NCBI GenBank assembly: GCA_035221665.1
Contig: CM069151.1
Coordinates: 20,708,001-20,772,000 of the forward strand
Length of the DNA stretch: 64,000 bases
Direction of reading: 5' to 3'
Origin: Okamejei kenojei
Lineage: Eukaryota
The translations under genes were made by a program, and so were the position numbers. The notes beneath the pieces were generated by a model. The model was given only the letters and a program-made list of their open reading frames with translations, did not search any database and was not told the origin of the DNA. Positions 1 to 64,000 of this stretch are shown here, in pieces (the stretch's first letter is position 1; each line of letters opens with the position of its first letter).

Positions 1-169
1 ATGCGGGCGCGACACCTCAGTGCGCAGTCGGATGGGAACTGACTGCATGTTTTACAAAATACATGTTTCACAAAACATGGGGGGGAATCGTCCCCCGCCT
101 CTGAAAACGTGGGGGACACACACACACACACACGTCCCCCCCCCCCCCCCCATGGAATTTACACCCCTG
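1..169. mobile_element. Right end of a probable hAT-like non-autonomous DNA transposon, truncated by the window edge
   Basis: Ends in GGAATTTACACCCCTG (reverse complement CAGGGGTGTAAATTCC, a CAGGGG-type terminus typical of vertebrate hAT MITEs) after a GGGGGAC...GTCCCCC subterminal palindrome; abuts the ADD codons of a LINE reverse transcriptase (RT). Confidence 0.45.
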
Positions 170-850
170 CGCAGACGACATCACCATAGTGGGCCAGATA
201 TGAAATGATAACGAGACGGAGCACAGTAAGGAGCTGCAGTACCTTGTCCTCTGGCGCCAAGACAACAACCTTTCCCTGAATGTCAGCAAGATAAAGAAGA
301 TTGTGATTAACTTCATGAAACGAAGCAGTACACATACCCCAGTGTACATTGATGGTGCTGAAGTAGAGTTCAAAAGCTTCAAGTTCCCAGGAATAAATAT
401 CACCAGCAACTTGTCCTGGACTAGCCACATCGAAACAATGGCCAATAAGTACACCAAAACCTTTACTTCCTTAGAAGGCTTAGGAAGTTATGTTTAGCAT
501 GTCCCAAACTTCCCTCACCAACCCTCACCAGGGTTGGGAGAGAGAGATAGATCAGCCATGATTAAATGGCAAAGTAGACTTGATGGGTTGAATGGCCTAA
601 TGCTGCTCCTATCACATGACAAACTTCTACAGATGTACTGTTGAAAGCATTTTATCAGGATACATCATAGCCTGATTTGAGAACAGCTCCATTCAAGACC
701 GCAAGAAATTGCAGAGATGTGTGGGCAAAGCCCAGACTATCACGCAAACCAACCTCCCTTCCATTGACTCCATCCACACTTCACACTGCCTCAGCAAGGC
801 CACCAGCATAATCAAGGATTAGTCTCATCTCAGTCACTCTCTCGTCCCAA
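170..850 (+). mobile_element. Decayed Rex1/Babar-like non-LTR retrotransposon, RT and C-terminal fragment
   Basis: Translates ADDITIVGQI*NDNETEHSKELQYLVLWRQDNNLSLNVSKIKKIVINFMKRSSTHTPVYIDGAEVEFKSFKFPGINITSNLSWTSHI (FADD motif, LNVSKTKE-like and NLSW motifs), with stops and frameshifts. A CR1 tail is nested at about 530-618. Confidence 0.85.
530..618 (+). mobile_element. HER1/CR1 LINE 3' tail nested in the Rex1 fragment
   Basis: gagagatagatcagccatgattaaatggc...gatgggttgaatggcctaatgctgctcctat matches the tail repeated at 28303-28380, 44630-44700 and 58500-58560. Confidence 0.8.
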
Positions 851-956
851 AAGTTTAATAAATACCAATGATCAAGCCCAAAGGGTAATTACATTTAATT
901 TTCTGACCAATATTGAAATTTTAGAAGACAATCATCACAGATTGTCTAACTAGCTA

Positions 957-1297
957 GTCATAGACACATGGAGCTACATAAAAGTGAAAATCCGTCCTTC
1001 GGGTACACTAAGCCAGTGCTGACCATTAAACACCCATCTACAAGAATCTTACATTAATCACATTTTTTACTATCCCACATTCTCATCTTCTCCCACTAGA
1101 TTCTCCCATTCACCTACACAGCAGGGACAGTTTACAGCGACGAATTGTCCTACCATCACACACATCTTTGGGATGTGATAGGAAACTGGTGCGCCAAGGG
1201 AAACCTACGTTTAGCTTGAATGTGCATTTGCAGCACCGGTGGTCAGATTTGAACTGGGATCAGGCACCAGCTCAGCAAACTCACCACTGTGCCACCC
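957..1297 (-). mobile_element. HE1-type V-SINE, diverged
   Basis: Reverse-complement match to the tRNA-like head (GGGTGGCACAGTGG), central domain (TTTCCTATCACATCCCAAAGA) and HER1-derived tail. Confidence 0.7.
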
Positions 1298-2439
1298 ATG
1301 AGGTAAAATTTCAGATTTATTCTTTCTTGAAAAGCATGCCATATTTCAAATTGTAGTAACCCGACATGTCAGGATGTCCTTGAGGTTTAACTCTGCTCTG
1401 AATTAATTAGTATCAGTCAACTCAATTTATCTTGATAAGAGGGTGGGAACAACCTGAATTCTGAGTATTTATAAGAGATATTAGTTAGAATATGTTACCA
1501 GTTACAATGTTGCCAGCATTTAATTAAACTTTGCAACTTGCAGACCCATAACGGAAAGACTTGCATTTCATTCGCTTGCGAAAAAAAATAAGTGTGCTGA
1601 CTTAAGAGAGCTGTAAAAACTGTCCAGGAACTGGTGAAAGCTCAAGAGTGGAAGTGCCAATAGGACTCACTCTTTAAGAGGCACATAATTAGTGTAATTA
1701 TTGACAGCTTCAGGTGCAGATTTGGACAGACACAGTACAAACAAATGGAACAGAAGCCTTCTCTGACTCGGGGAGTGTGGGGCAATGGAGAAAAGATGAC
1801 CACCTATGTCCCACTGTGTATTAACAATAACATTTTTATGTTCCAGGTCCAGTCAACACAGATTATACTATCACAATATTCCAAGGTTACAGATGTGCAG
1901 ATAAAATTAATTTCTGTAAATCTCTTGTTCTCAGTCAGTTGTATATCCTAGTTCTTGGAATAAACCTTCCTCAGCTATGAATGTCATTAATATGGCAGGA
2001 TTAGGTGAAGAGTTGTAATGAGTCTTGAGGATTACAATATTATCTAAAAGTGAACAACTTTATTTCAAATTTAGTTCATCATTCTTCCACAGATAAATGT
2101 CTAATAAAAATGGATTTTATAATAAATACCGGAGTTTATCTAACCACAATGCAATTAATTTATACCTGTGCAAAGTAGCATGGCCAGATTTTCCTTCACA
2201 ACAACACTGATGCTGATTGAGTCAACAATTGGTCTTGAAAAGTAGGCAAGTTACATCCCAAGCTGTTATATTGCCAACATTCATTTGTACATTCACAGCA
2301 TGAGAGTACTAATGTGGACCTGCAAGACATCAAATTGGCAAATCTTGTACAGCGTCTAGACCGGGTGCAGCAGGGCGAACTTACATGATCTGGTTCATTT
2401 ATAGCGATAAGAAACACCAGGTCCGCATCAGGGTTCTCT

Positions 2440-2760
2440 CCCTCATCGGCAGTGGGCATGTGAGGAGGCGCTGGCAATCTTGGGTTTCTCCCAGCAGCTT
2501 GGTCCTGTTCTCACAGGAGGAGGCACAGCGATCTCAGGCTTGTCCCTGCAGTTCACCCATTGCCTCATGAGGAGGTATTTGCATGTCGCAATCTTGTTCT
2601 GCCAGCTCACCTTTTGGGCTTGAAGGAGAAGGTGTGGCAATTTCAGCCTTATCCCTGCAGTTCACCTTTGCCTCGAGAAGAGGTGCTGGCAGTCTCGGGC
2701 TTGGCCTGGCAGCTCAGTCTTTGCCTTTAATTTGTCTCAGTGGAGGTGCTGGCTGACTAT
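2440..2760 (-). repeat. Degenerate tandem repeat of about 54 bp, 5-6 units
   Basis: Recurring unit ggaggtg(c)tggcaatctc(a/g)ggcttgtccctgcagttcacctttgcctc with copies near 2462, 2519, 2570, 2628 and 2680. Confidence 0.65.
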
Positions 2761-3589
2761 GGCTAGTCCTTCAGCACAGTCTTGACCACAAAATGGTGTC
2801 GCTTCCTCCCCCTGACTGGAGCAACTGGGTCTTGGCCCACCTTGACGAGGATCAGGTGGGCCAATCTAGTATCAACTGATTGGACACAGCTGTTACTTAT
2901 GTGGCTGCAGCCTCAGCTCAATGGAGCTGAGGTTTGGCTTCTCCTGGCCCGTCTGTGGATCAGAGTGGAATACGAGGGAGAGGGAGCTATCACAAAGCTA
3001 TCAGAAACACACCAAATTAGAAGATGGAAAGAAATACCAAGAGATGGCTGAATGAGCGACAGAAGTAATTGGTTATGAATAAAAGCGTGGAAAGATGAAG
3101 AGTATTAGAAGAGTTCCAGAATTCAGACCCAACGTCTTTGCAGGGAACGAAGAGGGGAAGACACACACATACAATAGGTGAAGTTGATAAAGCACTGGTG
3201 AAAATTGCAGAGATAACATTGAGAAAGGCAAAACAGAATTGGATAATTATGAAAATGGTTTAAAAAGCAGGAATCTGATTGACATCAATGAGAATAGAGC
3301 GACAAAACAAGATATCATAAAAGAAATGGATCATATCACAAAGTCCATTGTCATTTGACATCTTTCCCAACACCACTTTCTCATGCAATTCTTATTTCCC
3401 TTGTCTATCCATAGGCTTTGATGTACAACCATTGAAGGGCTCATTCCTGGCCTCAGTTCCACGTGTCCAAGCTTATTCTGAAGCAGACTCTCAAATTCCA
3501 GACTCTCAGACCTCTTAGTGTTCAACACAGAATGCAGAATATTAGGAAACTTCTATGAAATATATAATCTAAAAGCAGATAATATATCC

Positions 3590-3690
3590 AGAAAATAGAC
3601 ACAAAATGCTGGAGTAACTCAGCGGGCCAGGCAGCATCTCTGGAGAGAAGGAATGGTTGACATTTCGGGTTGAGACCCTTCTTCACACTC
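3590..3690 (-). mobile_element. Penelope-derived short repeat with degenerate hammerhead core
   Basis: atagacacaaaatgctggagtaactcagcgggccaggcagcatctctggagagaaggaatggttgacatttcgggttgagacccttcttca; flanked by atatatccagaaa / atatctccagaaa. Confidence 0.8.
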
Positions 3691-4785
3691 CATATCTCCA
3701 GAAACATCTATACTAACCCTAGGAATCTTTTGACTCTCTGTTCACTGAAAAAAGTCATACAGGGGTGTAGACAATTACAAAATATAAAGATTGGGAACAT
3801 TTGAAAGTTTATCTCTTAAAGGTGCTCTATTCCAGCATTAGTAGCTTTATATGTGATTATCGTGAATTTATTCAAATAGTTTAAAGAACTTGAAATTCAA
3901 ACACTCTATTGATAAAATTTCAGGCTTTTTGCAACATCCTCTGCAATGGACTGGAGGCAGTGGTGAGACAATGATGCGTAAGAAAGTCATAAAGTCATGG
4001 CATAAATCAACTTGAAAATGAACTACTGGAGGTACTGCCCACCCAAACCGCGTCTGTACAGTACCCTCCACAGATGCTGCCTGACCCGCCAAGTTCCTCC
4101 CGGAGTTTGTTTTTTTACTCAAGATTCCAGCATCTGCAGTTCCATATATCTTCTTGAAAGTAGAATAACTCCAAAGTAATTCTTTGAGGTTGCATTAAAT
4201 CCATCCATCTCTGAAACTCCCCACTGTGGCAACGTACAGCCTGTGAATCCAAACCACTCTAGAATTATTAAAAAGGGACATTGAAATTCATTCCGCCCAA
4301 GCAAATTTCCCTCCACCTCAGACTTGTGCTGATTTACTTTGATTTGTGAATCTCATTAGGTGGAGCCACTGATAACTAGTGCAGCTTTCATTGCAGCTAT
4401 GGGCTCAAATGAATACCTACTTGTTCAGCCATCCATAGATCACATGCCCAGAACATGCCTGAAGCATTGTACTTTCAATGGCGTCACACATCCATGGCAG
4501 AAAAAATAATTATTAATAAATCCATCAGATATCTGACTATCAGTTTAACTGTGATTGAATCAATCTCTAGTTCCATTCATTCAACAAGTTACATAATGCA
4601 CCAATAAGCAACAATCGTAACATCAAAATTATCAGTGATCTGACCTGGATCTCCTAAATGAAATTGGCTCCAGTATTTTGGGGCAATTGTGTTTATAACA
4701 TTCCCTTCCAAAACTAAATCTACAAAATCAAATTTAAAAGCATTACATTTTAATTACCTATCTTGGCCAAAACTCCGGGTGCTTT

Positions 4786-5025
4786 AGTTTAGTTTAGTTT
4801 AGAGATACAGCATGGAAACATGCCCTTTGGCCCACCAGGTCCGCATCGAGACAGCGATCCTCGAACGTTAACACTATCCTACACACACTGGGGATAATTT
4901 TTACATTTAACAAGCCAATTAACCTACAAACCTGTACGTCTTTGGAGTGTGGGAGAAAACCGAAGATCTCGGAGAAAATCCATGACGGTCACGGGGAGAA
5001 CATACAAACTCCGTACAGACTTCAT
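4786..5025 (-). mobile_element. HE1-type V-SINE, 5'-truncated
   Basis: (ttag)n tail, ggaaacatgccctttggccc, and tttggagtgtgggagaaaaccgaagatctcggagaaaa (V-domain, reverse strand). Confidence 0.85.
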
Positions 5026-5989
5026 CCAAGAAGTCCTTACAAATAATTATAGTCTATTATAAGTGGAAGACTGTCATCCTTGAAATTTAACCATGCATTC
5101 CCAGTTTTTCTTTTAAGTGCCAAATTTCCAAAAATGAAGTGATTGCATATTTTTCTGGTCACACTGAAGCATTCAAGAAAACTGGCCGGGCACACCCAGA
5201 ATCTCTCGTGCCAATTATGTGTTTTCCTAGTCGCACCCAACAGCACCATTCACTCCGTAATAATCCAGTAGAATTGGGAAAAATAAATATTTGATATTTA
5301 AGACACTAAGAAAATACTCACAGACATATAAAAAGGATGAAATGCATTTAAACTAACTGAATTAAACCACATTTTTAAAAATCTACTCAATGTTCTCAAA
5401 ATAAGTTGTTTCCTCCCATTGATTTCAATGGGGCTGTTGTACTTGCACCAAGCTAATTAGGCAGATTTCACAAACACCGCCGTGGTGAATCTCATAGGGG
5501 ATGTAGGTAGGTACAGCCTGCAGCACAATTGGTATTGCTGATGCTGCTACTGGCTCAAACCTTCTCTGGACTACAGTGCTATTGTAGCACTGAACCACAG
5601 GGCCACTGCCTAGAAACACAGTTAATGCCAACAGAGGCTCTGGCTCCTAGGCAGGAGATCCACCTCTGGGATCTGGCCACACTGCAGTGAAGATCCTGAA
5701 GAAAGTTTGAAGATGTTTGACAGAACCTGTGGCCACCATTTTCAATTATCTTTATATACAATTTAAAGAAAAAGATGAGAGAGGAATTATACATTCATCA
5801 TTAAAGACCAAACAGAGGAAAAACTGAGTGCTTAATACATGCCTAACATCTAAATTATATCTGACATCATCTATACAGAGACTCGATGAACTCACAATTG
5901 AGGATCAAATAAATCAAGAACTTACAAATGTAGGGTGCAGTCAAGAATGTTTTCTTATGCAAACGTAAGGGCTGGACAACCAACTTATT

Positions 5990-6280
5990 GAATTGATGCG
6001 TTATATTCGTATTTGAGAATGTGTCCCATCTTAAAGTTTACACCAAAATACAGAAATGCTCTATAAGAGAAGTAGCAATGAATACAGAAACGTATTTAAC
6101 AGAGAAGCAAAAGGCAGATACAATAAACATTTTAAAGGAATTTGGTTTGATATATGAATGGGAAAGGATTTCAATGTATATAGGTCAAATGTGGGCAAAT
6201 AGGACTGCCGAGACGAGCATCTTAATTCATATGGACTGTTTGGGCCAAAGGACCTGTATCCATGCTCTATAACTCCATGA
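5990..6280 (+). mobile_element. Old CR1/HER1 LINE 3' fragment
   Basis: Diverged match to the CR1 3' end: acattttaaagg...gtgggcaaataggac...tgggccaaaggacctgtatccatgctctataactccatga. Confidence 0.55.
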
Positions 6281-7456
6281 GAGTTAATGTCTGCTGTTCC
6301 AATTGTTCAAAGATTAGAGATTGATGCACTGCACTGTTTAGTGCCAAACCAAACCTGCTAGTTGGTACTTGGTAAATTGCTAAAGGAGTTGGGAAACATT
6401 TTGAGTATAGTATTGACAGAATGGACAACCAGAGAGCAGATGTGATTTAATGTGTTAAATGATGCAATCACATATTTTTTATAGAAAATAAGAGCTAATA
6501 GAAACCTGACTGAATGTTGAGAAAGTATAAAAAAGTACAACCTCACAGGGTTTTTATTTTTTTCATAAAGACCTGTAAGGTTAGAAGGCTAACAACATTT
6601 TGAACTTTATGAATTGAGTGGTGTGTTTGTAAAAGTATAATTGCTAGATTGCACTTACAGCATGTACCTAGTTTTGGATATGTGTTGGAGAATGAGCATT
6701 AAAGCCAAGTTAAATTTACAACACCAATTCACTAGAAAACCAACATGTTTAAGAGACTATAAGAAAATACCTTAGATTTGAGGCTCTCTCTAATTCACTA
6801 GTAAAGGCAAAATCATTTCACCGCATTTACAGTATGATTTTTTTTAATGAGCTTTGAGAATACAAAATTAGCCGTAGCGTCAATACTAAGGGTTCATCAA
6901 TTTAAAACTCATAATGTTTGTTTTATGCTTTTACAGGATTTAGATGTAACTTACAGATCATTTTTGCTCTCTCGATTGTCATTGCATTTGAGAAAATTGG
7001 TGAAACCATTTCAGCTATTCTGGTGAGTGGTGTTAGGAATGGAGATGTCCCAATGAAAGACAGCACCATTTCATATTTTAATACAAATGTAAATAAACAC
7101 TGAAGCAAAGAACTCAGAAGAGAAATCAGTGCAGTGGAACTTGTCCTCAATACTCCACAAAGAGTCAATTATGAATCATTTGCTTTGTCAAATTTTTACT
7201 CGATGAAAAATTACATTTGATGTGAATATTTTTTCCTGAATAGAACTATTAACAGAGGACTCCTGGGATTCTAGTATTTTTCTAACAGTGCAAAACAAGT
7301 TCGGGTCAAAGGACAGCACATGGAGAATTACGATAGATCAGAGAGAGAGCACAAAAAGATTTTTGAATGACTGCAAGTCACTTAATGGTTCAATGGTGCT
7401 TTATCTGTCACATTTGCAACTGCACAGTGAATTTCTTTTCACATATTTATACATGC

Positions 7457-7950
7457 AGGTGCCGCCATGTTTGGCGCCATTTCCAAACCCAAAGTCCAGT
7501 TCACCCTCATGCTCAGCATTCTGGAGCAGTTCCTGATCTAGATAAGCCTCAGGCTCCTGCAGGGCCTTCCGCCATAGCCTTCGACCGGATCGGCCCACGA
7601 ACCGATGAACTTCTCCTCACCCGGCCATCCTTGCGTCCCGAGGGTGCCTCCTGCAGCCGACGTTGAAGGCGCTGGAGGCATTACCCCAGTTCACCTTCGT
7701 ACTGTCTCTTGCTCCTCAAGTCCCACATCTTCAGCGGCTCCCTCCTCATCGGTTCTCTGGTCTTTGGGCGAACAAGCAAGGTCCAGGCCTGGTGGCTTCC
7801 CACAACAAGTCACGGTTAGGGGAACCTTTGGGTCCTCTGGGTGAGATCCCAGTTCCGTGGTCTGATAAGCCTTTGGGTCTTCTGGGTGAGTTCCCGGTTC
7901 TGCGGCCAGGGCACCTTATAAGGCCTCTAGTGCGCAACACCTCAGGAAAT
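7457..7950. repeat. GC-rich repeat-like insert with an internal duplication of about 45 bp
   Basis: Abrupt rise in GC/CpG; cctttgggtc(c/t)tctgggtgag(a/t)tccc(a/g)gtt occurs at 7825 and 7870. Family not recognised. Confidence 0.4.
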
Positions 7951-8094
7951 GTAATTTTGGTAAAAATGATGTAGGTTAATCATGCACAGCAAGGTATATT
8001 TCTTAAACCACCAAAATCCTTAACGAATGACAGTAAAATAGAATATTGCTCCTATTTCTATATCATATTTATTTTATATATAAATGTGGATTCC

Positions 8095-8430
8095 CTTCAG
8101 TTCCTCCCTCTCACTATTGTTTGTGTCATCCATAGTGAAGACAGAACCAAAGTACTCATTTAACTGTTCTGCCATTTCCTTGTTTCCCATTATAAATTCA
8201 CCTGTCTCTGATTGTAAGGGAACCTGCATTTGTCTTCACTAACTTTTTCTTTTAACGTATCTGAAGAAGCTTTTAGAGTCAATGTTTATATTCCCCGCAA
8301 GCTTTCTTTCTTGCTCTTTTTCCCCCCTCTTAATTAACCCCTTTGTCCTCCTCTGTTGAGTTCTAAATTTCCCCCAGTCCTCCGCTTTGCTGCTTCCTCT
8401 GGCCAATTCATATGCCTTTTCCTTGAATTG
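8095..8430 (-). mobile_element. CR1-type LINE internal fragment
   Basis: Reverse strand encodes an LAGNIN-DSKSFFRYVKRK and GEFIMGNKEMAEQLNEYFGSVFT-like segment of CR1 ORF2. Confidence 0.75.
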
Positions 8431-8767
8431 AACTGCCTGTCCCCTGAGTTATTCCAGCATTTTGTGTCAATCTTCTGGATGTAGTTATTGTTGTAGTCGA
8501 CAAGAGAAAATCATTCAGAAATGCTGGGGAATACCACAATTATTTATAACAAAACCAATGTTGAAATATAAACTGGATGAATGTATGCAATAAGCAGTTG
8601 TATTAATGCACAGTCTTGCACAGAACATCGACTAGGGGAATTGAAAGTATATTGCAAATAATGTTTTTAAAAGATTGCCTGGATGGTCTCATGATAAAAA
8701 GCTAAATATTCTTTCCAATGTTCAAATTCAATTCCTTGGATTCTTTAAATATCATAATAAAGAAGAT

Positions 8768-8876
8768 AATGCCTCAGAATCTATACAGATTTTGAAGCAT
8801 TGGCTGAAAAGATGAATCTACCTTGTAGTCAAAGCCTCTTTGCATTCAGTCCAGATGATAGCTTCATGAATGCACA
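8768..8876. repeat. Copy 1 of a local repeat of about 105 bp (old fold-back/MITE-like)
   Basis: Aligns directly with 9755-9853 (ctatacagatt.tga.gcatt.gctgaaaagat.aatctaccttgtag.ca.agcctctttgcat.cagtccagatgatagcttc). Confidence 0.7.
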
Positions 8877-9718
8877 GTGTTGTTCCAAGGACCATAAGTT
8901 ACTCACTTTAATGCAATAGAGCTGTAGTTTTTATTTACAAGAATCTTTCATGTCTTAACTAATATCCCACAACTGGCAACGTTTATACAGATTTAACAAA
9001 TTTACTATTTATTGAGGAATTGGAGATCAAAAACATTATAAATTACGCTTCTATGCATCTACATATGCTTACAAATTTTAATATCATGATTAAGTTTTTC
9101 AAGGCCTTAAATTACATTGAATATACTCAACCTCAGTGCCACAAAGTTACTGTTATTAGGGTCTCAACACTGCTTTTTTCCCCCTCACAAGTTAATTAAT
9201 TTTACATTGTTCTTTGTGTTTCTGCAGACACAGAAGATATTGAAGAACCTGAACACACACCTACATTATTTCATTGAAGTTCAAACACATGAACAGGATA
9301 TCGTCACTGAGTGACAAGCGATAGACATGCAAATTGGTTTTATATTATTGGGTAGATTGTTAGATTACAAGGACCTGCTTAATGGAGAAAAAGAACAACA
9401 GCTGAAATGTATTTAACCATAAACCTCAGGTTGAAATGTATTATAATTATTTGTACCACTGGTGAATTAACATTGGATGAGGCACTGGCCCTGGTATTGG
9501 CTTCCATTTAGTTACAAAAAAAATCAAAGCGTTTAAGATCTTTGAATTCTTTGGCATCAGTGATTAAAAATCCGATGGCAGAATTGTTTAGCGTGATTGG
9601 GGAGGCAGTTTTGAGCAGTGTGTAGCTGCATGTTTATTATCCAATGCAAAAATTAATTGGCAAAACTTTGTTTTTTTTAAAATCAGGAGAGAATTTGTAA
9701 AATCATAAAGTCGTTAAA

Positions 9719-9853
9719 ATGCATTCCATGTATGTTCCGGAAGCATATGATTAGACTCTATACAGATTCTGAGGCATTAGCTGAAAAGATTAATCTACCT
9801 TGTAGCCATAGCCTCTTTGCATACAGTCCAGATGATAGCTTCTAGGAATGCAC
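9719..9853. repeat. Copy 2 of the local repeat, with degenerate inverted ends
   Basis: tgcattcc...gaagcatatgattagact at the left mirrors agtccagatgatagcttctaggaatgca at the right. Confidence 0.6.
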
Positions 9854-10099
9854 ATAGCGAATCTTTCTAGTAGCCAATGGCTGGCTGTTTGTATGCCTCA
9901 ATCATTTCATTAAAAAAAATTCCCTTGGAAAACCAGCTTCTAGTCAGTGAAGGGAATTAGAACCTTTAACAAAGAACCCCTACAAAATTCTACAACATTT
10001 TCCAAAATAAATTTCCTAAAGTCACTATATTCAATGTTTGCAAATGGAATATCAGACTCACTTATAATAAAAAGTCAATACCAAAATGGAATTGTTACC

Positions 10100-10440
10100 A
10101 GCATCTGTCTCTACCCTTACCCCTCTCTTTCCCCACCTGGCTCCATTTATCTTAGGTTTTCTTTTCTTATCTTCCCACCCATCACCTACCATTCTCTGCT
10201 TCAATCCTTCCATTCCCCTTCACCAACTTGGCTCCATCTGCCTATCATTCCCTCCCATCCGCTTCTATCAATCACCCACCAGCCTCTATCTCATTCTGCC
10301 TCTCCAGATATTGGCCATCTTCCATCTATGCTCCAATTCCTGATGGAGTGCTGCAACCTGCAACATCAACATCCCTTGGCCTCCCCAGATGTTGCTTAAC
10401 CTATTGAATATTCCAGCAGTTTATCTTTTGCTCTGGAATT
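10100..10440 (+). mobile_element. Old Penelope-like 3' region
   Basis: Pyrimidine-rich tract, then ctgatggagtgctgcaacctgcaacatc (decayed CTGATGA...GAAACGTC) and cagatgttgcttaacctattgaatattccagca. Confidence 0.5.
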
Positions 10441-11046
10441 GTTACATTTCATCATGAATCCAACTACTTTCTTTAATTACACTGAGAACATAAATGTGTT
10501 TTGTTCAGAGAAAAAGGTGGCAAATTCTATTCACATTTTTCCATTATCAATGTTTGGAATTAATTCCTGAATGCAAGTGCTGAAATTAAAGGGCCAGATT
10601 TCCGAATAGCAAAGACAGCTAAGCTACCAGAATTCACTATCATTACTTCAAAAAATAGAAAGCAACTTCACAAATTGCTAATGTTTCTGTCAGTGTTTCA
10701 GCCACTTTTACAGGGACTGCTGTTTGTGGCATTCACCGTCTTCAGCTGAATTAGCAAGAATTTCATGGATTTACAAATGAATCCCGCCATAAATTACCCC
10801 CATAATCCTGCAATTCATTGCGAGATATTTGAGTTATTGTGTTTCAAACAATTTAGTGATAAATTTGATATTTTGTATTCAATTTCTTGGTCTGAATATT
10901 TCAAAATAAAGAATCAATTCTTTAAGTTAATGTGATATCTCAGTTTTAATCTGGGCTCATCTTTATTTGGCACTGCATTTTGTGCTTAAAACACAAATCA
11001 AAACCCATCTGATGGAATTCTTTAATGCAAGTTGCCACTTGGCTAG

Positions 11047-11160
11047 TTCAAAAGTTCATAAGAGTTAGGAGCAGAATTAGGCCATTCGGCCCATCAAGTC
11101 TACTCTGCCATTCAATCATGGCTGATCTATCTTTCCATCTTAACCCCATACTCCTGCTTG
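11047..11160 (-). mobile_element. HER1/CR1 3' tail
   Basis: aggagcagaattaggccattcggcccatcaagtctactctgccattcaatcatggctgatctatct. Confidence 0.85.
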
Positions 11161-11686
11161 ATGGCATCTTAATCACTGGATACCAGAGTTACACTTTCCC
11201 TTCAGAGAAGGGAAAGTTTTCATCACAGAGGTTCTTGTGGGAGTTATCTCCCAAGGTCAACAGTTACTATGCCTGAGACGTAAATATACTTACGCTTTGG
11301 TGGAACATTAGTGCAATTGCTGAGATAACAGGGTAGACTCCTTTAGATAGTGTGGCAGTTTTAAATCTCATGGCTGAGTTCCTTTGAAATTCAATGGGGA
11401 TTATAGGCCCGATGTTAAGGAGCAAAAGGGTGGGGGTTTTCTTTTTTAATACTTTGCTTTGGTTGTTTAACATTTCTATTTATTTATCTGTATTTTCGAA
11501 TGATGATATCAATAATTCTTTTTCTAATTTTTAAAAATAAATAAATTTTAAATTCTTCAATTTACCCCCACAAATCTAATAACTTTTAAATGCTAGGCAG
11601 GGGAATAGGACAGCAACATCAGGTCCACTGATAAATAGAATAAATATTTCAATGAATCTTAACAGGTTTTTAATTTTCAATGTAAA

Positions 11687-11932
11687 TGACTACATCCTTG
11701 GCGATCGCTTCGCCCAACACCTCCGCTCTGTTCGCATTAACCAACCTGATCTCCCAGTGGCTTAGCACTTCAACTCCCCCTCCCATTCCGAATCTGACCT
11801 TTCTGTCCTGGGCCTCCTCCATCCCCACCGCAAATTGGAGGAGCAGCACCTCATATTTGGCTTGGGTAGTTTACACCCCAGCAGTATGAACATTGACTTC
11901 TCCAATTTCAGGTAACCCTTGCTTTCTCCCCC
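11687..11932 (+). mobile_element. Penelope-like element, C-terminal GIY-YIG endonuclease remnant
   Basis: Translates LGDRFAQHLRSVRINQPDLPVA*HFNSPSHSESDLSVLGLLH...RKLEEQHLIFGLGSLHP..MNIDFSNFR, with the RFxEH, VAxHF, LExxxI and GxN motifs of Penelope GIY-YIG C-termini; in-frame stop and deletions. Confidence 0.85.
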
Positions 11933-11934
11933 AC

Positions 11935-12670
11935 TTTAGGGGGAGAGGAACACCCCTGTCCCCCGTCTCCATCGATGGTGTGGATGTGCAGTTTACCAGG
12001 GAGTATAAAAACCTGGGAGTGTACCTGGAGAGTAAACTGGAGCCAGGAGCGCTGACGCTCTGTACAAGAAGGGACAGAGCCACCTGTACTTTTTGAGAAG
12101 GTTCAGCTCCTTCAACGTCTGCAGTGAGATTCTGCAGATGTTCTACCAATCGGTGGTAGCTAATACCATCTTCTTCGCTGCCGTGTGCTAGGGCAGCAGG
12201 GCGAAGACTGCGGACGGCCATAGGATCAGCAAAATCATCGGGAAGGCTGGCTCCGTTCTGGGGGTGGAGTTGGATCCTTGGGAAGTGGTCTTGGAGGGGA
12301 GGATGCTCCTTAAACCGTGGAGCATCCTGGACAATACAGCTCACCCCCTCCATGGCACACTGGTCAACCTGAGGAGTACCTTCAGCAACAGACTGGTTCC
12401 AGGACAGAACGCCACACGAGATCCTTCTTCCCTGTAGCTATCAAACTTTACAACTCCTCCCCCTTCTGTCGTGGGGTAGACTAAGATGGAGACTGACCCC
12501 CCCCCCCCCCCCCACACCTCCTCAATCTTTGCACATCCCCAAAGCCTTACCACTGGTCACTTTATTTTCATGTTTCATGTATTTTGTGTTTTTTATGATT
12601 GCTGGCAAATTAATTTCCCTCCTGGGATACATAAAGTTCTATTGTATCATATCGTATTGTATCATACCAT
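11935..12670 (+). mobile_element. 5'-truncated Rex1/Babar-like LINE with 3' tail, adjoining the Penelope fragment
   Basis: PLSPVSIDGVDVQFTREYKNLGVYLESKL...YKKGQSHLYFLRRFSSFNVCSEILQMFYQSVVANTIFFAAVC*...HPLH...RSFFPVAIKLYNSS; ends in ataaagtt plus an (atcgt)n-like tail. Confidence 0.85.
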
Positions 12671-12939
12671 GCTCTGATCTCTACAATAGTGTATAACCTT
12701 CAGCATCATCAAAGAATCTTCGCGGTCATGAAGTTTTTCAACAACAAATTATATCACCAAGTGTCAAATATCAATGAAATCAATGCATGCAAAGGATGCC
12801 ATACCAATTGATCAGCCAATCAAAAGGAAAGGGAATTTAATGTACTTGATTGCAATGTATCTGGTAGTGAAGATGGCCCACATTTCCTTGATTATTGTTG
12901 TTTTTTACATCATCCATTCATTTCACCCAGGTACCATCT

Positions 12940-13060
12940 ATACCTCTCACTCCCACTTCCCCTGAATCTCAGTCTGAAGAAGGGTCTCGACCCAAAACGT
13001 CCTTTTCTCCGGAAATGCTGCCTGACACACTGAGTTACTCCAGCTATTTGTGTCAGTCTT
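12940..13060 (+). mobile_element. Penelope-derived short repeat; hammerhead core with GAAA changed to AAAA
   Basis: ctcagtctgaagaagggtctcgacccaaaacgtcc...gatgctgcctgac-like...ctgagttactccagc. Confidence 0.8.
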
Positions 13061-13789
13061 TAACTCAAACCAAGTTGTTTTGAAATAGCGGGTTTGAAAG
13101 TAAAGAAAACAATTTAATGGTTGTAGCAGCAATGATATTAAAGGCAAATTTAACAGATGAATTAATCCCACATATCAAGATCCCACATATTGTAAAAATA
13201 CCTAATATTCCATAATCTTTGATAAACCGAAGTGAATTCATTGTTCCTGAAGGAAAGCAACGTGCCAGAATATTGCTGTGTACCGGCTAATGTGATCAGC
13301 CATGAGGGCTTTCTAGCTGTCAGGATTGATATTGCATTGCTTGTCATAATGCTTGAGTGCATTTTCATGTGCTTGCCTGTTTCTCAGGTTCTGTCACTGT
13401 AGATGTTCTTTTTTTTTTTTTGGTTTGTTAATTATTTATAATGTGACTGAGGAGCCCTGAAAAGGTTGTTTGAGTCAGCATGCCTTTTGTGATGGCGGGC
13501 TTGGTCAATGAGAGATCATGAATTTGTTCATTTTTCTCAGCAATATAATAGAATAATGGACAAGTGCTGGGCATGACACGTCACATACCTAATGAGTAGA
13601 TGTCACATCCCTGCCGAACAGTGTTGTTAGCAGCCTGACTTGTGTACATACAGCATTGTCGAGAGTTTGACTTCACATTCAATTCAGATTTGTTTTCTAT
13701 ATCCCCAACTGCAGTTGCAACAAAGAATCACCATCCCATTAACATTAACTTTAGTTGTCCCTGTGCATTTGCATTTTACTGGATATATT

Positions 13790-14070
13790 AACAAGAAAGG
13801 TACTATCCATTTAAAACAGAAATGGGGTGATTTTGTTTTCTCTGGGGAAAGTTGAGAATCTGGAACTCTCTTACTAAAAAGGTGGTGGAAGCAAAGTCTT
13901 TAAATATTTTGACGGCAAAGCGAGTAAAATCTTTTTAAGGAAGCGGGTCTGGTGGTTATCGCTGGTGGACTGGGATGAGGAATGGAGGCTGCAATCAGAT
14001 CAGCTCTGATCTTATTAAATGGGCAGAGCAGGCTTGAGGGGTTGAATGGTCCACTCTTGCTCCTAATCTC
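13790..14070 (+). mobile_element. CR1/HER1 3' fragment
   Basis: gaatctggaactctct...ggtggtggaagc...aatatttttgacggcaaag...gatcagctctgatcttattaaatggg...gaatggtccactcttgctcct. Confidence 0.75.
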
Positions 14071-14829
14071 TGAAAATGCCCCCAGACATCCCAACTACTA
14101 AATCAGCATCATGCACATCCGTGCAGGTCCAACACTGGAGCATTTCCAGCCATGACCCTGGCAGTGCGTCGCCATGTCCCTCAAGCCACTTGGATCTCAG
14201 TGAATTAGATTCAGTCAGCTTTTTCCTTCAACAATACCTATTAATTTGTAGCAATAAGCTTGGATCAGAGCAGATATTTTTGTTATAGACTTTCTGCAGC
14301 AGAGTTGTGATCAGAGAAAAGGTTGTGATGTACTTATCAGTGAGAACTAACACCAAAAAATATTTTAGTGCTCTAATGCATGCAAGTTTTGGTCCACTGC
14401 ACCAGTATGATTTTTATATTAGCGCAGCATCTATTTTTGTTGAATGAATCAACCTAGAAATCCATAAATAATCACGACTGAACAGTGCGAAATTCCGGCT
14501 TCTGTGAAATACAAGTTTAAAGTTCACTGATGCATATTACTTATGTAACTTTATGTTCCAGAGTCAACAATTGTTGTCCAGCAGCCACTTTTTAAGTAAC
14601 ACGCAAGCTGAACAAAACAAGCTCACGTGAGGAGCCACTTTCCAATATCTCAACACGCACAATTAGTGTACTTTTGGTCAGAAAATATGATTGAGTCATA
14701 CTGAGGCTTCAACGGTATTGCAACAATATCACTGTCCACCATTTCAAAGATAATAAACAAGATAAAACTCTCACTTTCAGGAACAAATATGGCAAGAAAC
14801 AAACATTTAGAATAATTACAATTATCCTG

Positions 14830-15135
14830 CAGCTGGTAGAACTGCTGCCTCATCATTCTAGAGACCCCGGTTTAATCTTGACCTCAAATGATGTCTGTGT
14901 GCAGTTTGTTCATTCTCACTGTGACTCTGTAGGTTTCCTCCAGATGCTCCAGTTTCTTTCCACATCCCAAGGATGTAGGTTGATTCACCTTTGTAGATTG
15001 CCGCGAGTGGGGAGTGGATGCAAAAGTGGGATAACATGGAACAAGCGTGAATGGGTGACGGATGCCCAGTGTGAACTCAGTGGGCCGAAGTGCCTGCTTC
15101 AATGCTGTGTCTCTAAAACCGAAACTGAAACTATA
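14830..15135 (+). mobile_element. HE1-type V-SINE
   Basis: Head with B-box-like ggtttaatc, V-domain ggtttcctccagatgctccagtttctttccacatcccaagga, and tail gtgggccgaagtgcctgcttc...tctctaaaaccgaaactgaaact. Confidence 0.8.
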
Positions 15136-15787
15136 TGTGTGTAAACCAAAACCAAAACTATATATGTTGTAAATGGGTTAGTCGAGAAAAATCTGCATTT
15201 GCAATCAGTTGCAAATTGTACCAGCAGCCACTGATATAATAAGCTTCACACTTCACCCAACAAATTGACACCCACCTAACACTCATGCCATGCTTACAGA
15301 ACGGAGACACAATGGGATGTGGTGGATGGGTTAAAAATAAGCTATTGAGTTAAGAATGCATCAGAGAAATGAATCAGTGCCAATTACCTAGGCCCAAAAC
15401 ATTAGCAGTTTGTTGTCCCATAAACCAACCCACAGCATTTAACATTCTTCACCGCATCACAATCAAACTTAATGGTTTATTCAAAAATCTGCAAACACTT
15501 GTTTTATTCTGTTACAACCTTTTGTGACGGAATGTTGCTATTTATACTACAAAGATTTTGAGACGTAAAGGAGCTCACCTCACTGATGTGCAGCTGGAAA
15601 TTTCTCAATTTTTATTTATTATGTATAATAGAATCTGAGTCATGCTAATGCACTCTGACAAGATCCTCAACAAAGTTGGGAGTGAATTCAGAGATCCCTG
15701 TTTCATCAAGTTTCCCCGTTTCATCAAGTTATTTTTGGCAGTGCAATATATCAACTCTTCCTTTTCCACTTCCTGTGCTCTAGAATA

Positions 15788-16005
15788 GGGCGGTCACAGA
15801 GGCGCAGCAGTAAAGTCACTGCCTTACAGCGCCGAAGACGCGGGTTCGATCCCGACTATGGGTGCTGTCTGTACGGAGTTTGCACGTTCTTCCCGTGATC
15901 GCGCAGGTTTTCTCCGAGATCTTCGGTTTCCTCCCACACTCTGAAGACGCACAGGTATATAGGTATGTAGGTTAATTGGCTTTGTGGCTGTATAAATTGT
16001 CCCTA
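15788..16005 (+). mobile_element. HE1-type V-SINE, joined to a CR1 3' tail at about 16005-16200
   Basis: tRNA-derived head with A-box-like ggcgcagcagtaa and B-box GGTTCGATCCC; V-domain tttgcacgttcttcccgtg...cggtttcctcccacactc. Confidence 0.9.
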
Positions 16006-16387
16006 GCGGAACAGGCTGCCAGGGGAAGTAGGCAGGTAAAAGGACAGCATTTAAAACACATTTGGGCAGGTACGTGGACATGAAATGCAGATGCATTGGG
16101 CCAAATGCAGATCAATGGGACTAGTTTAGATGGGGTATCTTGATCTGCATAGACAAGTTGGGATGAAGGGCCTGTTTCCATGGTGTAAGACTATGACACA
16201 TTGTAGATAGGGTGCAATTGCTCTGGAGAGGATACAGAGGCGATTTATGAAGTTGTTGGCAGGGCTGGAATTTTTTTTTCACTTTGAAGAAAGATTTGAT
16301 AACTGGGATTGTATCTCTACAGCAGAAGAAAAGGCTTAGTTGAGATGAATAAAATTATGAGAATAGGACCTGTTTCGCTTAACAAAG

Positions 16388-16515
16388 AGTGTAGGAAGGA
16401 ACTGCAGGTGCTGGTTTAAACTGAAGATAGACACAAAAAGCTGGAATAACTCAGCGGGACAGGCAGCATCTCTGGAGAGAAAGAATGGGTGATGTTTCGG
16501 GTCGAAACCTTCAGA
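16388..16515 (-). mobile_element. Penelope-derived short repeat
   Basis: gtgtaggaaggaactgcaggtgctggtttaaactgaagatagacacaaaaagctggaataactcagcgggacaggcagcatctctggagag...gtgatgtttcgggtcgaaacc. Confidence 0.8.
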
Positions 16516-16662
16516 GTGAAGAGGTTGAAAACCAGCCATATAGTTGTAAAACACAATGACTGGAGATTGTGTTATCCAACTAAGGGCAGAAATCAGAATC
16601 ATGTGTTCATCTTTATTGACGTGACACCATAATAAATATACTACAGAAAATATAATTTAATG

Positions 16663-16937
16663 GGGTGGCACGGAGGCGCAGCGGTAGAGTTGCTGCCTTG
16701 CAGCACCACTGACCCAGATTTGATCCTGACTACGGGTGCTGTCTGTACAGAATTTGTACATTCTCCCTATGACCACATGGGTTTTCTCTGGATATTCCAG
16801 TTTCTCTCACATCCGAAAGAAGCGCAGGTTTGTAGGTTAATTGGCTTCTGTAAATTGTCCGTGGCGTGTAGGATACAACTGGTGTAAGGTAGATTGCTGG
16901 TCAGTGTGGACTTGGTGGGCCGAAGGGCCTGTTTCCA
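16663..16937 (+). mobile_element. HE1-type V-SINE, full length
   Basis: gggtggcacggaggcgcagcggtagagttgctgcc head, V-domain, and ggtgggccgaagggcctgtttcc tail. Confidence 0.9.
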
Positions 16938-17099
16938 TATATATGTTTTACATATATATCTTAATTTAATTGAACCATATACTTAGTTGAATATGCGGCA
17001 TTATTTTAATCTTGTCTCTATAGTCAAAGAGTAATATTGATTAATTTATTTGTGCAGAACAGTGATATGGAATCTCTCTCTCTCTCTCTCTCTCTCACC

Positions 17100-17595
17100 A
17101 AGTCAGTCATACAAATAAAAAGCAATGGAACACACAAAGTACATTTTAACATAAACATCCACCACAGTGACTCCTTCACATTCCTCACTGCGATGAAAGG
17201 CGAAATAAAATTCAAATCTCTTCCCGCGGTCGGGGGCCTCGAGCCCTACGTTGACGGAACGATCTTGACTCCTGTAGCCGGCGGTGTTTGGGCCCTCCGC
17301 ATCGGGGGGATGTCAGTTCTCCCGCGCTGGCAATCGGACCCTGGGTCGGGGCTGGCCGACCCTCTGCTTCGTTGGAGCTTCCCGACTAGCCTCTTCCGAG
17401 ACTGCGAGCTCTTGATGGTAAGTCGCAAGCAAGGGATCGACTCCGAAGTTGTCCACGCCCCGCGGTGGGCTCAAGTCAGTCCAAAGAGGCCTCCAGCTCC
17501 ATCGATGGAAGGCCGCAGAGCGACCGGAGATGCGACCCGGAAAAAAAAAAATCACATTTCTGCCAAGGTAAGAAACTGAAAAAAAAGTTTCTGTT
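17100..17595 (-). mobile_element. CpG-rich non-autonomous retroelement, same family as 55655-56370
   Basis: Colinear similarity to 55710-56250 (aataaaaagcaat.gaacacacaaa...cattcctcactg.gatg...ggtcgggggcc...ggagcttcccgact...ggcctccagctcca...ggccgcagagcgaccggagat). Confidence 0.7.
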
Positions 17596-18190
17596 TCTGA
17601 CAAAAGACCTGTTTCCGTGTTGTACAAGTCTATGACTCCAACAAAGCTGGTTTGATAGTCTGGCTATGAAGAGACGCTTTAATACAATCACACCTTGGTT
17701 GGAAAATACATGGATCCAAAACTACTTACCGTATAATTTAAATACCTACAAAAGTAAATGGGAAATATTTTATCCATTGGTATCAGAGTGGTAGTTGTGA
17801 TCCATTGAACGGCAATGTTGAAATAATTCTGTTTTATTTTCAGTTGCTACTGAAGGAACAATGGAGGACCTGGCGTGGGGGGACCACCATGAGAGAGTGG
17901 GGGGGGGGGGGGGGGGGGGGGGGGACGACAAAGGGGAACCTGGCAACCTCTATATGACGACTAGTTGCAAACCAAAGAATTTCACTGTGACTTGTCACGT
18001 GACAATAAAGTTTTCATTCATTCAAGGTTAAATTCTGTTCTGTGGCACTTCTATTGTGTGAATTAGGATAGGCTCAGAATAGATCTGGCAGCTCAAAGGT
18101 GTGCCCATGAGGCACTGTGGACTATCTGTGACAGTAGAAAAACACACCACCGCAAGCTGTTATCTCAAGGCCAGCATTACTCTCTCTCTC

Positions 18191-18760
18191 AAGGGCCTGT
18201 CCTACCAGCATCCGACTCCATGCAGTGAGCGCGACCAAACCAGCAGCGGGGGCCGCGCGGAGGTCAGGTGATCCCTGTACAGGGCCGTTCCCACCAGCAT
18301 GCGCCTGCATGCGAAGAGCGCGACCAAACCGGCAGCGGGGGCCGCGCGAAGGTCGGGTGAGTGGCGCAACGCGGCGGGAAGTGAGGCGAACTTGGAGCAA
18401 AGTCTGAAAGGTAAGTTCGCCAGGACAGAGAGGGACACACAGAGAGGGGCACAGAGGCACACACAGAGAGGGCCATGGAGCCACACACAGAGAGGGTCAC
18501 GGAGGCACCTACAGAGAGGGTCACGGAGGCACGACGTCGAGGCGGTGTGTAATACGTCGAGGCGACTGCGAGCCGACAAACCGTTGCCGCGTGGAATTTT
18601 TGAACATGGTCAGTTTTTCGGAGCCCCGCGCGATGTCGGGACAAACTCCGCACGGCTCCGGCGATCGAAGTGGGACCGGCCCCGCGACGCCGGACAGCTC
18701 AAGCGACCACGTGAGGTCGTGCTCATTGCATGGAGTTGCATGCTAGTGGGACAGGCCCTT
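18191..18760. mobile_element. MITE with terminal inverted repeats (TIRs) of about 46 bp starting AAGGGCCTGTCC; probably PIF/Harbinger-type
   Basis: Left aagggcctgtcctaccagcatccgactccatgcagtgagcgcgacc versus reverse complement of the right end aagggcctgtcccactagcatgcaactccatgcaatgagcacgacc; CpG-rich, with internal tandem repeats at 18420-18530. Confidence 0.85.
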
Positions 18761-18794
18761 CATTTTACAATTACACCAAGGCAGGGGATAACCC

Positions 18795-19290
18795 TTAATT
18801 CAATGAGGAGTGCAGAAGGACATGCTGGGAGCTGCAGGTACTTCACCCTACAAACATGGAGATTCCAGCCTGAAGATGCTGCAACACAGAACTAAATACA
18901 TTCCAAAGAGAAAAGAGAAGCAGTACGCCATAGGCTGAACTAAGCAATTTGATTAAGTTCAACTCATCAAGGGGTTGTAATCAGAGCCTATATGGTTACG
19001 AATGGTGGTGGACAATTAAACAGCTAACAGGAGGACAGACTCCAAGAAGATCCAATCTTCAAGAATGGCAGGATGCTGAGGCCAAGGCTGAAGCATTTGC
19101 AACCATGTTCCACCAAACGTATCAAAGCATTGATCCATCTCAGCTTCCCCGACATCCCCAACATCACAAAAATCAGTTTCTCAAAATTCAATGGTTTGAG
19201 TCACCCCACATGAAATAACCATGAACACGAGATATAAGACCAAACATTTCAACTATGGTAATGCAGACTTGCACTCGAGAACTAGTGTGC
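18795..19290 (+). mobile_element. Decayed non-LTR retrotransposon ORF2 linker region (CR1/L2 group)
   Basis: NEECRR.C...EWWWTIKQLTGG...AKAEAFATMF...IDPS motifs typical of the endonuclease-RT linker of shark LINEs. Confidence 0.65.
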
Positions 19291-20015
19291 ATTGATGGGA
19301 TACTTTCCATCATTGGCCAAGGCAGGGAATATAAGAGTAGGAAGAGTAATGGTTAGGCCATAAGCCAGAATAATGCACATCATTCTGGTAGCCAAATTGC
19401 AGGAAGATCACAATCACATAGAAGGAGGTGCAGAGGAGGTTCACCAAGATATAACCTACAATGAAGCATTTCTATATCATGATTGGCAGATTTATTAGGC
19501 TGAGTTTATCTTCCTTGGTGCACAGAAGATTGTATACAAAATTATGGGCAATAATACGATATAAAGAGGAGGGCATTTTTCCCTCTTGGAGAGGAGTCTA
19601 AAATTGGAGGGCATAAATTTTTGCTATGAGGTAAGAGGTTTACAGGGGCTCTGAAAAAGAATGTTTGCACCTAGAGTGTGGTTTTATTGGGAAAGCACTG
19701 CCTCAGTGGGTGGTGAAGGTAGAGATTCACACAACATTGAAGAAGTATCTGGACCACAACTTCAATCAGCGAGATATAGAAGGCTGCAGACCAAAGGCTG
19801 GTAAGAAGAACTTGTAAAGACAGGTGTGTACGAAGGAGCTGCAGATGCTGGTTTAAACCAAAGATAGATACAAAAAGCTGGAGTAACTCAGCGGGACAGG
19901 CAGCAACTCTGGAGAGAAGGAATGGGTGAGGTTTCGGGTCACAGGTGTTGAGCAGTCAACATGGACATGTTGTGCCAATTGGATCTTTTCTACGCTGCAT
20001 GACTTTACAACTCTG
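19290..20015 (+). mobile_element. Decayed CR1 LINE 3' part with a nested Penelope-derived repeat at about 19826-19940
   Basis: ggtgcagaggaggttcaccaagat (VQRRFTR-like), ggagggcataaattt, CR1 tail; the nested unit is flanked by acaggtgt on both sides. Confidence 0.7.
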
Positions 20016-20519
20016 TGAGATCCAGCAGTATTAGCAGCAAAGTTAATGTTGTAGATCAGTGACCGTTCATCAAAACTGTCATGATTAGATCGGTCTTAAT
20101 GAAAGTTATCAACCTGAAATATCAACTCTGTTTCCCACTTTCTAAATCCCATCCTTCTGCTGAATATATCCAGAATTGTCTCTTTTTATTATTAAATAAA
20201 TAATGTATGCAGTTTATTGTTCTATTTGCTGGTTTCTTAATTACAAAAGTCAATCTTGCTTGTAATTAGCAATCATACCAATATTTCATCCCTGTCATAT
20301 TAGGCAAGCCTCTTGTCACACATAAAGGTAGATAATGAGACATTGCAATTCTTGATTAACCTTCACATCAAATGTACAATCATTTGATCCATAGGGCATA
20401 TTAATCCTATAAATTATTGGAACATGCAATTAATAAACAAAGTGCACCTGTGATACAAAGACTAGGTCATTAAAAATGTAAAAATATTATGGCAGTGCAT
20501 CGAATATTAGCTCTTCAAT

Positions 20520-20690
20520 GAATTACTTGCATCGTGTGGCATCTTTCATGAGCTTAGAACATTCTAAAGTGCTTTAAAACCAATATCGTACTTACAAGGG
20601 GCAGACACAGTTGTAAAAAGGGAAAATAAAACATCAAACGTGTGCACAGCATGCTGCCATAAACACATGATTATCTGTTTTATCGCCACA
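20520..20690 (-). mobile_element. Ancient Deu-domain SINE fragment (SacSINE1/AmnSINE1-like)
   Basis: acttgcatcgtgtggcatctttcatgagcttagaacattctaaagtgcttta...gtgcacagcatgctgccataaaca...attatctgttt resembles the reverse complement of the Deu domain and 3' tail as I recall it. Confidence 0.55.
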
Positions 20691-21379
20691 AGTCACATCA
20701 CATGAGTCCAAGAAAATTATAACAATGCCTATGGGCACATCGAGCAGCCAGCTGTGGCGCGTACGATGTGCTCCAGCACTAGCTGTGCTTCAAGCCAAGT
20801 TGTTGTACTGCAAATCCATTAATCACATAATCCAGAAATTGCCCAGGTATGATTTATCCACAAGGAGGACTAATTCATTTCTCAATTACATTCCCAATTG
20901 ACAAATACAGATTGCCAAGTAACATTCATGCACTGCAAGTGCAAGGCAATAATCATCTCCACCAACTGTGAATTTAACTACCTTTTTTACTATTCACTAA
21001 AAAAGAAGCAACATGACCTGCTCTGCTATACATTATCACAGCTGACCTTTCACCTCCACGCCACTTACACCAATCAATGCCCCACGATTCCATTAACATC
21101 CACAAATCTGTTCACCTCGACCTGGAATGTACTCCACCATTGAGTCTCTACAACCTTCTCAAGCAGAAAATTCCCAAGATTCATTACTCTCTGGGTGAAA
21201 AAATTGTTCCCATCTCTGGTTCTGCAAGGATGACTTGTTATTTTGAGACTGTAAACCCCCGATTCTACACACTCTCAAGGAAATAATTACCCTGCCAAGT
21301 CCAGAAAAATATTTGCACATTCCATATTTTTTAATTCATGAAAACTGTAGCCCAGTTTGCTCAATGTTTCCACTTACAG

Positions 21380-21720
21380 CATAGAGTCATTCATTAGACT
21401 GCGCTCTTCAGCACACTGAATCCACAATAACCACCACGCACCCATTTATACTAATCCTACACCAATCCCACTGTATTCTTCTCTTATTTCTGGCAACTCC
21501 CGCCTGATTCGACCACTTAGTTACACACTAAAGGCAATTTGCAGCTTCCAATTAACCTATCAACCCGCAGTCCTTGAGACATGTGAGGAAACTAGAGTAC
21601 CCAGAATAAATGCATGCAGGATGAATATACAAATTCCACCCAGGCAGCAACAGATGTCCGAACTAAATCTGAGTCATTGGAGCTGCGACGCAGCTGCTCC
21701 ACTGTCTCAGTCACTATACC
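21380..21720 (-). mobile_element. HE1-type V-SINE, diverged
   Basis: acacactaaaggcaattt...aattaacctatcaacccgcagtccttgagacatgtgaggaaactagagtaccc...ggagctgcgacgcagctgctccactg. Confidence 0.7.
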
Positions 21721-21789
21721 ACCACTAGATTGTTATGCGCGCCTCTGTTACACTCCCTCTGTCACTTATATAGTGTTCATTGAAAATGG

Positions 21790-22260
21790 AGTCCAGCCCA
21801 TTCTTTCTTTGTTGCTGGCCGAAAACCTTGAACTCCCTGCCTCGCACAGGCGTGCAAATACTTTCACAACACGAACTGAAGTAGTTCAAGAAGGCAGCTC
21901 ACTGCCACTCTTGCGAGGACAACTCATGGTGACCAAACAAAGCCATTCATCCAAAGGTCATTCAGACATTCAAGCCAAAGGTCATTCATCAAGACTACCG
22001 ACTTGAAGGGGAAGAGCAAAATATTCATGGAGACACCATCCGCCACAAGTCATGAATCATCTTGACTTGGAAATGCATCATTTTTATTTCTTCAAAGCTG
22101 GGTCATAATTCTGACATTGCAAAATGACAGGTTATGTGCTGGGGTGTCAGCACTGCGCCTACTGCTGATGTTCAAGGAGGCAGCTCAAAATCATTTTGCA
22201 CTGAGCAGTCTGGGATCGGCTGCACACGCTCGTATCGAGCAAATCATTCACATATTGTGA
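21790..22260 (+). mobile_element. Two old LINE 3'-end fragments
   Basis: Repeated motif gttcaag(a/g)aggcagctca at 21884 and 22170, with preceding gctgggtc and gaactccctgcct segments. Confidence 0.55.
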
Positions 22261-23329
22261 AAGAATTTTAAGGAACCCCAACACCATTGTTTTTTTCCCC
22301 AAAACAAATATAGTTAAAATAAATGAATATCCCAAAACCCAGCAAAGTGGGTTGGCCAGGAAATGGCATGGAGTCAGAGAAGGCATAATAATGCAAGCTC
22401 CACAAATTCACAAACATTCACCAAAAATGCATCCAAGTTTCAATTACTCTAAACAGTTTCAACTGCTTGGTCACTGCAACTAATATAAGCCTTGTTTTAA
22501 GTTTTTCTAAAGTACTTAGGATTGTTTGAAGAAATGTAATTTCCTCATTTATTCTAAATCACCATAATCAGACTTTGTTTCCAGAAATCAGTACAAGTAA
22601 GAATGCTACAATAAGCAGTTATTGGCTTTAAGGAATTAAAATATCCTTACTTCTACATTACCCACATCAGTCAGTAAATATTAAGCAGGCATTGAAACTG
22701 GCAAATGTGATAAATGTACTTGCTTTTACGAAAGCTGGTGCTTGATTTGCATATTAACGTGACTGCATTCAGGGGCATATAAGTATAAATAACGTGAGCA
22801 CCAGAAATTAATTCAGCACGCTAAAAATAATTATCCTCACAAGAATTGATTACACGTGAATAAACACGCCAGCCTCCAAATCAGCTACTTCAGGTTTCTA
22901 AACACAACCCAAAGTGCCACTTTGTCTGTCTCATTGACATGAAGCACATGATTATCATGATCTGGTGCATCACATTAACCACTAATAATTCTGCCGTCGA
23001 AAAGAATGATCAGTTAAAGAATTTGTGGAATGTAAATCATATCTTTAGTAAATCAATTAACCTCACGATAAATTATTAAAACACCAGGAAATGCCCTATG
23101 GCTTCACTCAAGATGAGGTGCTAATGCACTGTTTTCTGAGAATAGAAACGTTCTGCCTGGTGTTATCAGGCCAGTCAAATTCCATTATCTTCATGTGTGG
23201 GAATGTTTTCTTAAAAATTGAAGTTTCATTAATCTATTTGTGCCTGCAGCTGAATGAACTCAATTATGTAAACATTGGATTGTGTTGCCTTTTTTTTAAA
23301 GACCTTGAGTACATTAAAAGTTATTTATT

Positions 23330-23620
23330 TCTTCTTAGGCAGTCCCTCATGATTAAGGATGACTTGATTCCACTCCACTTGTATGGGTTCTGAGGTGGCT
23401 GTTGAGGCCGTTGTGCGATCCAGAGACCCTTCCACAGTGTTGGCGGCACTTGGGGTTATTTGTAATATGACGTTGTCTTTCTACTGGGTATGTAGAGCTT
23501 CTGTGGGCTCCGAGTGCACAGTCTTGTGGTTCTCAATATCCTCTTAAATTGTCCCTCTCCACTTGAACAGTCATGGCCAAAGGTTCACAGGAGTCTGTGA
23601 GAATGTTGCACTTCTTCTGA
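23330..23620 (-). mobile_element. RTE-clade LINE 3' end
   Basis: ttcttcttaggcagtccctcatgattaaggatgacttgattccactc...gtgcgatccagagacccttccacagt; the reverse strand encodes a C-terminal Cys-x2-Cys-like segment and a gaa-type tail. Confidence 0.6.
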
Positions 23621-23782
23621 TCACCTAATAATCACCTTCATATGAGAACTCCAATCAGATCACCTGTTTCAGGCAAAACAAGTGTATCCAGCAAAAGTAG
23701 CCGAATAAGGCTCCTCATGGGCCTAGGAAATGACACTAACGTTGATTTGCTTTTCCTGCCAGTGAATTTGGATGCTCTGCAG

Positions 23783-23995
23783 AAGTTCATAAGTTCTAGG
23801 AGCAGAATTAGGCTACTCAGCCCACCAAGTCTACTCCACCATTCAATCATGGCTGATCTAGCTTTCCCTCTCAACCCCATTCTCCTGTCCGCACCCCATA
23901 TTGCTGACACCCTTACTAATCAAGAATCTGTCAACCTTCGCCTTAAAAATGCCAATTGACTTGGCCTCAACAGCCGTCCGTGGCAATGAATTCCA
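23783..23995 (-). mobile_element. HER1/CR1 3' tail
   Basis: aggagcagaattaggctactcagcccaccaagtctactccaccattcaatcatggctgatc...gtggcaatgaattccac. Confidence 0.85.
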
Positions 23996-24562
23996 CTGCT
24001 GTAAATGCCTGCTGTAGGTATAGGGTTGTGATGCAATTCAGTTAAGAGGAAAGCAATGATCACAGGAAAATTCGGGGATATTTTTCCAGTTACAGAAGTA
24101 ATAAAACAACATGCCAAATCATAATAAAGTGGAGCACCATCTGTTTTGAAGAAGGTATTTGGAAGCTTCACAATTAAGTAAGAAACATAAATAATACTTA
24201 TCAATAAATCAAAGATTGACTCCAAATTGGCTCAAATAATTTGTTCACAAATTATAGCACAATCGTAAAGCAGCCTATTGTTTACAAAATCCCAAAATTC
24301 AAAGGTAATTATTTAATAAAAAGACATTTATTAATCTTTGTCACAAAATTGTAGAAACTCATCTATATGTGACAGTTTTACAGGTTTTAAACTGGGACAA
24401 AGCAAATTATTGAAACATGCAGCTAAAACCTATTTGTAAACCCATAAAGCGGGAGCAGTTAGAGTATGTCACGAGAACAAAGAGAATACTGATAGGAATG
24501 GGATTCAAGTTCTCTACAAGTTAAAAGAATCCAACCCAAAATGAATTCCAAAAAATATTTGG

Positions 24563-24652
24563 AAACAGAGAAACATAGAAAATAGGTGCAGGAGTAGACC
24601 ATTTGGCCCTTCGAGCCAGCACCACCATCCAATATGATCATGGCTGATCATT
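24563..24652 (-). mobile_element. HER1/CR1 3' tail
   Basis: (aaacatag)n tail plus ggtgcaggagtagaccatttggcccttcgagccagcaccaccatccaatatgatcatggctgatca. Confidence 0.85.
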
Positions 24653-25456
24653 TGGTACAGTAACTGGTCATTTGGCCATCATCCTCCTAACCTATTCCAC
24701 AAGTTGTACTCAGAAATAATCCACATTTCTTCTCTTAAATCATAACACCGCTGATATAATTTTGAAGCTAAATCTCAGACTTTACCAATGACTTATTGGT
24801 AATACTGGAGCAAAACAAATGATATTAGGTTTTTAAAATATTTTGCTGACAAATTTGGCAGAAGGTAACTGCTGATAGTTACAATAATTTTATATTGTTC
24901 CTGGTAAACGCTCTTTTAAAAAATAGAATTTTGCATACAGTTGAGACAATGCTGGGAATGATGGATATATTTTTTAATATAAATGAGCCACCACTGGGAT
25001 TTTTGAGTAAATTGACTAAAGACTATTCAAGCTGCCGAGGCCAGACCATTTTCAATCTTTTCATAATGTGGCAAATATAATGATCCAGTGTGGAATAATG
25101 CGTGGAACCACATACACTGCTGACATCTATTACATTCTGTATCCATCGCATTCTTGAAAAAATAAGTGAACTTACTTTTCAAAAATGCTGAGTTGGAGTC
25201 TCTTTAATTTGGTTAATGCAAGCTCAAGAGTTAATGCAAGCTCAAGATGTGATATGAAAAAATTACCAGCAGAGGAATTGTCCCACAATATTGCAACTTG
25301 ACTGTAAGTAAAGGCCTCTGGAGAGGGTAGAATAATGGAAGGCAAGTGGGAAGTTTTACTTATAAAATTAACATGTTCTTGACTGAAGGACTGAGGGACT
25401 GTGAAATGGCAGGATTATATTTACAGTTATACTGTACCTAAATATATCACCATTAA

Positions 25457-25516
25457 TGTGTAGGAAAGAACTGCAGATGCTGGTTTAAATCGAAGGTAGA
25501 CACAAAATGCTGGAGT
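25457..25516 (-). mobile_element. Very short Penelope-derived insertion with a 14-bp target-site duplication
   Basis: tatatcaccattaa [tgtgtaggaaagaactgcagatgctgg...acacaaaatgctggag] tatatcaccattaa. Confidence 0.85.
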
Positions 25517-27361
25517 ATATCACCATTAAACTTTATAATTTCCACAACGGATTCACAGGTTTTCATAACTAATTCATCAAATACCCTGATAAATGACACC
25601 ATATGCAAACCAGCTTTGCGAATTCAAGTGAATTACAAAATAATTTGACAATTCAATAATAAAGATGAGATTACCTCACAACTTCATCTTCATTACTTGC
25701 CTAAACCAAAATTCTGCTTAAGATCTTTTGCATACACTTTAAAGTGCAGATGGGGCCTTATCTTCGCTGCATCACTGCCCCCGCATTGCACTGGGCTGTA
25801 AAATTAGTTTTGTTGTGTGTGTCCGTTTTCAGAGAGTGATCTGCAAACACATCTATTTGACTCGGGGTCAAAAGTGCTACTAACTAATAAATAAAATGCT
25901 ATGTGGTTGCGGCCAAGCAGTAATTCAAAAGCAACGTACTACAGATTCTGGGAATCTATAATAAAATAACAATTCCAGAAATAATCAGGTCAGGTAACTA
26001 ACATCTGTGGAGAGATAAAATGAGTATTAACATTTCAGATGAATATTTTTTCAAGGAGTTAGTGAAAGATCATAAATCCGAAACAACGTCTGTTTCTTCC
26101 ACCGCGGGTGCTGCCCAAACTCTCATTACTTCCAGCATTTTCCTGTTTTATATTACCAAGAAATCTCAGAAAAAAATAAAAACATTATAACAATAATAAA
26201 ACACGTTGGCATACAGTATGTCAAGTCTCTAGGTTCAAATATAACCCGCAATTTGAACTTTAGTTCTGTTTCTTTGATATCACTAATTATTTCAAATGCA
26301 TTTCACCTTTATAAAGTTCATTATTATACCATTGTTAACTAATAAGGGTCACAGCTGAAATATGATACATTATTTTATAGTCAAATGTTTCTCTTGGATT
26401 CAAATAATCTTAAAACTGCTGTATTTTCACAAGACTATTACTGCTGTAATACATCAAATAAGGTTCCTACACATGGTAGGAGAAGAACAATAAAACATGA
26501 AAGAAATAACTGAAGGACATGTAGTCCTGTTGTGTTGCAGCTGTAATTGGACAACTATGAACTAAACAAAATTCTTAAACCCCAGAAAAGCAAAGCTTTT
26601 TGAAGAAAGCACGCTGTTTTACTGTTTTCACAGAGCAACTGTCTGTATTGTATTAAACAGCTGGGTTGGAGTCTGTTGGGATTCTCATGACAAGCATCTG
26701 TTCAATTTGTTCTCGCTGTAGACCATACCTGGGCGTTTACCATTCCTCCCAGTTTAAATATGAAGTGGTAATTTGTTGAAACAAAGTGGTACAGACCTTT
26801 TTCTGCCCCCCCCCCCCTGATTTTCCTCCAATGAGAGAAATTCTAGACCCTCACGTAGCATTACTCTAGGTTATGTCATAGACGATATATTTTGGTTTAG
26901 CATAACAAGAACTCTCTCATCTTAACAAACATTCATTTGGTTGAGTGGGAAGGATAATATCCTTTTGTCAATATTTCCAAGAATTCAAGGAAGACAGGCA
27001 AGGTGGCAAAATGTTCCAACGTCCAACTTCAAAGGTGCCATGCAACTAGCAGATGTGCCCAAGATCCCCCATGTATCACCACACAGTTGAATGTCTCTCC
27101 ATCTCCAAATAGTGTATTTTACCTTGGGATATATACAACATTCTAAATGATTTGTTGGCACATTGAAATCACCTTCACCAATTATTGCTAATAAGCATTG
27201 TGTTTTTTGAATGGTTTGAGTTGAGGGTTAATTTCCTCTAGAATTTGAGGGAGAAAAATTATTTCCATGAGAGCCTGGACAATAATAAGTTGCATTCTTC
27301 ACACAATGGATTCCGTGCAAACAATAATCATAATATCTTGTTTAAGACACACAATGTAAAA

Positions 27362-27683
27362 GTGTAGGAAGGAACTGCAGATGCTGGTTTACACTGAAGA
27401 TAGACACAAAATGCTGGAGTAGCTCAGCGGGCCCTGGATCTATCCAACATCTCTGGATAGAAGGAATGGGTGACATTTCGGGTTGAGACCCTTCTTCAGA
27501 CTGAGAGTCAGGGGAGCAGACACAGAGATAAGAAAGGGTGACGTGTGTGAAAACGAGACATCAAAAGAGATGAAGGTCAAGGAAAATGTAGAATAGATCT
27601 TTGTTAGCTAGGAATAGGTGACAACAAAGCTATCCAGAGATGCTGCCTGTCCCACTGAGTTACTCCAGCATTTTGTGTCTATC
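27362..27683 (-). mobile_element. Penelope-derived element with an inverted terminal segment
   Basis: Left gatagacacaaaatgctggagtagctcagcggg is mirrored at the right by ctgagttactccagcattttgtgtctatc; hammerhead-like core on the minus strand at about 27472-27499; flanks cacacaatgtaaaag / cacacaaggtaaagg. Confidence 0.85.
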
Positions 27684-27942
27684 ACACAAGGTAAAGGTTG
27701 TTTTTCATATTTGCAAGTGATATTAATAAAGTTTGCTTTTGCTGAAGAGATTGTGCTACTTTGACACTTTATCAACCATTATGCAACAGGTAGCCCATTG
27801 ATTAACATTATTTGGATCTTGCGGCTAAGAAGTTGGCCATATTCTGTGAAAACTAAATTTAAATGACCTACACTACAAGTACATTAACTAGGAACTTCAT
27901 TAGTGATCACAGATTAACACTCAGCTCAATTATACATTTGCT

Positions 27943-28445
27943 TTGTGTAATGAAGAACTGCAGGTGCTGGTATAAACCGAAGACAGGCGCAAAAAGCATG
28001 AGTAACACAATGGTCAGGCAGCATCCCTGGAGAGAAGGATTAGGTGACGTTTCAGGTTGAAGCCCTTCTGCAGACCAAGAGTCAGGGGAAAGGGGAACGA
28101 GAGATATAGACCATACTTAGGAGAAATGAATAGAAGATATGCAAAAAGCAACGATAATCAAGGGGCACACAATAGGCCAACGCAGGCCATGGGATAGGTG
28201 GCAACAAGTATACAGAGGAAGTCAACAGGATGACAGTAAAATTAGTAATATTATTAGGTGTCAGAAGTTATGGGGAGAAGGCAGTAGAATGGGGTTAGGA
28301 GGGAGAGATAGATCAGCCATGATTGAATGGCAGAGTAGACTTGATGGGCCGAATGACCTAATTCTACTCCTATTCCTTATAACCCTATGACTAGGGTGGG
28401 GCGGGATGGAGAGAGAGGGGGTTGCAAGGGTTATTGGAAGTTTGC
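27943..28445 (-). mobile_element. Penelope 3' region with a nested CR1 tail at about 28256-28385
   Basis: Same terminal unit; distal end ggggttgcaagggttattggaag is the reverse complement of the sequence just after the GIY-YIG stop at 11905-11930. Confidence 0.75.
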
Positions 28446-29272
28446 CACGTTCATCTTGATTATTTGTGATTTGATATGGGCAATTTTGCAATAACGGTAA
28501 CCATAACCGCAACGTAACCATTCCACCTCAGTACAGAGAATAACCTCCAGTAATGACATGGCCCAACTTCAATATCCTGTGACTCTATCATGATATTTGT
28601 AATACCAATATTTTCTGCTATTTATACCAATATGTTGGGCCATTTACATTTTGAATTATGATTTATATTTGGTAATCTTTTTCCTACTGCAATTACCTTT
28701 GTAATTGAGGGAAAGCTAAATTATAGCTACAAATATTCTTCTCCAAGAGGCATTAGGGCTCATACCTCATTGATTGTTAACACCCATACTCAATGAAAGC
28801 AAACAAGGGAAATTGAGGTCTGAAAATAAGAAAAAGCAATAAATGAAAATATATCAGAAGCGCCAATTATAAACCAGATGCTAATTAACCAATGCACATT
28901 GCCACTCATTTGGGAATCAGGCAGTTGCATAAACAAGATACAATTGCCGGATTCCTCATTACTGCAGAGGGCTTGAAGAAATAACCTCAGGGTTGAACTT
29001 CAAATGCCATTGCAACAAAGTAGCACAGTACATAGTTATACAAAGACCTAAATTGGCCCAATTTTTTAAATAAAATTCAAATGGAAAAACAAATTCAAAT
29101 ACTCCGATGCTCTGTGGGACTGAATTGAATAGATTTGAGGATGGAGGAGCTTATATGAAAGCAAAAGAGACTCAGCATAGGAAGAGAAAAGGAGCCACGG
29201 TCACAGTTGCACTGGATGTCACTAGTCATTAATACAGCATGGCAGGTGGAGTGGAAACAGCTTAGATACTAA

Positions 29273-29560
29273 GCGGCAAGGTGGCGCAGCAGTAGAATTG
29301 CTGCCTTACAGCGTTTTCAGTGCCAGACCCAGGTTCGATCCCAAGTACAGGTGCTGCCTGTATGGAGTTCATACGTTCTCCCCGTGATCACGTGGGTTTT
29401 TTCCCTGAGATCTTCGGTTTCCTCCCACATTCTAAAGGCATACAGGTTTGTAGGTTAATTGTCCCTGGTGTGTGTAGAAATGTTAATGTGCTGGAATCAT
29501 TGGTCGGTGCGGACTCGGTGGGCCGAAGGGCCTGTTTCTGCACTATCTCTAAACTAAACT
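29273..29560 (+). mobile_element. HE1-type V-SINE, full length
   Basis: gtggcgcagcagtagaattgctgcc head, B-box GGTTCGATCCC, V-domain, tail ggtgggccgaagggcctgtttc...(ctaaa)n. Confidence 0.9.
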
Positions 29561-30554
29561 ACAGGTTTGAATCGAATGTCTTGTCAATAACCTGGATATT
29601 GAATGAGCATTGCGAGTTAATTTATATTTGAAACCATAAGTTATTCACTCACAGGAACAGCTAAAAGTTGGAGAAAGTTGAAGAAAATGAAGGATGAAGA
29701 TTTTACTCATGAGATGATAAAGACTGGTGGGAATTGAAACACAATGCAAAATTAAATACACAGTTCTTATCTCCTCCACTCCCACACACAAATTTAATTG
29801 AGTCTTGAAATCAAGAAAATTAATTGTAAAGTATAGTGGCTGAGTGTTCAAATGTTAGGTGCTTTTTACAAGTTTTAAAAGATAAATTTGACTTTATCTG
29901 GTAAATTTACCTGGTTGGCACATAACAAAAGCTTTTCACTGTACCTCAGTAATGTGACAATAAACTAAACTGAAACTATTTTTTTTATTCCACCCTGAAA
30001 CTGTGTTACAAATTTAATAATTCACACCAATGGAAGTCATACTATAATAACCAACCAGGTTCGTTATGAGAAGTTACCTACAAACTTTGAAATCCAATGA
30101 TCTTAAATACTTAATGAAGTCAAAAGTTAGTATTTGCAAATAATTTTTGAGTGCACTACATCATTTATTTATTCCTTTCAAATGCTGTAGATGTTCAGGA
30201 CATTTCACCGATATGTTTAAACTTTCCTTAATGGCTTTCAATCTGCAGATGATAAGATGAAAACTCAATTTATCACACTGCATCAATAAGTATTCGCACT
30301 TAAGGAGTGCAAACATTTCAAGAGAGTACTTTTAGTGTAATGTACTCTCAATTCTTCCAGTTTTAAATTTAGAAATTAAAAGTAACTTAATTTCCTTTTC
30401 CATGGAGACCTAACATTTCAGATGTTTTCACATCTGGAATTATTCCAAAGATGGAGATTAAAACAGCTCCTTCCACAAATCTGTGCTCCAGATGGGCTTG
30501 AACACTAAACTAGAAAGACACTATCTGAATCTAGACCAATTCAAAGCAAAAACA

Positions 30555-31270
30555 TCATTATTAGAAAATGAAGTAAAGAGTGCTTGTCATATGTACTGAC
30601 AACAGAACAATGAAATTCATACTTGCTTCAGCTTAATAGGCCTATAAATGCAATAACACCCAGATAATCTTAAAATAAATAATAAAGTAACAATTGTAAT
30701 ACTAGGTAACAATAAAAGTCCTAAAACCTAAGTGTGAAGTGCGACAAAGTCACAGCCGATAAAAGATCATAGTTGCTGAGTTCAGTGTTATGCAGTGTTC
30801 AAGAGCCTGATGGTTGCTGGAAAGAAGCAGTTGTTGAACCTCGTAGACATGGTTTTAATGCTCCTGTACCTATCTGCTGAGGGTAGTGGTAAATTGAGAG
30901 CATGGCCAGGGTGGTGTGGGTCATTAATGCTATTGGCTGCCTTTTTGAGGCAACACCTCCCATAGATCCCTTTCATGGTTGTGATGGAGCAGACCGTGTC
31001 TACCACCCTTTGTAATCTCCTTTGTTCTTTGACATTCATGTAGCTGAACCAGGCCGTGATGCAACCAGTCAGTATGAATGAATGAATGACACTTTATGAT
31101 ATTATGCTCTCTATAATACAGTACCGTATTATGATAGTATGCTCTCTAAAGTACACCTGCAGAAATTTGCTTTAATATAGGTCAACATGCCCATCTTCTC
31201 AATCTAATAGGAGGCATTGATGACCCTTCAGTGTGGTTGCATCAATGTGCTGGGTCCAGAAGACAGTGAG
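30555..31270 (-). mobile_element. Decayed Rex1/Babar-like LINE 3' end
   Basis: ORF 30788-31039 (-): RRLQRVV...CLKKAANSINDPHHPGHAL..PLPS..RYRSIKT.STRFNNCFFPATIRLLN, the canonical Rex1 C-terminus. Confidence 0.85.
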
Positions 31271-31489
31271 TACCTTGCCCCCATTCACCATCACCAACTT
31301 CATGAAGCGACAACGATCTCAAAATTAGTCGTGAATTATTTGATATTTATTTTTTTGTTCTGTTCAAGGTGACTATATATATTTATTTTTTTAAACTGCA
31401 GTTATTTAAATGTTTCAGTCAATAAGAGCAACCTTGGACTCTATGAGCAGAGTTGAATCAAGATAACAGTCATTTTGTGCATTGACTGC

Positions 31490-32155
31490 AAGATACAAAG
31501 TGAAGTTTACCGCTGACACTAAAGTGATGGTGTCATAGATCAGAAATTTAGCAGGATTCTAATCAGCTGGGCAAGTGGGCCGAGGAATGGTTAATTGCGT
31601 TCAATGCTGATAAGTGCAAGGTGTTGCATTTTGGTATGGTGAACCGGGGCAGGACCTTCCTTGTGAATGGTAAGGCCCTGAGAAATGTTGCAGAGCAGAG
31701 AGATCTAAGAGGTCAGGTACATAGTTCCTTGAATGTGGCGTAACAGGTCAATAGGGTGGTCAAGAAGGCCTTCAGTATATTAGCCTTCATCAGACAGGAC
31801 CTGAGCTATAGGGAGAGGTTGGGCAGGCTTGGAATTCATTCCTTCAGAGCACAAGAGGCTGAGGTGTGATCTTATATGTATAGAAAATCATGAGGGGAAT
31901 AGATAGGGTGAATGTACAGTTTTTTACCCAGAGTAGGGGAAATCAAGAACCAGAAGACATAGGTTTAAGGTGTGAGGGAAGGATTTAACAAGAACCTGAA
32001 GGGCAACTTTTCCACACAGACTGGTGAGCATATGGAACGAGTTGACAGAGGAGGTAGTTGAGGCAGGTACTTAAGCAATATTTCAAAAACACTTGGCACA
32101 TCGATAGAAAGGTTTTAGAGGGATATTGGCCAAATGGCCTGTTTCCGTAATGTAT
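31490..32155 (+). mobile_element. CR1/HER1 LINE RT and 3' fragment
   Basis: KF.ADTK, LGKWAEEWLIAFNADKCKVLHFG, EQRDL and YKIMRGIDRV-like motifs, with deletions. Confidence 0.9.
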
Positions 32156-32439
32156 GATTAAGTTGTTCCATGATGTTAAATCCACCAACTTTGACTTCAG
32201 AGAGACACATGTTTGGGATGTCTACCATTACTTTACATCTTTTAACGAGACAGTTGATTTCACTATTCATGCTGCTGTTATATTCAAACATGCAAGGTAG
32301 ACAAAAGCATGCAAGGTACCAGCGCCATAGTTGGCTGCTATTTGTATACTTTGTGTATGGAAGCAAAGAATCTCACTGTGGCAATGAAGTATTCCTATTC
32401 CTAAAACCAGCTTGTTTTGCAATCAATCAGGAAATAGGT

Positions 32440-33056
32440 TTGCACGGTGGTGCAGCTGTAGTGTTACTGCCTTACAGCGAATGCAGCGCTAGAGATCAGG
32501 GTTCAATCCTGACTACTGGTGCTGTCTGTACGGCGTGTGTACGTTCACCCCCTGACCTGCGTGGGTTTTCTCCGAGATCTTCGGCTTCCTCCCACACTCC
32601 AAAGACGTACAGTATGTAGGTTTAATTGGCTTGGTTGTGGCGTCAGCTGATACACAGACCACTTATGGTCGAACCCTCGTCAGTTGCTAGGAAGGCTGGC
32701 ATGTGACGCCATGGGCTAGGGGGAGTGTCCTACATAAGCTTATCTCACCTTGAGATCTACCCAGTCAACAGGTAGCTGAGTTCGAGACAACACTCTCGCT
32801 CAGCTACAGCAGCAATGACAATTATGTTAGTGGACCAAACTTACATGTAACAACTGAATAAAAACTACTGTTTGAACCTGCCTGACATCTGGCCTTTTCC
32901 TGACCACGTTTGGTGCCGCTACATGGCTAATGTAAAAATTGTCCCTAATATGTGTGTGTGTGTGTGTAGGATAATGTTAATATGCAGGGATCGCTGGTTG
33001 GCACGGACCCGTTGGGTCGAAGGGCCTGTTTCCACGCTGTATCTCCAAACTAAACT
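32440..33056 (+). mobile_element. HE1-type V-SINE split by an insertion at 32636-32923
   Basis: Head and V-domain at 32440-32635 resume as aatgtaaaaattgtccctaa...gggtcgaagggcctgtttccacgctgtatctcc after 32923. Confidence 0.85.
32636..32923 (+). mobile_element. Probable solo LTR (Gypsy-like), 288 bp
   Basis: TG...CA ends with short inverted termini TGTGGCG / CGCTACA, internal AATAAA at 32857, and 4-bp flanks tggt / tggc. Confidence 0.6.
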
Positions 33057-33467
33057 TTTAAAAAAGTGATCCCATCGGCCACAATGTCTTATTCTTTTAT
33101 TGAGATCATTAGCTGCTTGCTTGAAAACTAGGGACCCTTCTGGGAATTGTTCATTGGCTTCAGAATCACTGCAGCAACATTTTGCGAGTGCATTTTACCA
33201 GCAAAATCTTCATTATCTTTCCTCACACCACCTCCACACAGATTATTCCGTTTTTTTTCAGTATCATCATTCCACTGACCAGTGCTGAAAATAATTCCAC
33301 GTAACCTTCAGGAATGTTGCACTGGTTTAATTTATTAAAATAGAAAGATTCACGTCCTATCCATATCTAAATTCACAATAATTCAGTAGTTAAACTACTC
33401 AATAATTACTTGAACAAATGGGATTTTTAATTGTCCAAGTCGGAATCATAAGATGTGTGCTCCTATG

Positions 33468-33715
33468 ACAAAGTCAAAGTCACATTTATTCGTCATATGC
33501 ACCAACGAAGGCGCAGTGAAATAAATTTGCCAGCAGCAATATACTTCAAAAAAACACACAATACACATTAGAATCCACGCAAACATGGTGGAAGGTAACA
33601 AAGTCCAGTCAGTCCTCCTCTCCCGTTCATCCGTGGTCGGGGCCATAAACCCTCCGCAGTCGCCGCTACAGACGGCCGGATGTACAGGCCCTCTCATCAG
33701 GATGATCAAAACTCC
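33468..33715 (-). mobile_element. Non-autonomous retroelement 3' fragment with a Rex1-type tail
   Basis: (caaagt)n tail, catttattcgtcatatgcacc, gtgaaataaatttgccagcagca (compare 12595-12620) and gtggtcggggcc shared with the 17100/55655 family. Confidence 0.55.
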
Positions 33716-35094
33716 GAGGGTTCCCCAATTTCATGTACTCTTTATTTTTTTTTCCTGATTTCATATCTGATTGCCAATCTCCAGGGCTGCGTACAAGAGG
33801 AAATACTATATTTCATATAAAGTATCAAATTATCAATTTAATTATCTCAGCAAGATCATCTTCTCATACTCTTGCGTTTATGCAACCTGACCTCAGAACT
33901 TACATTTTAAACTTCATTTTTTTCCTTCCATTGTTCTGCCCTGTACCTGCTCCAAGGAAAATATAGAACTTTTCAAGATTTGTGAATCCAATGTAACTTA
34001 AAGGATCTGCCAAATGCTCTTTACAGGTAAACCACACTTACACATTAGTATTCCAACAACTTTTAACATAAAGACCAACATTCCACTAACCTCCCTTTTT
34101 AACTTTTGAACACAAGTACAAGGATATGTGAAGATGGACACAAAAATAAATTCATTTCTTTTTGTCCCAAATTGCTTGCCAAAATCAAAACATCAAATTT
34201 TTGTTTTCAGATCTATGTTGAATGGCCACACAAATGAATTTCACATTGTAATTTTCTGTCCACTAACTGTATGTATTTGGAACTTTCTTCCCCCATTAAG
34301 GCATGTTAGCTAACTTGGTACTACAATAAACAAACATGGCTTCACAATTTCTCTGTTCCTTCATCTGAAAAAGTTTGTGGGGAATATGTGACGTTCTGGT
34401 ATCGCTTCCAGGTAAACATATGTCACACCCACTGATATGGCATTGGGTAATTGCTGTGGAATATTTATTTACTTTATTTAGCTGGTCAAGTGCTATCTTT
34501 TTCTATCCATATTTAAATAGGTTTTCACACAAAATTAGAGTGGTTGCTCAGGATGAAACGCAAGAGCAATTAACAAAAGAGCACGATCTCTGGGGATTCT
34601 AGTTGCTGCAACTCAAGAGGTCTGGATGAGTTGCCAACATAGCAAATTCTAATTGCAGCTTCCATTCAAACTCAAGATTTTACTGGTGGAGAAAGACAGT
34701 CCAGATTCACGAGGATAATTGCTGGATAGCGAATTCCCCCAATTGATCACTTCACCGGTAACTGAAGCCTATTACAATTTCTACATCAACTGAGGAAAGA
34801 ACATGGCTCCCTTTACAATATTAATTTGAAGGAAACAATATTGTCCGCTAACTGGGTTGCATAATATCTTGTTTTAATCAGCTACATGATTCGATTTCTA
34901 GCAGAAATAAGTTTTAAGAAAATCAGGGATCATGCCAGTTGCAAGTTCCATTTTTTTTTTTTTGCATTCTAGCTTGAGTCAGCAGGCAGGACATATCATA
35001 GTTACAAACAATTTTATGGGACTACCGGATTTGGTTGAAAGTTTGTCATATAATCAGCTGTCAAAAACAAAAGTAGTGTTGTGGTTCAGAAAGA

Positions 35095-35650
35095 GCACCA
35101 CACAGAGGTCTATGTCTCACCAATAAAACAAATCTAGGCTGATAAACTAGTGGATCACTAAAGGAGCTGTTAGAGGTGTTGACTTTTGATTAACACATTA
35201 AATTAAGATTATATCTACACTCTACAATGGACATAAAGGTTCCCTTGGTACACTTTGCAGCAGCTTAATGGCACATTAGCACTATTGCCTCACAGCTCCT
35301 GGGACCCAGTTTCAATCCTACCCTTTAGCACCAACCATGTTTGTATGATCTTGCTGTGTCTGTGTAGGCTTCTGCTGGATGGTGGTGAATTATTCTTTAG
35401 TCCAGCAAATGGCAAAAGAATCAATGAGTGGTTGATGGAGAATCCTAAAGGGGAAATGACGAGAGAACAGGACTGATGGGATCGTTCTGCTGGGAGTTGG
35501 CATGGGCTGAATGGCCTCTTTCTGAATCATACTTTTTAAAAAAAAATCTAGTTTTTGGCCTTGGCCAGTATTTACCATCCAATCAAAAGTATCTCATTTT
35601 GTGACTGTGAGCAATTTTATGGGAGAAAACAGTCAGCTTTTCTGCCTGCT
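35095..35650 (+). mobile_element. Ancient Deu-domain SINE interrupted by a diverged HE1 SINE at about 35268-35525
   Basis: aaatctaggctgat...gctgttagaggtgttgacttttgat...tggacataaaggttcccttggtacact, resuming after the insert as ccttggccagtatttaccatccaatcaa; matches the recalled Deu-domain order. Confidence 0.55.
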
Positions 35651-35946
35651 TTTTAAAGAGCCCGCATTTCCTATTACCGGCACATTGTAATAGGATCCTT
35701 GCATGTTATTTCTAAATACCGCTCGACCAAGCAAGAAACCCCTACGTCCCAGCTAGCAAATTCCCAAACATTGTAAAATTGTGACACAAGTGCTGGAGCA
35801 ACTTGGTAGGTCAGGCAGCATCTCTGGAGAGCATGGATAGATGACATTTCAGATTTGTACCCTTTTCCAGACTCCTTTTGTGCATCACTTGATATGGTAG
35901 TGAGCAAAACAGAGCAAATGGTTAGTGAGTTTACTCTCATTTCTCA

Positions 35947-36081
35947 TGTTCATAACTGATAGGAGCAGACTTTGGCCATTCCACCCATCAAATCTACTCT
36001 GCCATTCAATCATGGCTGATTTATCTTTCGATCTTAACCCCATTCCCTGGGGTTAAGATCGAAAGATAAATCAGCCATGAT
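35947..36081 (-). mobile_element. HER1/CR1 tail whose distal 34 bp are fold-back duplicated
   Basis: Arms 36009-36042 and 36048-36081 are perfect reverse complements around the loop ttccc. Confidence 0.85.
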
Positions 36082-36388
36082 AAATCAATGTCCTAAAGAG
36101 ATAACTTTCACTTAGATACAGGTAATCCTATAAAATCCAGGCTTGTTAGTGATCCTGGATGCAACAGGATAAGATGGTAGCCAGTCTTAATTTAAGGAGC
36201 ACAATTAAGAAAATAATTGACAGTGTGTTTTTGTAAAACTGTCAAAGTCATCGGGGAGATAATTATGAAACTTGGGTATTTCCATCAAATACCATGTCTA
36301 CCATGGAATTTCTATGAAATTCATTGGTATATTGCACGAGAAAGAAACATGGAAATAATAAAGTTCTTAAAATAAGGTTATCTGATGC

Positions 36389-36444
36389 TTTGGTTTGAAT
36401 GCACCCAAAGGTTTTGGTTTGAATGCACCCAAAGGTTTGGTTTG
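36389..36444. repeat. Short tandem duplication, 24-bp unit, about 2.4 copies
   Basis: tttggtttgaatgcacccaaagg twice, then tttggtttga. Confidence 0.9.
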
Positions 36445-36659
36445 AGGTGGATTTCTATCCCATTTCACAACCTTGATAAGTCACCACTGTTAATCTACAA
36501 TCAAACCCCATGATTTTAATCCATAACCAAAATATTAGTATTGGCTAGCACTAAAATAAAATCAGCAAAATTTAAAAAATAGAAAATATGTGACGATGAG
36601 GATGGTTTGCTCCCTCCCAACCCAATGCTAACTTAGAATGGGCTGGATAAAGTGGTTAA

Positions 36660-36900
36660 AGAGTCATAGAGTTCTACAACATGGAAACGTGGCCCTTGTC
36701 AATGCCGGCCAAGTTTCATTTGTCTGCATTTGGCCCATATCCCCCTAAATCGTTCCAATCCATGTGTATATTGTGTCAGCCTCTGTAGCTTTCTCTGGCA
36801 GATCACTCCCAATACAGACTAACCTTTGAATTAAACATTTGCCTCCATGACCGCTCATAGATCTCTCCTCAATCACCTTCCCCTTTTGAGTTCTATTGTT
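36660..36900 (-). mobile_element. CR1/HER1 3' fragment
   Basis: agtcatagagttctacaacatggaaac...tgcatttggcccatatccccctaaa...cagcctctgtagctttctctggcagatcactcc. Confidence 0.7.
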
Positions 36901-37129
36901 TGAAGATTTGGAGAGTCTGGGAAACTTTTTCCTTTTACACCATGTCAAATGGCAGCATTCCACAATTGCCTACAATTAACTGAATGGCATTGCTGATCAA
37001 GTGAAACTGGGTCCTGGTATTGTAGTCAGCTGACAATTTTATTCTCAATTCCACTATCTATAATAATACATTTCTGTATATGCAAAACTTACCAATATCT
37101 AATAGCCTCGGAGGTGAAGAAGACCCCTG

Positions 37130-37228
37130 CTTCAGTCTGAAGAAGGGTCTCGACCCGAATCGTCACCTATTCCTTCGCTCCATAGATGCTGCCTCACCCG
37201 CTGAGTTTCTCCTGCATTTTTGTCCAAC
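37130..37228 (+). mobile_element. Penelope-derived repeat; hammerhead core with GAAAC changed to GAATC
   Basis: cagtctgaagaagggtctcgacccgaatcgtcacctattccttcgctccatagatgctgcctcacccgctgag. Confidence 0.8.
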
Positions 37229-37440
37229 TGCTTCAGACAATAACGCTGCACTCTACTGGACAAAGCTTAAGACTGATTCAAGTCAAAAGGCACAACAATT
37301 ATCATTCCCATAAGGTCCCAGAGTCAAAAACAAAAAAATATCATCTTATATCTGTCTAATAGCTACTTGATTTACTTTTCTGACATGTTAGATTTAATTT
37401 ATTATATTTGATCAGTGCCCCAAGGTGAATTACAAAAGGG

Positions 37441-37872
37441 TAAAGCCCGTCCCACTTGCGTGTCCTTGGCACGGTAAGTACTCGCCCTCGTGGTTGTGTA
37501 GCGGCACGACGGTCCCACGAAGGTCGCGTGCGATTTCATGCGCCCGCACAGCCGTCTGGAGCAAGTGACGTTTTTTGAAGATGGACACAAAATGCGGGAG
37601 TAACTCAGCGGGACCAGCAGCATCTCTGGAGAGAATGAATGGGTGATGTTTCGTGTCGAGACGCTTCTTCAGGCTGAAAGAAGGGTCTTGACCCGAAACG
37701 TCACTCATTGAAAAATTTCGGAGCCCCGTGCGATGTCACGCACAACTGCATACCCCTCCGCGCTTCTCAGTGGGACCGGCCTCGCGCAGCCATACGATGT
37801 CCGTGCACCTCAGTGCGACGGCGAGGTCGCGTAATTTGTATGCCAAGGACACGTAAGTGGGACCGGCCCTTA
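37441..37872. mobile_element. MITE of the GGGCC(T/G)GTCCCAC family with a nested Penelope-derived insert at about 37577-37710
   Basis: Left taaagcccgtcccacttgcgtgtccttggca versus right-end reverse complement taagggccggtcccacttacgtgtccttggca; internal tttcggagccccg.gcgatgtc and gtgggaccggcc shared with 18615-18690. Confidence 0.85.
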
Positions 37873-38419
37873 ACACTACACTGAAGACTTTCAATGGGCA
37901 TACACTAAAAAAAAAAAACATTCTAAAATCCCTTGCTCCTCTTGGATTTCAGCTATGAATAATTTTGCAAATAATCAGACATGGCAATTGTGCATAATTT
38001 TTAATAGCAACCAACTACTCCCAAAGGTAGTAAAACAAATTACTCAGAGAAAGAAGCTGCTGTGTATTCGGAATGCATATTGCCATAGGTGGTGAATACA
38101 GAAACCAATGATATTAATGAGGATTTGTACATCAATCAGTTGAAAAACTGTTTGATTCAATTTACATTTTATGAAAAGGACTGTGAAATTAATTTAAAAC
38201 ACTACAATATTCACCGTGCAGAGATGGTGATGGTGTGTGGAGAACATTGACGATTTAACTTTTGCATTTACTCTCAATGTCCAGATACCAACACCCAACC
38301 AAGATGTCCTGCTATATCCTAATATATTTGTTTGAGATTGAATTTAGCCTTATATTAATTCCATCTATTCTAATGATGGATGTATCCCAGATTAAATGAG
38401 TACAAATCAAGATACAGAT

Positions 38420-38580
38420 CCTTTTCCAATTTTCCCCCCCCTCCCCCCCCCCCACCCCGATTCTCAGTCTGAAGAATGGTCTCGACCCGAAACGTCACCT
38501 ATTCATTTTCTCCTGCTGTCTGACCCAGCTTTTTGTGACTACCTTCGGCTCAAACCAGCATCTGCAGTTCCTTCCTATAC
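38420..38580 (+). mobile_element. Penelope-derived repeat with near-intact hammerhead core at 38469-38496
   Basis: ctcagtctgaagaatggtctcgacccgaaacgtcacct...aaaccagcatctgcagttccttcctatac. Confidence 0.8.
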
Positions 38581-38795
38581 AAATCTTTTAATGCGATCAT
38601 GGCAATAAAATCCTTCTCCAGTAACATTTTGGTATTGTCAACCAGTCACTATAAAACTGCTGTGTTCCATTTCTATATAATGCATGATGCTAATCCACAT
38701 AAAGATTATTTCTCCTGCACAAAGGAGCTACTTGCTGTTGAATGCTATTCTATATTTGAGTGCTGTTTGAATGGAACAGAACAGATATCCTTACC

Positions 38796-38955
38796 TGTCT
38801 GAAGGGTCTTGACCCAAAAAGAGTCTGAAGAAGGGCCTCGACCCAAAACGTCACCCATTCCTTCTCTCCAGAGATGCTGCCTGTCCTGCTGAGTTACTCC
38901 AGCATTTTGTGTCTACCATTCGATTTAAACTAGCATCTGAAGTTCTTTCCTACAG
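38796..38955 (+). mobile_element. Penelope-derived repeat with a partial tandem copy of the hammerhead segment
   Basis: gtctgaagggtcttgacccaaaaagagtctgaagaagggcctcgacccaaaacgtcaccc; flanks cagatatccttacc / cagatacccttacc. Confidence 0.8.
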
Positions 38956-39440
38956 ATACCCTTACCATGTTTTGTCTTTGATGTAAAAACATTGATTTTA
39001 CAGTTCTTATATGTGGTATACTATTCTAGTCTGATTTACCATCACCATTTTCCAATTTGTCATCAAACTTTTATCCTGGACAGTAATACTGTATGATGTG
39101 CAAAGTTTATAAACTATTGCTATGAGATACTTTGATCCTGAGGCCTCCATTTGCCACTTCTTTCCATTCAGTTCTGCTCATTTCTAATTTGACTAATTCT
39201 GACATTTACTTACCCCATTCATATCTTCATGTCGGGTGTGGCAGTGTTTTAAGCCTAAATAAAGAATGTCAAGTTAGATTCACTACCTCCAACTGGTTTG
39301 TTATTCATCCCATAGGTCAAAAAATATCTCCCTCCAGAATATCATGCTTAAGTTGAATTTCTAGGGCAATTGAACATATGTTCAATGTCTGAATCATCTT
39401 TCAATTACATCTGCAGAGACCGACAGCAACGTTGTTTTAG

Positions 39441-39767
39441 TAGGGTGGCACAGTGGCGCAGCTGGTAGACCTGCTGCCTCTTGTGCTAGAGACCTGGGTT
39501 TGATCCTGACCTCGAATGCTGTCTGGGGGAAGTTTGCATATTCTCCCTCTGAGCATGTGGGTTTCTTTCGGGTGCTCCGGTTTCCTCCCACATCCCAAAG
39601 ACATGAGGGTTTGAAATTTAATTGGCCTCTATAAAATTGTCCCTAATGCATAGGTAGTGAATGAGAACGCAAGTCATAGTAGAACTAGTGTGAACAGGTG
39701 ATCGATGGTCAGCATGGGCTCGGTGGGCCAAAGGGCCTGCTTTCATACTTTGTATCTGTAAACTAAA
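39441..39767 (+). mobile_element. HE1-type V-SINE, full length
   Basis: gggtggcacagtggcgcagctggtag head, gggtttgatcc B-box, V-domain cgggtgctccggtttcctcccacatcccaaagac, tail ggtgggccaaagggcctgctttc...taaactaaac. Confidence 0.9.
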
Positions 39768-41683
39768 CAGATCAAGCAGTATCTCGTGGGAAATACTATT
39801 TCTCATCACGGATGTTGCCTGATCTACCAAGTTTCTCTAGAAGCTTGTCTTTTTGCCTAAGATTCCAGCATCTGCAGTCTCTTGTTCACCATTGTTTTTG
39901 AGCTTTAATGAATCAATTTCACAATATTTGTTATTGCTTTCATAACTCTCCAAACCACCTTCCTCACCTTTTTAATCTCCTTCAGACACAAGGCCTTTCT
40001 TGGATTATTAATTCTTTGAAAACATCCCTGCTGACTGCCCCAAGAAATCAGTTCACTATTGGCAAACATTTATTCAATTGCTAGGCTTATGTTTTCTTAA
40101 AATTAATTCTATCGAGAGATCCTTAATGATATTTTGATGAGGAATGTGGGTAGTCCGTCTAGCACAGCAGCAATAGCGCTGAAAGTTCATTTGCTCATTG
40201 CCCCATTACTAATACCATCTACCATTGTGGCAGCCATTTTTCCTAAATTACCACAGCAAGGGCTTTTAGTTCATCTTGAGGAATATGCCCGACTAGCAAG
40301 TCCAGCATTTATTGCCATCTCAATTGTCCTCAAGGTGGCGGCTCAACTAAACTTATTGAAAGGATTGCAGTAATCTTTCAAAAGTGTTTATACAGTCAGT
40401 GTTTTGACATCCTGAAATTCTGAGACTTGCTATATAAATGTAAATCTTTCTGTGAGTAATTTTGAATCACATGGTACTCTTTCTGAAGGGGGAACAAAAG
40501 GTAAGGAAATATTGGCCACGTTAATTTCTATACCGATTCAAATACAATAATCGTATATATTTGTCAGATTACACTTTTTTTGATTACACACACACACAGG
40601 TTTTGCAAACATACACAACCATGGTGACACTATTTCTTGCTCTCTGCACTATTAATCAAAAACATTTTTAAATGCAGGACCCAGCAAGTCTAAAAGATGC
40701 AACATTTACAAGATTATAAACCATCTCAAATTCGTACTAAATCCATATTTGTGTATATTAATTATTTGCAAAACTTGCACAGAGTTCCTCTTTATATTGG
40801 TACCAGCGTACAATTTTTCACATTATTCTTTGCATATCCATTCAGAACATTGATATCACTAAAATCAGGTCAACTGCATTATATTAATTGCATAGCTCTG
40901 CACAGTAATGGGGAAAATGTAGCCTGAAAAAGATTGACACCATAATGGCCATTTTCCAAATTATTAATTAGCTCTTAGCAATAGCAGAGACACACATTTT
41001 TAGTAAAACTCCTGAATTCACAAGAACCCTGGAATTTATTTATTTACAAGCAGCACTTCCTTTATTTTATTTTCTAAAGCCCACAACTAAAATAATTCAC
41101 AATTCTATGTTTACCAGCAATCCAGTCCATTGTTGAATAACTATTTTTAATATCTGTGCCAAGGCATTTGTTCAAGCATTGATACTACACTGGAACCGAT
41201 CAAGTTTCATCTCATATTTTCTACAGCCAATAGGAGAACTCTCCTTTATTTATCCCTCTGTTGGCCTCAAGCCAAGCACAAAGGCCAAGAGTGTTGTTTA
41301 TTTGGGTTCTGCAATTAGAATCACCTAATTCACTGCTGATTGGGAATTGAAAATAAACTAAAAGTTCAGATCCGGGTGGAATGGTGTTCAGAATTAAGCG
41401 AAAAAATAATAATTATTTCTCATTCTTGCCATTTTTGCATAAACTATTACCCAATTCCTTGGCAAATTCCTCCATTATTGACCCTATTACCAATCCTTGA
41501 TCATCCCCACTTGCAGTAAATAGACTTGCACCAAAACTCAGCATTGCGATTGTCCTCAAAAACTGACACAGAAACATTTTGCCTAAGCCTAAATAATGCA
41601 AGTTATGTATATAATAACATTAGTGCACACAAATTTGTACTAAACATGGTTTTCTGTTTCCAATGCATATGCAGATCTACTTG

Positions 41684-43325
41684 CAGTGCCCTCCATAATG
41701 TTTGGGACAAGGACACATCATTTATTTATTTGCCTCTGTTTGCCACAATTTGAGATTTGTAATAGAAAAAAAAAATCACATGTGGTTCAAGTGCACAGTT
41801 TTATTTTATTAAAGGCCATTTTTATACATTTTTGTTTCATCATGTACAATTTACAGCAGTGTTTATTGTAACCCCATTTCAGGGCACCATAATGTTTGGG
41901 ACACATGGCTTCACAGGTGTTTTGGAATTGCTCTGGTGTGTTTAATTGCCTCCAAAACGCAGGTATAAGAGAGCTCTCAGCACTTAGTCTTTCCTCCAGT
42001 TTTCCTATCACCTTTGGAAACTTTTATTGCTGTTTATCAACATGAGGACCAAAGTTGTGCCAATTAAAGTCAAAGAAGCCATGATGAGTGAGAAATAAGA
42101 ATAAAACTGCTTAGAGACATCAGCCAAACCTGAGGCTTAAAGTCAACTGATTGGAACAGCATTAAGAAGAAAGAGCACTGGTGAGCTTACTAATCGTAAT
42201 GTGGCTGGCAGGCCAAGGAAGACCTCCTCAGCTCATGACAGAAGAATTATGTCTATAATAAAGAAAAATCCCCAAACGCCTGTTTGACAGATCCGAAACA
42301 CTCTTCAGGAGTCAGGTGTGGATTTGTCAATGACTGCTGTCCGCAGAAGACTTCATGAACAGAAATACAGACGCTACGCTGCAAGATGCAAACCACTGGT
42401 TAGCCGCAAAAATAGGATGGCCAGGTTACAGTTTGCCAAGAAGTACTTAAAAGAGCAACCACAGTTCTAGAAAATGGACTTGTGGACAGATGAGACTAAG
42501 ATTAACTTGTATCAGAGTGATGAAAAGAGCAAAGTATGGAGGAGAGTAGGAACTGCCCAAGATCCAAAGCATACCATCTCATCTGTGAAACACGGTGGTG
42601 GGAGTGTTATGGCCTGGGCATGTATGGCTGCTGAAGGTACTGCTCACTTATCTTCATTGATGATACAACTGCTAATGGTAGTAGCATAATGAATTCTGAA
42701 GTGTATAGACACATCCTATCTGCTCACGTTCAAGCAAATGCCTCAAAATTAATTGGCTGACGGTTCATTCTACAGCAAGACAATGATCCCAAACATAATG
42801 CTAAAGCAACAAAGGAGTTTTTCAAAGCTAAATAATGGTCAATTCTTGAGTGGCCAAGTCAGTCACCCGATCTGAACCCAATTAAGCATGCCTTTTATAT
42901 GCTGAAGAGAAAACTGAAGGGGACTAGCCCCCAAAACAACCATAAGCTAAAGATGGCTGCAATACAGGGCTCGCAGAGCATCACCAGTGAAGACACCCAG
43001 CAACTGGTGATGTCCATGAATCGCAGACTTCAAGCATTCATTGCATCCAAAGGATATGCAACAAAATATTAAACATGACTACTTTAATTTACATGTCAAC
43101 GCTGTGTCCCAAACATTATGGTGCCCTGAAATGGGGGACAATGTATAAACACTACTGTAATTTCTACATGGTGAAACCAAAATGTATTAAAATGGCCTTT
43201 ATTAAAATCTGACAATATGCACTTTAACCACAAATGATTTTTTCTATTACAAATCTCAAATTGTGGAGTCCAGAGGCAAATAAATAACTGATGGGTCTTT
43301 GTTCCAAACATTATGGAAGGCACTG
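41684..43325 (+). mobile_element. Full-length, inactivated Tc1-family DNA transposon with IR/DR-type TIRs
   Basis: TIRs of about 220 bp (cagtgccctccataatgtttgggacaa at 41684; ttccaaacattatggaaggcactg ending 43325), each with an inner direct repeat ccataatgtttgggaca; 1642 bp long. The expected TA target sites are mutated. Confidence 0.95.
42042..43072 (+). pseudogene. Tc1 DD34E transposase pseudogene
   Basis: ATG at 42042; motifs GRPRKTS, ARCKPLVSRKNRMARLQFAKKYL, WTDETKINL, VKHGGGSVMAWACM, QQDNDPKH and WPSQSPDLNPIKH (catalytic E changed to K), ending GYATKY*; several frameshifts and stops. Confidence 0.93.
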
Positions 43326-44509
43326 AATCTATGTATATTTATTTTTCTTATCCAAGCCCTACATTTCTGGCTTATTAGAAAAGTATTTAATAATAATTAT
43401 TGAAAAATCTTTCAATAATTCCGATTAATGTTATATCCTTTGAGTACAAAGTTTCATTTCTGCTTTGCATTGCAATCATGAAACAGGATCTGTATTAGGT
43501 GCGTGAGATTCAAAAGCAAAACCTTTCAGTATAGTTATCATTGCACCAAGTAAAGTACAGTACATGAAAACAGCAAATATCAAATCAATTATTAATCAAA
43601 CTATAAAATCAGCAGCAAAGAAATGAAAGAGCTATTTCTGTCGATTAACACATCATCTGAAGCGAGATTTTAAATTCCATTTACACTTGTAATCATACTC
43701 ACTGCAGTACTTTGGATTCAAATTACAGTACACTATTTATATCCCTTCTACCTAGGTTAAAATACTTTTGCTCCACATGCATGCATGTCAGCTCACACCA
43801 TGGACTGATGGTTATGTTTCCAAAGTTTTGTAGCTACTGGTAATGATATAAAATGTCATCCCAGTCTATCATTTCAGCAAAATTAATCAATTCGAGATAA
43901 AAGATTTTCAAACATTATACTGAACGCCCATAAATCAAAAATAAAGAAATAACTTCTATCAACTGTCATGTATAACAATAACTTAAATTGTATATTACTT
44001 TTGGTAATTTCACCTCGAGACATTATTCCTTCACATTACAACAGACAAATTAGATGTTTTCAGGTCCCTTCTACTATTCAACTGGCTCGACACACAAGGA
44101 CCATAAAGTGTACTTGCAGCTTCCCAAGAAGCACTTGGCTCCAGATCTAAATGCATCCATAAGTCAAGATTCAGTCTGACCAAGTCTGAGATCGAGGGGC
44201 CTCTGCAACATGGGATTAAGGCAGAAAACTGCCATACCCACAGCCATATCTAGCACAGAGATGGTTACGATTTTATTCTTGATATTTTGATTTGAGGGCA
44301 TTATGACTAGACCAGCTTTATGTGCATTAGGGTTGCTGTTGAACTGATGGTGGTAAGCCCCTTCTTGAACCACCAATCTTTTGGGTGAAGATAATCCCAG
44401 GGATCTGGTGCATAGGTTATTCCAGGAAAAAAAAAAAAACACTGGCCATAATGGACACTTGACATACTCTGAAGTCAGAATGGTACATAATCTGGCAAAT
44501 CTGGCATAA

Positions 44510-44702
44510 TCTGCCACAGAGGGTAGTTGAGGCCAGTTCATTGGCTATACTTAAGAGTGAGTTGGATGTGGCCCTTGTGGCTAAGGGGATCAGAGGGTAT
44601 GGAGAGAAGGCAGGTACGGGATACTGAGTTGGATGATCAGCCATGATCATATTGAATGGCGGTGCAGGCTCGAAGGGCTGAATGGCCTACTCCTGCACCT
44701 AG
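44510..44702 (+). mobile_element. Young HER1/CR1 3' end
   Basis: ctgccacagagggtagttgaggccagttcattggctatac...gatcagccatgatcatattgaatggcggtgcaggctcgaagggctgaatggcctactcctgcacct. Confidence 0.9.
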
Positions 44703-44844
44703 TCCCAAGTGTCTGTTGCCTATGTACTTTGAGATCGTAATGGTCCTGATATTAGGAGGTGCTATTCATGTAAACGCCATGGACTTGGGGTGTAAAGTGG
44801 TTAGAACTAGAATTCTATTAACCTGTTGTAATGTTTTAGAACCA

Positions 44845-45105
44845 AATGGCTTGCTGGGCTAATCCCATTTGCCAGTATTTGGCTCATAACCATCAAAACC
44901 TTTCCCATACACATTTGTCCAAATGTCTTTTAATAGTCCTAATTGTATTCACTTCCATAAGCTTTCTCTGGCAGCTCAATCCAGGTACAGATTACACTCT
45001 GAGTTCTCCTCTGGTCCCTCCCAAATTTCTCCCCTCTCACCTTAAGCCTATGGTCTCTAGCGTTAGAATCTTCTACCCTGGGAAAAAGACAGCTAGTGTT
45101 CACAA
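44845..45105 (-). mobile_element. CR1/HER1 3' fragment
   Basis: aatcccatttgccagtatttggctcataacc...tccaaatgtctttt...ctctcaccttaagcctatggtctctag...ctaccctgggaaaaagac. Confidence 0.75.
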
Positions 45106-45289
45106 TCTGTGTTTTGCAGTGAATACATTTTTACATGATTGTTTACACTTTTAGAAATGTTTCTCCTCCAAATAAGGCCAAATTATAAAAATATTTTTCA
45201 TATTTCTCTTATTTTCTTACACGATTTGGCTCATCAGCACTTTTCCTTCCCCCATTTGTTTCACGATTCACACTCATATGCCTGTTTGC

Positions 45290-45500
45290 TCCCCCACTAC
45301 TTGCTTGCACTAGGGGGTAATGTACAGTAGCCAAGTAATCTACCAACCAGAATGTCTTTGGTATGTGGGAGGATTGAAGAGAGTCTGTGGGAAACACCTT
45401 TTGATCACAGGGAGAACATCCAAACTCCACACAGAGGATTGGAGAAACCTGGATTGTTGGAGCTGTGAGATAGCAGCACTCTCTGCTCTGCTATAGTGCA
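45290..45500 (-). mobile_element. HE1-type V-SINE, diverged
   Basis: cactagggggtaatgtacagtagcc...atgtctttggtatgtgggagg...cacagggagaacatccaaactccacacaga...ggagctgtgagatagcagcact. Confidence 0.75.
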
Positions 45501-45977
45501 AATCATAAATAATATCTCAATCCTAATTAGCTCCCATTGCATTGTTGCCATCATTATGATCTTTCAACCTTAGCTTGTTGCAGCTGATGATTTACAGTTC
45601 AAATCTCAGTGTGGATTAGAGACATAGCTGCAATACCAAGCAAGCTCTCCGAGGAGATGCGTTTCTGGGGAATTGGGCAGAGCAGAGCCTCTGATGCTGC
45701 ATAAAGACGACTTTTGGTGCTCCAACCAAACATTAACAGGTTGCCTATCTCATGTGCTCTTTCATTGCACCATTTCTTTGCACAAACCAGTGCAACACTG
45801 ATATATTATCTGGTACTGTATGTCAGAGGATGCTCCCATCTCCTTCTGCATTCTGAGAAGCACCAGGAGATGCCCTCAGAACATGACCAGTTGTCATTAA
45901 ATGCACTTTTAAACATTAAACATTTTATTCATTTTTGGATTGTAACTTAGACATTAGAGTATTGTCTATGGTGCCAG

Positions 45978-46120
45978 GGTAGGCCATTCAGCCCTTCGAC
46001 CCAGCACTGCCATTCACCATTATCATGGCTGATCATCCACGCTAAGTACCCCGTTCCTACCCTTTCACCATATTCCCTGACATCGCTATCTTTAAGAGCA
46101 GTATCCAACTCTCTCTTTAA
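45978..46120 (-). mobile_element. HER1/CR1 3' tail
   Basis: gtaggccattcagcccttcgacccagcactgccattcaccattatcatggctgatcatcc...ccaactctctcttt. Confidence 0.8.
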
Positions 46121-47094
46121 CAATCATTAATAGGACTTGTTAAAAGGTTTTGCAAAATGATAGGTTATGATAAAATGGGAAAATAGCAAACAAATGAGAA
46201 AATGGCACAATAGATTGTTTCATGTGTAACAAAAGTACTTATTGAAACACTAAATGTATTGCTGTGAAAATAAATAGATTAACAAATATTTGATAACCAA
46301 GTGCATGTCAGATAAATATGAGAATATAATCTTAACCTACCTCTATTATAAAATCATTGTGAAGCAAAATAGGCCCGAGCAGCCCTCTGCATTTCTACCA
46401 GAGGTTTCAAAAGCAGCCTGCTGCATTACACAAAATTGATTTCCCCATAATTTAATGTCCATTAAAAAAAGATCTTCAATATCACTTGCATCAATATCAC
46501 TTGAATTAATGCAAATTAATCAGTGGCACACCTCAAGCATCAGTCAGGCAAAGAAAAACACCTTTCTTACTTGTGAATGTACTAATCAGCAGAAAGAAAA
46601 CCCCTTGTGAAGTTCAAATAAATGAGATTCAATCAATGCAGGTTGACAATAAAAATGAAAAAAAATGTTTAATTTTTTTTGTGCAAAATCCTTTATGTGC
46701 CATTCTAAACTTCCAATCTCCAAGGAAACTTAGTATCAAAAATAGGTTATGCACAGTAATCCTAAAAGTTCCAATGCAGACAGAGATAGGCCAGTCTGCT
46801 CAATTATTTATTGATTTATCCTAAAAACAAATAAGTGGTCCTAATTTATACAATATAATAGATCCATAAAGGAACAACATTTGTAAAGTAATCATAAAAC
46901 TTACTTACAAAGCAGTATTTCTTGGTTTAAAATGTAAAAATGTCTTCCACTGCAGATTGCTGAATGCTTGAGAAGCTTACGATCCTTCTACACCTTTCAC
47001 ATAACCTGGAACTACAACCCTCAACAAACAATGGTGCCCACATTTCCCAATGCTTTCCCCCCCCCCCCTTTTGAGCTCAAGGTACAGCGTAAAC

Positions 47095-47253
47095 AAGACA
47101 GAGAGAGACAGAGAGAGAGAGAGAAAGAGACAGACAGACAGACAGAGAGCGCGAGACAGAGAGAGAAAGAGGCAGACAGGCAGACAGGCAGACAGGCAGA
47201 GAGACACACAGAGACAGAGACACACAGAGACAGAGACACAGACAGAGACGCAG
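47095..47253. repeat. Compound GA/GACA/GGCA microsatellite
   Basis: (ga)n, (gaca)n, (ggcagaca)n and (gagacaca)n blocks; source of several spurious overlapping ORFs. Confidence 0.95.
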
Positions 47254-47411
47254 ACCATCAACTTTCCTTGTGGAGTCATGAAAGAACACTCCTGATCAAT
47301 TTAGCTGTGCAAGAAATGGGAGGTTCAGAACAAAGAAGCTTTCTTCATCCTTTCAGGTTCCTATTACCTACAGCCAATGATTAGTGAAGTATCTGCAATA
47401 TTCAGTATTTA

Positions 47412-47510
47412 GCAGTCTGAAGAAGGGTCTCGACCCGAAACGTCGCCTATCTCCTTCGCTCCTTAGATGCTGCTGCACCCGCTGAGTTTCTCCAGCTTTT
47501 TGTGTACCTT
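47412..47510 (+). mobile_element. Penelope-derived repeat carrying an intact hammerhead core
   Basis: gcagtctgaagaagggtctcgacccgaaacgtcgcctatctccttcgctccttagatgctgctgcacccgctgagtttctccagc; flanked by ttcagtatt on both sides. Confidence 0.85.
47417..47444 (+). ncRNA. Minimal type-I hammerhead ribozyme motif, Penelope-associated
   Basis: CUGAAGA, an extra A, stem II GGGU-CUCG-ACCC, GAAA, palindromic ACGU in place of stem III, and a GUC cleavage triplet. Stem I is only about 2 bp by eye and activity is unproven. Confidence 0.65.
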
Positions 47511-49059
47511 CAGTATTAAGCAAACTTGGGTCAGGTGTGCAGCCAGCAAGCCCACTCTTGGTCTGGGCATTAATCTTTGTCACCAAGAATGTGCTTTGAA
47601 CACTTCCCACCCTCAAGGTCTTCCCAGGAGCATTATCCAATGTGGAGTTTTGATTCATGAGCAGAGGAAGGCAAGAAAGTAATATTGTATATTTCATGAA
47701 AAATAGGCATGTACTTTGACAATACAGAACAGTTGAAACGCATAAATGAATACATAATATTACAGGTAATTTCTATTGGCAAAGTGCAAGAAATTGCTCT
47801 GATTATTTTCCTATTAAAATTGAATGCATTGTTGATGGCTTGTTGTACACTGTCGCAGAATTGTTTACATATCAAATGTTCAGTCTCTCTCTTTTCTTCA
47901 CAGTTTTCTTTTCATCCTCAGTACAACTACACCTCTTTCAGGAAAGCACTATTCCTATCCCTCACTTTCAAAGTACCCAAAGTAAGTTTTCATGACCTTA
48001 CTGCAACTTACACTCATACCTCAATATCAGGCAGTAACCAGAAATGGCAAGACCCTGATATAGGTGTACTTGATTTTTCTTTTGTTCTGCTCCTTATTTC
48101 TGTATAACCATACTAGTTTCAATTTTGCAAATGAAAACATAACGTCATCCCAGTTGCACCAAAAGGATGATGTTCCTTTATTATATCAGCCATGTTTCCT
48201 CCTAGTAACCTTGTTAACCTTGTTAACTGCTCATAGGCACAATTGGCCAATTGCATTATCATTTTGTCTGGTTTTTTAAAAAGTGGTTAATCGGACCTCT
48301 CGTCCGCTTATAAAGTAAAATGCAAATCTTTTGTCGTTCTGAGAAATAAGCCTGCTGTCTACAAATTCACCTTTGCGGCTGTTGCTAATAAAGAAGGAAA
48401 ACTAATGAGGTCAGAGAATTCACACACAGTAGGTGACATTTTTGGCAAGCAGAATTATTTATTAATACATGAAATTCAAACATGTTTTTCTGGCTTCATA
48501 GCATTGCCCTCAACAAAAGACAACCAAAATGCACAAAGCCCACAGAGATTAACGGTATACAATGTGTAAATTAATATAAAAGATTATATATTCTGCAGAG
48601 AAGAATCAACCTTCGGCTTCCAAAAAGATCTTCAGTGGATCACAGAAATTAATTTGCCACTAAAAAGAACGTCACAGTCCATGTCTTTGAATTTGATTAT
48701 TTGACAATAGTGTTTTATGCAAGTTATATTTCAAAGCAAACACTTTTACAACCTTCCCAAAATCCTTCAAACGGGGCAATAATGTAAAGTTCTGGAAATA
48801 TGGCAACCATAATTTCTGCAATGTTTATTTGATGTCTGTAGCTGCATTAAATACAAGAAATTGCAGCTCAAGCATTGTCCACTTCCTTAAGTAAAAATGA
48901 TTTTTAACGGGACAATAAAAGTAAGGAGACTAGAAAATAGAGCTAAACATTGCCCCACAAGACAGAATCGGCAAATCACAAAGCTACTCAACTGGGAGAG
49001 ATGGGGAAGGGGGGGGGGGGTGGAAAGCTAAACCTCTAGATCAGATTACATATTGAGAT

Positions 49060-49330
49060 CTTGTATTGGACACAAGACTAGAATTCTATGATGCTGTGCT
49101 CCCAACAACTCTACTGTACGCCCTGCATGTGGAGAAGGCAGCTATTCACCTGCTTCATCATATTACGCAGAATACCAATGCACAATTGCTGAAGCAAGTC
49201 GACTCTCCAAGTAATCCACTCAATGCTCTGGGTACAAAAGAAAACTCCCTGCACCACCCCTACCCACTCCCTGGGATGTAGCCATTCAGAGATCCTTCGA
49301 GTCCTCTGAAGGCCTGTTTGCATGAGTTGA
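49060..49330 (+). mobile_element. Highly decayed RTE-clade LINE fragment
   Basis: TRLEFYDAVLPTTLLYA resembles the RTE TKxxVYxAVVxxxLLYG motif; downstream SRLSK resembles xRLPKQ. Confidence 0.55.
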
Positions 49331-49859
49331 GATCAGCATCCAGTTCCATTATGGCTAATAAGCCATTTCACTCAGGCTGTGATCCCTTGTAGGATCCTTC
49401 GAGTGATGGGTCCTCTCAAAGCTTGACAACCAGTCCTTTGTACATTCTGCAAATGAAACAAAATGTACATTGTTTTAGAACAAAACATGAGTTTGGTTTC
49501 CTGCTATAATTTTTTTTTTTTTTTTTAAACAATCCTGTGTGAGCCAGCTATTTATTTTGCGATACTCTTAGCTGGACATCATGAAAATGGGTTCAAATCC
49601 TCTTCCAAAACCCGACCACAGAAATCTATGCCAACATTCCAATTCAATAATTTGGGATGCCACATGTGTTAGCTTTATTCAGATATGCAACATAATTTAG
49701 CTTAGTTTATTGTCACGTGTATCGAGGTACAGTGAAAAGCATTTGTTGCTAACCAGTCAGTGGCTAGAAAATAGATGATTACAATCGAGCGCTGTACACT
49801 GTTAGGAAATTAATTTGGGAGGAAACCTGCTGTAAAAATAATGCACACGCCGTTCCTAT

Positions 49860-50015
49860 TGCCACAGAATGCTGTGGAGGCCAAGACAATGGATATTTTT
49901 AAGGGAGATAAATAGATTCTTGATTAGTACAAGTGTCAGGGGTTATAGTGAGAAGGCATGAGAATGGGGTTAAGAGGGAAAGAAAGATCAGCCATGATTG
50001 ATTGGTGGAATGCTG
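49860..50015 (+). mobile_element. HER1/CR1 3' fragment
   Basis: tgccacagaatgctgtggaggccaagacaatggatatttttaaggg...gattcttgattagtac...gatcagccatgattga. Confidence 0.85.
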
Positions 50016-50784
50016 CTCCAGTGACATCAATTTAGGAACTAAATAATCCAGCAATATCTGTAAAGATCTGTAATCCAGCAATATCTGTGCTGGACTTTGT
50101 TGTTAGCTTTGTTAAAACTGCACTGCAATCAAACCTCCCACAAATTTCAAGGAACAGTTGCATTTACTGTATATTGTTACTTAATCGAAACCGTAGCCAG
50201 TGTAGAAAGTTCACTTTGGTCCATCACAATAAAAGATACATGGAATGGCAAGATAGTCTGAAATGTATTCAAGCTCTCTGACCCAGAAACAAAACTACTA
50301 ACATTGTCTGGAATCTACTTTCTTCAGAGTTTTAATTGATCTTTGAGGACTTTTTCCTTAAAAAAAAAAGAACATTTCCTTTTTATCTGTATTCCCCTCT
50401 TTTTCTCTTCCAGCAGCAAATAAAACAAATTCTCTGTTCCTTTCTTAGTCAATAAATATCACTATTTTATGAATGATTGGTCCCATCATTTAGCCAGGTG
50501 CATAAGCTCACATTTGCAATATTTTTGCACACAAGTATGAAGAAACCAAGTAGAGATTACTGGACCTCACACCCTTGTAGAAGAGTTTAGAAGTGTTCTA
50601 TTTCAATACCTTTACCTCTTTGCCTGGGTATTACAAATACATTACAGAACAAATATGATGATTTGATTACCCATCTACTTTGACTGAAAAACATGAGCTT
50701 GCTCGTGGCACAATCAAACTGTGCATTAATGAAAAATATATCAGTGCTACTTTATCAAACATCAAAACAAGATCTTATTCCAAG

Positions 50785-51290
50785 AACCAAAACAAAGTGC
50801 TGGAGAGGCAGCATCTCTGGAAAACACGGATAGGTGGTGTTTTAGGTAGGTATCCTTCTTTAGACTATAGCAGAGGGAGCGGGGAAAAGAGAGCTGGAAG
50901 CAGGACAAAGCCTAGCAAGTGGTAGGTGGGTACAGGCAGGGCGGTGGGGGTTCATAGGCAGATTGCTGGACAAAGGATAGAGATGAAAAGACAAATCCTT
51001 TGCTCCCACTTTTTATCTTTTCATTTCTGGCCTTTGTCCAACTATCGACCAATCAACCCCCCCCCCCCCCCCCCCCCCCCTCCTCTCCTGTACTCACCCG
51101 ACACTTACCGGGCTTTGTCCTGCGCTCACCTTTCTTTATCCCCCACCACCACCATCAGTCTGAAGAAGGGCAACCAGCTGAAACGTCACTTATCCATGTT
51201 CTCCAGAGACACTGTCTGACCGACTGAATTACTGCAGCACTTTGTGACTTTTTATTTTAAACCAGCATCTGCAGCTCCTTATATTTCCAT
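50785..51290. mobile_element. Penelope-derived element made of two inverted 3' segments
   Basis: A minus-strand unit at 50790-50995 faces a plus-strand unit at 51010-51285 (cagtctgaagaagggcaaccagctgaaacgtcac); flanked by atcttattcca on both sides. Confidence 0.75.
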
Positions 51291-51819
51291 CTTATTCCAG
51301 AAGTTGTATTTGGTATTATAAATTTGACCTCATTAGTTTTGGATTATTGATTTTGAATGTAAAAAAAAAAAATGATAGTAACCCAATCAAGTAATTTTAA
51401 GATGTATAATTTTTACAGGGTCTACAATTTGAGTGTAATGAATATTAAACAATTTATTAGATTAATTGATGTCAGTTCACTGTTCCACTTAACTCTGCAC
51501 AGCAATCGTCTCAAAATTAATTTGAAAAATGCTTGTTGAAAAATACAGAACAAGCGGTGGAGAGCGACTGAAAGGAAGTGAAATGTATTAACTGTTGTTC
51601 CCCATTTTATGGTTTGAATATTGCAGAACAATAAACCACCAGAATTTGCAATGGGGTTTTCATCAGCAAAATACCTGTTGCATTCGTACTGTTGAAGATG
51701 CGTCAAGTTGGGGCAATACCAGTAGACACTCCTTTATTATATTTGAACCATGTTCTGAATTGTCAAAATAATTGCATCAAAAAAAAACTGGAGGAAGTTT
51801 TGGTACTGGTGTCACACTG

Positions 51820-52570
51820 TACTTTAGCCCACCACGTCTATTCAGACCATCAAAAATCCATGTATCAGTACTTGGCATAAACCAATCAATGCCTTAGCGT
51901 TCAAGTGCTCATCCAGATGCATCTTAAGATGTTGTGGAAGTAACTGATTTAACCAATGCACTCAGACGATGCATTCCAGATCCCGTCAACTCCCTGGGTC
52001 AAGAGATACAACCTTGGATTTCATCCAAGCCTCTTATCCCTCCCCATAAACCTATTCTCCGATTTCAAACTCCTCTGCTATGGGAAACAGTTCCCTAGTT
52101 TGTTCCCCTATAAAATGCCCCACATGATTTGTACACCTATTAGATTCTCCCTCAGCCGTCTCCATTCCAAGGAAAACAAATCCAGTCTACTCTGTTTCTC
52201 CACATAGCTGAAAGGCTCCATGCCAAGCAACATCCTGACAAATCTCCTCTGCACCCTCTCCAGCACAACCCTGTCCTTTCTAAAGTGTGGTGACCAGATC
52301 TGTACACAATACCCCAGCTGTGGCCAAGCCTATGTTGTTGTGCCATAGCCTCGCTTTTCTTATATTCCGTGCCCTGGTTAACAAAGGCAAGTCTTCTGGT
52401 TAGTCTTCTTCGGCAACCAAAGATATCCTTAAACTTGAATGCAAGGTCCCCCTGTTCCTCAGTGCTCCTTGGGGGAGCAGCACCGATCACTGTGCAGTGA
52501 TGTCCTACCCTTATCAGTCCTCCCAAAGTGTATCACCATGCATTTATCCGAATTACATTCCATCAGTTAT
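51820..52570 (-). mobile_element. CR1 LINE RT C-terminus and 3' end
   Basis: ORF 52152-52526 (-) contains EEQGDL and LAFVNQGTEYKKSEAM; the reverse strand also shows WSPH, LERVQRRF and MEFN.DKCMV.HF-like motifs. Confidence 0.85.
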
Positions 52571-55500
52571 CGCGCTAATATGAGATATGTCAGCCAATAT
52601 ATTTGGTTCTTGGACTTGAGTGGCATGCTCAGTTTGAGAAACATCGCCTGAAATCAAGAATGAAACATGCAGCCTCTGTGCTTGCGAAGATTTGGCCAAA
52701 CAAATCTCTTGGGATTAGTCCAAGATCAGTCTAATTTTATATACACATCAAGTGTTGGGCAGGCCTACAGGTGTAAAATCCTTCAACAGATGCTGAAATC
52801 ACATGGTGCAGCTCTAAAAGACTGCAGTTGTGTTTTTTACTGGACAAATTAATTGTTGTGCAGAGCTGATTTGGCTAAAGCAAAAAGCAAATCAACTTAA
52901 CTCTTAGTGATACTTGTTTTAGATGATTGTGAAGTGCAATGCTACCAGTGCTTCATTTATTAACATGCTCTTCACATGTTTTCTGAGAAATCTAATTATC
53001 CTGTATTGTAGATGAAGATCTTGCTATTAAGAATATTATGTGTTAACAAGATCCACTGCAGCTCGAGTCAGGTTGCGTGTACTACAACATAAATTCTCAC
53101 AGTAACCGCCATTGGGAAATTTTCCCCCGATGGCCAATTCTTCCACATTTAGAGAAGTGGAAACCAAAATAGTAAGCAACAGAATGCTCATTCCAATGAA
53201 GGTGATCTCTGTAAATATCAGTTGAAGAGACAAGCACAACAGCACTGTAGATGGGCCAGCTTAGAGTAACCAGGGAGGCTGGGATTATTTACTTTACCCA
53301 GGGAGAGGTTAAGGAAACATTTAGAAGGAAGCATTCATGGTCACATAAACAAGAAATATTGGTGGTGGCTGAAGTCCAATAGTGGCTGATGATCTATTGG
53401 TGGTCAATAAATTTTGAAAAAATACAAGCTTCAGAGGTCAAGTCCTCATGGGGGGGAAAAAAAAAAATCACCTATTTGGAAAAAACAAAAAATGCATAAT
53501 AATTTTTGTGGTTCTGGCATCATTCTGCAACTTTCAGAACAATGATGAGTTGTTATTGGAAATATTAGCAAATTCCTGGGGTGCACACTCTGAGGCCATG
53601 CAGGTTCTCAGTTCAACCAGTTCTTCTCCAGACCAGGAAATAGAATGACGGCTGCAGTCATATTACAATTCTCCCATTGTTGAGTGGAAATACAGCAGGG
53701 TTAATTGTGCAATGGGAAAGGAATATGTTGAAAGATTATTCGAACTCTCAATATCTGTAACCAATATCTGTCTGGCTATGAGAGGCAGCAAAGTTAGACT
53801 GCCATGCAGTTACTCATGTCAGTATTATAATGCTGCAGGCCAGGACATCCAGACATCAAACATGTCAAGAACCAATGAGCAAGTCACATCTACCTTCCAC
53901 TTTGTGCAGTCTTTTGGGGGAGCTACACTGAAATTCACATCAGGATAATAACCATGGTTGGGTAGATATGCAAGGCATAACACTTGTTAATTATTTTGAA
54001 TTTTGATTAAAGATTTCTCTTTTAATACCTAGCGAACCCCTCTGTTATCCGTGAATATCAATGTTTGCCTTTAGCAGAACCATTAAGGATGGAAAGACTA
54101 GCTTTCAAATGTTAAAATAGGGGAACAAGAATTGGTCAATTGAACTTCCAAGAATTTGTGCCCAAGAAACTGTCAGAACCCAGTGTCATCTGTTGGAGAA
54201 ACATGTGTTCTACAATGAAATTGTCCTGCGTGCTGCAAATTCTTTTCAGATGGAACTTTGCACGAAGCCACCAAGCAGAATCATCCCTTATGGCTTCCAA
54301 AAGACCTACTCAATGAGAAATGTATTTCAGCTGTAGGTTTGTAGGTGGTGTAACCAATCTGCTTAAGTGGTTTCCTACCTATCTTATAACTAACTGTGCA
54401 AGAAACAAGACCAATCACAATCCTCTCACTTGCTATGCAAAATGGAAATGGAATGAGAAGCCTGCATTTCACAAAAAAAACCAGAATCTGATCTTTTTAT
54501 TTTCTGACATATGTGGCTAAAGTGACATATGTGGCTGAAGTTTCAAGCTCAAGCATAAATTAATTGCAGGCTGACCAACGCAACCAACATGTCCTGAGGA
54601 ACTTGGAAAGGATATGTGGTAGACAGAGCAATGCTGCAACCTGATTTTTACTTAATTATATGCAGTGTTAAAATTTGATTACCAATGACAAAATTAAAAT
54701 CGCATCAGCTGGCATGCCAAAGCATAAACATTTTTTTCAAAATGGTAACTTTAGAATTCAGACCAATATTTGTAGAAATATGCAATAATAGTAAAGGGAA
54801 AATAAAATCACATTTCAGAAACATGGCAACAATTCATTTCTGGAGGTATAAATAAAGTGGAACAATATTCTATGAATTTTGAGTAACGTAATACCCAAAC
54901 TGTTTGAATTCATTCATTGCAAAGGAAACATCCTAATCAAATCTTTCAAGCAGGAAAAGAAAGGACTGACTTGCGCTTTTTCACTTGCTAACTTTTACTG
55001 AATACTAATGTACCTAGTACATTTCCATATTCCAAATTTTCAACATCTGCTTTATTTTTAGCAATGCTCAAAGTGTTAATCTATACAAAAGTCACATTTT
55101 TTGTTACAGAAATGTATAGATTTACTGGAATGATTCCAACCCTGTGGAATTGTAGCTAGACGGTTAGGTTGGAGAAACAGGAATCAAATGAAATGAGAGC
55201 AAGAACTATTTTTTAAAATATATTAAATAATGCAACAAGTCACTAATGACTCGGAATCCACTGCCATGAGGGTGGTAGATATGAAGGAAAATTTGAATTC
55301 AGAAGGAGACTGAAAGATGTGTGTGTGAGAGACACTATGGTGATAGAATGTGTGGAAAGGGACCGGTTGAATGGCTCTAAAAGGGGCAAGCATGGACTCT
55401 GTGGGCATATGGCATCCTCGTATACCACAATGACTGTGAATTAACCATGACTTTTATTCATAGTAAACTATGACTGAATATGCCAATTAACCCCAATCAA

Positions 55501-55654
55501 TAGCTTTCAGTAATACAATAAGCCTTCTGTCTGTGAAAACCTTTTGGTTAATGTTTGCTGGTCTATCCCGAGAGACATACCAAGCTCCCGGTCATCAACA
55601 GAGAATCCATTCTATTCCTTTGAAAAATAGATAACTCAGCAACATCATAATCAT

Positions 55655-56370
55655 ACTATATTATCCAAGTATGTTTTGCAACATACAAGGAATTTGATTT
55701 GCCTTATGTACTAATAAAAAGCAATAGAACACACAAAATACATTTCAACATAAACATCCAAATCAATGACTCCTCCACATTCCTCACTGTGATGGAACAC
55801 GAAAAAAAGTTCAATCTCTTCCCTTCTTTGTCCTCCAGTGGTCGGGGGCCTTTAACCTTCCATTGACTGGACGATATTATTCCCGTACCCAGCGGCAGTC
55901 CTCGTCGGTGCGATCAAGATCCTGCATCGGGGGAAATCTCAGCTTCCCCGCACCAGATGATCCTCCTCGGGTCGGGGCTTGTTCAATGTCGTGCAGTTTT
56001 GGAGCTTCCCGACTCGGTCTCTCCCAAGACTGCGAGGTCCTTGATGTTAAAGTCCACAAGTCGCGGATGGAGCGTCGGTCCCAGGCAAGGAATCGGCTCC
56101 GATGGCAAGTTCACGCCCCGTGGTGGGGCTCAAAGTCAGTCCCGAGCAAGGCCTCCAGCTCCACGATGTTAGGCCGCAGAGCGACCGGAGATATGACCCG
56201 GAAAACAATCGCATCTCCGGCAAGGTGAGAGATTGAAAACAAAGTTTCCCCCCGAACCCCCCTCCCCACATAAAACAAACCAAAGAACATTATCACGAAC
56301 TTTTTAAACAATAAAAATAACAAATAGACGAAAAGGACAGACAGACTCTAGGCGAGGCTGCTATCGCAGG
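55655..56370 (-). mobile_element. Near full-length CpG-rich non-autonomous retroelement, same family as 17100-17595
   Basis: 3' tail (tattatccaagtatgttttgcaacatacaaggaatttgatttgcc on +), GC-rich body, and 5' start gcgatagcagcctcgcc on the minus strand; no transposon-like ORF. Confidence 0.7.
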
Positions 56371-58419
56371 TGAACAAAAATGTCCTCTGTTAAATCTCTC
56401 TTTGCAGTAAAAATAGTCAATAATCAGCTACTACTACATTTCTTTTGTTCAAGGACTACATTATTATCTAGCAGAGAGAGCATCAATTTAGTCTGCTACA
56501 CGCAGACCGTTCATAGCCGATTAAACAGTCTGCACAGTTAATATGGAGAGACAGTTTTTGCTTACTTGATATATTTGATTCAAATATGACACTGCCCCAT
56601 TAAATTTGGCAACAAAACTGGGCCTGCACAGCAAAAACTAATATGGCTTCTCCACAACACACTTCACTACAGATTTGTTTCTTGACATAGTGAATATTTT
56701 ATTAGCACGACCATCTTGCCTTTTAAACTATCCTTTACTATTTCAATTTTTTTTAATAAATCAGCATATCGTTACATAAAAGACTATAACAACCTCAGGT
56801 CCAGTGGGCCTTGTCCCCTTATCCATCCAACTCATTCAAATCTATAAAATGCAAACTGAAGAACAGTTTCAATCAGTTTATCAAGCTTAGATTTTACAGA
56901 CCCACAACTCTGGGGGTCAAGGCAGCCCTACCACACCATCCTTAATAATTTAACAAGGCAATCTCCATCATTATTTAAACCATGGGGAACATTTGATAAT
57001 GACATCATAGTTTAATATTACAGAATATAACATCTGGGACTATGGCTACACGTACAACATGCAGGGCAAAATGATTACTCTGTGATATGCTCAAGGTCTC
57101 AAAACATTTAACAGTGCTGTGGTAACATTATTACACCTCCTGTCGCTGTATTTAATTTACGACAGGGGATTACAAGAAATGGAGCCACAGAGCTTAAGTC
57201 AAGGATCTGGGGGGTGGGGAAAGAGAACCTTTTTATTTAAAAAAAATAGAACTAGAGCTGCCAGCTGTAAGATTAGCAAGCACATCACCAGGCACTAAAT
57301 TCATACTTTTAGAGTTTTGTACAGAATGAGCATTGTCACACAAATTACCTTTCAAGCTGAATTGAGTCTTGGCCTTTCAAATAAATGCATTGACTGCATT
57401 TTAAACAAAACTATAAATGAGGTTTGATATACTTTGTTTTATTTTTAAACCAGAAATAAATCCAGAATCCCAGAGAGAAAGCTGTCCTCCTCCCAGTCCC
57501 CAAAAGGATAAAAAAGACTTATGTTGGCAATTTATTTAACAATGGGACAAATCTCCCTGGATCTGGCCTGTGGCCTGAATTTGCCATCCACCGTCCCCAC
57601 TTACCCACAATCAACTGGGCCAGATGTGGAAGACTAATCCTGCTGACCTTCACCACTCTGGGTTCAGGTAGCAAGGTCTCAGCAGCAACCAGGCCTCAGG
57701 TGGCATAGTGCACATGTCCTGGCCCCAGAACACCAAGACAAGAGGGCAAAACGGGGGGGGGGGACGGGGGGGGGACGAGGGATCAAAGGGAACTTTGCAT
57801 TTTGTCAAAGCCTGTAACCAATCTTAGCCAATTTAAAATGTTTCCAATATTGTGACGTTTAAAATATCAAAACTGATGTAAATAAGTAAACCGAATTTAA
57901 TATTGAATATTTTTAATACCTTTTTTTTTTAAACCACATTAAAACATTGCGAGTTCAATGGTTTTTAATTATTTTCTTCACCTAAATTCCGTATTTGCAA
58001 GACAAGTATCCTCATTGAAATTACTACTCTCTCTAATTTCCCAGCATAATGCGTAGTGACAGATGTGGCATAATCAGTCATTCAGCATGTCTCAGAATTG
58101 CAGCACGAACACGCGATCCATGACATTTCTCCTATGACGGCTGAGCATGGATACTTCCCATCTGAACCACCAGCCAAAGCCAGAAATATTCTCCCGTGCC
58201 CCAAATGTGTTTTGTGCATTTCAGTGTACCAACGCTGTAACTATCCTAACTCACTGCATTTGTTTGTGAATATCAAAAATAAGAGTTAATAACCTGGCTG
58301 GTAATTTGAAGATGAAAGAAAACTGATTTATAAAATTGTGGATATTAATAGGCAAATATGAATGTGCAGATTCTGTCAACTGGGAATATCAAATTGCAAC
58401 ATATATATATTAAAGTGGA

Positions 58420-58560
58420 TTAATTTAAGGCAGAGATAGATCTTGATTAGTACGGGTGTCAGAGGTTATGGGGAGTAGACAGGAGAATGGGGTTTCGGAG
58501 GGAGAGATTGATCAGCCACGATTGAATGGTGGAGTAGACTGGCCTAATTCTGCTCCTATA
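58420..58560 (+). mobile_element. HER1/CR1 3' tail
   Basis: tttaaggcagagatagatcttgattagtacgggtgtcagaggttatggggag...gatcagccacgattgaatggtggagtagact. Confidence 0.85.
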
Positions 58561-59140
58561 GATTTTGAATTTAAAAACCAATGCTGACTGGAAAAATAAT
58601 CTCAACTAAATCCATATGGTTGTAGAATTATACAGCACAGAACTGGGCCCTTTGTCACACCATGTCCATTCTGATCTTTATTCCCAAATACATCTATCGC
58701 ATGTGTCTGCTATAGGTCCCATTTCGTCCATTCCTTGCTTATTCAAGTGTCTATCTAAATGCCTCTCAATTGTACCTCTAACAGCCAGTATCAACCACTC
58801 TCGGTGTAAAACTAAAACGTTCCCCTCAAATCTATGACAGCAGCAAACCTTCTTAACATTACATTTAACTTTTAGCCTCTCAATGGCCAAATGCTGCTCC
58901 AAGATCCATTCCTCTAGCTGCTACTCCCAGAAAAGTTGGCAGTTTTTAACTTTCACTTCATGTTCCTATAAGTAATCCGTTTCAAATATTCTAATTTATT
59001 CTAATTACATAGAATCAATTTAAATTACTCACCTTGTGTCAATTTGCCATGCCTTACTTACCCCTTCACCTGTGGAAGCACTGCAGTGCAACCTTACGCA
59101 AGGGTATAATTATAGAATGACCAGTTTACATGGCAATCTG

Positions 59141-59300
59141 TTAGTTTAGTTATATAGAGCGGAAACAGGCCATTTGGCTCACCACGTCCACGCCAACCAG
59201 CACTCCCCGCACACTAACACTATCCTACACACACTAGGGACAATTTTCAATCTTTACCGAAGCCAATTAACCTACAAATCCTGTAAGTCTTTGGAGTGAA
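59141..59300 (-). mobile_element. HE1 SINE 3' part
   Basis: ttagtttagtt...ggaaacaggccatttggctc...acactatcctacacacactagggacaatt...gccaattaacctacaa. Confidence 0.85.
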
Positions 59301-59770
59301 TCTTCATTATATTCACACATGCATAACTAACAGCAAGATACAAGCTTCTGGAAACAGCAGGTGCATACTGATAGAAGCTTGAAACTTTCTGCAGACATGC
59401 ACCCTGAAAATGGTGCCAGACATCATGCCCATTTTGCCAATTGAAAATTGTCAGTCTTATTAGCTTGTGCTCAAGTGCAAAACACGTGAGAAATCGGATA
59501 AACTATTGGTGCTAATGAAAAGTACCAAACAAATGAATTCAATGCAATACAGCACATTCATTATTAGTGAACATCACGCTCGGTTGTTGGGCATATTCAC
59601 AACAGCTAGATTTCTGAGGGGGGGGGGGCGGGGGGGGGAGAAAGGGATTATTAAAAAATGGGATGAGCATCAGAAACAGGAAATTTGGCACAATCAGACC
59701 ACACTACCATTTATGCTTCAATCGAGAACTTTCTTCCATCCTGCAGCAAAACCCAGCTATTCCATTTCTT

Positions 59771-60077
59771 AAGGGGCTGTCCCACTGTACGAGCTAATTC
59801 AAGAGCTATCCCGAATTTAAAAAATCAAACTCGTGGTAAGCACATAGAATGTACGTAGCGGGTACGTCGGAGTTCAGGACGTCTCTTAGCAGCTCGTACT
59901 GTTAACGGCAGGCACTCGGGGAAACGTGGTAAGCTTGTGAAGATTTCTCAACATGTTGTAAAATGTCAACGAGAGCCCCGAGTACCTACGAGCGGCCATT
60001 ACCGTAATTCTCCCAGTTCGAATCAGGGGAAACTCGTGAGAACTCTTGAATTAGCTCGTACATTGGGACAGGCCCTT
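59771..60077. mobile_element. MITE with TIRs of about 37 bp starting AAGGG(G/C)CTGTCCCA
   Basis: Left aaggggctgtcccactgtacgagctaattcaagagct versus right-end reverse complement aagggcctgtcccaatgtacgagctaattcaagagtt; AT-rich (ttaa/ttta) junctions. Confidence 0.9.
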
Positions 60078-60716
60078 TATCCTCATTTGCTCAACCCTTC
60101 CTGCAATGCAACTACATCATTCACTCCAACCAGTCCCCGACAGCAAGTCCCACAGTCTCAGCACACTTTGTGTAAGGGAGCTTCAAATTCTGCACTCTAT
60201 TTTTTGTATTATCTTAATCTAATGCTCTCTAATTATCTTCTTAAGCAAGCAGAAATAAACCCTATACCCATCACCAAATCAAAACCTCCCATTAAAAAAA
60301 ATATTCAATAACCCACAGCCTTTTCAAGAGAGGCATGGCCTGTTCATCTTTTTCTTGTAAATCTCTCATTTCCAATTTCATCCTTGCAAATCCTTTTCAC
60401 CCTCCACAGTTCTTCAATATTCTTTTCATAAATATTTCAAGACAAACACTGCATAATATTCCATCGATGGTCTAGCAAAGATTCCACACAGATTAACCAT
60501 AGATCCTCACATTTCAATACTACCCATCTATCAAAAACACACCAAGTGCCTGGTTTGTTTTTGCTTTAAAATTGATTTCCCAACCCAAGGAAGTGAATTG
60601 GCACTTGTAATCCAAGGTCTATTTATTGTTCTGTTACATATAGACTTGTATCTTCCCATTAATTTGGCATTCCCATTCTTAATACCAAAAATCTACAAAC
60701 TTGCATTACCACTGTG

Positions 60717-60878
60717 GAAGGTAGACAAAAATGCTAGAGAAACTCAGCGGGTTAGGCAGCATCTATGGAGGGAAATGGGCCTATTTCCTTCACTCCATAG
60801 ATGCTGCCTCACCCGCTGAGTTTCTTCAGCATTTTCGTCTACCTTCGATTTTTCTGGCATCTGCAGTTCCTTCTTAAA
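60717..60878. mobile_element. Palindromic Penelope-derived insertion with arms of about 65 bp
   Basis: gaaggtagacaaaaatgctagagaaactcagcggg..aggcagcatctatggag mirrored by ctccatagatgctgcctcacccgctgagtttcttcagcattttcgtctaccttc; flanks ttaccactgtggaa / ttaccattgtggaa. Confidence 0.85.
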
Positions 60879-61689
60879 CTTACCATTGTGGAATGTCATT
60901 TGCCAAATATTTGCCCATTCTGCAGATTAATTACTTTGTTAATTTGTCTTCTTCGGCATTCCAGCCCATCTTCAAAATAAATATGCTTGTATTGACAAAT
61001 TTTGAAATTTAAATTGAGGATCAATTAAATATCTTATTACGTGGTGCAGCAGCCTCAAGGGTAGCTGTTTTAATTCTGCTTCTGTTTCTTATATTCTGCA
61101 CATAACAGTTTAGATGATCACCTGATTGAATATCGCATTCCATCTTCCAGCACGACCCTGAACATGCAGCTGAATATGTTTATTCCCCGCACATCCCTTT
61201 ATTTACAGCCACCCACACCATTCTTTTGAAGCTTGACAGAACCTTGAGACACAGCACCTCATATCTCAGTTGGCTCCTTGCAGCTTTCTAAGTATTGCAC
61301 AATTTCAGATCACGGCTCTATTCTCAGGCAGCAAATGGTAATAAAGATTCTGCCGTATTTTGATCGGCACTGTAATCTTTACTTGTTGCATTACAATTTT
61401 TTTTTTTTATTTAATATAAACTTTACACCCCTTTGGCCATTTGAAATTACATATTTCTCTGCTGACCCCTTTTGTTTTTGCTGCTTTTCCCGTCCCCAAC
61501 CATAAACCAAATTTCCCTGTTCTGCGCCTCCTGCTACATTTGACATTTTCCAGCTTTCTAGTTTGAGGTTGCAGTGGTGAAAGAACAAAGTAAAGCCCTA
61601 CCAACTTGGTCCTTACAAATATACATTGGGAATTGGCTTAATCCAGTTCTTAAAATATCAGAATAAAACAATATTAAGGTAAATTGTAT

Positions 61690-62160
61690 GAAAATGCATT
61701 AGCAAAACAACAAATCTCACACCCTTCTAGTCATTAAGTCTTCACTGATTTGAGCACCAGTCAATAGCAACAAGTCTCACGACCCTCTGTCCAAAGGAGA
61801 CTCCATCCTGGTCTAGGGAACTCTAAGATCCTGGCACCATTCCAGAAGTCTCTCTCCGCCCCTGCATCCTCCGAAGGTGGAGTCTACCCTAACGTACAAA
61901 TCGCAGTGGGCCATGTTTTCAAAACTATCTATTCTTCTTGGTACTGAAAACGAGGGTTATTTATCACATCCGGCATCAAGTTTGTCTCGAATGCCTCTGG
62001 GAAAGAAAAGTTGATCTTATCTTCTTGCTCGACATCCTTGTAGGTGGCCCTATGGTTACTGGTTCTTTCAAGTGAGCCAAAGCATTTTCCCAAGCAACCA
62101 ATTCATTTTCTAACCAAGCCTACTTGACATGTGGTGCTTCTCATAGACAATTCCATCTTG
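61690..62160 (-). mobile_element. Possible heavily decayed L1-clade ORF2 C-terminal fragment
   Basis: Frameshifted peptides VAWENALAHLK, SFPEAFETNLMPDVINNPRFQYQ and EWCQDL..GWSLLW loosely follow the order of L1 post-RT motifs (SFxxL..FFxYLQ, WExDL..W). Confidence 0.3.
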
Positions 62161-62179
62161 GCTGAAACGTCAATATCAG

Positions 62180-63075
62180 AGCGGAATTTGGCCAATCAGC
62201 CCATTGAGTGCTCTGCCATTCGATCATGGATGATCTATCTCTCCCTCTCAAATCTGCCTTCTTCCCGTAACCTTTGATGCCCTTACTAATCAAGAATTTA
62301 TTAATATTCACCTAAAATTACCCAGTGACTTGGACTTCAACGCCATCTGTGGCAATAAATTCACTGGCTAAAAAAAAAAATCCTCCTCATTCTAAAGGTA
62401 GGTTGTTTTATTCTGAGGCTGTACTCTCTGGGCCTGGACTCTCCCAACACTGTAAACATCCTCTCCACATCTACTCTAACTAGGCCTTTCATTATTTTGG
62501 TTGCTTTCAATGAGATTCCTTCTCCTTCCAATCTCTATCAAGCACAGGACCAGATCCATCAAATACTCCTCATACCAATCATCCCCGGGATTATTCTTAT
62601 AACCCTCCTCTGGACTCTTTCCAACGCCAGCACATCCTTCCTCAGATATGGGGACCAAAACTGCTCACAATATTCCCAATGTTGTCTGACCAATGCCTTA
62701 AATTCTCAGCATTACATCCTTGCTTTTATATTCTGGTCTTCTCAAAATTAATACTAACATTGACTTTACCTTCCCTGCAACTGACTCAGCCTCTAAATTA
62801 ACCTTATGGGAATCCTGCACCAGCACTCCCAAGCCCCTTTACACCTCCAATTTCTGAACCCTCTTCTCATTTAGAAAATATTGTACGCCTTTATTCCTTC
62901 TACCAAACTGTATGGCTGTACAGCATGCTACACTGTATTCCATTTGCCCCTTCTGTACCCACTCTCCCAACCTGTCTGCCCTTCTACAGGCTCTGTTTCG
63001 TCAACACAAGCTGCCCCTCCAACTATCTTCATATTATCTGCAAACTTGGCCACAAAGCCATCAATTCCAGTTTGT
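62180..63075 (-). mobile_element. CR1/HER1 LINE RT and 3' end
   Basis: The reverse strand gives VAKFAD, WAEGANGIQC.S-like, W(S/V)PYLRKDVLALERVQRR and the HER1 tail at 62185-62260. Confidence 0.9.
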
Positions 63076-63784
63076 GAGGGTAATGTGTCAACCATGTACC
63101 AATGAGTTTATCTATCTTTGTACCACTGTGTGAAATACAGCCATTAACTTAAAAGCCCACTACAACTAGCCCCCAAGAGTATCAACAGCAGCAAAACATG
63201 TTCTACCACATTCTGCAAACTCATGGCTCACCTTGTTAACCATTTGAAAGGAGTCCTATTTATTTACTGAGCCTTGTAGCAGGTCTTGCTAAAAGCAGTA
63301 CGAAGTATCATACAAAATGATAAGATTACAATGCGGATCTGCGTGCAAGTTGTATCTGCCTGCTGCAACCAATTTCAGACCCAATAGAACTGATCAATAC
63401 TTCGCCGTGTTGCGCAACCTTTCATGAATGGGGCAGGCCACCTAAACTGTTTACAAGCAATGCTCCCTGATAGTAGAGTCCAAGGATGAATCCTCCATAA
63501 CTATTTACAGGCAGAAAACTGAAGTGACCTTCTCTGGCATTTCTCGCCATCATCATGATGACAGGAAACAGCCAAGTAGGCTGAATACAACAAGGGGTTT
63601 GGGTATCAATTTCAGGTGACAAGAAACAGCATTGGAAAATATAAACGGAAATTGGTGGAAACATTCAGCAGGTTAAGTATTTACAGCAGATGCATTTGTA
63701 TTTAGTTTTTGTGCCTCAAACAAACTTGTTCTGGTGAAGTTATAACCCTGGCAATCATCCAGCAGAACTATATTCTACATAGTC

Positions 63785-63942
63785 AAGATAGGCAAAAAAT
63801 GCCGGAGTAACTCAGCGGGTCAGTAGTATTTCTGGAGAAAACCAATAGGTGATGTTTCAAGGCGAGACCCTTCTTCAGACCAAGAGTAATGACCGAGACT
63901 ATCTTCAGTGTAAACCAGCATCTACAGTTCCTTCCTACACAT
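63785..63942. mobile_element. Penelope-derived repeat with an inverted terminal piece
   Basis: aaaatgccggagtaactcagcgggtc...ggtgatgtttcaaggcgagacccttcttcagac, then ctatcttcagtgtaaaccagcatctacagttccttcctacac; flanks ttctacatagtcaa / ttctacagtcaa. Confidence 0.8.
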
Positions 63943-64000
63943 ATGTTCTACAGTCAATGATATTCACCATTTTAACAACCTTCCCATCATCAGAGTGAGG

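Follow-up and report, generated by a model that had tools for sequence, protein, structure and literature searches.

Minimal hammerhead repeats in Okamejei kenojei, assigned by motif and context to a Neptune-type Penelope-like element as its pseudo-LTR and leader

A young insertion and its relatives in a 64-kb window

The 64-kb stretch of Okamejei kenojei DNA analysed here (the window) carries at 47415–47508 a young insertion of the youngest subfamily of a dispersed repeat, flanked by target-site duplications (Table 1). Microhomology at its 5' end allows 47413 as the first base instead, and its 3' end is the first of two 3' end sites of the family. Copies of this subfamily are closely similar, with at most 2 of 60 positions differing from one reference copy in 46 of 74 copies. 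We confirmed that the 28-nt hammerhead motif reported by a first-pass annotation of this DNA is intact at 47417–47444 on the forward strand.

The interval 48439–49448 on the opposite strand is likely the last exon of a neighbouring host gene. Contigs of related organisms cover it, stop at the minus-strand acceptor AG at 49448 and continue elsewhere, and an AATAAA polyadenylation signal lies near 48460; the source runs of these contigs are guessed to be RNA, and ends, strand and level are not readable from them. This likely exon is made up of a short coding tail together with a UTR of 1 kb that is conserved among related organisms. If it is indeed the last exon, the 47415–47508 copy lies outside the intron of this gene, ~920 bp beyond its end, in antisense orientation.

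With a profile derived from 12 window copies plus seven element leaders we recovered 25 family fragments in the window, and all 16 positions previously listed for the repeat hold family copies. Most are broken: the generic core descriptor was matched by three (38469, 47417 and 51160), and only the 47417 copy keeps stem II together with a full core. The miRNA-type Rfam hits in the window proved to be inverted repeat pairs.

Table 1. Coordinates of the insertion, its motif and related features in the window
Feature	Position	Strand	Remark
Family copy	3589..3689	-	core broken
GIY-YIG endonuclease remnant of the element	11712..11915	+	broken C-terminal remnant, one internal stop
Family copy	12969..13069	+	G12 changed; upstream UTR remnant from ~12886
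Family copy with tail (16490 copy)	16389..16513	-	5' core half mostly missing
Family copy with tail (19927 copy)	19826..19940	-	begins inside stem II; most of core 5' half missing
Family copy with tail and upstream UTR	27362..27504	-	palindrome changed
Diverged family copy with tail and upstream UTR	27945..28077	-	
Diverged family copy	35782..35873	-	
Family copy	37132..37229	+	A15.1 changed
Head-to-head inverted pair of family copies	37575..37709	both	
Family copy	38465..38580	+	intact core; first stem II pair broken
Family copy with tail	38821..38955	+	G12 changed
Left target-site duplication	47401..47414	+	14 bp, one mismatch to right copy
Solo pseudo-LTR/leader insertion	47415..47508	+	youngest subfamily, 94 bp
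Predicted competing hairpin	47415..47468	+	buries core, breaks stem II
Stem I, two pairs only	47415..47446	+	47415-47416 with 47445-47446
Minimal hammerhead motif	47417..47444	+	core 47417-47423; extra A 47424; GAAA 47437-47440
Motif parts			stem II 47425-47428 with 47433-47436; palindrome ACGT 47440-47443; predicted cleavage after 47444
Right target-site duplication	47509..47522	+	14 bp
Likely last exon of neighbouring host gene	48439..49448	-	context, outside the repeat
Diverged family copy	50792..50866	-	
Family copy	51155..51281	+	intact core; stem II lost
Inverted pair without hammerhead core	60716..60879	both	gave spurious Rfam miRNA hit
Minus-strand copy with short inverted partner	63783..63940	both	

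The motif comprises the CUGANGA and GAAA boxes and an NUH site, with all of these positions invariant as the majority base across subfamilies. The earlier description of a minimal type-I hammerhead with an extra base after A9 and an ACGU palindrome was borne out, and the features correspond to the descriptor in PMC4209133. An Rfam scan of the window returned no hammerhead family at E up to 10, so the call rests on the core descriptor.

The core boxes, the unpaired base between positions 9 and 10.1 and the G10.1-C11.1 pair agree with the minimal type-I hammerheads of metazoan Penelope-like elements (PLEs) reported in PMC4209133, as do the palindromic 15.2–16.2 positions, the pseudo-LTR location, the mostly solo occurrence and some opposite-strand pairs. 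Stem II, with 4 bp, is a listed difference from the hammerheads of that study; stem I, with 2 bp, is shorter than the 4–5 bp of Schistosoma and equal to the 2 bp reported for D. virilis (PMC4209133).

Placement within a Penelope-like element

Judged by motif and context, the repeat is the minimal hammerhead of an endonuclease-bearing PLE. Searching with the endonuclease (EN) remnant of the window gave 100,310 first-look candidates, which should not be read as a count of copies. We retrieved 29 EN-end loci; in 24 of these the core lies on the same strand, 88–117 nt past the EN stop, and a diverged core was seen by eye in two further loci. The suggestion that the motif lies downstream of, and on the same strand as, the GIY-YIG reading frame thus holds at these other loci. 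The link originally drawn within the window, between 11905–11930 and 28415–28445, proved weak (10 identical bases shared). There, the EN remnant ending at 11915 is separated from the 12974 copy by the remnant of an unrelated retroelement, and a link between the second UTR type of the window and an EN of its own was not established, with a single BLAST row. The intervening remnant, at 11940–12640, belongs to a different retroelement (Pfam PF09004, E 6e-8) and interrupts the Penelope remnant just past its stop codon.

At the other end of the element, inspection by eye of 30 loci revealed a full core before the element body in 20, a partial core in four and none in six, and the ORF start ATG lies at +162 in all three loci displayed. 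Since the core lies both downstream of the EN stop and upstream of the ORF start, the repeat is, on this sequence evidence, the pseudo-LTR and 5' leader of a Neptune-type PLE, in line with the Penelope origin originally proposed.

The coding part is seen in locus L061, where a 401-aa frame contains reverse transcriptase (RT) motifs, a C-x4-C-x2-C linker and, at its C-terminal end, a GIY-YIG domain, the latter matched by Pfam with an E-value of 1.8e-4 and 22.2 bits, slightly below the 22.6 cut-off. The linker occurs between RT and EN also in L063 and L070. Pfam returned no RT hit for the element frame, and RT motifs were identified by eye in longer loci. Among 150 scored RT matches the longest open frame was 778 aa, and no intact full-length ORF was found. 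A CX2-5CxxC linker is described as a Neptune/Nematis feature (PMC8557442); the Neptune-type assignment rests on this linker and the domain layout, which are shared with Nematis (PMC8557442). Typical features of EN+ PLEs are also present, namely pseudo-LTRs at both ends, an optional 30–40 nt tail and an inverted 5' partner.

The order of RT and C-terminal GIY-YIG with the cysteine linker, the partial tandems, the inverted 5' partner, the optional tail and the target duplications all match descriptions of the Neptune clade and EN+ PLEs (PMC8557442, PMC3846280). The skate family differs in that solo leader stubs outnumber ORF-bearing pieces many-fold. It was previously suggested that these stubs form an independent SINE-like family. 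This was not supported: the sequence belongs to the terminal repeat and leader of the element itself. Over its entire length a stub is collinear with a full element's leader, and by this measure it does not qualify as a SINE with an independent head and its own lineage.

Several further observations concern the region upstream of the core. The UTR of the youngest subfamily (L105, L106, L109, L110), ~235 nt long, looks recombinant, its start matching the short UTR type and its end the long type of window 27500–28250. All UTR types, such as those at window 27500–27530 (-) and in L039, end in a pyrimidine tract and CAG one base before stem I, resembling a splice acceptor. In D. virilis an intron is reported to end at helix I (PMC4209133). 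Donor-like AG/GT sites are present both at the EN stop and at the start of the ORF. Among the 49 upstream types displayed, spliced (intron-less) genomic copies in which the EN end is joined to the core did not appear as a recurrent class. A PDB sequence search returned nothing relevant.

Abundance, copy ends and origin of the stubs

The very high copy number suggested by the first-pass annotation was upheld by genome-wide counts. The 28-mer occurs in 48,215 exact copies in the 2.76-Gb genome, compared with none for the reversed pattern, and a generic minimal hammerhead descriptor that does not require stems matched 143,051 cores against 205 in the control. In a 1.04-Mb sample (104 ten-kb stretches at round positions on contigs 1–26), the profile gave 448 hits and none in the reversed sequence. 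Such differences exclude chance. The family makes up 4.1% of the sampled sequence, which extrapolates to ~1.2 million fragments genome-wide, ~750,000 of them spanning the motif; the 59 intact cores of the sample extrapolate to ~156,000, near the genome count. For comparison, ~9,000 cores are reported for Xenopus and ~4,000 for the coelacanth (PMC4209133), with descriptors that differ from ours, in which stems were not required.

The ends of the copies are sharply placed. In the young subfamily, 3' ends measured from the first core base fall at +90 to +95 in 42 of 74 copies, at +126 to +132 in 23 and elsewhere in nine, with none running into the element body. The two sites, ~35 nt apart, bound the 30–40 nt tail. 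This arrangement is the same as that of the Poseidon element PAc of Anolis carolinensis, in which two internal RT start sites bound the tail and coincide with genomic 3' ends (PMC11167929). In the skate element both end sites lie in the untranslated leader, unlike in PAc; the PAc ORF starts inside stem II, whereas the skate ATG lies 162 nt downstream of the core, and the skate element also differs from PAc in having the Neptune/Nematis cysteine linker (PMC11167929).

At the 5' side, many copies begin 3 nt upstream of the core, and 5' ends range between about −6 and +2. The 242 core-anchored hits of the sample comprised 113 with unique flanks, 74 with an inverted partner, 49 continuing into upstream UTR and six with a direct partner, so that 193 do not continue upstream. 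The corresponding numbers for 71 exact-match copies, after one duplicate locus was dropped, were 18, 13, 38 and two; ordinary 5' truncation therefore also contributes, given the 38 that continue upstream. Inverted partner arms likewise start within −5 to +2 of the core in 38 of 87 cases, and six start at +16. Target duplications of 9–22 bp flank 16 of 141 copies, as compared with 2 of 141 in the control. In L217 and L008, compound insertions contain a short direct core repeat, a rare layout permitting a same-strand dimer.

Neither end is defined by ribozyme cleavage. Within ±2 of the cleavage site we found 7 of 448 5' starts (1.4 per base versus 3.8 and 2.0 on either side) and no 3' ends among the 448, although very short pieces are harder to detect; cleavage-defined ends were not found in inverted partner arms either. 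One element (L064) starts near the cleavage site, and this is not general. Since copies neither start nor end there, the templates were evidently not cut. PAc is similar in that its main template is uncleaved RNA and its ribozyme is silent without protein (PMC11167929).

Considering these data together, we regard it as probable that the repeat is the hammerhead-bearing terminal repeat and leader of a Neptune-type PLE whose stubs arise as by-products of target-primed reverse transcription on uncut RNA, the ribozyme being idle once inserted. The element protein would start reverse transcription inside the RNA at two 3' sites; internal starts have been shown in vitro for the anole element (PMC11167929). 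From the site near the transcript 5' end, synthesis would run off the RNA after ~95 or 130 nt and yield stubs, and the RNA end would be a capped start ~3 nt before the core. In its most specific form, this reading would make the roughly one million stubs complete short cDNAs, extending from an internal start to the capped RNA 5' end in the manner of strong-stop products. The stubs would then document in vivo that PLEs use capped, uncleaved RNA for transposition, and a conserved competing hairpin would keep the hammerhead inactive until the element protein binds. We put this form forward tentatively, at somewhat less than an even chance.

The base preceding the copies bears on this point. A G precedes AGT in 13 of 50 unique-flank copies, compared with 1 of 74 UTR-continuing ones (p 2.5e-5, pooled), and 13 of 15 non-consensus bases before AGT are G. 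The excess resembles a copied mRNA cap, by analogy with full-length L1 insertions, in which an extra G marks cap copying (PMC11702581); terminal addition by RT would leave the same sign and would also imply an RNA end. The C at −4 is kept in 35 of 50 unique-flank AGT copies, which therefore start upstream of the proposed site. Before GT starts, the G excess is not significant (10 of 24, p 0.12). The G lies inside the target duplication in two duplication-bearing cases, and closer inspection showed an inverted junction in one of the 13 copies with G. The consulted part of PMC11167929 contains no description of a fixed 5' end with an extra G for PAc.

The same ends could be produced if the stubs were ordinary 5'-truncated 3' ends of long transcripts, with the pile-up before the core marking RT stalling or drop-off and not an RNA start, an explanation that we consider rather unlikely, although drop-off at the C-rich tract is a serious competitor. 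Besides that tract, candidate causes would be a protein occupying the splice-site-like tract or cDNA folding back on itself. All upstream UTR types do end in a pyrimidine or C-rich tract with CAG, and the scatter of 5' ends from about −6 to +2, the continuation upstream of 49 of 242 sample and 38 of 71 exact copies, and the inverted partners in 74 of 242 fit it as well. Against drop-off stand the specificity of the −4 G excess to copies that stop there and the 5' ends of the elements themselves: in at least 16 of 30, the element likewise starts at the core or immediately before it, or has an upstream pseudo-LTR that ends at this point.

It appears improbable that the stubs are a distinct non-autonomous family of SINE or retrozyme type, self-transcribed and amplified through ribozyme-processed (circular) RNA. 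The units are short, high-copy and duplication-flanked, and Penelope-derived retrozymes have been described in vertebrates; the non-LTR retrozymes of that report (bioRxiv 10.64898/2026.07.22.740005) are, like the skate stubs, non-coding and pseudo-LTR-derived and carry a type-I hammerhead. However, retrozymes are tandem units with a hammerhead each, whereas the skate copies are dispersed monomers or head-to-head pairs, with direct tandem partners in only 6 of 242. For every stub subfamily a full element with a matching leader exists, and the units span the cleavage site instead of being bounded by it.

Fold and activity of the inserted hammerheads

Stem II has 4 bp including the G10.1-C11.1 pair, is 84–89% paired in the sample and shows a one-sided U-A/U-G change. 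The two pairs of stem I are formed in 86% and 93% of copies, and the next two in 15% and 16%, in agreement with the weak stem of about 2 bp noticed earlier. Longer versions of stem I through other registers or bulges were considered and yielded only an A-U pair after a bulge (87 of 181). In the proposed check of stem I/II covariation, 24 chosen copies showed one-sided changes and no two-sided ones.

Folding programs, which ignore tertiary contacts and proteins, predict −4.2 kcal/mol for the hammerhead fold of the 47417 copy versus −11.9 to −14.3 kcal/mol for the competing hairpin, whose energy is itself unremarkable against shuffles (z −0.29). The predicted probability of stem II does not exceed 0.2 in any of 24 copies (one mis-oriented row left out), the consensus fold of the alignment pairs the core with downstream pyrimidines, and the 4-bp duplex of the palindrome (stem III) is predicted at only −3.1 kcal/mol. 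In alignment A1 (columns 18–21 and 38–41), every subfamily allows pairing between the four bases past the cleavage site and the stem II 5' strand, with one-sided changes that keep the pairing, possibly a built-in off switch.

Inserted copies show no sign of selection on the core. Catalytic G12 is kept in 254 of 356 copies, other CpG G's in 257 of 348, 256 of 369 and 305 of 388, and the remaining core bases are conserved at 0.93 versus 0.92 in invariant flank blocks. Because G12 is lost at the CpG rate and the core is as conserved as these flanks, inserted copies are not under selection. Between subfamilies, the majority core stays the same whereas neighbouring positions vary, a pattern consistent with selection acting in source elements. 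The hammerhead would be kept by selection in source elements only, and its escape there from the competing hairpin would require a dimer partner or the protein of the element.

We assessed strand bias in 402 kb from 81 loci of myosin, kinesin and ion-channel genes, inside their exons or next to them, leaving out five overlapping and 23 single-exon or doubtful loci; HECT and RhoGEF searches contributed no loci. All copies split into 103 sense and 79 antisense, and those with intact core and stem II into 11 and 7. Intact cores, for which a test of strand bias had been proposed, were not depleted on the sense strand in genes (14 sense, 10 antisense), in a small set with a 95% interval for the sense share of 0.37–0.78. 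Strong purging of sense copies was thus not seen, and a mild effect remains compatible with these numbers.

Activity in the dispersed copies is therefore unlikely, given the 2-bp stem I, a hammerhead fold far from the predicted minimum, the decay of G12 at the CpG rate, ends that do not pile up at the cleavage site and the lack of sense depletion. Published assays point the same way: in vitro, a minimal monomer showed no activity and dimers were weak (PMC4209133), eight of nine frog dimers were inactive and one active (bioRxiv 10.64898/2026.07.22.740005), and the anole ribozyme was active only with protein and dispensable for insertion (PMC11167929).

The earlier idea that intact intronic copies cut nascent host transcripts found no support in the sense counts or the neutral core decay, and the 47417 copy is itself antisense to and downstream of the neighbouring gene, if the likely last exon is correctly placed. 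We consider it very improbable that cleavage of host pre-mRNA by intact intronic sense copies is frequent enough to matter, even with ~143,000 intact cores, a same-strand neighbour within 500 bp in 37 of 281 core-spanning copies and a related anole ribozyme that cleaves with its protein present (PMC11167929). The balanced sense counts, the neutral loss of G12, the short stem I and the weak or absent activity of published monomers and dimers all stand against it.

In the literature outside repeat databases and subscription journals, we found no account of this PLE stub family from skates or sharks. Both the class of element and its hammerhead motif are already known; what this genome adds is scale (~4% of the sample) and sharp copy ends. 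The neutral behaviour of ~143,000 intact cores argues against a burden on host transcripts. The role of the hammerhead in PLEs is called unclear in the consulted literature, and the sharp copy ends give it a direct test, since the positions of the two RT start sites and of the RNA start can be predicted from young copies within a few bases. If the stubs are indeed complete cDNAs reaching a capped RNA end, that start would leave just three bases for stem I, and the massive numbers of solo minimal hammerheads in metazoan genomes would be explained without ribozyme activity.
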